From: an uncultured Thermoleophilia bacterium
GTDB lineage: Bacteria; Actinomycetota; Thermoleophilia; UBA2241
NCBI GenBank assembly: GCA_963715985.1
Contig: CAVQSP010000013.1
Coordinates: 512,001-576,000, forward strand
Length of the DNA stretch: 64,000 nucleotides
Direction of reading: 5' to 3'
The notes under the pieces were generated by a model. The model had not been told where the DNA came from, did no database searches, and saw only the letters and a program-made list of their open reading frames with translations. Below are positions 1 through 64,000 of this stretch, piece by piece. A program made the translations under genes and the position numbers. The stretch's first letter is position 1; each line of letters opens with the position of its first letter.

Positions 1-247
1 GCCCACCATCGGCGGCGCCGTGGGCGGCATCCCGCTGCAGATCGAGGACGGCGTGACCGGCTACCTCGTCTCGTCGGCGGCCGAGTGCGCGGAGCGCTGC
101 CTCGAGGTGCTCGCCGATCCCGAGAAGCATCGGCGCATGGCGCTGGCCGGCAAGGAGTACGTGCGCCGCGAGTTCCTCACGCCGCGCCTGCTGCGCGACG
201 ACCTGCGCCTCTTCAGCGACCTGCGCGCGGGTAAGATAGGGAAGTAG
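1..247 (+). CDS. Glycosyltransferase GT4, trehalose synthase TreT-like (3' part only; runs off the window start)
   Basis: Frame 2 reads PTIGGAVGGIPLQIEDGVTGYLV...GKEYVRREFLTPRLLRD, typical of the TreT-type GT4 C-terminus; lies next to otsA; TAG stop. Confidence 0.65.
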   Translation, partial: PTIGGAVGGIPLQIEDGVTGYLVSSAAECAERCLEVLADPEKHRRMALAGKEYVRREFLTPRLLRDDLRLFSDLRAGKIGK

Positions 248-264
248 TCGAGCGAGGGGGAGGC

Positions 265-1744
265 GTGGGCGCGGAGGAGCGACCGGAGCGCCGTCTGGTG
301 GTGGCCGCCAATCGCGGCCCGGTGTCGTTCCACAGCGACCCCTCGGGGGACCCCGTCATCACGCGCGGGCCCGGCGGCCTGGTCACCGTGCTCACGGAGC
401 TGCTGCGCAAGCACCCCGGCACCTGGGTGGCCACGGCGCTGGGCGAGGAAGAGGAGCGTCTGGCCGGCGGCGCCGTGGACGTCGAGCTGGACGGCGACGC
501 GTACCGCGTGCGGTACGTCGCGGTGGACCGCGAGGTCTACAACAAGTACTACAACATCATCGCCAACCCGATGTTGTGGTTCATCCAGCACTACCTGTGG
601 GATCTCGGGCGGCACCCGGACATCTCCCCCAACGAAGTGGACGCCTGGTGGAACGGCTACGTCCCGGTGCAGCGCCTCTTCGCGGCCGCCGTCAGTGACG
701 AGCTGGCGGCCGCGGGCCGGGGCGTCGAGGCCCTCGCGATGCTGCACGACTATCACCTCTACGGCGTCGCCCCGCTGGTGCGAGAGGCCGTCCCGCACGC
801 CTTCATCCACCAGTTCGTGCACATCCCCTGGGCGCAGAGCGACGCCTGGCTCGTGCTGCCGGAGGCCATGCGCACGGCCGTGTTCACCGGCCTGCTGGGC
901 AACGACATCGTGGCCTTCCACACGCGGCACTACGCCGTGAACTTCCTGCAGGGGTGCCGCGACCTCCTGGACCTGGAGGTGGACGAGCGGCGCCTGGTGG
1001 TGCGCACCGGGGAGCGCGAGGTGTGGGTGCGCGCCTACCCTGTCTCCATCGACCCGCAGGAGCTGGTGAGGGCCTCCACGGCGCAGCGGGTGGTGGCCGA
1101 AGAAGAGGCGCTCCTGCAGCGGCGGCGCGAGTTCCTGGTGCTGCGGGTGGACCGCCTCGACCTCAGCAAGAACATCATCCGCGGCTTCCTCGCCTTCGAC
1201 CGCTTCCTCGACCTGCACCCCGAGTTCAAGGACCGCATCACCTTCCTCGCCCTGCTGCAGCCCTCGCGCGAGGACGTGGAGGAGTACGTGGTGTACCGCG
1301 AGCGCGTGGTGCGCACGGTGGAGCAGATCAACACCAAGCACGGCAACACGGACTGGATGCCCATCGACCTGCGCATCGAGGACAACTTCCCCCAGACCCT
1401 GGCCGCGTACCGGCACTATCGACGCCCTCGTCGTCAACGCGATCTTCGACGGCATGAACCTGGTCGCCAAGGAGGGCCCCGTGGTGAACGTCCGCGACGG
1501 CGTCCTCATCCTCAGCGAGAACACCGGCGCCTTCGAGGAGCTCGGCATGTTCGCCGTGCGCGTGAACCCCTTCGACATCGAGCAGCAGGCCGAGGCCTTC
1601 TTCGAGGCCCTCACGATGCCGGCGGCCGAGAAGCGCGTCCGCGGCGAAGCCATGCGCCGCGTGGTCGACACCAACAGCATCGAGAAGTGGGTGGCGGCGC
1701 AGTTCGACGACATCGCCGCCAAGCGCGCCGCCGACGCCGGTTGA
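265..1744 (+). CDS. otsA: Trehalose-6-phosphate synthase (GT20), frameshifted near 1415-1420
   Basis: Motifs VVAANRGP, GGLVT, HDYHL, FVHIPW, RVDRLDLSKNI. The C-terminal DGMNLVAKE...ILSENTGAFEEL continues in the 1454..1744 frame. Confidence 0.85.
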
Positions 1745-1762
1745 CCAAGGTCAGGGCGCCTG
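1678..1762. repeat. Direct repeat copy 1 (85 bp; last codons and stop of otsA plus flank)
   Basis: catcgagaagtgggtggcggcgcagttcgacgac...tgaccaaggtcagggcgcctg recurs at 4223..4307 with one mismatch. Confidence 0.95.
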
Positions 1763-1788
1763 TGCCGGGGCGCTCGTACCATCACTGC

Positions 1789-2061
1789 ATGATCATCGAG
1801 GTCCTCGGCATCGACTGCGACCAGACCGCGGCGCTCGAGGGCGCCGTGGTCCAGGCGCTCGCCGACCTCGGCCTTTCGGACGCCGCCACGGTGCGCCGGA
1901 TCTCCGACCCCACGGCCATCATCGCCCGCGGCGTGCGCCGCTGGCCCGGCCTCAGCGTGGACGGCAAGGTGGTCAGCCGCGGCTCGGTGCCGTCCGCAGG
2001 GGAGCTGCGCGGCTTCATTGCAGATGCGATGGGCCAGCGGCCTGCCGACTCATCCCGCTAA
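1789..2061 (+). CDS. Small thioredoxin-fold protein (Thioredoxin_3-like), degenerate CxxC
   Basis: MIIEVLGIDCDQT...GVRRWPGLSVDGKVVSRGSVPS resembles small redox-active disulfide proteins; TACCAT -10 box lies 6 nt before the ATG (leaderless). Confidence 0.65.
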   Translation: MIIEVLGIDCDQTAALEGAVVQALADLGLSDAATVRRISDPTAIIARGVRRWPGLSVDGKVVSRGSVPSAGELRGFIADAMGQRPADSSR

Positions 2062-2090
2062 GGGTCCTGTCACGACCCGGATGGCCTGAT

Positions 2091-2219
2091 CTGGTCGAGG
2101 AGATGGGCCGCAAGTTCGGCGTCACCCGCGAGCGCATCCGTCAGATCGAGGCCAGGAGCCTGGCAAAGCTGCTTGCACCAGGAGAGGCACATGGCCTCCA
2201 TGAGTTCCTCGACGGCTGA
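2091..2219 (+). pseudogene. Remnant of sigma-70 (RpoD-like) region 4
   Basis: Reads LVEEMGRKFGVTRERIRQIEARSLAKL...EFLDG*, matching the RpoD region 4.2 signature FGVTRERIRQIE; regions 1-3 are absent. Confidence 0.75.
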
Positions 2220-2451
2220 CCGTGTGCGACCGGCCGAAGTCGGCCGCGCGGCCGACCGCCACGAAGGGTCGACGAAGCGGCTGCGGACGCAGGCCCTCAC
2301 TGTGACGGTCGCGCGGATGCGGCCTGCGGAGGTCCGGTCCCGCGGTCATCGCCTCGGCGCTCAGCGTTCGGCACGAGTGCTGCGCCGGCCGATCAGGATC
2401 CGTTCGCTCAGGCCGCAACGCACCTCACAAAGCAAGTAGGATGGTCATCAC

Positions 2452-4116
2452 GTGAAGAACGACTCCCTCAGGATCATCCCCCTCGGCGGCCTCGGCGAGA
2501 TCGGCAAGAACATGACGGCCGTCGAGTACCGCGGCAAGATCGTCGTGCTCGACTGCGGCGTCGAGTTCCCGCGCGAGGACATGCTCGGCATCGACCTCGT
2601 GCTCCCCGACATCGGCTGGCTGCTCGAGCGTCAGCACGACGTGATCGGCTTCCTCATCTCGCACGGCCATGAGGACCACCAGGGGGCACTGCCCTTCGTG
2701 CTCAAGCAGCTCAAGCGGCCCGTCTACGGCAGCCGCTTCACGCTCGCCCTCATCAAGTCGAAGCTCGACGAGCACGGGCTCCTCGGCAGCGTCGAGCTCA
2801 CCGAGGTCAACGACAAGTCTCACCTTCGGCTCGGACCCTTCGACGTCTCCTTCATCGCCACGAGCCACAGCATCCCCGACTCGCTCGCCATCGTGCTCGG
2901 CACCGACCTCGGGGCGGTGGTGCTCACCGGCGACTACCGCTTCGACCACACCCCCATCGACGGCCGCGTCACCGACGTGGACGCCTTCGCCAAGCTGGGC
3001 GAGCGCGGCGTGCTGGCCCTGCTTGGCGACTCGACGAACGCGGAGGCCCCAGGGTCGACCGCCTCGGAGAGCACCGTCGGCCAGGCGTTCCACCAGATCT
3101 TCGCCGAGGCCGAGGGCCGCGTCATCGTGGCCAGCTTCGCCTCCCACATCCACCGCATCCAGCAGGCCATCACCATCGCCCATCTGCATGGGCGCAAGTT
3201 CGCCCTCTCCGGACGCTCGATGGTGAAGAACGCGAACATCGCCCGCAATCTCGGCTACCTGGACGTGCCGGCCGGCGCCATGATCAAGCTCACGCAGATC
3301 GACGAGTACAGGCCCGAGGAGATCCTCATCCTCTCGACCGGCAGCCAGGGTGAGCCGCTCTCGGCGCTCACGCGCATGGCCTTCAACGATCACCCTCAGG
3401 TCGGCTTGCACGAGGGCGACACAGTCGTCATCTCCGCCAAGGCGATCCCCGGCAACGAGCGCAGCGTGACGGCCACCATCGACCGCCTGCTCAAGGTCGG
3501 CGCCACGGTGATCTACGGCGCGCGCAGCGGCATCCACGTCAGCGGCCACGCGGCGCAGGAAGACCTCAAGATGATGCTCAACCTCACGCGGCCGCGGTTC
3601 CTCGTCCCCGTCCACGGCGAATACCGTATGCAGCACCTGCACGCCGAGCTGGCCCGCCAGTCGGGCATCCCCGACGAGGACATCTTCATCCTCGAGAACG
3701 GTGACGTGCTCGAGCTCGACGCCGACAACGGCGAGATCGTGGGCAAGGTCCCGACCGGCATGGTGTTCGTCGACGGCTCTGAGCTCGGCGATCCTGATGG
3801 CGTTGTGCTGCGCGACCGCAAGCAGCTTGCAGGCGACGGCATTCTCATCGCGGTCGTCACCGTTGATTCCGAGAGCGGCGACTCGGTGGCGCGCCCCGAG
3901 CTGATCGCACGCGGCTTCCTGCACGACGACGAGCGTCTGCAGGAAGTACTCGAGGAGTGCGCCGGGGCCCTGGATGCCCTCCTGGACGACCTCGGCGCCG
4001 AGCACGTCACCGGGCAGCGCCTGATCAAGGAAGACATCCATGACAGGCTCGCCGACCTCGTCTTCAAGCGCACCCGCCGCCGGCCGCTGATCATGCCGGT
4101 CGTCGTCGGCGTCTGA
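2452..4116 (+). CDS. rnj: Ribonuclease J
   Basis: IIPLGGLGEIGKN, SHGHEDH metallo-beta-lactamase motif, TGSQGEP, HVSGHA, PVHGEYR. Confidence 0.95.
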   Translation: MKNDSLRIIPLGGLGEIGKNMTAVEYRGKIVVLDCGVEFPREDMLGIDLVLPDIGWLLERQHDVIGFLISHGHEDHQGALPFVLKQLKRPVYGSRFTLALIKSKLDEHGLLGSVELTEVNDKSHLRLGPFDVSFIATSHSIPDSLAIVLGTDLGAVVLTGDYRFDHTPIDGRVTDVDAFAKLGERGVLALLGDSTNAEAPGSTASESTVGQAFHQIFAEAEGRVIVASFASHIHRIQQAITIAHLHGRKFALSGRSMVKNANIARNLGYLDVPAGAMIKLTQIDEYRPEEILILSTGSQGEPLSALTRMAFNDHPQVGLHEGDTVVISAKAIPGNERSVTATIDRLLKVGATVIYGARSGIHVSGHAAQEDLKMMLNLTRPRFLVPVHGEYRMQHLHAELARQSGIPDEDIFILENGDVLELDADNGEIVGKVPTGMVFVDGSELGDPDGVVLRDRKQLAGDGILIAVVTVDSESGDSVARPELIARGFLHDDERLQEVLEECAGALDALLDDLGAEHVTGQRLIKEDIHDRLADLVFKRTRRRPLIMPVVVGV

Positions 4117-4222
4117 CCGCGCGCCAGATGGCCACCCAGCCCGCTCGCACCCGGGGCATCTGTCGAGCGGCGCGATGGGTTCCCAGCGCTCAGGGCCAGA
4201 CATGGCATCCGCCTGAAGTCGA

Positions 4223-4307
4223 CATCGAGAAGTGGGTGGCGGCGCACTTCGACGACATCGCCGCCAAGCGCGCCGCCGACGCCGGTTGACCAAGGTCAGG
4301 GCGCCTG
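4223..4307. repeat. Direct repeat copy 2 (85 bp duplicate of the otsA 3' end)
   Basis: Identical to 1678..1762 except gcacttc vs gcagttc. Confidence 0.95.
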
Positions 4308-4337
4308 CGGCGGGGGCGTAGCTTCAGCCGCCGCCGT

Positions 4338-5068
4338 TCAGCCCGCTTCGGCGCTCACCCTCCGACGAGGTGCGGATAGATCGAAGAACAGGTACAGGCT
4401 GTAGACGAGGAAGACGCCGGCGACGATGTTGACCGAGTAGCGCACGCCGCGGATCTTGAAACGCTGGCCGATGGCGATGAGGAACAGCACCGCGGCGAGG
4501 ACGACGGTGATGCGCACGTATTTCTCGGCGGTGGCGCGGTACTCCACGCCGAGGTCGAACGCATGCGACGCTTCCTTGTTCAGTTCCGTCGCCTTCTCCA
4601 CCAGCGGGTCCTCGTACTCCGGCATGTAGCGCGGGCCCGGGAGGCGCGCTCGGATCGTTCATCCCGTCGATCGCGACCCACGCGTCGAAGGCCTTCTTGT
4701 ACTCGGGCGTGAAGCGTCGTTCGAGGAGCTTCTGCAGGCTCTCGTCGCCGGCGTCGTAGGCTTGCAGCCAGGCGGTGAAGTTGCCGGCGTTGTAGATGAG
4801 CGTCTGGTTGGCGGTGAGTGTGACGCTCTGGCGCCTCGGTGCGCAGCCGTGAGGAGGTGGCGTACTCCTTGGCGCTCTCGCCGTCCCAGCGGGCCGCCTG
4901 GTAGCCGCTCAAAGCCGTGACGATCGCCACGATGGCGAGCAGGATGGCCTCGAGGATCTCGATCGTCTCTACGCGCCGGCGGCTCGGCTTGTGGTCGGCG
5001 GCCTCGTCGTGCGCGCCGTGCTCGCGCAGGTGCTCCGCGACCTCTGCGTTGATGTTGCCCTCGGGCAT
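4338..5068 (-). CDS. Hypothetical membrane protein (about 3 TM helices), two frameshifts
   Basis: N-part in 4580..5068 (ILLAIVAIVTALSGYQAARW), middle in another frame (FTAWLQAY...RRFTPEYKKAFDAW), C-part in 4338..4625 (ITVVLAAVLFLIAIG). Confidence 0.6.
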
Positions 5069-5127
5069 GCCTCTCCCTCCCGGCCGTTCTGTCGCTGCCG
5101 AGATGCTACATCAGCGTGACCGTGTGG

Positions 5128-6309
5128 TCAGTCCGAAGCGCGGGCGTGCGTGTGGCTTCGGGCGCCCGCCGCGAGCCGCGCGGCGGCCAGCTCCAGGTAC
5201 TCCGCGGCGAGGTCGACGCCGATGGAGCGGCGCCCGAGCTCCCGCGCGACGGCGAGCGCGGTGCCGGTGCCGCAGAAGGGGTCGAGCACCACGCCGCCGG
5301 GCGGGCAGGTGGCGAGGACCGGGATGCGACACAGGTCGGGCGGGAAGGCCGCGAAGTGTCCGGCGCGGCCCTGGGTGTCTTCGGGGAGGATGTCCCAAAC
5401 GTCGCCAGGCTTGGCTCCGCCGGGATGGTAGCGCAGCAGGTAGAAGCCGCGCTCCTGCAGCTCCCGGGCGCGGCCGGAGACGGCCGTCGCGTCCGAGTGC
5501 GTGGCCCGCTGCGTGCCGCGGAGCACCATGCGAAAGTCGCCGAGGCGGCCCGCCCGGACTTCGTCCAGGGCCGCCTCGAGCGCGCCCAGGGCGGCCTCCT
5601 TCTCGGCCTCGGCGAGGGCGGTGGACAGCTCGATCTGCCGCCGGTAGCGCACGCCGCTCACGCCGGTGGCGGAGATCACGGCGCCGTTCTCCACGCGCGC
5701 CGCCCGGGGCGCGGCGCGCACGGCGTCGGCGTCGTAGTAGTAGCCGCGCGGCTGTCGCGTGAAGTGGAAGAGCAGCTCATGCACGTTGCGCAGCCTGTCG
5801 CGGCTGGTGTCGGGCCCGCCCTTGACCTTGTGCCACACCACGCTGTTGCGGAGGGTCCAGCCCTGCTCGTCCGTGAGCGCGAACGCCACCCGCCAGGGGA
5901 TGCCCAGCTGGCGTTTGCCGCGGTAGGTGTCGCCGAGGTTCAGCCAGAACGAGCCGCCGGGGGCGAGCACGCGGCGCAGCTCGGCGGCGACGGCGGCGAG
6001 GCCCGCCACGTAGTCCTGCCAGCGGGCCTCGGCGCCCAGGCCGCCGCCGGCGTAGCGCCGGTGACCGTAGTAGGGCGGGCTCGTGAGGCAGCAGTCCACG
6101 GAGCCGGCCGGGAGGCGGCGGAGCGCCTGTTCGGCGTCGCCGCGGACGAGGAGCGGGCTGGTGTCTGAGCCGGCGAGGTACTCTGCCGCGCCGGCCTCCA
6201 AGCCAGGCTCGCCGGCGTCCAGGACGGCGCCGTGCGCGCTGCCCGGCGCCGGGAGGAGCGGTCGCCCTTCGGCGGCCCGCTCGACGGTCCGCCTTCGGTG
6301 GCCGTTCAC
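5128..6309 (-). CDS. Site-specific DNA methyltransferase, beta class (probably N4-cytosine)
   Basis: Catalytic motif IV TSPPYY near the N-terminus and SAM-binding motif I VLDPFCGTGT near the C-terminus; GTG start overlaps the upstream TGA (GTGA). Confidence 0.85.
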   Translation of the reverse strand: MNGHRRRTVERAAEGRPLLPAPGSAHGAVLDAGEPGLEAGAAEYLAGSDTSPLLVRGDAEQALRRLPAGSVDCCLTSPPYYGHRRYAGGGLGAEARWQDYVAGLAAVAAELRRVLAPGGSFWLNLGDTYRGKRQLGIPWRVAFALTDEQGWTLRNSVVWHKVKGGPDTSRDRLRNVHELLFHFTRQPRGYYYDADAVRAAPRAARVENGAVISATGVSGVRYRRQIELSTALAEAEKEAALGALEAALDEVRAGRLGDFRMVLRGTQRATHSDATAVSGRARELQERGFYLLRYHPGGAKPGDVWDILPEDTQGRAGHFAAFPPDLCRIPVLATCPPGGVVLDPFCGTGTALAVARELGRRSIGVDLAAEYLELAAARLAAGARSHTHARASD

Positions 6310-7331
6310 GCCCCCAGGATGCGCCGGTAGATGGTCTCGTAGTCGGCGACCATGCGCCCGACCGTGAAGCGCTCTTCGACGGTGCGGCGGCACACCGCCG
6401 GGTCGATCTCGCCGACCCGGCCGACCGCCGCCACGAACTCCTCGAAGGTGTCGCACACGAACCCGGTGACGCCGTGGTCCACGACCTCGGGCACCGACCC
6501 CTGGCGCAACGCCACCACCGGGGTGCCGGTGGCCATCGCCTCGATCATGACGAGGCCGAACGGCTCCGGCCACGTGATGGGGAAGACGAAGGCGTGGGCG
6601 TGCGCGAACAGCTCGCGCTTGCGCTCGTCGCTGACCTCGCCCTCGTACACGATCTGCTCGCCGTCGATGTGCGGCGCCACCTTGGTCTCGAAGTACTCGC
6701 GATAGGGCTCCTGCAGCACGCCGGCCATGATGAGCTTGCGGCCCGTGCGCCTGGCCGCCTCGATGGAGAGGTGGAAGCCCTTGGCCTCGCACACCCTGCC
6801 GAAGGCCAGCAGGTAGTCGTCCTTCTGCGGCGTGTACGGCCACTGCTCCACGGCGATGGCGTTGTAGGCGAGGCCGGCCCAGTTCATGCCGGCCGGCCCC
6901 ATGGACTGCTGGTACTTGCTGATGCCGATGTACGCCACCTCGCTGCGGAACTGCTCGTAGAAGCCGTAGGCGGCGGTGTCGAAGGCGCAGTGCACGGTGT
7001 GCAGCATGGGCGGGGCGAGGTAGCGGCTGAAGGCGATGGCCAGGAACCCGGAGTGGTCGTGGACCAGGTCGAAGCCCTGCTGCTCGATGTCGGCGAAGGA
7101 GAACGAGACGTGGCGCGCGTCGTAGGAGCTCTGACCGAGGACCTCCGGCATCTGCCTGGGGAAGAGGGCGCAGAGCTCGGCCGCGGTGTGCGAGTCGCCG
7201 GTGGCGTACAGCACCACGTCGTGGCCGGCGGCCGTGAGCCCATCGCAGAGCTGCTGCACGACCCACTCCGTGCCGCCATAGCCGGCGGGCGGCACGGTGA
7301 TCCACGGCGGTGCGAGCTGAGCGATGCGCAT
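6306..7331 (-). CDS. Glycosyltransferase family 4
   Basis: MRIAQLAPPWITVPPAGYGGTE, FGRVCEAKG, WPEPFGLVMIEAMATGTPV; TAGAAT lies 6 nt before the ATG. Confidence 0.9.
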   Translation of the reverse strand: MRIAQLAPPWITVPPAGYGGTEWVVQQLCDGLTAAGHDVVLYATGDSHTAAELCALFPRQMPEVLGQSSYDARHVSFSFADIEQQGFDLVHDHSGFLAIAFSRYLAPPMLHTVHCAFDTAAYGFYEQFRSEVAYIGISKYQQSMGPAGMNWAGLAYNAIAVEQWPYTPQKDDYLLAFGRVCEAKGFHLSIEAARRTGRKLIMAGVLQEPYREYFETKVAPHIDGEQIVYEGEVSDERKRELFAHAHAFVFPITWPEPFGLVMIEAMATGTPVVALRQGSVPEVVDHGVTGFVCDTFEEFVAAVGRVGEIDPAVCRRTVEERFTVGRMVADYETIYRRILGA

Positions 7332-7524
7332 GCCGGCATTCTACCTGACCGCCGCGTCGTCGGCCGCCGGCACCGTCCCGGGTCCGGGGATGGTGCGCGA
7401 TCAGCGGACACGGTCCAGGCACGAGGCCGGGCGCCTCGCCCCGCGTCTCATGGCGGCGAGCCAAGCTGCCGATGGAGGTTAACCGGCCTGTCAAGCTCCG
7501 TTCGCGAGGGGTAGAGTGACGGCG

Positions 7525-9115
7525 ATGATCCTGTATCTGGACTGTGCCAGCGGCATCAGCGGGGACATGCTCGTCGCCGCGTTGCTCGGCGTGGCGGGGG
7601 CGAGCGCCGACCAGGCCGGGCCGCTCGACCAGGTCGTGCGGCCCGCGCTCGCGGCGGCCGGCATCGACAAGCGGCTGGTGTCGCTGCGCGGCGTCGAACG
7701 CGGCGGCGTCGCTGCCCTCGCCTTCCGAGTGCCCGAGGGACCCGGCTTCGCCACCTTTGACGAGCTCATCGTGTCGATGTACGCGTCGAAGCTCGACCAG
7801 GTCGTCGCGGATGATGTCGCCAGGCTGGCGGAACGCATGGCGGCGGCGGAGCGAGAGGTGCACGGGGAGGGCGTCGAACACCTTGACGAGCTCGGCGGCA
7901 TCGACACGGCCGTCGACCTGATCAGTGCGGTGGCCCTGGTGCACCATCTCCGGCCCGAGCGTGTGGTCGCCGCGCCGCCGGCGCTGGGCAGCGGCACGGT
8001 AGAGACGGCGCACGGCGTGCTGCCGGTGCCCGCACCGGCCGTCACCGCGCTGCTGCGCGGCGTACCGACCTCCGCCGTCCCTGAAGGCGGACCTGACCTC
8101 GGCGAGCTCACCACGCCCACGGGCGCGGCGCTGCTCGCCTTCTTCGCAGACGACTTCGGTCCGGCGCCGGCCGGGGCGGTCGCGGCGCTCGGCTGTGGCG
8201 CCGGCACGTCGCGAAGTCCCCGGGCGGCCGAATGTGCTTCGCGCGATGCTCATAGAGGCGGCGCCGGAGAAGGAGGGCACCATGGACGAGGAACGTGGAC
8301 AGTCCGGCGGGCTCGACGAGAAGAGCGGGGTGGTGCGGCGCATAGCCTCCGGCGTCGCCGCAGGAGTGCGCCGTTCGGAGCGCAAGCAGGACGAGCGGCA
8401 GGATGTGGTGCCGCCTGAGGAGGCCACGTCGGGGCCTGTCGCGGAACACCCCGAAGCCGGGGAGCGCGGACCCGAGGCGCCCGAGCCTGATGCGTTCGAG
8501 GCCGAACCCAAGGCGGGCGCCGGGGGGGCGGACGCGGCCGAGGAGGCGGGGCCGACCTTCATGGACGAGGCAGAGGCGACCAACGCCGACGAGGTGGCCG
8601 CCGAGGCGCCGCTGGAGACCGCGGATCGGCCCGCCGGGGACGAGCCCGATACGGCGGGTCCCGCCACGCTCGACCACGTGCTGCTCGAGACGAACATCGA
8701 CGACATGAGTGCGGAGCTGCTCGGGCACGCGGCGGACGCCCTGCGCGAGGCCGGCGCCGTGGATGTGTGGATGAGCCAGGCGCTCATGAAGAAGGGCCGC
8801 CCCGGCGTCGTGCTGCACGTGCTCGCCGCCGCCTCCGAGCGCGAGCGCCTGAGCGCCGTGCTCTTCGCGGAGACCTCCACGTTCGGCGTGCGTGTGGTCC
8901 CGTGCGGCCGCCTGTACGCGGAGGAGCGTCGCGAGTCCGTCAAGATCGGCAAGCTCACGATCGGCGTGCGCCTGAGCTTCGTGGAGGGCAGGCTCGCGAC
9001 CGTCTCGCCCGAGTACGAGGACGTGCGCCGCGTGGCCGCGGCCGTGGGGCGGCCCGCCCGCGTGGTGTACGAGGCCGCCCAGTCCGCCGCGCGCACCAAG
9101 TTCAGCGGCGCCTGA
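7525..9115 (+). CDS. larC: Nickel-pincer cofactor nickel-insertion protein LarC-like, frameshifted near 8210, with long acidic insertion
   Basis: LYLDCASGISGDML, HGVLPVPAPAV, GELTTPTGAA; then PNVLR, LLETNIDDM, MKKGRPG, ETSTFGVR, PEYEDV in the 8195 frame. Confidence 0.8.
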
Positions 9116-9328
9116 ACGCGGTCCCGGGGACGGCCGCGCGGCGAGCCTCCCCCCGCCCCGAGGTCCGGTGCCCGCCCGCCCGCCTCGCAAGCAAGCGGCC
9201 GCGTGCGACATGATTGATTCCCGCTTGTGCTCGCCTGTACAATCTCCCGGCAGGAGCCGCGCCATCGTGCCTTTCGGCACGAGTCTCCATCATGCTGCGC
9301 GCGAGATCGTTACTCAAAGGAGGACGCG

Positions 9329-11038
9329 TTGAGTTCCATCGTTCGCAAGTCTCCGGTGCCGAGCGACATCGAGATCGCCCAGGCCGCCACCATGCAGCCC
9401 ATCCAGGCCATCGCCGAGAAGGCCGGCATCCTGGAGGACGAGCTGGAGCTCTACGGCCGCTACAAGGCCAAGATCGACTACATGGCGCTTCTCGAGCGCC
9501 TCAAGGACAAGCCCGACGGCAAGATCATCAACGTCACGGCGATCACGCCGACGCCGCTGGGCGAGGGCAAGACGGTCACCGCCGTCGGCCTCTCCGAGTC
9601 CATGAACGCCATCGGCATCGACACCATGCTCGCCCTGCGCGAGCCGTCGCTCGGCCCGGTCTTCGGCATCAAGGGCGGCGCCGCCGGCGGCGGCTACTCG
9701 CAGCTGCTGCCGATGGAGGACCTCAACCTCCACTTCACCGGCGACATCCACGCTGTGGGCACGGCCAACAACCTGCTCGCCGCCATGGTCGACAGTCATC
9801 TGATGCACGGCAACGCGCTCGGCATCGACCCGCTCACGATCTCGTGGCGCCGCTGCGTGGACCTCAACGACCGCGCCATGCGTGAGATCGTCAACGGCCT
9901 GGGCGGCAGGCTCAACGGCCTCCCGCGCCAGACCGGCTACGACATCACCGTGGCCAGCGAGGTCATGGCCATCCTCGGCCTCGCCACCTCGCTCAAGGAC
10001 CTGCGCGAGCGTCTCGGCCGCATCACCTTCGGCTACAGCACCGAGGGCAAGCCGCTCACGGCCGACGACATCGGCGCCGGCGGCGCCATGACGGTGCTCC
10101 TCAAGGACGCCATCAAGCCGAACCTCATGCAGACCCTCGAGGGCAACGCCAGCCTCATCCACGCCGGGCCCTTCGCCAACATCGCCCAGGGCAACAACTC
10201 CATCATCGCCGACAAGGTCGCCATGAAGCTCAGCGACTACGTCGTCACCGAGAGCGGCTTCGCCGCCGACCTGGGCTCCGAGAAGTTCATGGACATCATC
10301 TGCCGCTACGGCGGCTTCGCGCCCAGCGCCGTGGTCATCACCTGCACCATGCGCGCCCTCAAGATGCACGGCGGCCTGCCGGTCGACCCCGAGCTGCTCA
10401 AGGCCGAGAACAACGAGGCGCTCACCAAGGGCTGCGAGAACCTCGCCAAGCAGATCGAGAACATGAAGCTCTTCGGCCTGCCCGTCGTGGTGACGATCAA
10501 CCGCTTCGCCTTCGACCGCGACACCGAGGTCGAGATCGTGCGCAACGAGGCCATCGCGGCCGGCGCCGAAGACGCCGTGCCGATCAACGTCCACGCGCTG
10601 GGCGGCGACGGCGGCCAGGAGGCGGCCGAGGTCGTCAAGGCGGCGGCCGACAAGGGCGGCGACTTCAAGTTCCTCTACCCGCTCGAGGCCTCCATCAAGG
10701 AGAAGATCGAGACCATCGCCACCAAGATCTACGGCGCCGACGGCGTGGACTACCTGCCCGAGGCCGAGGCCAAGATCAAGCAGTTCACCGAGCAGGGTCT
10801 CGACAAGCTGCCGCTCTGCATGGCCAAGACGCACCTGTCGCTCAGCCACGACCCGGCGCTCAAGGGCCGTCCCCGCGGCTTCCGCGTGCCGATCCGCGAC
10901 ATCCGGCCGGCGACCGGCGCCGGGTACCTGTACCCGCTGCTCGGCGAGATGCGCACCATGCCCGGCCTGGCCAAGCGGCCGGCCGCGGTCGACGTGGACA
11001 TCGACGTCGAGACCGGCCGGATCATCGGCCTGTTCTGA
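9329..11038 (+). CDS. fhs: Formate--tetrahydrofolate ligase
   Basis: TPTPLGEGKT, REPSLGPVFGIKGGAAGGGYSQ, HAGPFANIAQG, CMAKTHLSLS, MRTMPGL; AAGGAGGA RBS before TTG 9329. Confidence 0.97.
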   Translation: MSSIVRKSPVPSDIEIAQAATMQPIQAIAEKAGILEDELELYGRYKAKIDYMALLERLKDKPDGKIINVTAITPTPLGEGKTVTAVGLSESMNAIGIDTMLALREPSLGPVFGIKGGAAGGGYSQLLPMEDLNLHFTGDIHAVGTANNLLAAMVDSHLMHGNALGIDPLTISWRRCVDLNDRAMREIVNGLGGRLNGLPRQTGYDITVASEVMAILGLATSLKDLRERLGRITFGYSTEGKPLTADDIGAGGAMTVLLKDAIKPNLMQTLEGNASLIHAGPFANIAQGNNSIIADKVAMKLSDYVVTESGFAADLGSEKFMDIICRYGGFAPSAVVITCTMRALKMHGGLPVDPELLKAENNEALTKGCENLAKQIENMKLFGLPVVVTINRFAFDRDTEVEIVRNEAIAAGAEDAVPINVHALGGDGGQEAAEVVKAAADKGGDFKFLYPLEASIKEKIETIATKIYGADGVDYLPEAEAKIKQFTEQGLDKLPLCMAKTHLSLSHDPALKGRPRGFRVPIRDIRPATGAGYLYPLLGEMRTMPGLAKRPAAVDVDIDVETGRIIGLF

Positions 11039-11172
11039 GAACCTGAACGGCGGGTGATGCCCCGGGGCGGGTCCGGCTGCGGCCGGCCCGCCCCGGGGCG
11101 CCGCCGGGGCCGGCCGCGCGCCGCGGCCGCAGTCGGCCCCGGCGGGCGCCCGCTCCATCCGGGAGGTACACG

Positions 11173-11814
11173 GTGAGCGACGGACCCACCATCTACGCGT
11201 CGGAGGCCCTGCAGGTCTACCTCGACGACGCGGCCAGCAACAAGCCGGCGCCCGGCGGCGGCAGCGTCTCGGCCTGCGTCGGCGCTCTGGGCGCCGCGCT
11301 CGTGAGCATGGTCTGCAACCTCACGCTCGGCAAGGAGAAGTTCGCAGGTGTGGAAGCCGAGATCGCCGAGCTGGTGAAGGCCACCGAGTCGGCCCGCGCC
11401 CGCCTCGAGAAGCTGCTGCAGGAGGACACCACCGCCTACAGCGGCGTCATCCAGGCCTACAAGCTGCCCAAGGACACCGACGCCGAGAAGGCGGCGCGCA
11501 AGGCCGCCGTACAGGCCGGGCTCATCGTGGCCGCCAACGTGCCGCTGGAGATCTGCAAGGTGGCCCTCGAGGTGTGCCGCCTGTCCAAGACCGCGGCCGA
11601 GCTGGGTAACCCCGGCGCGGTCACCGACGCCGGCATCGGCGCCATCCTCGGCGAGGCCGCCGTGGTGGGCGGCGCGCTCAACGTCAAGATCAACCTCGGC
11701 TCCATCGAGGACTGCGACTACGTGGAGACCGCGGCGGCGCAGATCGACACCATGCAGAAGGAGGCCGCCGCGCTGCGCGAGGAGGTCCTCGCCATCACGC
11801 TCTCCAAGATCTGA
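11173..11814 (+). CDS. fchA: Methenyl-THF cyclohydrolase (FTCD C-terminal/cyclodeaminase family)
   Basis: ASNKPAPGGGSVSA, LVSMVCNLT, GALNVKINL; lies between fhs and folD. Confidence 0.85.
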   Translation: MSDGPTIYASEALQVYLDDAASNKPAPGGGSVSACVGALGAALVSMVCNLTLGKEKFAGVEAEIAELVKATESARARLEKLLQEDTTAYSGVIQAYKLPKDTDAEKAARKAAVQAGLIVAANVPLEICKVALEVCRLSKTAAELGNPGAVTDAGIGAILGEAAVVGGALNVKINLGSIEDCDYVETAAAQIDTMQKEAAALREEVLAITLSKI

Positions 11815-11844
11815 CCACCCGCCGACACAGACGAGAGGGAAGCC

Positions 11845-12699
11845 ATGGCAGCGAAGATCATCGACGGCAAGGCCATCGCCGAGCAGGTCCGCGAAGAGAT
11901 CAAGGCCGAGGTCGCGAGGCTCGCGACCTGCGGCGTCAAGCCCGGCGTCGCCACCATCCTGGTGGGCGAGGACGGCGGCGCGCAGTTCTACCGCGGCCAG
12001 ATCGAGAAGAACACCGGCACGGTGGGCTTCGACTACTTCAATCACACGCTGGCGGCGGGCGCGAGCGAGGCCGAGATCCTCGCTCTCATCGCCAAGCTCA
12101 ACGCCGACCCGGCCGTGCACGGCATCCTGGCGCTCATGCCCATGGACGCGCAGATCGACCAGAACACGGTGTTCAACGCCATCGCGCCCGAGAAGGACCT
12201 CGACTGCGTGAACCCCGCCAACATCGGCCACGTGCTGCTCGGCGACCAGCTGTTCGCGCCGGCCACGCCGAGCGCCTGCATCGAGATCCTCGACCGCGAG
12301 GGCGTCGAGCTGCAGGGCCTGGACGTCACCATCGTCAACCACTCCAACATCGTCGGGAAGCCGGTGGCGCTGCTCTGCCTCAACCGCAATGCCTCCGTGC
12401 ACGTGGTGCACGTGTTCAGCAAGGACGTGCCCGCCGCCTGCCGTGAGGCCGACGTGCTCATCAGCGCCGCCCCCGTGCAGAACCTGATCAAGGGCGACAT
12501 GGTCAAGCCGGGCGCCATCGTCATCGACGTCACCACCATCCGCGTGGAAGGCAAGCAGGTCGGGTCGCTCGAGTGGGACGCGGTCTGCGAAGTCGCCGGC
12601 AGCGCGACGCCGGTGCCGGGCGGTGTGGGGCCGGTGACCAACGTCATCCTGCTCCAGAACGCGCTCAAGGCCTGCAAGGTACAGACCGGCGTCAAGTGA
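11845..12699 (+). CDS. folD: Methylene-THF dehydrogenase (FolD family)
   Basis: IIDGKAIA, PEKDLD, PATPSA, SNIVGKP, TPVPGGVGPVT. Confidence 0.92.
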   Translation: MAAKIIDGKAIAEQVREEIKAEVARLATCGVKPGVATILVGEDGGAQFYRGQIEKNTGTVGFDYFNHTLAAGASEAEILALIAKLNADPAVHGILALMPMDAQIDQNTVFNAIAPEKDLDCVNPANIGHVLLGDQLFAPATPSACIEILDREGVELQGLDVTIVNHSNIVGKPVALLCLNRNASVHVVHVFSKDVPAACREADVLISAAPVQNLIKGDMVKPGAIVIDVTTIRVEGKQVGSLEWDAVCEVAGSATPVPGGVGPVTNVILLQNALKACKVQTGVK

Positions 12700-12852
12700 T
12701 CGCCGGCGGCCCGCGGCGCGTACGGCCTCAGGCTGCGCGCGCTGCGGGCCGCGACGTGGTTCAATAGGCGTGGCAGACCCCGTCGGTCTCCCGGTCGCTC
12801 CCCGGGGAGCTCCGGCCCGACGACCCCCGCAACGCGACACGGAGTGCATGTG

Positions 12853-13422
12853 ATGCCCAAGGAGGCTCTCAACACCGACCCGGTCGTCGCCGGCGGCGCA
12901 CCGCCGGAGGGCTGCGACCTCGAACAGGTCGCGCTCATCGTCGAAGAGGGCGACGCGCACGGCAACCTCATCGCGCTGCTGCAGCGCACGCAGAGCGAGT
13001 TCGGCTACGTGCCCGAGGAGGCGGTCAGCGAGATCGCCCGTCTCACGGGCGTGCCCGCCTCGCGCATCTACGGCATCCTCACGTTCTACGCCCAGTTCTC
13101 CACCGTCCCCAGCGGCCGCCACAAGATCTTCGTGTGCCACGGCACCGCCTGCCACGTGGCCGGCGCCACCAGGATCACGCAGGCCCTCGAGGAAGAGCTC
13201 GGCGTGCCCGACGGCGAGTCCACGCCCGACATGGAGTTCAACCTCGACTCGGTGGCCTGCATGGGGGCGTGCTCCCAGGCGCCGGTGATGCGCATCGACC
13301 AGGAGACGTACGGCAACCTCACGGCCGACCAGACGCGCAAGGCCATCAAGGCGCTCGTCAAGGAGTATGGCCTGGAGAACAACTACGCCGGCGCCGAGGC
13401 CGGAGGTGACGGCGATGAGTGA
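12853..13422 (+). CDS. NuoE/HydC-like [2Fe-2S] subunit
   Basis: LTFYAQF, VCHGTACH and VACMGACSQAP cysteine motifs. Confidence 0.9.
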   Translation: MPKEALNTDPVVAGGAPPEGCDLEQVALIVEEGDAHGNLIALLQRTQSEFGYVPEEAVSEIARLTGVPASRIYGILTFYAQFSTVPSGRHKIFVCHGTACHVAGATRITQALEEELGVPDGESTPDMEFNLDSVACMGACSQAPVMRIDQETYGNLTADQTRKAIKALVKEYGLENNYAGAEAGGDGDE

Positions 13423-15322
13423 CCCCGTGGGCTCCGGCGTCAGGGTGGGCGTGACCTCCGGCGGTGACGGCACATGCCGCGTCGCGGTGTGCGCCGGCAC
13501 GGCCTGTGTGTTCGCCGGGTCGATGAAGGTCCGCGACGCCTTCGTGGACGAGGTCGCTGCCGCCGGTCTCCAGGACCAGGTGGAGGTCACCATCATCGGC
13601 TGCCACGGCCTGTGTTCGCAGGGGCCGCTGGCCGTGGTGTCGGACGGCGACACCTACTACCCGCGGCTCAAGGTCAAGGACGTCAAGAGCGTGGTGGAGC
13701 AGCACCTCGCCGGCGGCGAGGTCGTGGAGAAGCTCCTCTACGTGGACCCCGCCAGCGGTGAGCGCATCGCCTGCGCCCATGACATCCCCTTCTACGCCAA
13801 GCAGACGCGCATCGCCCTTCGCGACGTGGGCCAGATCGACCCCGAGCAGATCGACGAGTACATCGCGCGCGGCGGCTACGAGGCCGCGCGCAAGGCGCTC
13901 ACCACCATGAAGCCGGACGAGATCGTCGAAGAGGTGCTGGCCTCGGGCCTGCGCGGCCGCGGCGGGGCCGGCTTCCCCACCGGCGCCAAATGGCGCTTCG
14001 CGCGCTCGTCCCCGGGTGACGTCAAGTACGTCATCTGCAACGGCGACGAGGGCGACCCCGGCGCCTTCATGGACGCGTCCATCATGGACGGCGACCCGCA
14101 CGCCGTGCTCGAGGGCATGCTCATCGCCTCCTACGCCATCGGCGCCCGCGAGGGCTTCATCTACGTGCGCGCCGAGTACCCGCTGGCGGTCAAGCGTCTG
14201 CGCCTGGCCATCACCGACGCCAAGGAGCGCGGCTACCTGGGCAAGGACATCTTCGGCAGCGGCTGGGACTTCTCGCTGAAGATCAAGGAGGGCGCCGGCG
14301 CCTTCGTGTGCGGCGAGGAGACGGCGCTCATCGCCTCCATCATGGGCGAGCGCGGCATGCCGCGGAAGCGGCCGCCCTTCCCCGCCGTGTCCGGGCTGTG
14401 GGGCAAGCCCACCAACATCAACAACGTCGAGACCCTGGCCTCGGTGCCGTGGATCATCGGCCACGGCGCGGCCGAGTACGCCGCCATCGGCTCCGAGGCG
14501 TGCCGGGGCACCAAGGCCTTCAGCCTCGCCGGCAAGATCGTCAACGGCGGTCTCGCCGAGGTGCCCATGGGCTCCACGCTGCGCCACGTCATCTTCGACG
14601 TCGGCGGCGGCATCAAGGACGGCCGCGAGTTCAAGGCCGTGCAGCTCGGCGGCCCGTCGGGCGGCTGCGTCCCGGCCAGCCTGCTGGACACGCCGGTCGA
14701 CTACGAGAGCCTCACCGCGACCGGCGCCATCATGGGCTCCGGCGGCATGGTGGTGGCCGACGACCAGACCTGCATGGTGGACCTCGCCAGGTACTTCCTG
14801 CAGTTCACCCAGAACGAGAGCTGCGGCAAGTGCGTGCCCTGCCGCCTGGGCACCAAGCGCATGCTCGAGATCCTGGAGCGCATCACCGCCGGGCTGGGCC
14901 GCGAAGGCGACATCGAGACGCTGGAGTCGCTGGCCATCTCCATCAAGAAGACGAGCCTGTGCGGCCTGGGCCAGACCGCGCCCAACCCGGTGCTCACCAC
15001 GATCCGCTACTTCCGCGACGAGTACGAGGCGCACATCTCCGGGCAGGAGTGCCCGGCCCGCGCCTGCACGGCGCTCATCGCCTACACCATCGACGCCGAC
15101 GCCTGCACCGGCTGCATGCTCTGCGCGAAGAAGTGCCCCACGGGCGCCGCGCACGGCCCCAAGAAGCTCACGCACGTCATCGACCAGGAGACGTGCATCA
15201 AGTGCGACGCCTGCTTCTCCGCCTGCAAGTTCGACGCGGTGAAGACCGTCAGCGGCCCGGACGAGATCGCCACCGCCGTGGCCGCCCAGCGCGAGGGCGC
15301 GGCGGTACCCGCGAAGCGCTAG
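13415..15322 (+). CDS. NuoF/HydB-like FMN/NAD-binding subunit with N-terminal [2Fe-2S] and C-terminal 2x[4Fe-4S] domains
   Basis: CAGTAC..GCHGLC, SGLRGRGGAGFPTG, CNGDEGDPGAFMD, FVCGEETAL, ESCGKCVPCR, CTGCMLCAKKCP, CIKCDACFSAC. Confidence 0.92.
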   Translation: MSDPVGSGVRVGVTSGGDGTCRVAVCAGTACVFAGSMKVRDAFVDEVAAAGLQDQVEVTIIGCHGLCSQGPLAVVSDGDTYYPRLKVKDVKSVVEQHLAGGEVVEKLLYVDPASGERIACAHDIPFYAKQTRIALRDVGQIDPEQIDEYIARGGYEAARKALTTMKPDEIVEEVLASGLRGRGGAGFPTGAKWRFARSSPGDVKYVICNGDEGDPGAFMDASIMDGDPHAVLEGMLIASYAIGAREGFIYVRAEYPLAVKRLRLAITDAKERGYLGKDIFGSGWDFSLKIKEGAGAFVCGEETALIASIMGERGMPRKRPPFPAVSGLWGKPTNINNVETLASVPWIIGHGAAEYAAIGSEACRGTKAFSLAGKIVNGGLAEVPMGSTLRHVIFDVGGGIKDGREFKAVQLGGPSGGCVPASLLDTPVDYESLTATGAIMGSGGMVVADDQTCMVDLARYFLQFTQNESCGKCVPCRLGTKRMLEILERITAGLGREGDIETLESLAISIKKTSLCGLGQTAPNPVLTTIRYFRDEYEAHISGQECPARACTALIAYTIDADACTGCMLCAKKCPTGAAHGPKKLTHVIDQETCIKCDACFSACKFDAVKTVSGPDEIATAVAAQREGAAVPAKR

Positions 15323-15374
15323 ACGCGGGTCAGCCGCGCCCGCATGTGGGCGGCCGCGCACCAGCCTTCCGCGA

Positions 15375-15413
15375 GCGCCGCGGCGGGACCCGCACCGGGT
15401 CCCGCCGCGGCGC
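15375..15413 (+). terminator. GC-rich hairpin after the fhs-nuoF-like operon
   Basis: Perfect 17-bp inverted repeat gcgccgcggcgggaccc / gggtcccgccgcggcgc. Confidence 0.6.
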
Positions 15414-15637
15414 CGTCACGTACGCCCTCGTCGCCTCGCCCGCCGTATTGCCGTGGCCTTGCCGCCGCGCGTGCGATATCGTTGGAAGATACTGTCCGTT
15501 GGTTGGTCAGCTAACTAACACGCCGCGTCCGCGGGGTCGGAGAAGGAGGAGCGTCAGACAGAGTCGTCCTGCATGCGTGCCGTGAAGACGCCGGTCCGCG
15601 GCAGCGGCCCGACGTGGAAGACGTGAAGGGGGGAAGT

Positions 15638-17266
15638 GTGGCAGAAGAACTCGCGTTCGCCCGCAAAGCCAGCGGCATGGTCCGCGGCCTCTCCATGATC
15701 GACGCGTTCGCCGTCGGCCTCATGAACCAGGGCATCACGCCCAGCATCTGGAACATGGTCACGTGGGGCCTCGGGACCTACCTCACGGGCAACCTGCTGT
15801 GGGCAAGCGTCATCTCCCTGGTGCTCGTGGGCTTCGGCTTCCCGCTGGTGTGGGGCATCCTCTCGGGGAGCATGCCGCGCTCAGGCGGCGAGTACGTCTA
15901 CAACTCGCGCATCATCCACCCCATCGTCGCCATCGCGGAGAGCTTCGGCAACGCCTTCGTGATGATCTTCTGGGTGTACGTGCTGGCGCCGTGGGTCGCC
16001 GACCCGGGCCTCGTCATGATAGCTGAGTACCAAGGCTGGACGTGGCTGTACGACAGCGCCACCGGCGCCTTCTTCGGCGGGCTCAGCTATGAATGGGGAG
16101 TCTTCGTCGTCGCCACGGTGACCAACATCGTCGCCTTCCTGACCATGGTCTTCGGCGTCAAGATCTTCGCCATGATCCAGAAGGGCGTCATGATCTTCGC
16201 GATGGGCGGCGCCATCGTCGTCACCGGATCGATCATGTTCACGAGCAAGACGGCGTTCCAGGAGAGCTGGGACGCTATCGCCGCCCAGTACGACTCGCTC
16301 AAGTACAACGAGGTCGTGCCCGCCGTCTCGGCGGCGATCGGCGCGCCGGTGCCCACGCAGCTCGGACCTGTACGGCACCTTGGGCGTCATGCTGGCCGGG
16401 TCCTGGTTGTTCGCCTACGCCTACTTCTGCGTCTTTGTGGCCGGCGAGGTCAAGCGGCCCGACAAGACGCTGATCGGGGCCAACTTCTTCGCGGTGCTGG
16501 TACCGGCCGCGATGATGATCTGGACGGCGCTGGTGATGTACCGTGCCATGCCCTTCGACTTCATCTCAGCGACGGCGTGGATCGACAACAACCTGGGCAT
16601 CGAGGGCTACAACCTGCCGTATCTGCCGAGCTACATGAGCCTGGCCTACATCGCCCACTCCAACATGACTCGTGGCGCTCGGCGCCAGCGTCTCGATGAT
16701 GCTGTTCTGCTTCTGGTACGTGGCCCTGAGCTATCTCGCCTTCCCGCGCATCATCTTCGCCTGGGGTATGGACCGTATGGGCCCCAAGTGGTTCACGTAC
16801 ATCAATCCGCGCTGGGCGAGCCCCGTGAAGAACTACATCCTCTGCTTCGTGCTCTGCCAGGCGCCATCGCGCTCTACTCGTTCTGGATCGGGGAGCTTCA
16901 TGCAGGGCCTCACGGTCACCGGCATGGAGATCGTCTCGGTGTGGGCCGTGACCACCATCGCCGCGCTGCATCTTCCCGTACATGAGGCGCTCCAAGGGCA
17001 TCTGGGAGTCGTCGCCCTACAAGACGTGGAAGTTCCTCGGCGTCCCGCTGGTCACCTGGGGCGCCCTGGTCTCGCTCGTCTACCTCTCCATCCTCTTCTA
17101 CTTCCTCATCTTCACCGGGGAGCTGAAGGACTCCAACGGGCAGTCGTGGATCCTGTACGGCGTCGTCTGGGCCATCGGCATCGCCTGGTACTTCTTCTGG
17201 GCTCACCGCAGCAAGGCCGTCGGCGTCGACGTCGGCATGACCTACGGGGAGCTGCCGCCGGAGTGA
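15638..17266 (+). CDS. APC-family amino acid/amine permease (paralog 1), several frameshifts
   Basis: FARKASGMVR, MPRSGGEYVYNSR, AGEVKRP, RIIFAWGMDR; pieces in ORFs 15614, 16380, 16672 and 16982 end in MTYGELPPE. Confidence 0.85.
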
Positions 17267-17310
17267 TCCGTGCAGCACGACCCTGTGCCGTCGCAGTGGC
17301 GGCCGCAGTC

Positions 17311-17351
17311 GAGGGGGGCGGGGCGCCGGAGGCGCCCCGCCCCCTCTCTTT
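17311..17351 (+). terminator. Intrinsic terminator-like hairpin
   Basis: gaggggggcggggcgcc-gga-ggcgccccgccccctc followed by tcttt. Confidence 0.6.
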
Positions 17352-17449
17352 GTGCCCCGGCACGGCTCGCGCTGACGGCTCTCCGAACGCGGATGGTCGG
17401 CCGGCGCGAGGCTCACGACCGGCACAAGGGCCCTCTCGGGCGTCTGTAC

Positions 17450-17512
17450 GATTCGGCAAGGTACGAAATTCGCAGATTGCCGAATCAGAAACACCCGAGC
17501 TTGCTCTTGACA
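17450..17512. promoter_or_regulatory. Inverted repeat plus TTGACA upstream of the Lrp gene
   Basis: gattcggcaa (17450-17459) and ttgccgaatc (17477-17486) are perfect 10-bp arms in an AT-richer stretch; TTGACA at 17507-17512. Confidence 0.45.
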
Positions 17513-17572
17513 TTTTCCTACGTCAGGTATCGAAATAGGCTGACCGGGTGGGCGTTGACCAGGGGGGTCACG

Positions 17573-18064
17573 TTGCCGTTCAGCCTCGATTCCATCGACC
17601 GGCGCATCGTCTCGCTGCTGATCGAGGACGGCCGCATCTCGTCGGCCGAGATGACACGGCGCATCGGGCACGTGTCCGAGCGCGCCGTGCGCTACCGCAT
17701 CGAGCGTCTGATCCGCAACGGCGTGATCCGCGTCAGCGCCATCGTCATGCCGCAGGCGGTCGGGTTCCCCATCACCGGCGATGTGCTCGTCGATGTGGCT
17801 CCCGGCAAGCTGCAGGACGTGGCCGCCCAGCTCGTCGACTTCCCCACCGTGAGCTACGTCGCGGGGTCGGTCGGCGAGGGCGACCTCAGCGTGCAGGTGT
17901 ACGCGCGCGACACGGAGGAGCTCCTCCGCTTCGTCAACGAGGTCATCGGCAAGGTGCCTGGGGTGACGCGCACCAAGCTCGCCATGGTGCCGTGGAAGCT
18001 CAAGGACGTCTATCAGTGGCAGGTCCCCGTCGGCGCCGCTGAAGAAGGGAGGGCGATCGGCTGA
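17573..18064 (+). CDS. Lrp/AsnC family transcriptional regulator
   Basis: LDSIDRRIVSLLIEDGRISSAEM...VSERAVRYRIERL HTH plus a C-terminal RAM domain. Confidence 0.9.
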   Translation: MPFSLDSIDRRIVSLLIEDGRISSAEMTRRIGHVSERAVRYRIERLIRNGVIRVSAIVMPQAVGFPITGDVLVDVAPGKLQDVAAQLVDFPTVSYVAGSVGEGDLSVQVYARDTEELLRFVNEVIGKVPGVTRTKLAMVPWKLKDVYQWQVPVGAAEEGRAIG

Positions 18065-18157
18065 GGGTTCTGTCGTGTTGCGTGTTTGACCATCAACCCG
18101 AGCATCGCCGCGAGAGAAGCCCCCGTCGGCGCCAATCGGATGTAAGAAGGGGGAAGT

Positions 18158-19794
18158 ATGGCTGAAGAACTAGCGTTTGCCCGCAAAGCCAGCGGCCTCG
18201 TCCGCGGCCTCTCCATGTGGGATGCCTTCGGCGTCGGCTTCATGAACCAGGGGCTCACGCCGTCCATCTGGGTCATGACCGGCCTGGGCGTCAGCGTCTA
18301 CCTCGGCGGTAACCTCATCTGGGCGACCGTCATCTCGATGATCCTCGCCGGGATCGGGTTTCCGATCGTGTGGGGCGTGCTCGGCGGCTCCATGCCGCGC
18401 TCCGGCGGCGAGTACATCTACAACTCGCGCATCATCCACCCCATCGTCGGTATCGGCGAGTCGTTCGGCAACGCCTTCGTGTGGATCATGTGGATCTACG
18501 TGCTGGCGCCCTGGACGGCCGACCCGGGCATGGTGATGATGTCCCAGTTCATGGGCTGGGACTGGCTGTACAACACGGCGACCGAGACCTTCTTTGGGGG
18601 TCTCAGCTACACCTGGGGCTGCTTCGTCATCGCCACCGTCGCCAACATCATCTCCTTCATGTTCGTGGTGTTCGGCATCAAGTGGTTCGCGCGCATCCAG
18701 AAGGTCGTCATGCTCTTCGGCATCGGCGGCTGTGCTGTGCTGCTGGCCGCCATCTGCTTCTACAACAAGGCCGACTTCGTGGCCGGCTGGAACAACATCG
18801 CCCAGCAGTACGGCTCCCTCAACTACGATGCCTTCCTCGCCGGCGTCAACGGCATGGCGGGCACAGACATGCCCACCACGTGGAACTGGTTCGACACGTT
18901 CGGGGTCATGGTCGCCGGCTCCTGGCTGTTCGCCTACAGCTACTGCATCACGTTCATCGCCGGCGAGGTCAAGCGCCCTGACAAGACCATCATCCTGTCC
19001 AACCTCTTCGCCATCATCGTGCCCGGCGCGTTCATGCTGTGGGCGGCCGTCGGCCTGTACCACATGGTCGAGTTCAACTTCTTCTCGGCCGCTATGTACG
19101 CCGACTACAACGGCCTGCCCGACGGCTACTCGGTCCCGTGGAGCACCAACTTCCTCGGGCCTGCTCGCCATGGTGAACCAGAACAAGATCATCCTGTTCA
19201 TCGCCGTGCTGTCGTTCTTGGCGTTCAACCTGTGGTGGATCGCGCTCTCGTACCTCGCCTTCCCGCGCATCCTCTTCGCCTGGGGCATGGACCGCATGGG
19301 TCCCAAGTGGTTCACGGACATCAACCCGAGGTTCGCCAGCCCGGTGAAGAACCACATTCTGTGCTTCGTGCTCGGCCAGATCATGATCGCGGTGTACGTC
19401 TTCTGGCAGAACGAATCGATGCAGGGTCTTGCGGTCACGGCGCTCGAGATCTTCTCGGTGTTCGGCGTGACCGCCATCGCGGCGCTGATGTTCCCCTACG
19501 TGAAGCGCTCCAAGGGCATCTGGGACGCCTCGCCGTACAAGACGTGGAGGATCGCCGGTATCCCGGTGGTGACGATCGGCGCTATCGTCGACATCATCTA
19601 CCTGGGCATCCTGGCGTACTTCTTCTTCTTCCTGCCCGACCCCGAAAGCGCTCGAGGGCTTCGACGACGAACACGGCATCCTCATCGCCGTGACGTGGAC
19701 CGCGGGTATCATCTGGTACCTGTTCTGGAAGCAGCGCAGCAAGAGCGTGGGCGTCGACGTGTCGATGACCTACGGGGAGTTGCCGCCTGAGTGA
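18158..19794 (+). CDS. APC-family permease (paralog 2), frameshifted near 19160 and 19645
   Basis: MAEELAFARKASGLVRGLS, MPRSGGEYIYNSR, AGEVKRP, RILFAWGMDR; ends MTYGELPPE-TGA at 19794. Confidence 0.85.
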
Positions 19795-19806
19795 TCTGGA
19801 AGTACC

Positions 19807-19840
19807 GTAAGGGGCGGGAGCGTCCGCTCCCGCCCCTTAC
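19807..19840 (+). terminator. Hairpin between permease 2 and the phosphoesterase
   Basis: gtaaggggcgggagcg / cgctcccgccccttac perfect inverted repeat. Confidence 0.55.
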
Positions 19841-19860
19841 TCTGTCCTTGGAGTGTGCAG

Positions 19861-20793
19861 ATGATAAAGCTGTTCATTGTCACCGATATCCACGGCTCCA
19901 ACGTCTGTTATCGGAAGTTCCTCAACGCGCTTCCGATCTACGGCGCTGACATTGCCGTGCTGCTCGGTGACCTCACCGGTAAGGTACTCGTGCCGCTCGT
20001 CGACAAGGGCAACGACACCTGGGAATGCACCCTCATGGGGCAGCACCGGGACATCGAGACCAAAGAAGAGCTCGCCGAGATCAAGAAGGTCGTCGAGAAC
20101 GCCGGCTACTACTGGGTCCACCAGACGCGTGAGGAGTTCAACGACACGCGCAGCGATCCGGCCAAGATCGACGCGCTGTTCAAGAGCCTCGTCTTCCAGC
20201 GCGTGCAGGAGTGGCTCGACCTGGCCGACGAGCGCCTCGAGGGCAAGCCGTTCCAGATGTACATGGCTCCCGGCAACGACGACTGGTTCGTCATCGACGA
20301 CATGATCGACAACGCCAAGCTGGTGCATCCCTGCGACAAGCGCGTGGTCGAGATCGAGAACCACGAGATGATCACCTCGTCGGCCTCCAACCCCACCCCG
20401 TGGGACACGCCGCGCGAGATGAGCGAGGCGGACCTGGAGACGCACCTCCGTGGCCTGTGCGCCATGGTCAAGAACCAGGAGACGGCGATCTACAACTTCC
20501 ACGTGCCGCCGTACGGCTACTCGCTGGACCTGTGCCCCAAGCTCGACGAGAACCTGACCATGGCCGCCGACGAGAAGATCCACGCCGGCAGCCTCGGCGC
20601 GAAGGCCGTCATCGAGCAGTACCAGCCGCTGCTGGGCCTCCACGGCCACATCCACGAATCGCGCGGCGCCCAGAAGGCCGGCCGCACGCTGCTCATCAAC
20701 CCGGGCAGCGAGTACTCGGAGGGCATCCTCAAGGGCGTCATCATCATGCTCGACAAGAAGAAGGTGAAGGACTACGTGTTCACCTCCGGGTGA
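19861..20793 (+). CDS. Calcineurin-like metallophosphoesterase (Icc-related)
   Basis: TDIHGS, GDLTGK, PGNDD, FHVPPY, LHGHIHES, INPGSEY. Confidence 0.85.
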   Translation: MIKLFIVTDIHGSNVCYRKFLNALPIYGADIAVLLGDLTGKVLVPLVDKGNDTWECTLMGQHRDIETKEELAEIKKVVENAGYYWVHQTREEFNDTRSDPAKIDALFKSLVFQRVQEWLDLADERLEGKPFQMYMAPGNDDWFVIDDMIDNAKLVHPCDKRVVEIENHEMITSSASNPTPWDTPREMSEADLETHLRGLCAMVKNQETAIYNFHVPPYGYSLDLCPKLDENLTMAADEKIHAGSLGAKAVIEQYQPLLGLHGHIHESRGAQKAGRTLLINPGSEYSEGILKGVIIMLDKKKVKDYVFTSG

Positions 20794-20853
20794 TGCACGC
20801 GTAGACTACGGCTTTCCGACGACGCCGATCCCGGAAGGGGGCGATACATAGCG

Positions 20854-21660
20854 ATGGGTCAGTTCATCCTGCCGAAGGACATCCCGCTCGACCGGTATCC
20901 CAAGCCCGAGGTCTTCCTCAGCGAGGGCAAGCGGATCGCGGAGGCGGCGCAAGCGCAGGGCATCATCATGCGCGTCATGGGCCCGCTGGCGCTGCACTAC
21001 TACTTCCCGGACCAGATCGACCTCTACGCCAGGCTGGAGCGCCTCGGCGACCGGTACTTCACCGACATCGACTACGCGACCTACGGCAAGACGCGCAAGC
21101 TTCTCGTCAAGTTCATGGAGTCGGTCGGCTACGAGTGCGATCTGCAGACCATGGCGATGACCGGGCAGACCCGCCACATCTACTTCGGCGGCGCCGTGCC
21201 CATGATCGACGTGTTCATCGACAAGCTCGACTACTGCCACGAGGTCAACTACGCCGGCCGCCTCGAGGCCGATCCCTGGAGCGTGTCGCTCGCCGACATC
21301 CTGCTGCAGAAGCTGCAGATCTGGGAGATCAACGACAAGGACCTCAAGGACATCGAGTACCTGTTCACCGTGGCGGACTTCGGCGAGGACGACGAGAAGA
21401 AGGTCAACGTGGGCTTCGTCGCGCGCCGTCTGGCCGACGACTGGGGCTTCTGGTACACGGCGACCACCAACCTCGACCGCGTCAAGGAGCACGTCGGCAA
21501 CGTGGACGCCCTGGACGACGGGCAGAAGGCCAAGATCAGGCAGGTCGCCGACGAGGTGCGGGCGCGCATCGACGCCGAACCCAAGACCAAGGCCTGGGAG
21601 AAGCGCGCCAAGAAGGGCACGAAGAAGATCTGGTACAACACAGGCTTCTCGGACTGGTGA
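20854..21660 (+). CDS. Hypothetical protein with nucleotidyltransferase-like motif
   Basis: RVMGPLAL...RYFTDIDY resembles the G-x-x-A...DxD Pol-beta-type NTase motif; a later IDVF acidic residue; strong coding bias. Confidence 0.55.
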   Translation: MGQFILPKDIPLDRYPKPEVFLSEGKRIAEAAQAQGIIMRVMGPLALHYYFPDQIDLYARLERLGDRYFTDIDYATYGKTRKLLVKFMESVGYECDLQTMAMTGQTRHIYFGGAVPMIDVFIDKLDYCHEVNYAGRLEADPWSVSLADILLQKLQIWEINDKDLKDIEYLFTVADFGEDDEKKVNVGFVARRLADDWGFWYTATTNLDRVKEHVGNVDALDDGQKAKIRQVADEVRARIDAEPKTKAWEKRAKKGTKKIWYNTGFSDW

Positions 21661-21828
21661 GACGGGGGCGGCCCGCGGGTCGCCGCCTGAGCGCGTGACG
21701 ACGGGCCGGGGCGCCGTAGGCGCCCCGGCCCGTCGCGCTTCCCCGTTCGCCCCTTGAGCGCCGTGGCCGTCCCGCGTACGCTCGTACCACCGCGCCCGCC
21801 GGGCGCGGACACACGCCGGAGGTGCCGG

Positions 21829-23953
21829 GTGACCGCCGCCACACATCCCGGCGGGCGCGACCTGCGCCCGCTCTTCGACCCTCGCTCGGTGGCGGTGGTG
21901 GGCGCTTCCGCGGACACGTCCAAGTGGGGCGGCGACGTGGCGGCGCGCCTGCTGCGCGGCGGCGGCCGCCGCCCCGTGTACCTGGTCAACCGGCGCGGCG
22001 GCGAGATGCACGGCCAGACGGCGTACTGCACGCTCGGCGAGCTGCCCGAGGCGCCCGAGCTCGTCGTGCTCGCCACCCCGGCGAGCACGTTCGAGGCCGT
22101 GGTGGACGAGGCCCTCGGCCTCGGCGTGCGCGCCTTCATCGGCCTGTTCGCCGGCCTCGGGGAGGCCGGACCGGAGGGGCGCCTGCGCGAGCGCGCTGTG
22201 GTCGAGCGCCTGCGCGCCCACGGCGCCGTGCTGCTCGGACCCAACTGCATGGGGCTGGCCGACCACACCGCCGGCTTCGAGGCCGTGGCCTACCTCGACG
22301 TGCCGGCCGGCGACGTCGCCTTCATCTCGCAGAGCGGCGCCATGGGCGAGGAGTTCGTCTGCAGGGCGGGGGAGTGGGGGTGCGGCTTCTCCCGCTATGT
22401 CACGCTCGGCAACCAGGCCGATCTGAGTGCCGTAGAGGTGCTGGAGAGCCTCGCCGGTCACGTCGCCACTGCGGTCGTCGCCCTCTATCTGGAGGATCTC
22501 GGGGACGGCCGCCGGCTGGCCGCCGCCGCCGGCGGATGTGCTCGCCGGCGGGACGCCGGTGGTCCTCCTGGCGCCCGGCCGTAGCGCCGCCGGGGCGCGG
22601 GCGGCGCTCTCGCACACCGGCTCGCTGGCGCCCGACACGGCCGTCGTGGACGCCGTGTGCCGGGCCGGGGGCATCCGCCGTGCCGAGACGCCGCGGGAGC
22701 TGTTCGAGCTGGCCATGGCGCTGCGCGGGCGCGCCCGCCCGCAGGGTCGCCGTGTGGCCGTGATCAGCGACGGGGGCGGGCCCGGCGGCGTGGCCGCCGA
22801 CGTGCTCGCCGCCGCCGGGCTCTCCGTGCCCGAGTTCGGGCCGGAGCTCTCCGCGCGGCTGCGTGAGGAGCTGCCGGGGAGTGCGGGCAGCAACCCGCTC
22901 GACCTGGCGCTCGGCACTATCGACCCCGATGGCTTCTCGCGGGCCGTCCCCCTCGCGTTGCAGGACGACGGGGTGGACGCGGTGCTCGTGGCCGGCCAGC
23001 TCGGCTACTGGGGCTGGCGCTTTCCCGAGTTCGCCGATCTCACGGCACGCGAGGTGGAGGGCGCCGTACGCATGGCCGAGGCGGCCGCGGCCACCGGCAC
23101 GCCGCTGGTGGCCGCCACCGTGTACCCGCAGGCGGCGCCGGCAGCCGAGCTGCGCCGCCGCGGCGTGCCCGTGTACCGGGAGGTCGCGTCCGCGGTGGCC
23201 GCCATCCGCGCGCTCTGTGACGCCGCCTCGCGCGCCCCGGGGGTGCCCCCACTGCCGCCGCCCGAGGAGCCGCTCGAGGCGGACCCGGACTACTGGGCGG
23301 CGCGCGAGGCTCTCGCCGGCGCCGGTGTGACGTTCATCGCGGGACGCCGCGTGACCAGCGTGGCTGAGGCCGTGGCGGCCGCCGGGGAGCTCGGCTGGCC
23401 GGTCGCGCTCAAGGCGCTCGGCCTGCTGCACAAGTCCGAGGCCGGCGGCGTCGCGCTCGGCCTGGAGGATGCGGCCGCCGTCGCCGCGGCCGCCGAGGAC
23501 ATGGAACGGCGGCTGCGACCCCCCGGGTTCGTGGTCGAGCGCATGGCTCCGGTCGCGGAGGGTGTGGAGCTCATCGCCGGCGCCCGGCGCACGCCCGGCT
23601 GCGGGCCGGTGGCCCTGGTGGGCGCCGGCGGCGTGTACGCGGAGGTGTTCCGAGACTCCCGCACGGCTCTGGCGCCGCTGGACGAGGGCGGCGCGGCGGA
23701 GCTGATCGGCGCCCTGCGCGTGGCGCCCTTGCTGGCGGGCGCGCGCGGCAGGCCGCCGCTGAACGTGGCCGCCGCAGCCGCGGCGGCGGCGGCCGTGAGC
23801 CGGTTCGCGGCCGCGCACCCCGAGGTGCGGGAGGTGGAGATCAACCCGCTCCTCGTGCTGCCGGGCGGCGCGGTGGCCCTGGACGCGCGCATCATCACGG
23901 ATGAGGCCGGCCGCGGCTCCGCCGGGCCGGCCGGGCCAGAGGAGGTCACATGA
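21829..23953 (+). CDS. ADP-forming acyl-CoA synthetase (acetate--CoA ligase family), frameshifted near 22535
   Basis: FDPRSVAVVGAS, LLGPNCMG, SQSGA, GNQADL; then ALSHTGSL, WPVALKA..HKSEAGGV, EINPL. Confidence 0.85.
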
Positions 23954-24721
23954 CCGGCGTCTCGGGGAAGAGGGTCCTGGTCACGGCGGCGGGGTCGGGC
24001 ATCGGCGCCACCGTGGCGGCGCGCTTCGCCGCGGGCGGCGCGCGCGTCTTCGTGTGCGACGTGGATACTCCGCTGCTCGAGGCGTTCCTGGGCGCTCACC
24101 CGGGTATCGACGGCCAGGTCGCCGACGTGGCCTCGCTCCCCGACGTCGAGCGACTTCGTGGCCGCCGGCGCCGAGCGGCTGGGCGGCCTCGACGTCCTCG
24201 TCGGCAACGCCGGCGTGGCCGGGCCCGCGTCGCCGGTGGAGACGATGGACGTGGACGGCTGGCGTCGCACCCTCGACGTCAATCTGAGCGGCGCCTTCTA
24301 CTGCGTGCGCGCCGCCGTGCCGCACCTCAAGGCCGCCGGCGGGGGCTCCATCGCGCTGATGTCGTCCAACGCCGGCACGATGGGCCTGCCCTATCGCGCT
24401 CCCTACGTGGCCACCAAGTGGGCGCTCATCGGGCTGGTCAAGACGCTGGCCATGGAGCTCGGTCCCAGCGGGATCCGCGCCAACGCCATCTGTCCCGGGG
24501 ACGTGGACGGGGAGCGCATCAGGCGAGTGATCGCCCGGGAGGCCGCCAATCGCGGGCTCAGCGAGGACGAGGTGCTCGCGGAGCGCCTGGAGGCCGTGTC
24601 GCTGCGGACCATGATCACGGCCGACGACGTGGCCGAGCTCATCATGTTCGTGTGCTCGGACGCCGGGGCGAAGATCTCCGGTCAGGCGCTGCTCGTGGAC
24701 GGCAACGCGGAACGAGCCTGA
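23950..24721 (+). CDS. Short-chain dehydrogenase/reductase, frameshifted near 24150
   Basis: VLVTAAGSGIG, LVGNAGV, PYVATKW (YxxxK), NAICPG, ISGQALLVDG. Confidence 0.88.
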
Positions 24722-24722
24722 A

Positions 24723-24766
24723 CGGCGGAGGGGGCGGGGCCCGGCAGGGCCCCGCCCCCTCCGCCG
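24723..24766. terminator. Bidirectional hairpin between convergent SDR and patA
   Basis: cggcggagggggcggggccc / gggccccgccccctccgccg perfect inverted repeat. Confidence 0.65.
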
Positions 24767-24775
24767 GCATCGCTG

Positions 24776-24876
24776 GTGAGCGGTGTGCCTGCGGCGCCCC
24801 GCTCGCTGTAGTGCCTCCGGCCGCTCGTGAGCGGTGTGCCTGCGGCGCCCCGCTCGCTGTAGTGCCTGCGGCCGCT
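24776..24876. repeat. Two tandem 51-bp palindromic (REP-like) units
   Basis: gtgagcggtgtgcctgcggcgccccgctcgctgtagtgcct(c/g)cggccgct starts at 24776 and 24827. Confidence 0.85.
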
Positions 24877-26266
24877 AGTGGGCCACCAGCTCGCCTGCAT
24901 GCAGCTGGGCCTGGACGCGGCCCATCACCAGGTCGAGGCGGCGGACGACCTCGTCCATCTCGTGCTGCGTCAGCGTGGCCGGCGGCTCGATACGGAAGGT
25001 CTTGGCACTGAAGAGCGTACCGCCCGTGAGCACACCTTCGCCGAAGAGGCCGGTGGCCACCGCGTAGCCGGCCTCCTCGCTGGTGTACTCGAGCCCGATG
25101 AGCAGACCGAGCCCGCGGACCTCTTCCAGCAGGTCGGGGTACTTGGCGCGCAGCGCCTCGAAGCGTTCCTTGAGCCAGGCGCCCTTCTCCGCCGCCTGCC
25201 GCGGGATGTCCTCGTCCAGGGTGGCGTGCAGGGCGGCGATCACGGCCGATGTGGCCACGGGATTGCCGCCGAACGTGGTGGTGTGGATGTACGGGTTCTC
25301 CATGAGCGGCTCGAACACCTCGGGCGTGGAGACGAAGCAGCCCACGGGGATGACGGCGCCGCCCAGCGCCTTGCCCATGCTCATGATGTCCGGCGCCACG
25401 CCCCAGTGCTCGATGCCCCACAGCGTGCCGGTGCGACCCATGCCGGTCTGCACCTCGTCGGCGATGAAGAGGATGCCCCACTGGTCGCAGATCTCGCGGA
25501 CCTTGGGGAAGAAGTCGTCCGGCGGCACGCGCGCGCCGGCCTCGCCCTGCACGGGCTCGGCGATGAAGGCCGAGATGTCCAGGCCGACGGTGTCGCAGAC
25601 CTTGAGCTCCTTGTGCAACGCATCGGCGTCGCCGTAGGGGATGAAGCGCACGTTGGACGCGAGCGGGTGAAAGGGCTCGCGCCAGGCTGCCTTGCCGGTC
25701 ACACTCAGGCTGCCGAACGACTTGCCGTGAAAGCCGCCCAGGCAGCTGATGAGGCCGTTGGTGTGGTTGGCCTTCTTGCGCTTGCCGTGCAGCTTGGCGA
25801 GCTTGAGGGCGCCCTCGTTGGCCTCGGTGCCCGAGTTGCAGAAGAAGGAATACTGCAGGTCGCCCGGCGTGAGCATGGCGAGCAGCTCGCTGGCGTAGCC
25901 GCGCATGGGGTCGAGGAGCTCCTGGGAGTGCAGGGCCTGGTGCCCCAGCTGGTCCATCACCGCCTTGACCACCGTGGGGTGGCGGTGCCCCAGCATGTAG
26001 ATGCCGTAGCCGCCGAGGCAGTCGATGAACTCCTTGCCGTGGATGTCGTAGAAGACGTTGCCCTCGTCGCGCCACTCCACCGCCGTGTAGTCGGTGGAAC
26101 AGGACTTGCGGTACTCGAGGATCCCCGGGTTCACGTACTGGTCGAAGTTCCTGATGCAGTCCTCGACCACCGCCTGCTGCTCGCCGGCGTCGAGCGTGGT
26201 CTTGCCCATCAGACTCAATGCCTTGCCCGACTCGCGCAGCGCGTCCTGCCTGACCTGCTCCTCCAT
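24875..26266 (-). CDS. patA: Putrescine aminotransferase (class III PLP)
   Basis: YVNPGILEYRKS, EFIDCLGGYG, ALHSQELLDP, FCNSGTE, FHGKSFGSLS, DEVQTGMGRTG, GKALGG, HTTTFGGNP; close to the E. coli PatA/YgjG pattern. Confidence 0.85.
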   Translation of the reverse strand: MEEQVRQDALRESGKALSLMGKTTLDAGEQQAVVEDCIRNFDQYVNPGILEYRKSCSTDYTAVEWRDEGNVFYDIHGKEFIDCLGGYGIYMLGHRHPTVVKAVMDQLGHQALHSQELLDPMRGYASELLAMLTPGDLQYSFFCNSGTEANEGALKLAKLHGKRKKANHTNGLISCLGGFHGKSFGSLSVTGKAAWREPFHPLASNVRFIPYGDADALHKELKVCDTVGLDISAFIAEPVQGEAGARVPPDDFFPKVREICDQWGILFIADEVQTGMGRTGTLWGIEHWGVAPDIMSMGKALGGAVIPVGCFVSTPEVFEPLMENPYIHTTTFGGNPVATSAVIAALHATLDEDIPRQAAEKGAWLKERFEALRAKYPDLLEEVRGLGLLIGLEYTSEEAGYAVATGLFGEGVLTGGTLFSAKTFRIEPPATLTQHEMDEVVRRLDLVMGRVQAQLHAGELVAH

Positions 26267-26443
26267 TGATCCCCCGTCCTGTGAATCGAAGAGCCGTGAA
26301 TACGGCGATTTGCGGTATAGTTCGTACAGCCGACCGAACTCTGGAGCCACTGTACCGCGAGATCCGCAGGACTGCAACGCTTCGTCGCCTCCTATTGCCG
26401 GCCGCCGACCGCGCGGACTGGTGATAGGGTGCGCGCCTGAGAG

Positions 26444-27064
26444 ATGCCTGTGACCGAACGACCCGGACACCCGAGTGAAGATCCCACCGCCGAGCTGGCA
26501 CCGCCGGCGCGGCGCCTGGTGGCCGCCGCGCGGGCGCTGCTGGCCCGCGGCGGCTTCGAGGCGCTCACGGTGGAGGCGGTGGCGGCCGAGGCGGGGGCCT
26601 ACCGCGACTCGGTGCGGTACTACTTCGGCAGCAAGGCCGCCTTCGTGGCGGCCGTGGTCGACTCGCTGGCCCACGATCAGAGCGTGGCCGCGGTGGAGAA
26701 GACACGAGGGCTGCCGGCCGGCGCCGCGCGCGTGGGCGCCCTCATCGCGGGCGACCGCCGGCTTCTCGACGACCGCGACGCCTTCCGCGACTTCTTCGCC
26801 ATCTTCCCGCACGTCGTCATGGACGAGGAGCTGCGGGCTCGAGTCGCGGCACTCTACGATTGGTACCGCGACCTCTACGCCGCCGGCATGGACGGCGTCC
26901 CGGACGCGACCCGCGAGCAGCGCCTGCGCGACCTCGCCTCCCTCATGGTCGCCGTGACCGACGGGCTCGCCGTACAGGAGCTGCTCGACCCCGACGGGAC
27001 GCGTCTCGACAGGCTCTTCAGCCTCTGGGAAGAGCTGTTGCGGCGCGAGTTCCCCGGCGCCTGA
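26444..27064 (+). CDS. TetR family regulator, divergent from patA
   Basis: ARALLARGGFEALTVEAVAAEAG..VRYYFGSK HTH. Confidence 0.85.
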   Translation: MPVTERPGHPSEDPTAELAPPARRLVAAARALLARGGFEALTVEAVAAEAGAYRDSVRYYFGSKAAFVAAVVDSLAHDQSVAAVEKTRGLPAGAARVGALIAGDRRLLDDRDAFRDFFAIFPHVVMDEELRARVAALYDWYRDLYAAGMDGVPDATREQRLRDLASLMVAVTDGLAVQELLDPDGTRLDRLFSLWEELLRREFPGA

Positions 27065-27193
27065 TACCCCCGCTGCAGGCTCATTTACAGCACTCGACCC
27101 AAGGTGTAGGCTCGCCGCGCGCGTGCGGGGCCACATGGGGGGCACCGACGGCCGCCAGGCCAGCGCAGGTTGACCGGGTAGGAGGAACGAGTC

Positions 27194-27394
27194 GTGGCGC
27201 AAGGCACCGTGAAGTGGTTCAGCAACGAGAAGGGGTACGGGTTCATCGAGCGGGAAGATGGAGACGACCTGTTCGTGCACTACTCCGAGATCACCATGGA
27301 CGGGTACAAGACGCTCGTCCAGGGTCAGGCGGTGGAGTTCGAGATCACCGAGGGCACCAAAGGGCTGCAGGCCTCCACGGTCCGGCCCGTCTGA
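27194..27394 (+). CDS. Cold-shock protein
   Basis: [24 protein letters not shown]. Confidence 0.95.
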
Positions 27395-27440
27395 CAGGCG
27401 ACTGGACCGTCCGCCCGGTCTGACGGACGACCGAACAGCG

Positions 27441-27479
27441 AGGGCCCGCCGGCTGCGTGCAGCCGGCGGGCCCTTTCTT
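27441..27479 (+). terminator. Intrinsic terminator
   Basis: agggcccgccggctgc-gt-gcagccggcgggccct followed by ttctt. Confidence 0.7.
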
Positions 27480-27547
27480 GTCCCTCCCCAGACGAGGGAG
27501 TACTATAGCCGTCCCGCTTTGGCGGCCCCTCCCAGGAGGAACACACC

Positions 27548-27829
27548 ATGATCGGTGAAGACGACGTCCGCTACGTCGCCAAGCTCGCCCGACTCAGGCT
27601 CGAGCAGGATGAAGTAGCGCGCATGGCGGGCGAGCTGGCCAAGATCCTCTCCCACATCGACAAGATGAGTGAGCTCGACATCTCCGCCGTGGCCCCCACG
27701 GCTCACGTCCTCGATGTGGTCAACGTGGCGCGCGTCGACCGGCCGCGGCCCAGCCTCGATCGCCACGAGGCCCTGCGCAACGCCCCCGCCGTGAGCGACG
27801 ACTGCTTCCGCGTGCCGAGGATGGGCTGA
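27548..27829 (+). CDS. gatC: Asp/Glu-tRNA amidotransferase subunit C
   Basis: VRYVAKLARL...NAP....FRVPR; precedes gatA. Confidence 0.92.
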   Translation: MIGEDDVRYVAKLARLRLEQDEVARMAGELAKILSHIDKMSELDISAVAPTAHVLDVVNVARVDRPRPSLDRHEALRNAPAVSDDCFRVPRMG

Positions 27830-27831
27830 CG

Positions 27832-29370
27832 GTGTCTTCGCTGGACCCGCTCAGGCTCACCGCCAGGGAGGCCAAGCGCCTCCTCGTGGACGGCGAGATC
27901 TCCGCCGCCGAGCTCGCCAAGGTGTACCTCGACCAGATCGAGGCGGTGGAGGCGAAGGTGCGCGCCTACATCCTGCTGACGCCCGACAACACCGCCAAGT
28001 ACTCCACCAAGGTGGACCGCGAGATGCAGGCCATGCGCGGCCCGCTGGCGGGCCTGCCCATCGCCATCAAGGACAACATGGTCACCGAGGGCGTGACGAC
28101 CACGTGCGCCTCGAAGATCCTGCACAACTACATGCCGGTGTACACGGCCACGGCCGTGCGCCAGGTGTGGGACGGCCACGTGGTCATGCTCGGCAAGACC
28201 AATCTCGACGAGTTCGCCATGGGCTCGTCCACCGAGAACTCCGCCTTCCACCGCACCTGCAACCCGTGGGACCTCTCCACCGTGCCCGGCGGGTCCAGCG
28301 GCGGCTCCGCCGCCGCCGTCGCCGCCGGCGAGGCCCTGTGGGCGCTGGGCAGCGACACCGGCGGCTCCATCCGCCAGCCCGCCGCTCTCTGTGGCATCGT
28401 CGGCATGAAGCCCACGTACGGCGCCGTGAGCCGCTACGGCCTCGTCGCCTTCGCCAGCTCGCTCGACCAGATCGGCCCGCTGACGCGCTCGGTGTACGAC
28501 TGCGCGCTGCTGCTGCAGCACATCGTCGGCCGCGACCGCAACGACGCCACCAGCGTGCAGCTGCCGGAGCCGGTCGCGCTGCCCACGGCCGGCCGGCTCG
28601 ACGGCCTGCGCGTGGGCATCCCGCGCGAGTACCTCGCCACCGGGTTGGAGCCCGGCGTGCGCGCGCGCTTCGACGAGACCATGGCCCGCGTGGAGGAGCT
28701 GGGCGGCACGGGCGTGGAGATCAGCCTGCCGCACACGGACTACGCCCTCGCTGCGTACTACATCATCGCCCCCGCCGAGGCGAGCGCGAACCTGGCGCGC
28801 TTCGACGGCGTCCGCTACGGCTACCGCTGCGCCGACCCCGTCGACCTGCTGGACATGTACGAGCGCACGCGCGGCGAAGGCTTCGGGCCCGAGGTCAAGC
28901 GCCGCATCATGATCGGCACCTACGCGCTCTCGGCCGGCTACTACGACGCCTACTACGGCCGCGCGCAGCGCGTGCGCACGCTCGTGCGCGAGGACTTCAC
29001 CAGAGCCTTCGCGGACGTGGACCTGATCGCCTCGCCCACCTCGCCGTCAGTCGCCTTCAAGGCGGGGTCGCGTACCGCCGACCCGCTCTCCATGTACATG
29101 TGCGACGTCTGCACCATCCCGACCAATCTCGCCGGACTGCCCGCGATCAGCATCCCCTGCGGCCTCAGCGAGGGCCTGCCGGTGGGCTTCCAGCTCATCG
29201 GACCGGCGTTCAGCGAGAACCTCATCCTGAACGCCGCCCACGCCCTCGAGGGCGCCATCGGCTTCGACACGGCGCCCACGTTCGCCGACCCGGGAGCGGT
29301 CCCGACGCGTCAGGGCTGGTGTCCGGGCGACGGTGCGATCACCTACCACCCCGAGGACGCGCAGTCATGA
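27832..29370 (+). CDS. gatA: Asp/Glu-tRNA amidotransferase subunit A
   Basis: GKTNLDEFAMGSSTENS, PGGSSGGSAAAV, GSDTGGSIRQPA, EVKRRIMIGTY. Confidence 0.96.
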   Translation: MSSLDPLRLTAREAKRLLVDGEISAAELAKVYLDQIEAVEAKVRAYILLTPDNTAKYSTKVDREMQAMRGPLAGLPIAIKDNMVTEGVTTTCASKILHNYMPVYTATAVRQVWDGHVVMLGKTNLDEFAMGSSTENSAFHRTCNPWDLSTVPGGSSGGSAAAVAAGEALWALGSDTGGSIRQPAALCGIVGMKPTYGAVSRYGLVAFASSLDQIGPLTRSVYDCALLLQHIVGRDRNDATSVQLPEPVALPTAGRLDGLRVGIPREYLATGLEPGVRARFDETMARVEELGGTGVEISLPHTDYALAAYYIIAPAEASANLARFDGVRYGYRCADPVDLLDMYERTRGEGFGPEVKRRIMIGTYALSAGYYDAYYGRAQRVRTLVREDFTRAFADVDLIASPTSPSVAFKAGSRTADPLSMYMCDVCTIPTNLAGLPAISIPCGLSEGLPVGFQLIGPAFSENLILNAAHALEGAIGFDTAPTFADPGAVPTRQGWCPGDGAITYHPEDAQS

Positions 29371-30821
29371 GGACCTGGGAACCAGTCATCGGTCTCGAGA
29401 TGCACGTGGAGCTCGACACGCGCACCAAGATGTTCTGCGGCTGCGAGGTCACCAAGGGCGACGCGCCCAACCTGCACACCTGCCCGGTGTGCCTGGCGCA
29501 TCCGGGCGCGCTGCCCGTGGTCAACCAGCGCGCCATCGAGTTCGCCGCGCGCATCGCGCTGGCTCTGAACTGCACCGTGCAGCCGCGCAGCATCTTCCAC
29601 CGCAAGAACTACTTCTATCCCGACCTGCCCAAGGCGTACCAGATCAGCCAGTACGACGAGCCGCTGGCCACGGCGGGCTGGTTCGAGTACTGGGCGGGCG
29701 GCGAGAAGCTGCGCTGCCGCATCAACCGCGTGCACATGGAGGAGGACGCCGCCAAGCTGGTGCACGCCGGCGGCGACACGGGCCGCATCGCGGGCTCGGA
29801 CTACTCCATGGTGGACTTCAACCGCGGCGGCACCCCGCTCATCGAGATCGTCAGCGAGCCCGATATCCCGTCGCCGGAGGCGGCCAGGGAGTTCCTGCAG
29901 CAGCTGCGCAACCTCGTCGTCGAGCTGGGCGTGAGCGAGTGCAACATGGAGGAGGGCCAGATCCGCTGGGACGCCAACGTGAGCGTGCGCCCCGCGGGTA
30001 CCGAGGCGCTGGGCACGCGCACCGAGCTCAAGAACATGAACAGCTTCCGCTACCTGCAGCAGGCGCTGGACGCGGAGATCCCCCGCCAGATCGAGATCAT
30101 CGAGGCCGGGGGCGAGATCGACCTCGAGACGCTGCACTTCGACCCGGACACCGGCACCACCACGCCGCTGCGCTCCAAGGAAGAGGCGCACGACTACCGC
30201 TACTTCCCCGAGCCGGACCTGGTGCCGGTGGAGATCGACGCGGCCTGGCTGGACGAGCTGCGCGCGTCGCAGCCGGAGCTGCCGGAGGCGCGCGTGGAGC
30301 GCTTCGTGGAGCAGTACGGCCTCTCGCGCGCGGACGCCCAGGTCCTGGGCAGCTCGCACGCCCTGGCGGGCTTCTACGAGGAGGTCGTGGCCCTGGGCGC
30401 CGAGGCCAAGCCGGCGGCCAACTGGACGATGGGCGAGTACCTCGCCCACCTCAACGCCGCCGGCCTCGAGGCCGGCCACGGCCACGTCACCGCCGAGCGC
30501 CTCGCCAAACTCGTCAAGCTGGTCGCCGGCGGCGTCGTCTCCAGCAGCGCCGGCAAGGAGGTCTTCGCGACGATGATCGTGGAGCGGGCCGAGCCGGAGG
30601 ACGTGGTGGAGAAGCACGGGCTCGGCCAGATCAGCGACACCTCGGAGCTCGAGGCTGCCGTGACCGCCGTGGTGGCCGGCAACCCGGCACAGGTGGAGCA
30701 GTACCGCGGCGGCAAGCAGCAGGTGCTGGGCTTCTTCGTCGGCCAGGTCATGAAGTCCACCGGCGGGCGCGCCAATCCGCAGCTCGTCAACGAGCTGCTG
30801 CGGCGCGCCCTCGACGGCTGA
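29367..30821 (+). CDS. gatB: Asp/Glu-tRNA amidotransferase subunit B
   Basis: VIGLEMHVEL, RKNYFYPDLPK, HMEEDAAK, YRYFPEPDL, FFVGQVMK; ATGA overlap with gatA. Confidence 0.96.
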   Translation: MRTWEPVIGLEMHVELDTRTKMFCGCEVTKGDAPNLHTCPVCLAHPGALPVVNQRAIEFAARIALALNCTVQPRSIFHRKNYFYPDLPKAYQISQYDEPLATAGWFEYWAGGEKLRCRINRVHMEEDAAKLVHAGGDTGRIAGSDYSMVDFNRGGTPLIEIVSEPDIPSPEAAREFLQQLRNLVVELGVSECNMEEGQIRWDANVSVRPAGTEALGTRTELKNMNSFRYLQQALDAEIPRQIEIIEAGGEIDLETLHFDPDTGTTTPLRSKEEAHDYRYFPEPDLVPVEIDAAWLDELRASQPELPEARVERFVEQYGLSRADAQVLGSSHALAGFYEEVVALGAEAKPAANWTMGEYLAHLNAAGLEAGHGHVTAERLAKLVKLVAGGVVSSSAGKEVFATMIVERAEPEDVVEKHGLGQISDTSELEAAVTAVVAGNPAQVEQYRGGKQQVLGFFVGQVMKSTGGRANPQLVNELLRRALDG

Positions 30822-31015
30822 CCCCGTCTCGCCGCGTCCTGCGCGCCATGTTGCCCGCCCTCCCGGCGCTGTGGGACAATGCGGGCGACGTGCAGCCGCG
30901 CTTGCGCCGTGCGCGCGCCGCGCTCTCCAGGCCCCGTCACCACGCGCTCCCATCTTGCCGACGGCGCGACCCCGGGGCCGGGGCGTCCCGCCACAGCGCT
31001 GACAGGTAGGTGAGT

Positions 31016-32287
31016 ATGAGCAGCGACCTCTCCAGCTTCGTCATCGGTCGTCCGCGGCCGGCCGAACCGGCCGTGCGTATCGACGACACCACGCTCCGTG
31101 ACGGCGAGCAGACTGCCGGCGTAGTGTTCTCCAACCACGAGAAGATCCGCATCGCCAAGCTGCTCGACGAGGTGGGCGTCCATCAGATCGAGATCGGCAT
31201 CCCCGCCATGGGCGGCGACGAGAAGGCGACCATCAAGCAGATCGTGGGCCTCGGTCTCGACTCGTCGATCCTCGCCTGGAACCGCGCCGTCATCGACGAC
31301 CTGCGCCATTCGCTGGACTGCGGGGTGGACGCGGTGGCCATCTCGATGTCGGCCAGCGACATCCACATCGAGCACAAGCTGGCCAAGAGTCGCCAGTGGG
31401 TGCTGGACCAGATCCGCGAGTGTGTGGCGTTCGCCAAGGACAAGGACCTCTACGTCTCGGTGAACGCCGAAGACGCCTCGCGCGCCGACCTCGAGTTCCT
31501 GCTGCGCTTCTGCCAGGCAGCCAGGGAGGAGGGCGCCGACAGGCTGCGCTTCTGCGACACGCTGGGCATCCTCGACCCGTTCGACACCTACAACGTCATC
31601 ACGTTCCTCAAGCGCGAGGGCGGGCTGGATATCGAGATGCACACGCACGACGACTTCGGCATGGCCACCGCCAACGCGCTGGCCGGCATCAAGGCCGGCG
31701 CCACCTACGTCAACACCACCGTCAACGGCCTGGGGGAGCGCGCCGGCAACGCCGCCCTCGAGGAGGTCGTGATGGCACTCAAGTACCTGGGCAAGGTGGA
31801 CGTGGGCCTGCACACGAGCCGCTTCCGTGAGCTCAGCGAGTACGTGGCCGCGGCCTCGGCGCGCACCATCCCCGCCTGGAAGAGCATCGTGGGCACCAAC
31901 GTGTTCGCGCACGAGAGCGGCATCCACGCCGACGGCGTCATCAAGAACCCCCTCAACTACGAGGCGTTCGCGCCCGAGGACGTCGGTCTGGAGCGGCAGA
32001 TCGTGGTGGGCAAGCACTCGGGCACGCGCACCATCTACCGCAAGTTCCAGGAGTTCGGCCTCGAGCTCTCGCAGGCCGACTGCGCGGGCGTCCTCGAGCT
32101 GGTGCGCCAGACCGCCGTGGAGCTCAAGCGCGCCCTGTTCGACAAGGAGCTCATGTACATCTACCAGGACTACCTGGGGCGGCTCGGCGACGCCGTACCG
32201 ATGGGCAACGGCGACAAGGCCGTCGAAGCCGCCGCGGCCGCCGCGGCGGAGCCGGCGCCGGCCGCGCCGGCCGGGGCGGCGCCGTGA
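31016..32287 (+). CDS. Homocitrate synthase / Re-citrate synthase family (DRE-TIM)
   Basis: DDTTLRDGEQTAG, HTHDDFGMATAN, GLGERAGNA, FAHESGIHADG, GKHSG; no LeuA regulatory domain. Confidence 0.85.
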   Translation: MSSDLSSFVIGRPRPAEPAVRIDDTTLRDGEQTAGVVFSNHEKIRIAKLLDEVGVHQIEIGIPAMGGDEKATIKQIVGLGLDSSILAWNRAVIDDLRHSLDCGVDAVAISMSASDIHIEHKLAKSRQWVLDQIRECVAFAKDKDLYVSVNAEDASRADLEFLLRFCQAAREEGADRLRFCDTLGILDPFDTYNVITFLKREGGLDIEMHTHDDFGMATANALAGIKAGATYVNTTVNGLGERAGNAALEEVVMALKYLGKVDVGLHTSRFRELSEYVAAASARTIPAWKSIVGTNVFAHESGIHADGVIKNPLNYEAFAPEDVGLERQIVVGKHSGTRTIYRKFQEFGLELSQADCAGVLELVRQTAVELKRALFDKELMYIYQDYLGRLGDAVPMGNGDKAVEAAAAAAAEPAPAAPAGAAP

Positions 32288-33540
32288 CCGCGCTCACGCT
32301 CGCCGAGAAGATCCTCGCGGCGCACGCCGGCCTCGAGTCCGTGGTGCCGGGCCAGATCGTGGTCGCCGATGTGGACGTGGCCATCGCCCAGGACGGCACC
32401 GGCCCGCTGGCCATCCAGCAGATCGAGGAGCTGGGCGTGGCCTGCGTCAAGGCGCCCACGTGCGTGTTCTTCATCGACCACGCGGCGCCGGCTCCGCGCA
32501 GCGAGCTGGCCAACGCGCAGAAGACCATCAGGGCGTTCTGCGCGAGCTCCGGCGCCACGCTCAGCGACGTGGAGATGGGCGTCTGCCACCAGCGCGTGGC
32601 CGAGAGCTACGCGCGGCCCGGTGACCTCGTCATCGGCGCCGACTCGCACACCTGCACGGCCGGCGCCCTGGGCGCCTTCGCCACCGGCATGGGCAGCACA
32701 GACGTGGCCGTGGGCATGGCCACGGGCAAGACCTGGCTGCGCGTGCCGGAGACGTTCCGTATCGCCGTCGAGGGCGCGCTGGCCGACGGCGTGGAGGCCA
32801 AGGACCTGATGCTCACGCTCATCGGCACGCTGGGCGCCGACGGCGCCACGTACAAGGCGCTGGAGTTCGGGGGGCCGGGCATCGACGCCCTGCCCATGCC
32901 CGGCCGCTTGACCCTGAGCAACATGTCGGTGGAGGCCGGCGCCAAGGCCGGCCTAATGCCCAGCGACGGCGTGACGCGCGGCTTTCTCGCCGAGCTGGGG
33001 CGCGAGGGCGACTGGCGCCCGCTCGCGCCCGACCCCGGCGCCGCCTACGAGCGCGTCGTCCCCGTGGACGCGGCCGCCGTGGTGCCCACGGTGGCCCGGC
33101 CGCACACCGTGGACAACGTGGCGCCGGCCGCGGAGCTCAAAGGAGTCAAAGTGGACCAGGTGCTCGTCGGCACCTGCACCAACGGTCGCCTCGCCGACCT
33201 GCGTTCGGCGGCGCGCCTGCTGCGCGGGCGCCGCCGCGCGCCGCACACGCGGCTCATCATCACGCCGGCCTCGCAGGCCGTTGCCCGCGACGCCGTGGCC
33301 GAGGGTCTCTACGATGTGTTCTGGGACGCCGGCGCCGTGATCACGAATCCCGGGTGCGGCGCCTGCGTGGGCGTGCACGAAGGCATCCTCGGTGACGGCG
33401 AGGTGTGCGTGAGCACCGCCAACCGCAACTTCCACGGGCGCATGGGCAATCCCGAGGCGTCCATCTACCTGGCCTCGCCGGCCACCGCGGCCGCCTCGGC
33501 CGTGGCCGGCGAGATCACAGACCCCAGAGAACTTCTTTAG
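32284..33540 (+). CDS. LeuC/HacA-type (homo)aconitase large subunit
   Basis: [44 protein letters not shown]. Confidence 0.9.
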
Positions 33541-33553
33541 AAAGGAGGACGCC

Positions 33554-34075
33554 GTGGCCAAGCAATACGACGCCCCGCCGCCCACTGTCATCGACACCGC
33601 CAAGCGCTACGTCGCCACGATCAGCACCGACAAGGGCGACATCGTCATCGAGCTGTTCGCCGACAAGGCGCCGAACACCGTGAACAACTTCGTCTACCTC
33701 GCTCGTGACGGCTATTACGACGGCGTCACGTTCCACCGCGTCATCAAGGGCTTCATGGCCCAGGGTGGCGACCCCACCGGCTCGGGTCGTGGCGGCCCCG
33801 GCTACAAGTTCAAGGACGAGTTCCACCCCTCGCTGCGGCACGACCAGCCGGGCATTCTCTCCATGGCCAACGCCGGTCCGGACACCAACGGGTCGCAGTT
33901 CTTCATCACCTACCGCGACACCCCCCATCTGGACGGCAAGCACGCCGTGTTCGGGCGTGTGGTGGAGGGCATGGACGTGCTCGAGTCGATCCCGGAGCGC
34001 GATCCCATGCGCGCCTCGGAGCCCGGTGTGACCATGAACACGGTGACCGTCGCCGAGGAGGAGTGGATCACGTGA
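33554..34075 (+). CDS. Cyclophilin-type peptidyl-prolyl isomerase
   Basis: [52 protein letters not shown]. Confidence 0.95.
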
Positions 34076-34587
34076 GCGACGGCCGGCTCCACGGGCGCGC
34101 CTGGCTCTTCGGGGACGACATCTCCACCGACCACATCGCCCCCGGCCGTCTCTTTCACCTGCGCACCGACCTGCCGGAGCTGGCCAAGCACGTGCTCGAG
34201 GACGCGCGCCCGGAGTTCGCCGGGCGGATGAGCCCGGGCGACTTCGTCGTGGGCGGCCGCAACTTCGGCCTCGGCTCGAGCCGCGAGCACGCGCCGCGCA
34301 TCGTCAAGATCGCCGGCGTGGGCGCCGTGCTCGCGCGGAGCTTCGCGCGCATCTTCTTCCGCAACGCCATCAATGTCGGACTGCCGGTGCTGCAGTGCGA
34401 CACCTCGGGCATCGGTGAGCAGGACGAGCTCGAGGTGGACCTTGCCGCCGGGGAGGTGCGTGACCTCACCACCGGGGCCGTGATCCCCTTCGTCCCACTG
34501 CCGCCGGTGATGGTCACCATCCTCGAGGACGGCGGGCTGGTGGCCCACGTCAAGAAGCACGACGGCTTCGCCCTCCCCGAGGGCTGA
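34072..34587 (+). CDS. LeuD/HacB-type (homo)aconitase small subunit
   Basis: [38 protein letters not shown]; GTGA overlap with the cyclophilin stop. Confidence 0.9.
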
Positions 34588-34642
34588 CCGCGAAGGCCGG
34601 GAGGCCGGGCCGGACGCCCGCGCCGAGACTCTCAGGAGCGTC

Positions 34643-35647
34643 ATGACCTACACAGTCACCTTGATCCCGGGCGACGGCACCGGCCCTGAGCTGGCCGCCG
34701 CCCTCGAGACCGTCATCGCCGCCACCGGCGTGCCCATCCTCTGGGAGGTACACGACGCCGGTCTGGGCGTGATGGAGGAGTACGGTACGCCGCTGCCCGA
34801 GCACGTGCTCGACTCCATCCGCCGCACCAAGGTGGCCATCAAGGGACCTATCACCACGCCGGTCGGCACCGGCTTCCGCAGTGTCAACGTGGCCTTGCGC
34901 AAAGAGCTCGACCTGTACGCCTGCCTGCGTCCGGCCAAGACCATGAAGGGCGTGCGCACGCGCTTCGAGGACATCGACCTCGTGGTCGTGCGTGAGAACA
35001 CCGAGGACCTGTACGCGGGCATCGAGCACATGGTGGGCCCGGACGCCGCCGAGAGCATCAAGATCATCACCCGGCGCGGCAGCGAGCGCATCGTGCGCTT
35101 CGCCTTCGACTACGCGCGGCGCCACGAGCGCGGCAAGGTGACGGCGGTGCACAAGGCCAACATCATGAAGTGCACCGACGGCTTGTTCCTGAGTGTCGCC
35201 CGCGAGGTCGCCGCGCTGTACCCCGACATCGAGTTCGAGGACCGCATCGTCGACAACATGTGCATGCAGCTCGTGCAGAAGCCGGAGCTGTACGACGTCC
35301 TCGTGCTGCCCAACCTGTACGGCGACATCGTCAGCGACCTGTGCGCCGGCCTCATCGGCGGTCTCGGCGTGGCGCCGGGGGCCAACTTCGGCGACACCGC
35401 CGCCGTGTTCGAGCCCGTGCACGGCAGCGCCCCCAAGTACGCCGGCCAGGACAAGGTGAACCCCATGGCCCTGCTGCGCTCGGGCGTGCTGCTGCTGGAG
35501 CACCTCGGCGAGGCCGAGGCCGCGCGGCGCATGGAAGCCGCCATCGCGGCCGTTGTCGCCGAGGGCCGCCACGTCACCTACGACCTCGGGGGCACGGCCG
35601 GCACCAGCGGCATGGCCGCCGCCATCGCCGCCCGCATCGGCGCCTGA
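34643..35647 (+). CDS. Isocitrate/homoisocitrate dehydrogenase family
   Basis: [50 protein letters not shown]. Confidence 0.9.
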
Positions 35648-35673
35648 CGGCGCCACTCCAGAAGGAGGCTCCC

Positions 35674-35964
35674 TTGGAGGAGCAAGAGAAGCGCATCAAC
35701 CTGCACGCCACGCCCAAGAAGATGGCCGGCGTGTACGCCAACTTCGCCAACGTCAGCCATTCCGAGTACGAGTTCTCCATCACGTTCGTGCGCCTGGACC
35801 ACGAGAGCGACGACCCGGGCGAGATGCAGGGCGTCGTGGTGAGCCGCGTGAACCTCTCGCCGCGGTTCATGAAGGAGCTGCTGGAGGCCATGACGGACAA
35901 CTACAGCAAGTGGCAGGCGGCCGAGAACATCAAGAACCTCCCCGAGGCGCCCGGAAGAGATTGA
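35674..35964 (+). CDS. DUF3467-like small protein
   Basis: GVYANFANVSHSEYEFSITF...VVSRVNLSP; AAGGAGG RBS. Confidence 0.7.
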   Translation: MEEQEKRINLHATPKKMAGVYANFANVSHSEYEFSITFVRLDHESDDPGEMQGVVVSRVNLSPRFMKELLEAMTDNYSKWQAAENIKNLPEAPGRD

Positions 35965-36462
35965 CCGCCGCAGGCGGGTCAACGTCGGGTGGGCCGAAGG
36001 CACACCCGACACTGACCGGCGCGCAGCGCCGGCGCCCCCAGCCACCCGTCGCCACCCGCCCGGGAGCTCGACCCCCCGCCTGAGGTCATGCTCGCGATCG
36101 CGGATTCAAGCAATGGCACGTCCAGACGTACGTTTGCTCGAAACCCGCGCAGGGACCGTGACGCCGGCCAGCCGGCGCCGGCGATGCGGCAGTGCGGACC
36201 GGCGGCGCACGGACGGCGTGCCGGCGTCGGCACCGGCCGCGCGCCGCCGCCCGCTGCCGCGAGCGCGCGGGACATTATGGCCAACCCGGGCCGGTGTTCG
36301 GCTCCGTTTCTGCCTTGTTAGCAGGGGCTTTGTTGCCCGGTGGTCGCCCGTTGGCTAGAATGGCGAGGCCTGTGATCCCACCGTTCCCGCGTTCGTGAGG
36401 GGGGTACCTCGACGCGTCCCCGGAGCGGCGGAGAACCCGTCATTCGTTCTCAGGAGGACGCA

Positions 36463-38265
36463 TTGGACTTCTACAAGGGCAGAGTGCTCAGGATCGACCT
36501 GAGCGCGGGAACCTCCGCCGTGGAGCCACTCAACATGGAGTGGGCCGAGAAATACATCGGCGGCAAGGGCCTGCTTCTGCGGTACATGTGGGACGAGGTC
36601 CCCGCCAAGGTCGATCCGTGGGCGCCCGAGAACCCCGTCATCCTCATGACCGGGCCATTCGCCGGCACCAGCGTGAGCACGGCGTCGCGTCTGGTGGTGG
36701 GCTGCAAGAGCCCACAGACCGGGATCCTCAACGACAGCTACGTGGGCGGCTCGTTTGCCCCCGAGATGAAGTTCGCCGGCTACGACGCCATCATCATCCA
36801 GGGCGAGTCGCCCGAGCCGGTCGTCATCGCCATCAAGGACGACGTCGTGGAGTTCATCCCGGCCAAGCCCAAGTACTGGGGCCTCAAGACCTCTGAGATC
36901 GAAGAGGCGATGCGCCGGGACGTCGACCCCGACGCCAAGACCCTCTCCATCGGCCCGGCCGGCGAGAACGAGGTCCTCTGGGCCTGCCTCTCCACCGACC
37001 AGTACCACAAAGCCGGGAGGGGCGGTCACGGCGCCCTCTGGGGCCACAAGAAGCTCAAGGCCATCGCCATCCGCGGCACCGGGTCCGTGGAGGTCGGCGA
37101 CGCCAAGGCGTTCCTCGCCGACCTCTACCGCATCCACACCGACTACGTGCTCACCGAGGACAACCTGTGGGCCAACGAAGAGGGCACGCCGGTCCTGGGC
37201 CAGATCATGAGCGACGCGGGCGTCATCCCCACGCGCAACTGGTCCTCGGGCACGTTCGACCTGATGGAGAACATCAACTCGGACGCGTTCATCAAGATCC
37301 GCACCAAGAACCGCGCCTGCTACCAGTGCGCCATCGGCTGCCGGCAGTTCCACGAGGTGGACGGCATCGTCGGCGAGGGGCCGGAGTACGAGACCATCGC
37401 CCTGTGCGGCGCCAACTGCGGCATCGGTGACATCGCCGCCCTGTCCCGGTTCAACCACCTCTGCGACGAGCTGGGTCTGGACACCATCTCCAGCGGCAGC
37501 GTCGTCGGCCTGGCCATGGACCTCACCGAGAAGGGCATCAAGGACTTCGGCCTGCACTTCGGCGAGGCAGAGGGCTACCTGGCGGCGCCGGCGCTCATCG
37601 CCGCCAAGGAGGGCCTGGGCGCTGAGCTGGCACTCGGTTCGCGCGCCTTGGCCGCCAGGTACGGCCACCCCGAGATGGCGATGGAGGTCAAGAACATGGA
37701 GCTGCCGGGCTACGACCCGCGCGGCTCCTTCGGCATGAGCCTCGGCTACGCCACCTCGGACCGCGGCGGCTGCCACATGCGCACGTATCCCATCGCCGAC
37801 GAGATCGTCGGCGGCACCCTGCCGCCGGACTCGCTCGAGGGCAAGGCGATGAAGGTCGTCTGGGGCAACCCCGCCGAGGGCATGATCGGCGAGAACTTCA
37901 GCGCCGTGAAGTTCTGCGGCATCTGGTGCGACTTCTGGGCCGTGACGCCCGAGCAGATCGGGCAGATCTTCAAGCACGCCTGGAAGCGCGAGTTCAGCGA
38001 TGCAGAGGTGTTCCAGATCGGCGAGCGCGTGTGGAACCTCGGGCGGCTGTTCAACCTGCGCGAGGGCGTGGAGCCGGACACCATCCCGCACAAGCTCTAC
38101 GCGGAAGAGCACGCCCACACGGAGGGCGCCTCGGCCGGCCGGTCCATCGGCACCGAGACGTTCAAACAGGCGCTGCAGGACTTCTACCAGATCCGCGGGT
38201 GGGACGAGAGCGGCGTGCCAAGCGAAGCCAAGCTCGCTGAGCTCGGCGTCGACGTGCGACTCTGA
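36463..38265 (+). CDS. Tungsten aldehyde:ferredoxin oxidoreductase family protein (AOR/WOR)
   Basis: LRIDLS, KSPQTG, IGPAGEN, AGRGG, KKLKAI, CYQCAIGC, GPEYET, LGLDTIS, YDPRG, RGGCH, RGWDESGVP. Confidence 0.93.
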   Translation: MDFYKGRVLRIDLSAGTSAVEPLNMEWAEKYIGGKGLLLRYMWDEVPAKVDPWAPENPVILMTGPFAGTSVSTASRLVVGCKSPQTGILNDSYVGGSFAPEMKFAGYDAIIIQGESPEPVVIAIKDDVVEFIPAKPKYWGLKTSEIEEAMRRDVDPDAKTLSIGPAGENEVLWACLSTDQYHKAGRGGHGALWGHKKLKAIAIRGTGSVEVGDAKAFLADLYRIHTDYVLTEDNLWANEEGTPVLGQIMSDAGVIPTRNWSSGTFDLMENINSDAFIKIRTKNRACYQCAIGCRQFHEVDGIVGEGPEYETIALCGANCGIGDIAALSRFNHLCDELGLDTISSGSVVGLAMDLTEKGIKDFGLHFGEAEGYLAAPALIAAKEGLGAELALGSRALAARYGHPEMAMEVKNMELPGYDPRGSFGMSLGYATSDRGGCHMRTYPIADEIVGGTLPPDSLEGKAMKVVWGNPAEGMIGENFSAVKFCGIWCDFWAVTPEQIGQIFKHAWKREFSDAEVFQIGERVWNLGRLFNLREGVEPDTIPHKLYAEEHAHTEGASAGRSIGTETFKQALQDFYQIRGWDESGVPSEAKLAELGVDVRL

Positions 38266-38294
38266 CGGCTGACGCCGGACGAAGGGAGTGACAC

Positions 38295-38795
38295 ATGCCT
38301 CACGTGATGATCTCGAGCAAGAAGTGCACCGGCTGCCACATGTGCGAGCTGGCCTGCTCCGCCTACCATGAGGGCGCCTACCGGCCGTCCGTGGCCCGCC
38401 TGTTCTCGGAGGTCAATCCGACCACCGGCGCCATCAAGGGCCACACCTGTCTGCAGACGGGGTGCTCCAAGTGCCAGAAGGCCTGCCCCAACGACGCCAT
38501 CGTGACCAAAGAGATCACGATGGCCGTCACGGGGGAGTTCGCCGCCAAAGCGAAGGTCGGCGAGAGCGTCAAGGGCTATGTGCTCGTCGTCGTCGACGAG
38601 CTCTGCACCAACTGCGGCGAGTGCTACGACGTCTGCCCCACCGGCGTCATCCACGAGCATCCCGACAAGGAGGTCGCGTACAAGTGCGACCTCTGCGACG
38701 GCTCTCCGCAGTGCATCGCCTTCTGCCAGAACCCGCACGTGCTCGCCGTGGACCTCAAGGTCGACCGGCAGGACAAGGAACTGGCGGCGGTCTGA
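38295..38795 (+). CDS. Multi-[4Fe-4S] small subunit
   Basis: CTGCHMCELAC, CLQTGCSKCQKACP, CTNCGECYDVCP, KCDLCDGSPQCIAFC. Confidence 0.9.
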   Translation: MPHVMISSKKCTGCHMCELACSAYHEGAYRPSVARLFSEVNPTTGAIKGHTCLQTGCSKCQKACPNDAIVTKEITMAVTGEFAAKAKVGESVKGYVLVVVDELCTNCGECYDVCPTGVIHEHPDKEVAYKCDLCDGSPQCIAFCQNPHVLAVDLKVDRQDKELAAV

Positions 38796-38799
38796 CGCC

Positions 38800-39069
38800 G
38801 TGGCCACCGCGTTCGTCAAACTGCCCGTGGGCATGACCACCACCGGCGGGCGCCGCGAAGTGGAGTGCGACGGCGCCACCGTGCGAGAGGTCATCGAGCA
38901 GGCCATCGCGGCCGAGCCGCGCATGCGCGCGCGCATCTTCCGCGAGGACGGGCGCATGTACGCCGGCGTGTTCATCAACGGGCGCAACATCAACGCCCTT
39001 GAGGGCATGGACACGCCCATCGCCGACGGCGACAAGCTCAGCGTGCTGCCCCCGCTCTCAGGCGGCTGA
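38800..39069 (+). CDS. MoaD/ThiS ubiquitin-like sulfur carrier
   Basis: VFINGRNI, DGDKLSVLPPLSGG C-terminal diglycine. Confidence 0.88.
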   Translation: MATAFVKLPVGMTTTGGRREVECDGATVREVIEQAIAAEPRMRARIFREDGRMYAGVFINGRNINALEGMDTPIADGDKLSVLPPLSGG

Positions 39070-39091
39070 CGCCGCGGACGCGGTGAAGGGG

Positions 39092-39132
39092 GGCGGGGCC
39101 GGCGCTCGAAGGAGCACCGGCCCCGCTTTCGT
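39092..39132 (+). terminator. Intrinsic terminator after the AOR operon
   Basis: gcggggccggcgctc-gaag-gagcaccggccccgc followed by tttcgtt. Confidence 0.55.
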
Positions 39133-39147
39133 TGGTAGACTGTCCGC

Positions 39148-39810
39148 ATGGATGCAGCGGACACACGACGCCGCCTCGAGACTGCGGGCCTCGTCGAGGC
39201 GGTGGAGGGCCGGGCGAGCGTGCGCAAGTACCTGCCCGACCCCGTACCGCGCGATGACGTCACGGCGATGGTGGCCTTGGCGACCCGCGCCGCCAACGCC
39301 GGCAACGCGCAGATGTGGCGGTTCATCGCCGTGGACGACGCCGTCACGCAGATCGCCATGCGCCAGGCCGTGGACGAGGCCATCGACGAGATGGCGGCGT
39401 GGCCCGAGCTGGCCGGCAAGGCGAAGGAGATCAAGGCGCTGCGCGTGTACTCCACGTTCTTCGTCGACGCGCCGCTGGTGGTCGCCGTGTTCGGCTACCC
39501 GTATCTCGCGCGTGCCGACGAGATGCTGGACGCGCGCGGCGTGGGCGTGGAGGAGCGCGACAGGCTGCGCGCCCGGCCCGACCTGCAGAGCATCGGGGCG
39601 GCCGTCCAGCTCTTCTGCACGGCTGCCCACGCCCTCGGCTACGGCGCCTGCTGGATGACGGCGCCGGTGCTGGGTGCCCTCGCCATCGAGGAGCTCCTCG
39701 GGGTGGAGCCGCCGGCCAAGCTCGTGGCCGTCGTGCCCGTGGGCAGGCCGGCAGGCGCCGTGCGGCCGACGTCCAGGCGCCCTGTGGAGGACGTGCTCGA
39801 GTTCCGCTGA
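39148..39810 (+). CDS. Nitroreductase family flavoprotein
   Basis: RASVRKY..DPVP, ANAGNAQMWRF, AAHALGYGACW; TAGACT lies 6 nt before the ATG. Confidence 0.85.
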   Translation: MDAADTRRRLETAGLVEAVEGRASVRKYLPDPVPRDDVTAMVALATRAANAGNAQMWRFIAVDDAVTQIAMRQAVDEAIDEMAAWPELAGKAKEIKALRVYSTFFVDAPLVVAVFGYPYLARADEMLDARGVGVEERDRLRARPDLQSIGAAVQLFCTAAHALGYGACWMTAPVLGALAIEELLGVEPPAKLVAVVPVGRPAGAVRPTSRRPVEDVLEFR

Positions 39811-39927
39811 ACCGGGGTGCGGCAGTCCGGCTTGCCACCTCTGCCCGTGCGTAGGTACACTCGCCTGCGCGGCGACTGTGGCCGTTTCGCAGTCTCCCGG
39901 TCCACCTCTCGAAGGGGGGAACCTCCA

Positions 39928-41008
39928 GTGGCTCAGCCGACGCTCCTCATCGACGACCTCTGCGACAGGGCGCTGTCCGGAGAGAAGCTGGGGGTGCGCG
40001 AGCTGGAGGCGCTGCTCGCGGCCGACGAAGCCGGAGCGGAGACTGTCTTCGCGGCGGCGCGCGACGCCCGGCGCCGCGTCTTCGGGAGCACCGTGTTCCT
40101 CTATGGGTTCGTCTACTTCTCCACCTACTGCCGCAACGAGTGCGCGTTCTGCTTCTACCGCGCCGACAACACGGAGAGTCCGCGGTACCGCAAGACCCTG
40201 GACGAGGTCGTGGCCATCTGCCACGACCTGGCCGGGTCCGGTGTCGTGCTCCTTGACCTCACGATGGGAGAGGACCCCGTCATCCACGACGACCCGGGCT
40301 TTCGCGGGCTGCTGGAACTCGTGTCCTCCGTCCTGGAGGGCAGCGGCCTGCCCGTGATGGTGTCGCCGGGCGTGGTGCCGGGCCCCGTGCTCGCCGACCT
40401 CGCGGCGTGCGGGGCCGACTGGTACGCCCTGTATCAGGAGACCCACACTGCGGAGCTGTACGGGCGCCTGCGCGTCGGACAGCCGTACGCGGCGCGCGCC
40501 GAGGCGCGCAGCGCGGCCCGGCGCGCCGGCCTGCTCGTGGAGGACGGCCTGCTCACCGGCATCGGCGACACGGCCGCAGACCGCGCCCATTCGGTGGCCG
40601 TGATGCGCGAGGCCGCGTGGGAGCAGGTGCGCGTCATGACCTTCGTGCCCCAGGCGGGCACCCCGCTTGCAAGACACCACGCCGGCCGGCGACAACGCCG
40701 AGCTGCTCACGATCGCGGCCATGCGCCTGGCCATGCCGGAGGCGCTCATCCCCGCCTCGCTTGACGTGGACGGCATCGCCGGTCTGGAGCGCCGTCTGAA
40801 CGCCGGTGCCAATGTGGTGACGTCCATCGTCCCGCCCACCGTGGGCCTGGCCGGGGTGTCGCAGAGCGAACTGGACATCGAGGAGGGCCACCGTACCGTC
40901 GAGGGCGTGTTGCCCCACCTCGAGCGGCTCGGGATGCGCGCCGGCTCGGTGGACGAGTACCGCGCCTGGCTGACGGAGGCTCACACCCGCGCTCTGGGGC
41001 ACGCGTGA
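39928..41008 (+). CDS. pylB: 3-methylornithine synthase PylB (radical SAM), frameshifted near 40667
   Basis: YGFVYFSTYCRNECAFCFYR, LDLTMGEDP, WYALYQETH, QVRVMTFVPQAGTP; then IPASLDVDG...RLNAGANVVTSIVPP in the 40667 frame. Confidence 0.92.
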
Positions 41009-42252
41009 GGCTCCTCGTCGTCGGCGGCAAGCTGCAGGGTACGGAGGCCGCCTATCTGGGCGCCAAAGCGGGCTGGGAGGTCGTCCTCGTGGACCGCCGC
41101 GAGGCTCCCCCTGCGGCCGGCCTCGCCGCCCGTCACATCGTCGCGGACATCACCGCCGACGAGGACCGTGCACGCACGCTGGTGGCCTCCTGCGACGCGG
41201 TGCTGCCCGCCTGCGAGGATCTGGCCACGCTGGAGTGGCTGGCGGCCCGCGTGGAGGGCTGGGGCGTGCCGCTGCTGTTCGACCTCGCGGCCTACCGCGT
41301 CACGCAGTCAAAGGCGGCCTCGAGGGACCTTTTCGAGAGGCTCGGCGTGCCACGCCCCGCGTCGTGGCCGCACTGCGGATTCCCCGCCGTCGTCAAACCG
41401 GACGTGGCCAGCGGCAGCGATGGCGTCGCCGTGGTCGGCGATGAGGTGGAGCTCGAACAGGCCACGGCGGCGCTGCGCGCGGCCGGGCACGAGCCTCTGG
41501 TAGAGGAGTACGTCGCCGGGCCGTCTCTCTGGTACGAGGTCCTCGCCGCCGGCGGACGCTCAAGGGCGCTCCAGGTCACAGGCCTCGAGTTCGACGCCGT
41601 CTACGACTGTAAGCGCGTCGTGGCGCCGGTGGGCGAGGTGGGCGTCGGCGAAGAGCCGGCGCCGGTGGGCGCCGACGGCGGCACGGACTGGGAGCGCAGC
41701 GTGCCCGCCGGCACGCTGGCGGCGTTCGCCGGCGTCTCCGCCCGTCTCGCCGAGGGACTCGGCCTGTGCGGCCTCATGGACGTGGAGGTCATGGTGCGCG
41801 CCGGCGGGCCGCTCGTGCTCGAGATCGACGCCCGGCTGCCCAGCCAGACGCCTACCGCGGTGTACTGGTCCAGCGGTGTCAACATCCTGGAACTGCTGCA
41901 CGAGACGGTCGTGGCCGGCGCGCCCCCGGCGGTCGAGCCGGCCCCGCGCTACGCCTGCGTCTACCAGCACGTGAACGTGCGCGGGGGTTTGGCCGAGGTC
42001 GTGGGCGAGCATGTGATGGGAAGCGCGGCGCCGTTGCGCCTCGTGGAAGGGCTCTTCGGCGCGCACGAGGTGCTCACAGACTACCGCCCGGGCGCGGCCG
42101 AGTGGTGTGCGACGCTCATCACTACGGCGGACACCGCCTCCGGCGCCCGGGAGGCGGCCGACCAGGCGGTCCGGGACCTCGTCTCGCACGAGGGCCTTGA
42201 GCTCGTCCCGGAGAACGGCGCCGGGCGTGTCGACGAAGAGGTGTACAAGTGA
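41005..42252 (+). CDS. pylC: 3-methylornithine--L-lysine ligase PylC (ATP-grasp)
   Basis: VVGGKLQGTEAAYL, KPDVASGSDGV, YDCKRV, MDVEVM, LEIDARLPSQTPTAVYWSSG; GTGA overlap with pylB. Confidence 0.93.
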   Translation: MRLLVVGGKLQGTEAAYLGAKAGWEVVLVDRREAPPAAGLAARHIVADITADEDRARTLVASCDAVLPACEDLATLEWLAARVEGWGVPLLFDLAAYRVTQSKAASRDLFERLGVPRPASWPHCGFPAVVKPDVASGSDGVAVVGDEVELEQATAALRAAGHEPLVEEYVAGPSLWYEVLAAGGRSRALQVTGLEFDAVYDCKRVVAPVGEVGVGEEPAPVGADGGTDWERSVPAGTLAAFAGVSARLAEGLGLCGLMDVEVMVRAGGPLVLEIDARLPSQTPTAVYWSSGVNILELLHETVVAGAPPAVEPAPRYACVYQHVNVRGGLAEVVGEHVMGSAAPLRLVEGLFGAHEVLTDYRPGAAEWCATLITTADTASGAREAADQAVRDLVSHEGLELVPENGAGRVDEEVYK

Positions 42253-43055
42253 CGAGACTCACCGAACAGGACGTGCGCTCACTCACCGAGCGGCTCGCCG
42301 CCTTCGAGGACGGGCTGCGCGAAGTCGCGGGCATCGGCTTGCGCGAGCTCGCCATGGCCACGGTCGCGGACCCCCCGGTGTGCGTACCCCTCCACGGCAC
42401 GCGGATCGCGGCGGTGCCCATCACCTCGGGCCAGGGAGTGATCTCCGGGTTCACGGATTGCGTGGCCACGATACTGCGCCACATCGACTGTGACGCCTGG
42501 GTCACACAGCAGCCGGACGTGCGTGGCATCCAGGAGGCCATGACCAGCCGCGCCGAGGTCATCTTCCTCGCCGACGACTATCGCTTCGTGGCGCTCGACG
42601 TGCGCAAAGGCCGCTGCATCGACGACGATCCCGCTACGGCCGACGGCTACGTGACGGCGCTCGAGGCTGCGGCCGGCGGCTTGTTCGGCCGCAGGGTGCT
42701 GCTCCTCGGCCTGGGGCCTGTGGGCAGGGCCGCTGCGCGCCGCCTGGTGCGGTGCGGGGCGAAGGTCGAGGTCGTGGAGCCCGACGAGGCGCGATTGCAG
42801 GCCGCGCTGGACATCGGGCTCCGCATCAGGCCGGTCACGCTCGAGGAAGGCCTCTCCCGCTGCGACCTGATCTTCGATGCCACGCCGGCGCCGGACTTCA
42901 TCGACGCCGGCGACATCTCGGAGGCCACCATCGCCGCAGTGCCGGGCATCCCCTCGGCGTTCACACCCGCGGCGCAGGCGGCCCTCGGCGTGCGCCACAT
43001 CCACGAGCCGCTTGCCGTGGGCGTGGCCGTGATGGCCGCTCGCGCGCTCGTCTAG
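42249..43055 (+). CDS. pylD: Pyrrolysine synthase / dehydrogenase PylD
   Basis: MTRLT, VPITSGQGVISGF, FLADDYRF, GLGPVG, IHEPLAVGVAVM; ends in TAG. Confidence 0.92.
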   Translation: MTRLTEQDVRSLTERLAAFEDGLREVAGIGLRELAMATVADPPVCVPLHGTRIAAVPITSGQGVISGFTDCVATILRHIDCDAWVTQQPDVRGIQEAMTSRAEVIFLADDYRFVALDVRKGRCIDDDPATADGYVTALEAAAGGLFGRRVLLLGLGPVGRAAARRLVRCGAKVEVVEPDEARLQAALDIGLRIRPVTLEEGLSRCDLIFDATPAPDFIDAGDISEATIAAVPGIPSAFTPAAQAALGVRHIHEPLAVGVAVMAARALV

Positions 43056-43106
43056 GCGCGCCGGCGGCGAGACCGTCCTGCGCTCGCCGGACGCTTCGGC
43101 GACTCG

Positions 43107-43115
43107 TAGTACAAT
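43107..43115 (+). promoter_or_regulatory. Putative -10 box for pylT
   Basis: TACAAT at 43110-43115, 10 nt before the tRNA 5' end. Confidence 0.5.
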
Positions 43116-43125
43116 GGTCGCGCGC

Positions 43126-43198
43126 GGGGGGTCGATCGTAAGGATCAGCGCGGACTCTAAATCCACGTAGGCGGGTGTGACTCCCGCACTCCCCGCCA
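43126..43198 (+). tRNA. pylT: tRNA-Pyl (anticodon CUA)
   Basis: GGGGGGT/ACTCCCC acceptor stem, discriminator G and encoded CCA; GATC-GTAAG-GATC short D arm; long anticodon stem with CT-CTA-AA loop (CTA at 43157-43159); short variable loop; GCGGG-TGTGACT-CCCGC T arm lacking TTC. Closely resembles Desulfitobacterium tRNA-Pyl. Confidence 0.95.
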
Positions 43199-43245
43199 CT
43201 CTCTCTTCTTCCCGGCCCAGCCTGACGGCACCGGCGTGCCGCGTC

Positions 43246-44175
43246 TCAGGGCACGAACGTGACCGGGATGCGCACCTCGTCCTGGCGCGAGCCGTCCTCC
43301 ATCGACTGGTCGTAGACGATGAGGGTACCCGCCCCCGCGGACGTGCTGAAGGGGATCACCTTGCGGAAGTCGCCGCGCTCCGGGCCGCCGGCCGAGGCCT
43401 GCACCGGGACGTTGACGATGCGGCGGCCGCTGTCGTCGATGAGGCGAGTCATGAAGGCGCCCTCGAACACCAGGGCCGTCCCCGAGAGGACGAACGGGTT
43501 CGTGAGGACGGCGCCGACGCCGGGGCGCTCGACGAAGATGGCCGGCTCGAAGTCCGACCACTCGGCGCGCGTCTGCCCCGGATCGACGAGGAGGCCCTCG
43601 CCGCCGAGCGAGGCCAGCGGCTCGCCGTCCATGCGCAGGTCCACGGACTTCACCGAGTCGAACTGGGTGACCGTGTAGACGACCTGCGCCACGCGCGCCT
43701 GCATGGAGAGCGAACCGCCGCCCGAGGCGAACTCCCCCGACAGGTCCACGGTGGCGACGCCGTCCTTGACGGACACGCCGAGCAATCGCGTGCCGGGCGG
43801 GACGGCGCTGGAGAGGCCGGCGGCCTGCTCCGAGGTCGCCGGCCCGTCGCACAGCGCCGTCAGTGCAGCGGCGGCCACGGCTTGGGTGCGTGGCACCTGC
43901 CGCTCGGCCACGCCGAGCTTCTCGCCACGCAGGAAGTACGGACGAACGGTGGTCGTCGCGGCGGCGGGCGACGACGACGGCGCCTCCGACTCCTGTGGCG
44001 AGGCCGGCGTCGTGGTCCCGCTCGCGGCGCCGGTCGGAGTGGCGCCGCCCGTCGCGCCGCCGGCTGTGCCGCCGCAGGCGGCCGCCCCGGCGGCGCCGGC
44101 CAGTGCGAGGATGAGCGCGAGTGCGAGGAGTGTGGGCCGCAGGCGCGCAGTGCGCGGGCGCGGGATGTGGATCAT
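43246..44175 (-). CDS. Lipoprotein with GerMN and Gmad2 Ig-like domains
   Basis: Signal peptide with AAAC lipobox, T/S/P-rich linker, VDLSGEF..GGGS...AQVVYTVTQF, SGTALVFEG. Confidence 0.8.
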   Translation of the reverse strand: MIHIPRPRTARLRPTLLALALILALAGAAGAAACGGTAGGATGGATPTGAASGTTTPASPQESEAPSSSPAAATTTVRPYFLRGEKLGVAERQVPRTQAVAAAALTALCDGPATSEQAAGLSSAVPPGTRLLGVSVKDGVATVDLSGEFASGGGSLSMQARVAQVVYTVTQFDSVKSVDLRMDGEPLASLGGEGLLVDPGQTRAEWSDFEPAIFVERPGVGAVLTNPFVLSGTALVFEGAFMTRLIDDSGRRIVNVPVQASAGGPERGDFRKVIPFSTSAGAGTLIVYDQSMEDGSRQDEVRIPVTFVP

Positions 44176-44261
44176 GGGCGGCCTCGTCTCGGCGATCGCA
44201 GGGGATTCACTTTCGCCGCCACGGGGGCCGCCTCCTGCCGGGGGTGGTAGACTGCAGCCCC

Positions 44262-44588
44262 ATGCCGACCGACCCCAACAAGGCGCGGTACTACCGCAAG
44301 CAGATCCCGCTCTTCCGGCTGCTGGAGAAGATCAAGCTGTGGCCCTCGCGCCGCGGCATCCTGCACGGCATCCGCGAGTTCGAGCCACGCGGCTCCTACG
44401 CCATCGTCGTCACGCACTGCGGCAAGCAGATGGTGGTGCACGACTCCAAGACCAGCCGCGCCGCCCGCTGGCTGCGCAACAAGTGGTACGCGGAGGCCTG
44501 CCCGAAGTGCCGCATCCCCGAGTGGAAGCTCCAGAAGTACGCCTCGACGCACTTCAATCGCGGGTACGGCTCTCACCTGCACGAATGA
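44262..44588 (+). CDS. pylSn: Pyrrolysyl-tRNA synthetase N-terminal subunit PylSn
   Basis: LLEKIKLWPSRRGILHGIR, THCG, SKTSRAARWLRNKW, CPKCRIPEWKL. Confidence 0.93.
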   Translation: MPTDPNKARYYRKQIPLFRLLEKIKLWPSRRGILHGIREFEPRGSYAIVVTHCGKQMVVHDSKTSRAARWLRNKWYAEACPKCRIPEWKLQKYASTHFNRGYGSHLHE

Positions 44589-44600
44589 CCCGGCCGTGCG

Positions 44601-45239
44601 TCAGGGCGTCACGCCCTCGGCTGCGGGCGGGTCGTAGCTGATGCGCCCGCTGGCGAGGTCCAGGAACCGCCAGCCGCGGATCCCTGAGACCTTCCAGGCG
44701 CCATCCACCGGTGCCAGCGTGTACTCCATGATCACCGCCGTCGGTGAGGCCCTCGTGTGCATGTCCTCCGGCCCGCGCCGGGCGCTCCACCGGCACGAGG
44801 TGATGAAGTGCTCCACCGCGGCGCGCAGCACCACACGCCCGTCGGGGAAGCGGCCCAGGAAGTCGTAGTACACCACGCGTCCCCGGGCCGAGATGGGGAT
44901 CCGTCCGCCGGCCGTGCGCCGGCTGTCCAGCAAGCCTTGCGGCCGGTCTGTTTCCAGCCAGCGCTCCAGCACCCCGCCGGTCGCGTACCTTGCCATCTGG
45001 GCGTCCGCCATCGCCTGGAGCGCGTCCCTCTCCGCCGCCGAGAACGTGCTCAGGCCGCGGTACGCCACCGGCCACAGCGGGACCGGCGCGAGTTCGTAGC
45101 CGACGACGGTCGCCGTCATGGCCACCCTGTTGTGGCCCGAGGGGGGCGCGAGCGTCCACGCCTCGAGTGCCCAGAGGCCTGCGGCGGCGACGATGAGGAC
45201 GGTGAGGACGAGGCGCGCGTGCGGGAGCCTGCCGCGCAC
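44601..45239 (-). CDS. Hypothetical protein with N-terminal membrane anchor
   Basis: LVLTVLIVAAAGLW anchor and a C-terminal YTLAPVDGAWKV (NTF2/Tim44-like ending); starts just after the radical SAM stop. Confidence 0.5.
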   Translation of the reverse strand: MRGRLPHARLVLTVLIVAAAGLWALEAWTLAPPSGHNRVAMTATVVGYELAPVPLWPVAYRGLSTFSAAERDALQAMADAQMARYATGGVLERWLETDRPQGLLDSRRTAGGRIPISARGRVVYYDFLGRFPDGRVVLRAAVEHFITSCRWSARRGPEDMHTRASPTAVIMEYTLAPVDGAWKVSGIRGWRFLDLASGRISYDPPAAEGVTP

Positions 45240-45241
45240 GG

Positions 45242-46120
45242 TCAGAGCAGCCGCCAGCTCTCCGGGCGCAGCCGCACAGACTCCGGTGCCAGCAGGACCT
45301 TGTCCAGGGAGGCGAGTATGGCGGCCTTGTCCCGCGGCAGGCGGCCGCCCACGGGCAGGTAGTTGGAGGCGTGGTTGCTGCGGAAGAGGCAGTCCGACAC
45401 GTCGAGGTCGGCGACGATCTCGCGCAGCTCGCGCAGCATCCCCAGGGAGTCGGGGAGCACGAGCTCTCCGCTCGCGACCCTCCGCTCCATGGCGGTGCCG
45501 GGCGTGAGCATGAGCGTGAGCACGCCGATGTACTGGGGGTCGATGGCGGACAGAGCCCGGCCCGTGGCTGCGCCGTGTTCCAGCGACCGCTCCGCCCCGG
45601 CCAGCCCGAGGATGGCGGTCACCGAAAGGGCGATGCCGGCCTCCGTGGCGCGCCGGCAGCCGTCGATCTGCTCCGCCACCGTCATGCCCTTGTGGACGTC
45701 GGCCAGGGTCTGGTCGTCGCCGGACTCCAGGCCCAGGTAGAGAAGCGCCAGGCCGTGTTCGCGGAGCGACGCCAGATCCTCCACGCTCTTGGCCAGCAGG
45801 TTGCGCGCGTTGGCGTAGCTGCTCACGCGCTCCAGATTGGGGAGCGCACGGTGGAGCAGTTGGAGGATGTCGTGGAGCTTGCGCGGACTCAGGGCGAGCG
45901 CGTCGCCGTCCGCCAGAAAGACGCGGTCCACGCGGGTGCGCACGGTGGACGGCAGGTTGAGGACGTCGTCCACCACCTCGTCGAAGGGCCGCACCGCGAA
46001 CGGCTTGTCGAGGTAAGTGCCGCAGAAGTCGCAGGTGTTGTTGGAGCACCCGTACGTCACCTGGACGATCAGGCTGGAGGCTTCGCTCGGGGGGCGGATG
46101 ACGGCACCGTGGTATCTCAC
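45242..46120 (-). CDS. Radical SAM protein of unknown function
   Basis: IRPPSEASS..QVTYGCSNNTCDFC (CxxxCxxC), FLADGDAL, YLGLESG, FRSNHASNY. Confidence 0.88.
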   Translation of the reverse strand: MRYHGAVIRPPSEASSLIVQVTYGCSNNTCDFCGTYLDKPFAVRPFDEVVDDVLNLPSTVRTRVDRVFLADGDALALSPRKLHDILQLLHRALPNLERVSSYANARNLLAKSVEDLASLREHGLALLYLGLESGDDQTLADVHKGMTVAEQIDGCRRATEAGIALSVTAILGLAGAERSLEHGAATGRALSAIDPQYIGVLTLMLTPGTAMERRVASGELVLPDSLGMLRELREIVADLDVSDCLFRSNHASNYLPVGGRLPRDKAAILASLDKVLLAPESVRLRPESWRLL

Positions 46121-46312
46121 GCCCCTGATGCTAGCACGGGTGCCCGTGGTCGCGCGGCCTTGTGCGCCGGGACACATGGTGGGCTCCGAGCGCGGCTGAT
46201 ATACTCCGGCGGTCGCAGGAAGGGGGAGCGACACGCCGTCTCCAGCCTTCCTCGAACCGCCACACCTCGCAGTGCGGTGTAGCCGTTGGAGACATTGGGA
46301 GGAGCCCCACGC

Positions 46313-46946
46313 ATGGCCACCATCTACGAAGAAGCAGCCCAGACCATCATCGACGCCGACCGCGCCGGGGCCGAAGCGGTCGCAGCTCGCGCCCTCGCCG
46401 AGGGCATCAGCCCCGCCGACATCATGCAGAACGGCTTCGTCATGGGCATCCAGGAGGTCGGCGAGCTCTTCGAGAGCGGCGAGGTCTTCCTCCCCGAGCT
46501 GATGATGAGCGCCGACGCCATGGCCGGCGCCACCGAGGTCACCAACGCCGCCCTCGAGGGCGAGGCCGCCGAGGCCAAGGGCGTGATCGTCATCGGCACC
46601 GTGCAGGGCGACGTGCACGACATCGGCAAGGCGATCGTGATCGCCTACCTGAAGGCCAACGGCTACGAGGTCCACGACCTCGGGCGCGACGTGCCCGCCG
46701 AGGCCTTCCTCACCCGTGCCGCCGAGACCGGCGCCGACGTGATCGGCATGAGCGCCCTGCTCACGACGACGATGGAGGAGCAGAAGAAGGTCATCAAGCG
46801 CGTGCAGCGAGGAGGGCCTGCCCTACAAGTGCGTCGTCGGCGGCGCCCCCGCCACGCAGCGCTGGGCCGACCAGATCGGCGCCGACGCCTACGCCGAGGA
46901 CGCCAACGACGGGGTCAAGAAGATCAACGAGCTGCTGGGGAAGTAA
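46313..46946 (+). CDS. Methyltransferase cognate corrinoid protein (MttC/MtbC/MtmC-like), frameshifted near 46805
   Basis: GELFESGEVFLPELM cap domain, GTVQGDVHDIGK (DxHxxG), DLGRDVP, SALLTTTM; then VGGAPATQRWADQIGADAYAED in another frame, TAA at 46946. Confidence 0.9.
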
Positions 46947-46971
46947 GAGCCCGGACAGCTGAGTGCGCCGT

Positions 46972-47003
46972 CGAGGGGGCGGGCCGTGAGGCCCGCCCCC
47001 TCG
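46972..47003 (+). terminator. Hairpin after the corrinoid gene
   Basis: cgagggggcgggcc-gtga-ggcccgccccctcg. Confidence 0.6.
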
Positions 47004-47160
47004 CGCGTACGCCACTCGTGCGCTGCACCCTCGGCGTCTGAACGAGTGGGCCGACCGGTCCGACTGCTACCGCGACAGCCCGACGCATGCGCGGGGCGCC
47101 GACCTCGACCAGGTCGTGGCCTGGTGCGAGCCCGGACCCGGTGTGGCGGCGCTGGACTGC

Positions 47161-47340
47161 GTCAGATGCTGAGCGGCGCCCCTGCGGCGCAGCGCTCGAC
47201 ATCCCCGCTTGCGCCGTGCGACCGGCCCATGGGGCCGGCCTCATTGCGCTGCGTCAGATGAAGAGCGGTGACCCTGCGGCGCACCGCTCGACATCTCCCC
47301 TCGCCGCGGCTTCGCTGCGGCTCGTCAGATGTTGAGCCGC
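47161..47340. repeat. REP-like palindromic repeats downstream of pylSc
   Basis: gtcagatg..gagcgg...cctgcggcgca.cgctcgacatc at 47161 and 47253; a third gtcagatg..gagc at 47324 is the pylSc stop region. Confidence 0.75.
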
Positions 47341-48155
47341 ACGCCGTTCACGTACGTGAGGCTGCGGCCGGCGCGCTCGATGTTGGGGTAGCCCTCGCGC
47401 ACCATGATCAGCCGTTCGAGGCCGAACCCGAGGCCCACCCACGGCTCCATGATGCCCCAGTTGCCGTCCAGCGGGTGAGGGCCCATCCCGGCCGAGCACA
47501 CCTCCGTGCCGCCGACCTCGACATCCACCATCTGGCCGTACACCTCGGACTCGGTGCGCACGAGCTCGTACTCGCTCACCCCGGCGGCCTGCATCACCAG
47601 CGCCGCGAGCTCGTTCATGCGCTCGCGGCAGGTGCCTGCCGGCGTGCCGAGCTCTACGAGGTTGAGCATCGTGAACTCGTTGAGGTGGCTGGCGCCCTTG
47701 CTGTCGCGGCGGAAGCAGGTGCCGATCTCGAAGATGCCGAAGGGGCGGCCCCACATGCGGCCCAGACGGCGCATCACGGTGTACAGGTTGGGTGCCAGCA
47801 TGGGCCGCAGGCAGCGCCCGTCCTCGAGCCAGAACACCTGCTCGCGCAGCGGGTGCCCGTGCTCGATACCCATCTTGACGAGCGAGTCGGCGGCGATGAT
47901 GAGCGGCGTCACCACGGGGACGAACCCGGCCCCGCAGAGGGCGGTGCGCAGCGCCGTCTCAAGCTCGATCAGCTCCGGCGCCCGGCCGCCGTCGCGAAGC
48001 TCCTGCAGGCGTCGCCGGCCGTCGCGGACCAGTTCGTCCTCGGCGGCGCGAAACGCGGCGTCGCGCGCCGCCGCGTCGGCGAAGGTCGCCGCGGTCAGCC
48101 CGGCGCCCCCGCCGAGCTCGCGCAGGCGCTGCAGTTGCGTGGCGGTGAGGTTCAC
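47325..48155 (-). CDS. pylSc: Pyrrolysyl-tRNA synthetase catalytic subunit PylSc
   Basis: CLRPMLAPNLY, FEIGTCFRRDSKGASHLNEFTMLNLVE, GLGFGLERL, GRSLTYVNG; AAAGGAGA RBS before GTG 48155. Confidence 0.95.
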   Translation of the reverse strand: MNLTATQLQRLRELGGGAGLTAATFADAAARDAAFRAAEDELVRDGRRRLQELRDGGRAPELIELETALRTALCGAGFVPVVTPLIIAADSLVKMGIEHGHPLREQVFWLEDGRCLRPMLAPNLYTVMRRLGRMWGRPFGIFEIGTCFRRDSKGASHLNEFTMLNLVELGTPAGTCRERMNELAALVMQAAGVSEYELVRTESEVYGQMVDVEVGGTEVCSAGMGPHPLDGNWGIMEPWVGLGFGLERLIMVREGYPNIERAGRSLTYVNGVRLNI

Positions 48156-48181
48156 GCTGTCTCCTTTGTCCGGCGCCGGCG

Positions 48182-49267
48182 TCACGTCCCCGCCCCGGGG
48201 AGCCGAACGCGGGCCAGGTAGTCCGTGAGGCCGCCCACGAGGGCTCGGGCCACCGCCTCGATGTGGGATGGGCGTCGCGCCAGGCGCTCCTCGTCGGGGT
48301 TGCTCAGGAAGAGCGGCTCGACAAGAACGGCGATGGCGCGCGTCTCGCGCAGCACGCCGTAGTTGCGCCCGAACTCGCCCAGGCTGCAGCCGCCCGTGGC
48401 CTCGAGCCGGGCGGCCAGATGCCCGGCCAGCAGGCGCCCGTGCTCGGAGAAGTAGTGGCCGCGCTGGAAGTAGTAGCAGGCGGCGCCACGAGCGGCCGTG
48501 GAGCGGTCCTGGTTGCCGTGCAGCGAGATGAAGCAGTCGGCGCCCGCCGCACCGGCGGCCTCGGCGCGTGCGTACAGCGGCAGCGTGTCGTCACGCTCGC
48601 GTGTGAGCCGCACGCGACAGCCCTCGGCGCGGAGCAGCTCGGCGAAGCGCAGCCCGAGCGCCAGCGAGAAGTCCTTCTCCGCGAGGCCTGACGGCGAGAC
48701 GTACCCGGTGTCGGTGCCGCCGTGCCCGGGGTCGATCACCACCACCTGCCCGGTGAGGCTGCGCGCCGGCACGTAGCCGCCGTCACGTTCGGGGATCTTC
48801 TTGCCCTCGCGCCCCGACTCCGCCTTGCGCAGCGCCTCGAGCTTGCGGATCGTGCTCTCGCCGACGATGCCGTCGGGGATGAGCCCGGCGTTGCGCTGGA
48901 AGTCGAGCACGCCGCGCTCCACGTGGTCGTCGTGCACGCCGCGTTCGGCGCCGGCGTTGAAGCCCAGCAGGTTGAGCTTGACCTGCAGGGTGAGCACGTC
49001 GTCGCCGCGAAACGGCGGCTCCTTGAGGTAGAGCAGCCGGTCGCCGAGCGCGTAGCCCGCCTCCACGAGCTCCCGCCACGTGTTGGCGCCCACCACCCCG
49101 TCGGCCAGCATGTCGCGCTCCTGCTGGAAGGTGCGAACAGCCGCCTCGGTGCTGGGTCCGAAGAACCCGTCCGCGCCCTCGCGGCCGGGCTCGTGTCCCT
49201 GCCCGCGCAGGCGGGTCTGTACGTCGAGGACTTCTTTGCCGCGGTCGCCGCGGGAGAGGTTACGCAC
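48182..49267 (-). CDS. N-acetylmuramoyl-L-alanine amidase with two peptidoglycan-binding domains (CwlM-like)
   Basis: DGFFGPSTEAAVRTFQ, DGIVG, VVIDPGHGG, ISLHGN, VLVEPLFLSN. Confidence 0.88.
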   Translation of the reverse strand: MRNLSRGDRGKEVLDVQTRLRGQGHEPGREGADGFFGPSTEAAVRTFQQERDMLADGVVGANTWRELVEAGYALGDRLLYLKEPPFRGDDVLTLQVKLNLLGFNAGAERGVHDDHVERGVLDFQRNAGLIPDGIVGESTIRKLEALRKAESGREGKKIPERDGGYVPARSLTGQVVVIDPGHGGTDTGYVSPSGLAEKDFSLALGLRFAELLRAEGCRVRLTRERDDTLPLYARAEAAGAAGADCFISLHGNQDRSTAARGAACYYFQRGHYFSEHGRLLAGHLAARLEATGGCSLGEFGRNYGVLRETRAIAVLVEPLFLSNPDEERLARRPSHIEAVARALVGGLTDYLARVRLPGAGT

Positions 49268-49279
49268 GCCGGATCCCCG

Positions 49280-50129
49280 TCAGATGCCCATGCCCGAGCG
49301 CACGCCGGTCACGATGAGGATGAGGATGGCGACGCCCACGACGATGCGGTAGACGACGAAGATACTGAAGGTGTGCCGCTTGAGGTAGGCGAGCGTGAAC
49401 CAGATCGCGGCGAACCCGCTCACGGCCGCCGAGAGGATGCCGACCGCAAAGGGGGTGGCGGTACCGGCCGGCAGGCCGTCCTTGGCCACCTCGAGCGCCT
49501 TGTACGCGGCCGCCCCGCCGATCACGGGGATGCTCATGAGGAAGGAGTACTGCGCCGCCGACTCGCGGTCGAGGCGCATCAGGAGGCCGGTCATCATGGT
49601 GATGCCGGAGCGCGACACACCGGGGCACAGGGCGAACGCCTGGGCGATGCCGATGAGGACGGCGTCGAGCCAGCTGAGGCTCTCCAGGTCGCGGTCCAGC
49701 CTGGCGATGTGGTCGATGAGGTACATGACGCCGGCGAACACGATCATCATGACGGCGATGATCCAGGGTCTTGCCGAGGCGGTCCTCGATGAAGCTCTCC
49801 AGAGCGACTCCGATGATCGCCGCGGGGATGGTGCTGACGATCAGCAGCCAGGCGAGCTTGGCCTCGGGGTCGGCGAGACTCCGCCTGGACATGCTGCGGG
49901 CCCACGCCGCAAGCAGGCGCCCGATCTCGCGCCAGAAGTACACCACCACGGCCACGAACGTGCCCAGGTGCAGGGCCACGTCGAACGTCTTGTTGAGGCC
50001 GGGGTTCTCGAGGAGGAAGTGCCAGTTGAAGAGCCACGGGACGATGATCAGGTGACCGGAGCTGGAGATGGGCAGGAACTCGGTCAGACCCTGGACGATG
50101 CCGAGGATGAGGGCCTGCAGGATGGTCAC
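49280..50129 (-). CDS. uppP: Undecaprenyl-diphosphate phosphatase, frameshifted near 49770
   Basis: GIVQGLTEFLPISSSGHL, FDVALHLGT; then AQAFALCPGVSRSG, YSFLMSIP. Confidence 0.9.
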
Positions 50130-50260
50130 GGATGATCCTCGCTTTGGTGGGCGGTGACGGGCGGGCGCGCGCCGCCCCCCGAGCCTGAGTTTAGCCCACG
50201 GTATACCTGTGGAGGCATCGGCGTCGACCGCGGGCGCGCCCGCGAAGGGAGAGAAGGGAA

Positions 50261-50677
50261 ATGGCGGCAAGCGACCCGGTCGTGGTGAGCTGGAAGCAGA
50301 AAGGCCTGCTGTTCGGGGGGGTCACCTCGCACGGGCGTGTCGACCTGGCTTCGTCCCTCGACGGGCCCGGGCAAGGAGCCACCCCGATGGAGTTGCTCGC
50401 GGTCTCCCTGGCCGGCTGCACCGCGATGGACGTGGTCTCGATCCTGCAGAAGATGAGGCAACCGCTGGAGGAGATCCGCGTCGAGGTGCGTGGCGAGATG
50501 GCTGAGGAGCACCCCAGGCGCTTCATCTCGCTGGAGGTCGTGTACTACCTCAAGGGCGCCCTCGACGAACGCAAGGTCCGGCGCGCCGTCGAGCTCTCGG
50601 AGACGCGCTACTGCTCGGTGGAGGCCACACTGCTGCCGACGGTCGCCATCACGTCGCGCGTCGTCATCGAGAGCTGA
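50261..50677 (+). CDS. OsmC/YhfA family protein
   Basis: TPMELLAVSLAGCTAMDV, LSETRYCSV. Confidence 0.88.
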   Translation: MAASDPVVVSWKQKGLLFGGVTSHGRVDLASSLDGPGQGATPMELLAVSLAGCTAMDVVSILQKMRQPLEEIRVEVRGEMAEEHPRRFISLEVVYYLKGALDERKVRRAVELSETRYCSVEATLLPTVAITSRVVIES

Positions 50678-50769
50678 CGCATCAGACCGTTCGCACTACG
50701 AGCACCGTGTTTACAGGGAATGGCCGTGCTTGTACTATCGCGCAGATACCGACTCTTGAAGGGAGGTGC

Positions 50770-51498
50770 ATGGACCGCGACCACGAGCTTTCGGCGGTAC
50801 TTGCCGACGACACCCGCTACGGCATCTACCGCGCCATCGCCGAGCGTCCCGGCGAGGACGTCACCGTCGCCGACATCGCGGAGCGATTCGGGCTCCATCC
50901 CAACGTCGCGCGCATGCACCTCGCCAAGCTCGAACAGGCCGGATTCCTCTCCACCGGCTTTCGCCGCAGCAGCGGAGGCGGCCGGCCGGCCAAACTGTAC
51001 CGGCTGAGCGACATGGTGGTGACCTTCGGGTTCCCGCCGCGGCGCTACGAGCTTCTCTCCCGCCTTGCGCTCGACGCGCTGGCCGCGGGAGGGTCTCGCG
51101 ATGACGCCCTTCGCGTGTGCCTGGAGGCCGGCGCCGCAGAGGGCCGCCGCGTGCTGTCGCACGAGACGCGGCCCCCGACCGACCCGGCCGTGGCCGCCGA
51201 GCTCGTGAGCCAGGTCGCCGAGGAACAGGGCCTGCTGCCTCTCGTCGGCTGGAAGGGCGACGTGCTCGAGGTGATCGTCAACAACTGCACCTTCCGCGAG
51301 CTCTCCGGCGGCGATCCCGACCTGGTCTGCGCCATGCACCGCGCCTTCCTCGAAGGCGTGATCGAGGTGGTCACGTCCGGGCTCGGACGCCTGCGCATCG
51401 AGGCCGGCGACTGCCGCATCAGCTGCGGCGACGCACGCTGCGAGCTGCTCTGCACATTCTCCGAGAACGGCGAGGGCGGCCCCGGCTCAGCGCGGTGA
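50770..51498 (+). CDS. ArsR-like HTH transcriptional regulator with Cys-containing C-terminus
   Basis: VADIAERFGLHPNVARMHLAKL, GGRPAKLY, NNCTF, LVCAMH. Confidence 0.8.
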   Translation: MDRDHELSAVLADDTRYGIYRAIAERPGEDVTVADIAERFGLHPNVARMHLAKLEQAGFLSTGFRRSSGGGRPAKLYRLSDMVVTFGFPPRRYELLSRLALDALAAGGSRDDALRVCLEAGAAEGRRVLSHETRPPTDPAVAAELVSQVAEEQGLLPLVGWKGDVLEVIVNNCTFRELSGGDPDLVCAMHRAFLEGVIEVVTSGLGRLRIEAGDCRISCGDARCELLCTFSENGEGGPGSAR

Positions 51499-51535
51499 TA
51501 GAGTTGCGGGCGCACCGCACCGAGAGGAGGGGCCG

Positions 51536-51889
51536 ATGAGTGCAGAAGAGGCCGTCCACGATCTCTTGAGCTTCTCCACCGACACCCGCAGCGTGGCCGT
51601 TCTGGACGCTGCCGGTGAGGTGGTCGCGGCAGCCCCGGCGGCGGCTTCCGCTGCGCTCGCCGCCGCCGCCACAGGTCTCTGGGGCGCCGCGGAGGCGTGC
51701 GCCTCCGGGTCGAGCCAGTCGGCCCTGGACTACGTGGTGGTCCAGGACCCGGAGTACGGCGTGGCCATGCTGAGGGAGGGTGAGCGTTGCATCGTGGCGC
51801 TCACAGGGCCCAAGCCCGCCGTCGGGTTGTTGCTGTTCGACCTGCGCACCTGCCTGAGCGACGCCTATCCCCAGGAGGACGCCCGATGA
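51536..51889 (+). CDS. Hypothetical protein (roadblock/LC7-like)
   Basis: AGGAGG RBS; VAVLDAAGEVV...VGLLLFDLR pattern. Confidence 0.5.
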   Translation: MSAEEAVHDLLSFSTDTRSVAVLDAAGEVVAAAPAAASAALAAAATGLWGAAEACASGSSQSALDYVVVQDPEYGVAMLREGERCIVALTGPKPAVGLLLFDLRTCLSDAYPQEDAR

Positions 51890-52101
51890 AGTTCCGCGTC
51901 CTCCTCATCGTCTTCGCGGTGCTCGCCCTGGCCGGCGCCGCAGTCTACGTGCAGCGCAAGCGCGCGGCCGACGCTCTCGCGCCTGTGCAGCTGGGCACTC
52001 AGGACGGCAGCTCCTTCGATCTGGCCGCCAAGGATCCGGGCGTGTCCGGCTTGCTGGCCGCGGCTGCCGACGTACGCCGCGCCTTCGAGGCGGGCGCTTG
52101 A
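51886..52101 (+). CDS. Small membrane-anchored hypothetical protein
   Basis: ATGA overlap with the previous gene; MKFRVLLIVFAVLALAGAAVY. Confidence 0.55.
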   Translation: MKFRVLLIVFAVLALAGAAVYVQRKRAADALAPVQLGTQDGSSFDLAAKDPGVSGLLAAAADVRRAFEAGA

Positions 52102-53501
52102 TGGACATCGCCGCCTTCGACACCGGCCTGCTGCAGGACACCCTCGCGCGCGCTCTTCACCGCGGCGGCGACTTCGCCGAGGTGTATGTGGAGGACCGCG
52201 ACACCCTCGGTCTGCGCCTCGAGGACGGCCGCATCGAGCAGACCAGCGGTGGCCGGGAGACCGGCGCCGCCGTGCGCCTGCTGGCCGGCGAGCGTACGTA
52301 CTACGCCTACAGCGACGCCCTGGACGAGGCCGGCCTTGCGGCCGCCGCCGATGCCGTTGCGGCCGCCGTGCGCGCCGGCGACGGCGGGGCCGACGTGGTG
52401 CACCTGGGCGCCGTGCGCAGCGCGCCCGGCGAGCACCCGGTGGTCATCCCACCGGACGGTGTGGCCATCGCGTGGAAGGCGGCCCTGGTGCGCGCCGGCG
52501 ACGAGGCCGCGCGCGAAGCCGGGGCGGAGATCGCCCAGGTCATCGTGGGCTACGGCGACACGCGCCAGAAGGTCCTCATCGCCAACTCGCTCGGCGAGCT
52601 CGTGTTCGACGACCGCACGCGTACACGGTACTCGGCCCAGGTCGTGGCCCGTCGCGGCGACGTCATCCAGACGGGCCACGAGACCGTGGGCGGCAGCGCC
52701 GGCTTCGAGCTCCTCGACGAGGCCGTCGCCGCGGCCACGGCCGCCGAGGCGGCCGCCAAGGCCATCACCATGCTCGACTCCCGGCCCGCCCCTGTGGGGG
52801 CCATGCCGGTGGTGCTCGGCAACGGGTTCGGCGGCACCCTCTTCCACGAGGCGTGCGGGCACGGGCTCGAGGCCGACGCCATCGCCAAGGGCGCCAGCAT
52901 CTACGCGGGCAAGCTCGGCGAGGTCGTGGCGGCGCCGCAGGTCAGCGCGTACGACGACGGGTCGCTGCGCAACGGCTGGGGCTCGCAGGCCTTCGACGAC
53001 GAGGGCGTGCCGACGCAGAAGACGCTGGTCATCGAGGACGGGCGTCTCACGGGCTACCTGTACGACCGTCTGCGTGCCCGTGAGGCGGGCGCGGCGCCCA
53101 CGGGCAACGGGCGCCGCCAGTCGTTCCGCCACGTGCCCATCCCGCGCATGACCACCACGTACATCGCGCCGGGCGACGCCACGGCCGAGGAGATCATCGC
53201 CGCGACGCCGCGCGGCTTCTACGCCAAGAGCCTCGCCGGAGGCCAGGTGGAGCCGGCGAGCGGCGCCTTCGTGTTCGGCGTCGCCGAGGGCTACCTCATC
53301 GAGGACGGCCGGCTCACCACGCCGCTGCGCGGCGCCACCCTGGTGGGCAACGGCATCGACATCCTCATGAAGATCGACATGATCGCCGGCGACTTCGAGG
53401 TGAAGACCGGCATCTGCGGCAAGGACGGCCAGGGTGTGCCAGTGGGCACGGGCCAGTCCACGCTGCGCATCGCCGAGATGACGGTGGGGGGGACGGGCTG
53501 A
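52101..53501 (+). CDS. tldD: TldD metalloprotease subunit
   Basis: GDFAEVYVE, FHEACGHGLE (HExxxH), FDDEG, TGNGRRQS, PRMT, CGKDGQ. Confidence 0.92.
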   Translation: MDIAAFDTGLLQDTLARALHRGGDFAEVYVEDRDTLGLRLEDGRIEQTSGGRETGAAVRLLAGERTYYAYSDALDEAGLAAAADAVAAAVRAGDGGADVVHLGAVRSAPGEHPVVIPPDGVAIAWKAALVRAGDEAAREAGAEIAQVIVGYGDTRQKVLIANSLGELVFDDRTRTRYSAQVVARRGDVIQTGHETVGGSAGFELLDEAVAAATAAEAAAKAITMLDSRPAPVGAMPVVLGNGFGGTLFHEACGHGLEADAIAKGASIYAGKLGEVVAAPQVSAYDDGSLRNGWGSQAFDDEGVPTQKTLVIEDGRLTGYLYDRLRAREAGAAPTGNGRRQSFRHVPIPRMTTTYIAPGDATAEEIIAATPRGFYAKSLAGGQVEPASGAFVFGVAEGYLIEDGRLTTPLRGATLVGNGIDILMKIDMIAGDFEVKTGICGKDGQGVPVGTGQSTLRIAEMTVGGTG

Positions 53502-54845
53502 TGTTCGACGTGCTCGACAGTGTGCTGGAGCGTGCCCGCGCGCAGGGCGTGAGCGACGTCGAGGTCTTCGCCGAGCGCTCCACGTCGCGCCGCATCAAGG
53601 TGTACAAGCAGGAGGTCGAACAGCTCACCGCGGCGCAGCGGCGCGGGGTGGGCGTGCGTGTGTTCGCGAGCGGAGCCGTCGGGCACGCCTACACCTCGGA
53701 TCTCAGCGCCGACGCGCTGGACGAGGTCGTGCGGCGTGCCGCCGCCAACGCGGCCGTCAGCGACCCGGACGAGTTCGCCGCCCTGCCGCAGCCCGGCGGC
53801 GAGCCTGCCGACGTCACGCCGTACGACGAGCGCCTGGCCGCGGCCACCGACGAGCAGCGCATCGAGCTCGCCCTCGCCGTGGAGGCGGCGGCCCTCGACG
53901 CCGACCCGCGCATCAAGACCGTGGAAGACACCATGTACGCCGACGGCGAGGGCGAGGTCTTCATCGCCAGCAGCGCCGGGGTGCGCGGCACGTACCGCGC
54001 CGACCAGTGCTACATCTTCGCCTACGCGCTCGCCGAGCAGGACGGCCAGGTGGAGACGGGCTACTCGTACTCCGTCGGGCGCGCCTTGGAGGACCTCGAC
54101 GCCGGCGCCTGCGGTCGCGAGGCCGCCGAGCGCGCCGTGCAGCTGCTCGGCGCCCGTACCTGCCCGTCCATGAAGGCGCCGGTGCTCCTGGACCCGTTCG
54201 TGGCGGCGGCGTTCTTCGGCGTGCTCAGCTCGGCGCTCACCGCCGACGCCGTGCAGAAGGGCCGCTCCCTGTTCGCCGGGCGCGAAGGCCAGAACGGTCG
54301 CCGGCGAGCTCCTCAGTCTGGTCGACGACGGCACGCTGGCCGACGGTCTGGACAGCGCTCCCTTCGACGGGGAGGGCACGCCCACGCGGCGCACGCCGCT
54401 CATCGGCGACGGCGGCGTGCTGCAGGGCTTCCTGTACGACACGTATACGGCGCGCAAGGCCGGCCGCGAGTCCACCGGCAACGGTGGTCGCGGCTCGTAC
54501 TCGAGCCTGCCCGGCGTCCACCCCACCAACCTCGTGGTCGGCGGGCCGGCCACGCCCGTGGCGGACATCCTCGCCGGCATCGAGCATGGCGTGCTGGTCA
54601 CCGATGCCGTGGGCGTGCACTCGGGCGCCAACCCCATCTCCGGCGAGTTCTCCGTGGGTATCGCCGGCGTGCTCATCGAGGGCGGCAAGCTCACGACGCC
54701 GGTGCACGAGGTCACGCTGGCCGGCGACATCATCGGCATGCTCACCAACATCAGGGCGCTCGGCGACGACGCGCGCTGGGTGCCCGGCGGCAGCATCCTC
54801 ACACCGTCGGTGCTCATGGACGGCATGGCCGTCAGCGGCACCTGA
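53501..54845 (+). CDS. pmbA: TldE/PmbA subunit, frameshifted near 54290
   Basis: KGRSLF, PFDGEG, STGNG, NPISGEFS; follows tldD. Confidence 0.85.
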
Positions 54846-54905
54846 TACAGTCTCCCTGCGGGGCGCCGCGGTGCCCTGCTTCGGCACGACGGTGAAGGGA
54901 GCCGG

Positions 54906-55484
54906 GTGAGTAGCCACCATGGTCAAGCTGGCGAGCGGGGCGACGAAGACGCACCGCTCCGCGATCTCGGCGAGCGGCTGCTCGCGGCCAGCTACCTGGA
55001 GGGCGATTTCGTCCTCCGTTCAGGGCGCCGCAGCACGTTCTATCTGGACAAGTACCTCTTCTCCACGCAGCCGGACCTGCTGCGCGACATCGCCGCGGGG
55101 CTTGCGGCCAAGCTGCCGGCGCACGGGGAGTCCGACCTGCTCGCCGGCCCCGAGCTGGGTGCCGTGGCCATCGTCGCCGCGGTCTCGCTCGCCAGCGGCA
55201 AGCCGTTCGTCATCGTGCGCAAGGGCGCCAAGGGCTACGGCACCGACAAGGCCATGGAGGGCAGGGCCGAGCCCGGACAGCGTGTCATCATGATCGAGGA
55301 CGTGGTCACGTCGGGCGGCGCCGCTCTCATGGCCGTCGACAAGCTGCGCGAGGCCGGGCTCAGCATCGACACGCTGCTCTGCGTGGTGGATCGCGAAGAG
55401 GGCGGCCGCGAGCAGATCGAGGCCAAGGGGCTCACGTTCGACCCCCTGTTCACGGCCACCTCGCTGGGCATCAAGAAGCCCTGA
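54906..55484 (+). CDS. pyrE: Orotate phosphoribosyltransferase
   Basis: GDFVLRSGRRSTFYLD, VRKGAKGYG, IEDVVTSGG, VVDREEG. Confidence 0.9.
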   Translation: MSSHHGQAGERGDEDAPLRDLGERLLAASYLEGDFVLRSGRRSTFYLDKYLFSTQPDLLRDIAAGLAAKLPAHGESDLLAGPELGAVAIVAAVSLASGKPFVIVRKGAKGYGTDKAMEGRAEPGQRVIMIEDVVTSGGAALMAVDKLREAGLSIDTLLCVVDREEGGREQIEAKGLTFDPLFTATSLGIKKP

Positions 55485-55492
55485 GGTCTCAC

Positions 55493-55537
55493 GAGACGGG
55501 GCGGGGGCGGCGCGCAGCGCCGCCCCCGCCCCGTCTC
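55493..55537. terminator. Bidirectional hairpin between convergent genes
   Basis: gagacggggcgggggcggcgc-gca-gcgccgcccccgccccgtctc perfect inverted repeat. Confidence 0.65.
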
Positions 55538-56147
55538 ACTTCACCGTGAACGACTGGATCGCCGCGTCCAGCGCCGGGCTCAGCTCGTTCCACTTCTGTG
55601 TCCCCGCCTGACCGGTGAGCTCGTACTCGTCCTTGCCCGAGAACAGGAAGTACGTGGTGGCGGTGACCTCCGTGCCCTCCTGCGCGAACGTGTAGGAGAG
55701 CTTGAAGCCGGGGACCCCGTTCACCGTCGTGTCCGCCAGAGGGACGGTGACCGTGGCCGAATCCAGGCTGTCCATCATCTGCGTCACGACGCCGTCAACC
55801 TCCTCCCTCAAGCCCGGCACCTCGGACGCCTTCAGCTCTCTGGAGAGCTCGTAGACCGACACCAGGATGCCGTCCACGTACTTGCCGCCGATCTTGGTGC
55901 CGTTCGTGTCGACGAAGGCGATGTCGAAGACCGAACCGGCGCCGGTCTGGCTGCCTCCGCTCTGCGTGCCCTGGGTGAACATCGTGTCGTAGGTCAGGCT
56001 GAACCCGTAGTCGTCGTTGGTGTAGGTCTCGGTGCCCCCGCCCGGCGACGACCCGCCGGACGAGCCTCCGCTGCCGCTGCAGGCGGTGGCCGTCAGGGCG
56101 AGCGCCGCGAGCGCCAGGGCGACGGCCAGAGTCTTACGGATACTCAC
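55536..56147 (-). CDS. Lipoprotein, PsbP/DcrB-like fold
   Basis: LTATAC lipobox, G/S linker, YTNDDYGFSLTY, TTVNGVPG, AIQSFTVK. Confidence 0.7.
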   Translation of the reverse strand: MSIRKTLAVALALAALALTATACSGSGGSSGGSSPGGGTETYTNDDYGFSLTYDTMFTQGTQSGGSQTGAGSVFDIAFVDTNGTKIGGKYVDGILVSVYELSRELKASEVPGLREEVDGVVTQMMDSLDSATVTVPLADTTVNGVPGFKLSYTFAQEGTEVTATTYFLFSGKDEYELTGQAGTQKWNELSPALDAAIQSFTVK

Positions 56148-56175
56148 CGTGCCTCCTTGTCGGTTGCTTCCGGGG

Positions 56176-57648
56176 TCAGACGACCACGCGCAGGGAGCGC
56201 AGCGAGCGGTCTTCGGGGCCGTGGACTTTGAGGCTCGTCGCCGATCCCTCCTGCAGGTAGGCGACGATCTCCGCGGAGATCTCCTCGCCGGGACCCAGCA
56301 CGGGGATACCCGGCGGGTACGGGGTCACCATCTCGGCGCTCACGTGGCCGGTGCACTCGGCCAGGGGCAGGGCCCGCGACGGCGCGAAGAAGGCGTCGCG
56401 AGGCGACAGCACCTGGCGGGTGAAGGCCGGCGTGTGGGCGAGGAGGCCGGCGCAGGCGGCGCCGTCGCCGCCGGCCCCACCGGCGTAACGGGCCGCGTAG
56501 TCGCGCAGGGCGGCCACGAGGCGCTCGAGGTCGGCGTGCGAATCACCGTAGGTCACGTTGAGCACCACGTTCAGGGCGTCGGCGGCCTCCACGGCGATCC
56601 TGTAGTCGTCCCGCAGGATGGTCTCGAGCTCGTAGCCGCTGTGCCCGAGCTCGCAGGCGGAGATCGTCAGGCGCGTGGGGTCGAAGGAGGCCACCTGCCA
56701 GCGCTCCACGAAGTCCCGGCCCAGGCAACGCACGCCGGGCAGGGCGTCGATCCGGGCGCGGGCCCACTCTGCGAGCTCCACCGCGCCCCGCCACAGCTCC
56801 TCGCCACGCGTGGCCATCTGCTGGCGCGCCGCGTCGATGCTGGCGTACATCAGCACCTGCGGGCTGGTGCTCTGCGTCATGTGGACCATGCCGTCCAGGC
56901 GCGCCAGGTTGACACGCGCGGCGCGCGCCATGAGTACCGAGGACTGGGTGATGCCGCTGATGAGCTTGTGCGTGCTCACCACGGCGGCGTCCGCTCCGGC
57001 GGTCATGGCGTCCACCGGCAGCTCGCCGCAGAAGCGCAGATGCGGCCCCCAGGCCTGGTCCGTGACGAACGGGATGCCGGCCGCGTGCGCGGCCGCCGCG
57101 ACCGCGGCGAGGTCCGTGCCCAGCCCGTTGTACGTAGGCGATGTGACGAAGACGGCCTTGGCCTGCGGATGCGCGGCCAGGACCCGCTGCGCGTGGCCGG
57201 AGTCGACGCTCAGCGGGATGCCCCACCGGGGGTCCACCGCCGGCTCCACGTACACCGGCGTGGCGCCGGAGAAGATCAGCCCAGCGAGCATCGACTTGTG
57301 CGCGTTGCGCGGGATGACCACCGTGTCGCCCGGCCCGCAGAGCGTGAGGACCAGGGCGTGGATACCGCTCGTGGAGCCGTTGACGAGGAACCAGCAGCGG
57401 TCGGCGCCCCACGCCTCGGCCGCGTACTCCTCGGCGAGGCGGATGAGGTGCGTGGACTCCCGCGTGTCCTCCACGCCGCCCGCCATGGCGGTGTCCACGC
57501 GCAGGCAGGTGTCGCCGAGGAGTTCCCGCAGGCCGGCCGGCGCGCCTTTGCCGTCCTTGTGGCCGGGGGTATGGAACGACGTGGACGCGGTGTCGCGGTA
57601 GCGCAGCACCGCGTCCACGTACGGCGTGTCGCGCTGGTCGCGCTTCAT
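56176..57648 (-). CDS. Orn/Lys/Arg decarboxylase (fold-type I PLP)
   Basis: FHTPGHK, FLVNGST, RNAHKS, TSPTYNG, STHK (PLP lysine), STSP, PYPPGIP. Confidence 0.9.
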   Translation of the reverse strand: MKRDQRDTPYVDAVLRYRDTASTSFHTPGHKDGKGAPAGLRELLGDTCLRVDTAMAGGVEDTRESTHLIRLAEEYAAEAWGADRCWFLVNGSTSGIHALVLTLCGPGDTVVIPRNAHKSMLAGLIFSGATPVYVEPAVDPRWGIPLSVDSGHAQRVLAAHPQAKAVFVTSPTYNGLGTDLAAVAAAAHAAGIPFVTDQAWGPHLRFCGELPVDAMTAGADAAVVSTHKLISGITQSSVLMARAARVNLARLDGMVHMTQSTSPQVLMYASIDAARQQMATRGEELWRGAVELAEWARARIDALPGVRCLGRDFVERWQVASFDPTRLTISACELGHSGYELETILRDDYRIAVEAADALNVVLNVTYGDSHADLERLVAALRDYAARYAGGAGGDGAACAGLLAHTPAFTRQVLSPRDAFFAPSRALPLAECTGHVSAEMVTPYPPGIPVLGPGEEISAEIVAYLQEGSATSLKVHGPEDRSLRSLRVVV

Positions 57649-57830
57649 GCGCGTCCGCGTGCGCGCGCGCACGCGAGCGGCGGAAGGAGCGACGGGTCGG
57701 CGGGGCGCGGCGACATCGCCGCGACTCTACCGGACGGCCCGGAGAGGGACAAGCATGCTGATGATAGACTGAACCCGTTTTGCAGGGGATTCGAGGCCTT
57801 CGAGGAGCAAACATCAACCTTGACTTGACA

Positions 57831-59306
57831 GTGAGAGTCAGGTTCGCGCCGAGTCCGACGGGCACGCTGCACATCGGCTCCGCGCGCACCGCGCTGTTCA
57901 ACTACCTGTACGCGCGGCACTGCGGCGGGGCGTTCGTGCTGCGCGTCGACGACACGGATGCCGGACGCTCCGAGGACCGTCACGAGGAGGCCATCCTCGA
58001 GGACCTCCGCTGGCTGGGGCTGGACTGGGACGAGGGGCCCGGCGCCGGCGGCGACTACGGGCCATACCGCCAGAGCGAGCGCCTCGAGGGCTACCGCGCG
58101 GCGGCGCGGGAGCTGCTCGCGGCCGGGCACGCCTATCGGTGCTTCTGCCCCGAGGAGCGCCTCAAGGAGCTGCGCGCGGCGGCGCTGGCCGAGGGCCGCA
58201 CGCCGCGCTACGACCGCCGCTGCCTGCGCCTCACGCAGGAGGAAGTGGAGGCGCGTGTGGCCGCCGGCGAGCCGGCGGCCCTGCGCTTCCTCGTGCCCGC
58301 CGGCGACATCACGGTCGAGGACCTCATCCGCGGACCCGTGGTGGTCGGCGACGGCGCCGTCGGCGACTTCATCATCGTGCGCTCCGACGGCGTGGCCGGC
58401 TACAACTTCGCCACCGTGGTGGACGACCGCGACATGCGCATCACGCACGTCATCCGCGGCGACGACCACCTCACCAACACGGCCCGGCAGGTGCTGCTGT
58501 TCCGCGCTCTCGGCGCGCCGCTGCCGGCGTTCGCCCACCACTCCATGGTGCTGGGCGCCGAGGGCGGCAAGCTCAGCAAGCGGCACGGCGCCGCCTCGGT
58601 CGGCGACTTCCGCGAGCTCGGCTACCTGCCGCAGGCGCTCGTCAACTACCTCGCCCTGCTGAGCTGGTCGCACGGGGAGGAGGAGGTCCTGGGTATGGAC
58701 CGCCTCGTCGAGGAGTTCGAGGTGGAGAAGCTCTCGCCGAGCGCGGTGGTCTTCGACCAGGCCAAGCTCGACTGGCTGGATCACGAGCACATCATGGGTC
58801 TCGCGCCGGAGGTGCACGAGGCCCTCTTCGCGGAGCGCCTGCCGGCCGGGACGCCGCCAGAAGCGGCGGCGGCGCTGGCGGCGGCGTTCCAGCCGTCGCT
58901 CGTCGCCTACGGCCAGGCGCCGGCCCTCGCCGCCGCCGTCCTCGACGAGCCGGTCGTGCCGCCGGAGCTGGCTCCTGCTCTGCCGGCGGCCGCCCGGCAG
59001 CTCTCGGTCTTCCGCGACCTGCGGGCCGCGACGGCGGGGTGGCTCACGCCGCCCGCCGCCCGCGAGCTCCTGGCCGCGTATCGCGCCTGGGGCAAGGAGG
59101 CGGGCATCGGCGCCCGCGACCTGCTCATGCCCCTGCGCATCGCCCTCACCGGCGCCGAGCACGGGCCTGAGCTGCCCTTCGTCCTCGCCGCTCTTCACCG
59201 CGACGAGACGCTCCGCCGTCTCGACCCCTACCTCACGGGAGCGACCGACACCAGCGCCGGGAACGTAGCCGGCGAGCCCACGACGACCCAGGGAGATTCA
59301 CCGTGA
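57831..59306 (+). CDS. gltX: Glutamate--tRNA ligase
   Basis: RFAPSPTGTLHIG, PYRQSER, THVIRGDDH, KLSKR. Confidence 0.92.
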   Translation: MRVRFAPSPTGTLHIGSARTALFNYLYARHCGGAFVLRVDDTDAGRSEDRHEEAILEDLRWLGLDWDEGPGAGGDYGPYRQSERLEGYRAAARELLAAGHAYRCFCPEERLKELRAAALAEGRTPRYDRRCLRLTQEEVEARVAAGEPAALRFLVPAGDITVEDLIRGPVVVGDGAVGDFIIVRSDGVAGYNFATVVDDRDMRITHVIRGDDHLTNTARQVLLFRALGAPLPAFAHHSMVLGAEGGKLSKRHGAASVGDFRELGYLPQALVNYLALLSWSHGEEEVLGMDRLVEEFEVEKLSPSAVVFDQAKLDWLDHEHIMGLAPEVHEALFAERLPAGTPPEAAAALAAAFQPSLVAYGQAPALAAAVLDEPVVPPELAPALPAAARQLSVFRDLRAATAGWLTPPAARELLAAYRAWGKEAGIGARDLLMPLRIALTGAEHGPELPFVLAALHRDETLRRLDPYLTGATDTSAGNVAGEPTTTQGDSP

Positions 59307-60853
59307 TCCGCCTCTTCAACTCGCTCACCCAGCAGAAGGAGCCCTTCGAGCCCCGCGACCCCGGCAAGGCCGGCGTCTACTGCTGCGGCCCCACGGTCTA
59401 CAACCTGGTGCACGTGGGCAACGCCCGTCCCTACGTCACCTTTGCGGTGCTTCGCGCCTGGCTGGCCCACCGCGGTCTCGACGTCAAGCTCGTCACCAAC
59501 ATCACCGACGTGGACGACAAGATCATCGCCAAGGCCAACGCCGAAGGGCGCGACTCCGCCGACCTTGCCGCGGAGTACACGGCGGCCTACGTGGAGGACA
59601 CCGACCGCCTGGGCATCCCGCGCCCCGACCTCGAGCCTCTCGCGACCCAGACCATCCCCGAGATCATCGACCTCGTCTGCCAGCTGATCGGCTCCGACCA
59701 CGCCTACCCTGCGCACGGCAGCGTGTACTTCCGCGTGCGCAGCTTCGACGGCTACGGCAAGCTCAGCGGGCAGCGCATCGACGAGCTCGCCGAGGGTGTG
59801 CGCGTGGACAACGAGCCCGGCAAGGCCGACCCGCTGGACTTCGCGGTGTGGAAGGCGGCCAAACCGGGCGAGCCCGCCTGGGACAGCCCGTGGGGTATGG
59901 GGCGCCCGGGCTGGCACATCGAGTGCTCCGCCATGGGTCTGCGCTACCTGGGCGCCGGGTTCGACGTGCACGGCGGCGGCCGCGACCTCATCTTCCCGCA
60001 TCACGAGAACGAGATCGCCCAGGCCGAGGCCGCCGGGCTGCCGTTCGCGCGCGTGTGGATGCACAACGGCATGATCCGCAGCGAGGGCGAGAAGATGGCC
60101 AAGAGCGTGGGCAACATCTTCCTGTTGCGCGAGGTGCTCGACAGGTACGAGCCTGCGACCGTGCTCATGTACTTCCTCACCACGCACTACCGCAGCCCGC
60201 TGGAGTTCTCCACCGACAAGCTGGATGAGGCCAAAGCCGCGTACACGCGGCTCGTCGATGCGCTGGCGGACTTCGAGTTCCGCATCGAGAACGCCGCCCG
60301 GGCCGCGCGGCAGGGCGAGTGGCCGGATCTCTCGCTGCGCGCGGAGGCCGCGCGCCTGCGCTTCAGCGAGCACATGGACGACGATCTGAACACGGCCGGC
60401 GCCCTGGGCGAGCTGTTCGCCCTGGCGTCAGAGACGCGGCGCTATCTGGCCGGCGTGGACCGCGGCGAGGCGCCGCTGGACGCCGAGGCGCTGGCCCTGG
60501 TATGTGAGGTGATCCGCGAGTCGCTCGGCGTACTGCTCGTCCCGCTGCCCGCCTCGGCCGTGACCACCACGTCGGCCGGCAACGTGCCCGGAGAGGGCGC
60601 GGAGGCCTGCGCCACCGGTGTCGTGGCCCTGGCTCCGGCGGCTCGTCTGGCGGAGGAAGAGCGCTGGGACGACGTGGCGCTCGTGTACGAGGACCGGCTC
60701 GCGTGCGGCGACGCGTCGTACGCGTGCGTGCTGCGCGACCACCTGCGTACCGCCAAGGATTGGGCGGGCGCCGACCGTGTGCGCGACGAGCTGCAGGCGG
60801 CCGGCTTCGACGTCCGCGACACGCCGCAGGGCACGCAGGTGGTGCGCCGTTGA
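59303..60853 (+). CDS. cysS: Cysteine--tRNA ligase
   Basis: CGPTVY..HVGN, GRPGWHIECSAM, FPHHENE, KMAKS, DDDLNT. Confidence 0.95.
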   Translation: MIRLFNSLTQQKEPFEPRDPGKAGVYCCGPTVYNLVHVGNARPYVTFAVLRAWLAHRGLDVKLVTNITDVDDKIIAKANAEGRDSADLAAEYTAAYVEDTDRLGIPRPDLEPLATQTIPEIIDLVCQLIGSDHAYPAHGSVYFRVRSFDGYGKLSGQRIDELAEGVRVDNEPGKADPLDFAVWKAAKPGEPAWDSPWGMGRPGWHIECSAMGLRYLGAGFDVHGGGRDLIFPHHENEIAQAEAAGLPFARVWMHNGMIRSEGEKMAKSVGNIFLLREVLDRYEPATVLMYFLTTHYRSPLEFSTDKLDEAKAAYTRLVDALADFEFRIENAARAARQGEWPDLSLRAEAARLRFSEHMDDDLNTAGALGELFALASETRRYLAGVDRGEAPLDAEALALVCEVIRESLGVLLVPLPASAVTTTSAGNVPGEGAEACATGVVALAPAARLAEEERWDDVALVYEDRLACGDASYACVLRDHLRTAKDWAGADRVRDELQAAGFDVRDTPQGTQVVRR

Positions 60854-60866
60854 GCGGCGGTCGAGG

Positions 60867-61274
60867 CTAGGAGAAGACGAACGACGTGAGCAGCGCCACC
60901 GACCCGATCATGCCGCCTGCCACCGCGGCCACGGTGGAGGCTCCGCCCAGGCGGGCGGCCCGCCCGCCTGCGGCGGCCGCGCTCGTGCCGCGCAGCGCGA
61001 CGAGTGCGAGCACAGCCAGGACCGCGGCGGCGCCTTCTACTGCGGCGGCAACGGCCGAGAGCGCCCCGCCGCGGCCGCCGTGCATGACGGCGAGCGGCAA
61101 CAGCTCGAGCAGCGGACCGATGACGATGGCCAGGGTGAGCGCGTACCGCAGGCGCGGCCGCCGGCCGGCCAGCACGGCCGCCGCGAGCACGAGCAGCGGC
61201 GAGACGACCGTCCACCAGAACAGGACGGACACGCTCGTGGCGGCGAACCACTCCGCTGTTCCGGCGACGACCAT
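60867..61274 (-). CDS. Hypothetical membrane protein (about 4 TM helices)
   Basis: Hydrophobic ORF; TATGGT lies 6 nt before ATG 61274; TAG stop. Confidence 0.55.
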   Translation of the reverse strand: MVVAGTAEWFAATSVSVLFWWTVVSPLLVLAAAVLAGRRPRLRYALTLAIVIGPLLELLPLAVMHGGRGGALSAVAAAVEGAAAVLAVLALVALRGTSAAAAGGRAARLGGASTVAAVAGGMIGSVALLTSFVFS

Positions 61275-61336
61275 GCGGGCACCATACCCGCGGCCGCGTC
61301 CGGGCACCCTTTCACGCGTCGCCGGCCGGTGACGTA

Positions 61337-62065
61337 GTGGACTGGATCTACGGGCGCAACGTCGTCGAGCTCGCCCTGAGCCCCGGCGCCCGGCGCCGCG
61401 CCGGCCGGCTCGCCGTCACGGCGGCGGCGCTCAAGAAGCTTCAGCCTGTGCTCCCCTCCGGCCTGACGGTCGAGACCGTGGATGCGCACACCCTCGACGA
61501 GCTCACCGGCACGCGCGAGCACCAGGGCGCGGCGCTCCAGGTGGAGGCGTTCCCCTACGCATCGTCTGACGTGGTGCTCCAGGCCGAGCTCGTGGTCGTC
61601 CTCGACGAGGTCACGGACCCTCACAACCTCGGCGCCGTGGCCAGGAGCGCGCTGGCGGCGGGCGCCGGGGGGCTGGTGGTGCCCCGGCACCGGGCGGCGG
61701 CGGTCACGCCGGCCGCCGTCAAGGCCTCCGCCGGCACGCTCGAACACCTCCCCGTCGCTCAGGTCACGAACGTGGTGGCATTCCTCAAGGAGGCGCAGAA
61801 GGCCGGCTTCTGGGTGTACGGGGCCGCCGGCGAGGCGCGCGGCAGCTACCTCGATCTCGACCTCACGGGCCGCGTGGTGCTCGTCTTCGGCGCCGAAGGC
61901 CGCGGGCTGCGGCCGCTCGTGGCGCGCGGCTGCGACGTGCTCGCCGCCATCCCGCTCGCGGCACCGGTCGAGAGCCTCAACGTGAGCGTTGCGGCGGCGA
62001 TCTTCCTCTTCGAGGCTCGCCGCCAGCGTGCGGCCGCGGCCGGGGGGGCAGAGGGGGCGTCGTGA
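61337..62065 (+). CDS. rlmB: 23S rRNA (Gm2251) methyltransferase
   Basis: IYGRN, HQG, DEVTDPHNLGA, KASAG, GAEGRG, ESLNVSVA. Confidence 0.92.
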   Translation: MDWIYGRNVVELALSPGARRRAGRLAVTAAALKKLQPVLPSGLTVETVDAHTLDELTGTREHQGAALQVEAFPYASSDVVLQAELVVVLDEVTDPHNLGAVARSALAAGAGGLVVPRHRAAAVTPAAVKASAGTLEHLPVAQVTNVVAFLKEAQKAGFWVYGAAGEARGSYLDLDLTGRVVLVFGAEGRGLRPLVARGCDVLAAIPLAAPVESLNVSVAAAIFLFEARRQRAAAAGGAEGAS

Positions 62066-62569
62066 GCCGCACCCTCTACATCGTGGACGGCTACAACGTG
62101 CTGCACGCGCTCTTCCGCGGCGTGGGCAGGGAGGAGCTCTTCGCGCGCCGCGACTGGCTGGCCGACAGGCTGGCCGACTTCGCGGCGCTCACAGGGCGCG
62201 AGGGCCGTGCTGGTCTTCGACGGGCACGGCCCCGAGAGCACGACCAGCGTGCCCGTGAAGGGCGGGCCCCTGGAGGTGCGGTTCGCGGGCGGTGCCTTCA
62301 CGGCCGACACCTTGATCGCCCGCCTCATCGCCTCCTGCGAGGCCGACGTGCACGCGGTGGTCGTGTCCGCCGACCAGGAGGTCCAGCGCACCGCCACACG
62401 CGCCGGTGTGAGCCGCATGACGCCGCAGGAGCTGGGCGCCGAACTGCGGGTCCGCGACGAAGTACTTGATTCTTCCAGCGAAGCAAGTACAATGCCCTCG
62501 CGGCTTGAGGATAAAGTAGACCCTGAGACTTTGCGCAAGCTGGAGGAGATGCGCAACAAGCCACAGTAG
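62062..62569 (+). CDS. NYN-domain ribonuclease YacP/Rae1-like, frameshifted near 62200
   Basis: YIVDGYNV, LVFDG, TADTLI, VVSADQEVQ; sits between rlmB and sigH. Confidence 0.8.
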
Positions 62570-62632
62570 CCACCCGGAGCCTCCCAGGCCTCGGGTTTTG
62601 CAGGGGTTAATACTTGGAGGTGGGGGCAAGGA

Positions 62633-63310
62633 ATGGCGCGCCAGGCCGACCACAGTCGTACGGCGGGATCCTCTCACAACCCTCAACCATACAGCGAGAG
62701 TGCGGACTTCGCCCTGGTCCAGGCATACCGGCGGGGCAACCGGGCCGCACTCGAGGCACTCATGCTCCGCTACCACCAGTTCGTGCGTCTCAAGGCGAGC
62801 TCGTACTTCCTGGCCGGCGGCGACGCCGAGGACCTCATCCAGGAGGGCATGCTGGGCCTCTACAAGGCGGTTCGGGACTACCGTGACGACCGCCTGGCCT
62901 CCTTCCGCAGCTTCGCGGAACTGTGCATCACACGCCAGATCATCACGGCCATCAAGACGGCCACGCGCCAGAAGCACGTGCCCCTCAACGGCTACCTGTC
63001 GTTCAGCCAGTCGCCCGGCGACGCCTCAGACGACGGCGACTGCTCGCTGGGCGACGTCCTGCCCGGCCCCAGCACTCACGATCCGGTGAACCAGGTCATC
63101 AGCTCCGAAGAAGTGGACAGCCTCACCGGTTGCCTCACGCGCATGCTCTCGGACCTCGAGGGCCGGGTGCTGCGCCTCTACCTGCAGGGGCTCAGCTACG
63201 AGCGCATCGCCAACGAGCTGGAGTGCGACTGCAAGACCGTGGACAACGCCCTGCAGCGCATCAAGCGCAAGGTCGACCTGCACCTGGAGAGCCGCAAGGT
63301 CCTGGGCTGA
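62633..63310 (+). CDS. sigH: RNA polymerase sigma factor SigH-type
   Basis: YFLAGGDAEDLIQEGMLGLYKAVRDY, FAELCITRQIITAIKTATRQKH.PLN, KTVDNALQRIKRK. Confidence 0.9.
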   Translation: MARQADHSRTAGSSHNPQPYSESADFALVQAYRRGNRAALEALMLRYHQFVRLKASSYFLAGGDAEDLIQEGMLGLYKAVRDYRDDRLASFRSFAELCITRQIITAIKTATRQKHVPLNGYLSFSQSPGDASDDGDCSLGDVLPGPSTHDPVNQVISSEEVDSLTGCLTRMLSDLEGRVLRLYLQGLSYERIANELECDCKTVDNALQRIKRKVDLHLESRKVLG

Positions 63311-63381
63311 TCGGCGGATGAGCCGGGCCGGCCGGCCCGGAGCTGTGGGCGGGCCCGGCGCCAGAAGCGCCCGCCCTGCTT

Positions 63382-64000
63382 CTAGAACGTCATCAGGCTG
63401 ACGTCGTGTCCCTGCTGCTGCACGAGCAGCTTGAAGTCGTGCGGGTTGCTCGCCACCTGCGCCGCGTCGCTCAGCGTGATCAGACCGTCCTCGTACAGCT
63501 TGAGCAGCGCCTGGTCGAACGTCTGCATGCCGTAGAAGTCGCCTTCCTTGATGGCGTCGATGATGAGCATCGCCTGGTCCTGATCGAGGAGGAAGTCGCG
63601 GATACGGTTGGTCGTGATCATGATCTCGATGGCCGGCACGCGGCCGCTGCCGTCGGCCTTGGCCAGGAGCCTCTGGGAGACGATGCCTTTGAGCGTGCCC
63701 GCGAGCATGATGCGCACCTGCTTCTGCTGGTGCAGCGGGAAGAAGTCGATGATGCGGTTGATGGTCTCCGTCGCGTCGATGGTGTGCAGCGTGCTCATCA
63801 CGAAGTGGCCGGTCTGCGCGGCAGTGAGCGCCGCAGAGACCGTCTCGGTGTCGCGCATCTCGCCGATGAGGATGTCGTCCGGGTCCTGACGCAGCACGTA
63901 CTTGAGGGCCGAGATGTAGGAGTCGGTGTCGAGGCCGATCTCGCGCTGGTTGATGATCGACTTCTTGTCCTTGTGCAGCACCTCGATGGGGTCCTCGATG
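63382..64000 (-). CDS. pilT: Type IV pilus retraction ATPase PilT/PilU (3' part; runs off the window end)
   Basis: IEDPIE, NQREIG, LRQDPDDILIGEMRD, TGHFVMSTLHT, GMQTFDQAL. Confidence 0.88.
   Translation of the reverse strand, partial: IEDPIEVLHKDKKSIINQREIGLDTDSYISALKYVLRQDPDDILIGEMRDTETVSAALTAAQTGHFVMSTLHTIDATETINRIIDFFPLHQQKQVRIMLAGTLKGIVSQRLLAKADGSGRVPAIEIMITTNRIRDFLLDQDQAMLIIDAIKEGDFYGMQTFDQALLKLYEDGLITLSDAAQVASNPHDFKLLVQQQGHDVSLMTF

Follow-up and report, generated by a model that had tools for sequence, protein, structure and literature searches.

Judging from its genes, the wetland actinobacterium that carries the window analysed here (a stretch of 64,000 nucleotides) makes and uses pyrrolysine (Pyl), a trait shared by almost all of its order, and a small conserved hairpin in its Pyl mRNAs may be the long-sought bacterial signal for reading UAG as an amino acid. 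We assign a probability of about 0.65 to the reading that the Pyl system is intact, inherited and used selectively, with UAG remaining a common stop and the Pyl codons being marked in cis for decoding. The presence of the system is by itself of modest novelty, and the conserved cis-element is the more interesting result.

The genome contains 23 methylamine methyltransferase genes with a TAG at the Pyl site (10 MttB, 11 MtbB and 2 MtmB), which bears out the expectation that mttB, mtbB and mtmB genes with an in-frame TAG at this position would be found. The TAG aligns with the Pyl of M. barkeri MtmB and MttB, as checked against structures 1tv2 and 7xcm. TAG also terminates 572 of the 3025 called genes (~19%), back-up stops after TAG are not in excess, and the stops of pylSc, pylD and pylSn interchange among TAG, TGA and TAA in relatives. 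A genome-wide reassignment of TAG to Pyl, like the archaeal "code 34" (Kivenson et al., bioRxiv 10.1101/2024.09.30.615893), could be suggested by at least five ordinary genes of this assembly in which coding sequence flanks an internal TAG on either side. From a list of 156 TAG read-through candidates, seven outside the methyltransferases were taken, and four of these were compared with relatives: all four internal TAGs are private, the relatives having sense codons, mostly Glu, and the four were rejected as Pyl proteins. None of the seven carries the hairpin described below, and TAG ends 19-43% of the genes in four Pyl-positive genomes, all of which makes reassignment very improbable. Code 34 genomes and ours are alike in their Pyl machinery and many Pyl codons, whereas here TAG is a frequent stop instead of an unused one, and conserved Pyl codons were found only in the methylamine methyltransferases rather than in many other proteins.

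In all three Pyl enzyme families, the coding sequence 60-140 nt 3' of the UAG contains a hairpin capped by an A-G-R-N loop, which lies at +72 nt in mttB, +78 in mtbB and +114 in mtmB. The loop A is a forced, rare third-codon base. A-G-R is present in 151/152 MtbB, 81/84 MttB and 15/16 MtmB genes, against 3/68 Pyl-less MttB paralogs, while the numbers of A expected from each gene's own third-position rate are 15.3, 5.6 and 0.8; because the sequences are related, these counts are not independent. After removal of sequences with more than 85% similarity, GGA occupies codon +26 of mtbB in 91 of 91 cases, the runner-up among 66 invariant four-fold sites reaching 0.68; of 69 sites in mttB, the three under the strongest constraint all lie inside the hairpin. 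Covariation is strong in mtbB, whose stem shows two-sided change in 102 cells, compared with 36 in shuffles (0/500), and whose pair +72:+87 occurs as each of the six pair types and is the top-ranked of 7826 column pairs; it is modest in mttB (seven cells, not among the top-ranked column pairs) and nil in the seven rows of mtmB, where the structure is indicated by conservation alone. From these alignments, only the A of the loop is provably chosen at the RNA level, the G and the R being fixed by the protein as well.

The element is specific to Pyl codons. A rule that combines the loop with 5 bp of stem is satisfied by 213 of 252 Pyl sites, by 0/75 Pyl-less paralog sites, by 8/478 other TAGs and by 27/1970 TGAs, and no such hairpin was found behind the terminal TAG of pylD. 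A second mark stands directly 5' of the Pyl UAG, where the codon is U-rich and, when it encodes Leu, is UUR (144/150, 9/9 and 16/16 in the three sets). Five close paralogs in which Leu or Val replaces Pyl have TTG in 0/5 and GCA in 1/5 at the corresponding sites. The comparative evidence thus demonstrates selection at the RNA level on both the hairpin and the pre-UAG codon, and the high-GC background exposes a possible distinction of Pyl UAG from stop UAG.

These patterns could in principle arise with no functional element, through AT-rich donor ancestry, codon or restriction-site bias, or a Shine-Dalgarno-like pause. Rare codons are slightly commoner in Pyl genes overall (0.08-0.10 vs 0.06), avoidance of CTAG can account for a G before any TAG, and GGAG and AGG resemble Shine-Dalgarno motifs. 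However, a single site is fixed where 65 comparable sites vary, the stem contains compensatory pairs, Leu before ordinary TAG stops is mostly CTC or CTG, and a Shine-Dalgarno sequence is not expected in the 4-nt loop of a covarying stem. We consider this explanation improbable, and for mtbB the alignments already largely refute it.

Desulfobacterota and Firmicutes also have the AGRN hairpin, and methanogens mostly lack it. It occurs in metagenome genes with GC3 of 0.34-0.96, two of which are tied to Desulfobacterales/Deltaproteobacteria, and in the mtbB of Acetohalobium and Desulfosporosinus; among archaeal mtbB genes, the pairing CUG is present in just 1/16. It is not present in every bacterial Pyl gene: 3/23 metagenome mttB genes are without the loop, and in the published mttB set it is found in 4/8 bacterial genes, being absent from Desulfitobacterium and three Desulfosporosinus copies, with a 4-bp version in 2/10 archaeal genes.

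The known PYLIS structures are Rfam RF01982 (PYLIS_1, mtmB), RF02509 (PYLIS_2, mtbB) and RF02510 (PYLIS_3, mttB), from Theil Have et al. 2013 (PMC3639795). With these models, 13/14 matches were at or near the family level, and the mtbB and mttB matches exceeded the gathering score. Archaeal sequences make up most of the Rfam seeds, which are specific to single families. The small mtbB hairpin and its 4-nt loop are already drawn in PYLIS_2, PYLIS_3 is without the mttB hairpin seen here, and PYLIS_1 stops at +97, short of the mtmB hairpin. According to Theil Have et al., mttB is without a common structure, and neither there nor in Rfam did we encounter the loop common to three families, its near-invariance in bacteria or the UUR codon. 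Zhang and Gladyshev (2007; PMC1976440) held that Pyl bacteria need a cis-signal because UAG is also used as a stop, and found no common structure; of the papers from 2025-2026, one states that a targeting mechanism is not known (PMC12626013) and another that an element is unnecessary (PMC13663744). We found no earlier description of a shared bacterial Pyl element in the literature. The hairpin provides single-base, synonymous and directly testable predictions for a Pyl signal, a rule by which stops and Pyl codons can be distinguished in bacterial genomes, and a component that might serve in site-selective genetic code expansion.

How the element might act can be pictured as a bacterial PYLIS working loosely like SECIS: the U-rich codon and the AGRN-capped hairpin would mark Pyl codons in cis, and a putative protein binding the loop would shift the balance between Pyl-tRNA and its competitor RF1 in favour of read-through, the free PylSn subunit being the first candidate. 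A role of the hairpin in decoding is, we infer, probable. That it is a true bacterial Pyl insertion signal, made of UUR-UAG and a distant AGRN hairpin bound by a trans factor, perhaps free PylSn, is a more tentative proposal to which we give somewhat less than even odds. If true, PylSn as binder would account for the split form of all bacterial synthetases and the signal would explain how Pyl bacteria retain hundreds of UAG stops, and adding the hairpin could confer site selectivity on amber suppression in engineered cells. Reviews describe UAG suppression by PylRS/tRNA pairs in E. coli reporters that have no such element, and therefore the hairpin cannot be strictly required.

Alternatively, the hairpin could be real and act after or beside decoding, through mRNA protection, RNA polymerase pausing, a Rho block or the binding of a regulator or nuclease at UAG-stalled or stopped ribosomes, with decoding itself a plain competition between tRNA and RF1 set by Pyl supply. 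The position of the loop, 72-114 nt from the UAG and outside the ribosome footprint, suits this account, and archaeal studies favour supply-and-demand control (PMC12626013, PMC13663744). There is no signal of a stable structure directly behind the UAG, the first 60-90 nt being no more stable than in Pyl-less paralogs; a +1..+39 stem is predicted in mtbB, also by Rfam, and holds no top covarying pair. Nor is there a dedicated elongation factor: one SelB exceeds the cut-off in the genome, which is 89% complete, and no second one was seen. On the other hand, the separate UUR constraint falls on the P-site codon during UAG reading, which points at decoding, the element decays once Pyl is replaced, and it occurs in three unrelated enzyme families. 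We therefore regard an action beside decoding as rather unlikely and retain the decoding role as the preferred reading.

The hairpin resembles the bacterial SECIS in lying within the coding sequence 3' of a recoded stop and in its conserved apical loop. The bacterial SECIS immediately follows UGA (in this genome, that of fdhA begins ~12 nt after it and has the loop GGUCU), whereas the Pyl loop is distant, has another consensus and has no known dedicated factor. Its large distance from the UAG, which differs among the three families, is unlike SECIS and is an observation against a decoding role. Inspection by eye together with BLAST brought out no RNA-binding gene at the pyl loci of the second family.

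PylB, PylC and PylD build Pyl from two lysines, and PylSc, with PylSn, charges tRNA-Pyl(CUA), as is established for these families. The original prediction placed all of these parts, with a DxHxxG corrinoid protein gene, within 8.2 kb of the window, and NCBIfam profiles and ARAGORN recover each of them there. The forward strand carries pylB (39928..41008; TIGR03910, a 3-methylornithine synthase of the radical SAM type with CxxxCxxC), pylC (41005..42252; TIGR03909, methylornithine-lysine ligase, 317.9 bits against a cut-off of 248.3), the dehydrogenase gene pylD (42249..43055; TIGR03911, 199.5 against 150.05), whose true stop is TAG (in relatives TGA 12 times and TAG 4 times), the 73-nt pylT (43126..43198) and pylSn (44262..44588; TIGR03912, 124.9 against 51.15), encoding the free-standing tRNA-binding subunit. 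The catalytic subunit gene pylSc (47325..48185; TIGR02367, 316.2 against 178.15) lies on the reverse strand, and with both subunits separate and above their family cut-offs the predicted bacterial-type split synthetase is upheld. A promoter-like site, TTGCCA-18 nt-TACACT (39832..39861, forward strand), whose boxes are both found upstream of pylB in several relatives, may drive pylB; a -10 box TACAAT (43110..43115, forward strand), kept ~10 nt 5' of the tRNA in most genus-level relatives compared, is probably pylT's own promoter; and pylSn is probably leaderless, with TAGACT 8 nt 5' of its ATG and the box kept in most relatives.

The pyl genes do not form a single operon. Between them lie a reverse-strand GerMN/Gmad2 lipoprotein gene (43246..44175; PF10646, PF10648), an unrelated passenger by synteny that is retained in most of the order, one unknown ORF, and a reverse-strand radical SAM gene (45242..46120; PF04055) to which no function is assigned and which, with its start read from the sequence, is probably leaderless. 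The latter is a usual neighbour, adjoining pyl genes across most of the order and also in a single second-family genome. The forward-strand corrinoid gene (46313..46946) is of the methylamine type, MtbC/MtgC-like, with a DVHDIG motif. A reverse-strand N-acetylmuramoyl-L-alanine amidase gene (48182..49267; PF01520, PF01471) overlaps the pylSc start with its stop (GTGA, 4 bases), coupling pylSc to a cell-wall gene, and is directly 5' of pylSc in 33/33 related loci and in other sampled genera. No methyltransferase lies within the locus, and an Rfam scan of the window at gathering score returned zero matches.

The system shares its six components and split synthetase with the PylSn + PylSc (class S) system of Desulfitobacterium hafniense and Acetohalobium arabaticum; the best solved relative of PylSc is the D. 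hafniense-type 3dsq (E 7e-93), and a G73 tRNA with a 3-nt variable loop is common to both. It differs in having no compact operon, in the coupling of pylSc to an opposite-strand amidase, in the seemingly own promoters of pylSn and pylT, in a locus without a methyltransferase, and in being held by nearly the whole order instead of patchily. The tRNA conforms to bacterial tRNA-Pyl in its CUA anticodon, in an anticodon stem of 6 bp, one of them a C.A mismatch, and in its short D (5-nt) and variable loops. It has a 1-nt acceptor/D link and departs from the known system by one extra base in its 2-nt link between the D and anticodon stems; folded alone, it has an uninformative z of -0.98.

Two frameshifts interrupt the locus: PylB is split over two frames (303.9 bits on model positions 5-248 and 126.4 on 247-347, against a whole-model cut-off of 348.2), and the corrinoid protein is shortened to 172.2 bits (TIGR02370, cut-off 215.3). 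Together with a contamination rating of 7.3% for the genome, they could mean that we are dealing with a mis-binned or decaying cluster, on a foreign contig or with a genuine pylB frameshift. The PylB halves share one frame in 19/19 related loci holding both, and the extra bases are missing from short-read contigs, at 40670 (pylB) in 3/4 runs, the fourth having no coverage there, and at 46804/46806 (corrinoid gene) in 4/4 runs; these contigs represent near strains with ~55% of words in common rather than a proven identical strain. Since the frameshifts, which are frequent across the whole assembly, are absent from short-read contigs and relatives, both are probably assembly errors, contrary to the possibility that the pylB frameshift is real. 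Relatives in genus and family keep the gene order and all 22 contigs have 69-71% GC, which argues against a chimera and leaves a mis-binned or decaying piece extremely improbable.

The predicted Thermoleophilia host agrees with the titles of the 33 related loci (29 Thermoleophilia, 3 other Actinomycetota and 1 Deltaproteobacteria). In the host order, which we take to be UBA2241, in keeping with PMC7438021, the Pyl trait is near-universal: PylSc is present in 82/89 genomes and MtbB matches number ~7 per genome (618 in 86 genomes, fragments included), while two small near-complete relatives are without pyl genes and Pyl methyltransferases alike. No MtbB was found in viral contigs. Two Thermoleophilia Pyl systems each form a supported clade (100/99; 100/97) and are not sisters in the tree, the intervening branches being weak. 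The suggestion that the lineage is not classically linked to a 22-amino-acid code was overstated, as two Actinobacteria are counted by Guo et al. 2022 (PMC9630628), whose supplement has entries for "Thermoleophilia bacterium" MBE0528218.1 and "Actinobacteria bacterium ADurb.BinA094" OPZ42170.1; the host range is hence not new in print. By eye, both entries belong to the same PylSc clade as ours. They are only table rows, and we encountered no treatment there of how far the trait extends, of the order of the genes, of the Pyl proteome or of signals in the mRNA.

The charged tRNA-Pyl would serve the ~23 methyltransferases, which would pass N-methyl groups from methylamines to corrinoid proteins and then, via methyl-THF, into a CODH/ACS Wood-Ljungdahl module. 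Methylamine demethylation appears to be central to the life of this order of wetland and soil Thermoleophilia, which could be competitors of methylotrophic methanogens. ACS was not seen in 29/89 genomes of the order, and therefore the methyl sink is not uniform; a CODH/ACS cluster is present in this genome, and ACS in 60/89 genomes.

Every pyl component named in the original prediction was found, all scoring above the NCBIfam cut-offs except the PylB and corrinoid proteins, whose genes are frameshifted, and the tRNA-Pyl (CUA) was called by ARAGORN at 43126-43198. The two halves of PylB match positions 5-248 and 247-347 of the model with a one-base frameshift between them, and the corrinoid protein gene is likewise broken by one base. 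The pylB frameshift is unlikely to be real: the halves share one frame in all 19 related loci that contain both, and one base at 40670 is missing from the short-read contigs of three of the four wetland runs (the fourth has no cover there). One base at 46804/46806 is missing from those of all four runs, and frameshifts are common all over the host assembly. We read both as assembly errors and regard the cluster as a genuine, little-described example of a known system.

Upstream of pylB, at 36463-39810 (+), are genes for an aldehyde:ferredoxin oxidoreductase, a ferredoxin, a MoaD-like protein and a nitroreductase, and most relatives have them there as well. Some relatives lack the promoter gap, their nitroreductase gene running directly into pylB. 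An ORF at 44604-45260 (-) has no Pfam or NCBIfam match, and just 3 of 33 related loci contain a counterpart, at roughly 30% identity. Upstream of the amidase, at 49280-50270 (-), there is a gene that by eye is undecaprenyl-diphosphatase-like and is frameshifted too. In PylSc (47325-48185), inspection by eye places Gly at the M. mazei V401 position, as in both entries of Guo et al. 2022 (PMC9630628), and Met at the L309 position, pocket residues that could broaden the substrate range. The tRNA-Pyl of the host family has 73 nt and a 2-nt link between the D and anticodon stems in 11/11 aligned sequences; in the host's alone, position 43151 is C, which creates a C.A mismatch and is either a variant or an error.

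The proposed genome-wide check of mttB, mtbB and mtmB revealed in-frame TAG at the Pyl position in all three families, aligned with the Pyl of M. barkeri MtmB and MttB: 10 of 57 MttB, 11 of 12 MtbB rows (the twelfth being an out-of-frame fragment) and 2 of 7 MtmB, some of these TAG copies being near-identical and possibly strain duplicates. Mutual identity among the eight full-length MtbB paralogs is only 45-69%. The order as a whole yields 618 MtbB matches from 86 genomes; the 150 listed have one TAG each, without exception. Methyl transfer to a corrinoid is established for these families; contig C11 carries a CODH-ACS-CFeSP-activator-methyltransferase cluster, 60 of the 89 genomes from the order have ACS, and we infer that the methyl groups go onward to acetyl-CoA or CO2. 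Five Pyl-less MtmB homologues of the host have Val (C11:185068), Val (C11:311481), Met (C3:48518), Ile (C14:103360) and Ala (C14:620367) at the site. Pyl MttB and MtbB paralogs adjoin decarboxylase, class III aminotransferase, aldehyde dehydrogenase, deiminase and ABC genes (C3:44000-64000, C10:1-20000 and C13:300000-320000), neighbours that hint at substrates besides mono-, di- and trimethylamine, such as methylated polyamines or amino acids.

TAG ends 572 of 3025 host genes (18.9%; codon-model gene calls, Pyl codons included); in three further Pyl-positive genomes, each sampled over 200 kb, the share is 32-43%, against 26% in a Pyl-less one. Back-up stops are not in excess. The stop codon of pylSc is TAG in 19 loci, TGA in 12 and TAA in 5, and four internal TAGs of ordinary genes were found to be private to the host. 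Since TAG-ended genes are common, pylSc stops vary and these four internal TAGs are private, UAG has two meanings here. Seven ordinary genes contain internal TAGs (C20:286148, C3:114184, C14:142429, C14:388409, C11:81094, C3:97798 and C14:730972), where the relatives checked mostly have Glu codons; these are either errors or suppression-tolerated mutations.

Third codon positions of the host are nearly all G or C, which makes rare codons conspicuous (TTG is 2.5% of Leu, GGA 4.4% of Gly and GCA 3.5% of Ala). The Leu just 5' of Pyl is UUR in 144/150 mtbB, 9/9 mttB and 16/16 mtmB genes, the numbers expected from own-gene usage being 23.4, 0.6 and 1.9, respectively; at the second-highest Leu site in mtbB the UUR fraction is 0.31. 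Downstream of the UAG, the third base of one codon per family is forced to A (GCA at codon +24 in mttB, GGA at +26 in mtbB, NTA at +38 in mtmB), and folding indicates that this A opens a four-base A-G-R-N loop atop a hairpin at nucleotides +62..+84 in mttB, +62..+97 in mtbB and +94..+139 in mtmB. With exact duplicates alone removed, the loop is retained in 81/84 mttB, 151/152 mtbB and 15/16 mtmB genes, and occurs in 3/68 Pyl-less MttB. After an 85% filter, the mtbB loop site is kept in 91/91 (against a median of 0.50 over 66 comparable sites and 0.68 at the runner-up) and the mttB loop in 47/50, the three most constrained mttB sites all lying inside the hairpin.

The mtbB stem has 88.5% of its cells paired and 102 two-sided changes versus 36.3 in shuffles (0/500), with slid controls all far lower. 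Of 7826 column pairs, +72:+87 in this stem tops both the excess-pairing and the corrected mutual-information ranking, and +69:+90 comes second for pairing. The mtbB hairpin region is 3.5 kcal more stable than synonymous resamples, the flanks being less stable. Support for the mttB stem is weaker (cells 0/500, 7 two-sided changes, no stem pair among the top-ranked covariation pairs), and in mtmB the pairing is conserved, with zero two-sided changes in 7 rows. A rule requiring an AGRN loop and 5 bp at +60..+125 nt matched 213/252 Pyl sites. Its matches elsewhere were 0/75 at equivalent sites of Pyl-less paralogs, 27/1970 at TGAs and 8/478 at other TAGs, these last including some duplicate Pyl genes. 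In the host genome the rule recovered 17 of 20 distinct Pyl sites, the misses keeping AG with a slightly larger loop or a shorter stem. In five close paralogs with Leu or Val in place of Pyl the element is lost, with TTG in 0/5 and GCA in 1/5, while the adjacent Pyl copies keep the element. RNA sequence and structure are under selection tied to Pyl codons.

Among JGI metagenomes, a set of 78 mtbB genes (from the best 80 of at least 548 matches; GC3 0.34-0.96) keeps the loop in 77, as do 20 of 23 neighbouring Pyl mttB genes. Two of these loci are tied to Desulfobacterales and Deltaproteobacteria; the majority are without a taxonomic label, and Thermoleophilia probably account for some. In the part of the supplement of Theil Have et al. 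2013 (PMC3639795) compared by eye, the full mtbB hairpin is present in 2/2 bacterial genes, and archaeal mtbB have GGA in 6/16 and the pairing CUG in 1/16. The mtmB stem base AAU occurs in 3/3 bacteria and 2/16 archaea, and the mttB loop is mixed (bacteria 4/8, archaea 2/10). These sequences indicate a mainly bacterial element, and such a distribution may be why archaea-weighted searches overlooked it.

The element is a new form of the PYLIS idea. The small mtbB hairpin is already shown in Rfam PYLIS_2, whereas the mttB hairpin is not in the PYLIS_3 model and PYLIS_1 ends 5' of the mtmB hairpin. In bacteria, such an element was predicted by Zhang and Gladyshev (2007), who found none; the text of Theil Have et al. 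reports no common structure for mttB. In the portions available, PMC12626013 gives no known mechanism for targeted Pyl insertion and PMC13663744 holds that no element is required; PMC9499178 describes PYLIS as poorly conserved and unnecessary, and one review takes it as given, without detail. No description of the shared tetraloop was found in the freely readable literature; an earlier mention elsewhere is possible. With this element, a long-standing open question can be addressed by single-base experiments.

The first loop base is invariant while the stem varies freely, which suggests recognition by a protein; yeast Rnt1p, for one, recognises AGNN loops. We favor, with a probability of roughly 0.65, a hairpin acting via a loop-binding factor that would tip decoding toward Pyl-tRNA over RF1; that it instead guards or regulates the mRNA appears rather unlikely. 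PylSn is a candidate for the loop-binding factor solely because it is RNA-binding and, according to a review, is separate in all bacteria and has no clear role. The host genome has one SelB (C13:105076), a tRNA-Sec (C13:139538-139635) and, on C10, a UGA formate dehydrogenase gene, fdhA, with a SECIS-like hairpin of the usual type; judging from these genes, the full set of 22 amino acids is probably in use.

The assignment of the host (4.35 Mb, 22 contigs, 69-71% GC, 88.8% complete, 7.3% contaminated) to Thermoleophilia was borne out, as 29 of the 33 loci that encode a close PylSc are titled Thermoleophilia, the rest being 3 other Actinomycetota and 1 Deltaproteobacteria. The view that this lineage is not classically linked to the Pyl code stands only in part: Guo et al. 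2022 count 81 bacterial PylRS, two from Actinobacteria, and list a Thermoleophilia entry, so the Pyl host group is not new, although our literature search found no paper dedicated to Pyl in this group, and a search for Thermoleophilia with trimethylamine and methyltransferase gave nothing apparently related.

PylSc is present in 82/89 genomes of the order, with all 11 genera represented, and PylB in 48/54 of the genus (E < 1e-60; counted by hand). In the class sample, 58/62 genomes of the host family and 7/47 of a second one carry PylSc, which was found in none of the 291 genomes from ten other families; in the phylum sample, MtbB occurs in 2/401 genomes, both from the host family or the second one. 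The host family shares, with some rearrangements, the layout pylB-C-D-T, GerMN, pylSn, radical SAM, corrinoid and pylSc, the last coupled behind a cell-wall amidase; the second has a compact pylT-Sn-Sc-B-C-D operon amid methyltransferase genes, and the two form separate supported clades in the PylSc tree. The genome G004 (93% complete) has TAG methyltransferases and no pyl match, possibly an assembly gap, which weakens a strict coupling of the two.

Two genus members, G048 and G049 (1.7 and 1.8 Mb, 98% complete), have neither pyl genes nor MtbB, Pyl-type MttB or ACS, and represent a reduced lineage inside the genus that has lost them. A PylSc match with one internal TAG lies at G084:C9:10153-10875, in a 51% complete, error-rich genome. 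Extra, more divergent PylB copies occur in G046 (three; C7, C466) and G052 (two; C157, C89), and at G057:C4:842169-848633 pylB-pylD adjoin an ACS gene, pylC having moved beside pylT on another contig. Guo et al. 2022 had three bacterial tRNA-Pyl with the U73 discriminator and suggested that such tRNAs could lead to orthogonal pairs; this rare base is present in 5/5 tRNA-Pyl of the second family, at L119:10950-11021, L120:11177-11248, L122:8706-8777, L123:10821-10892 and L124:1915-1986 of the respective pyl loci.
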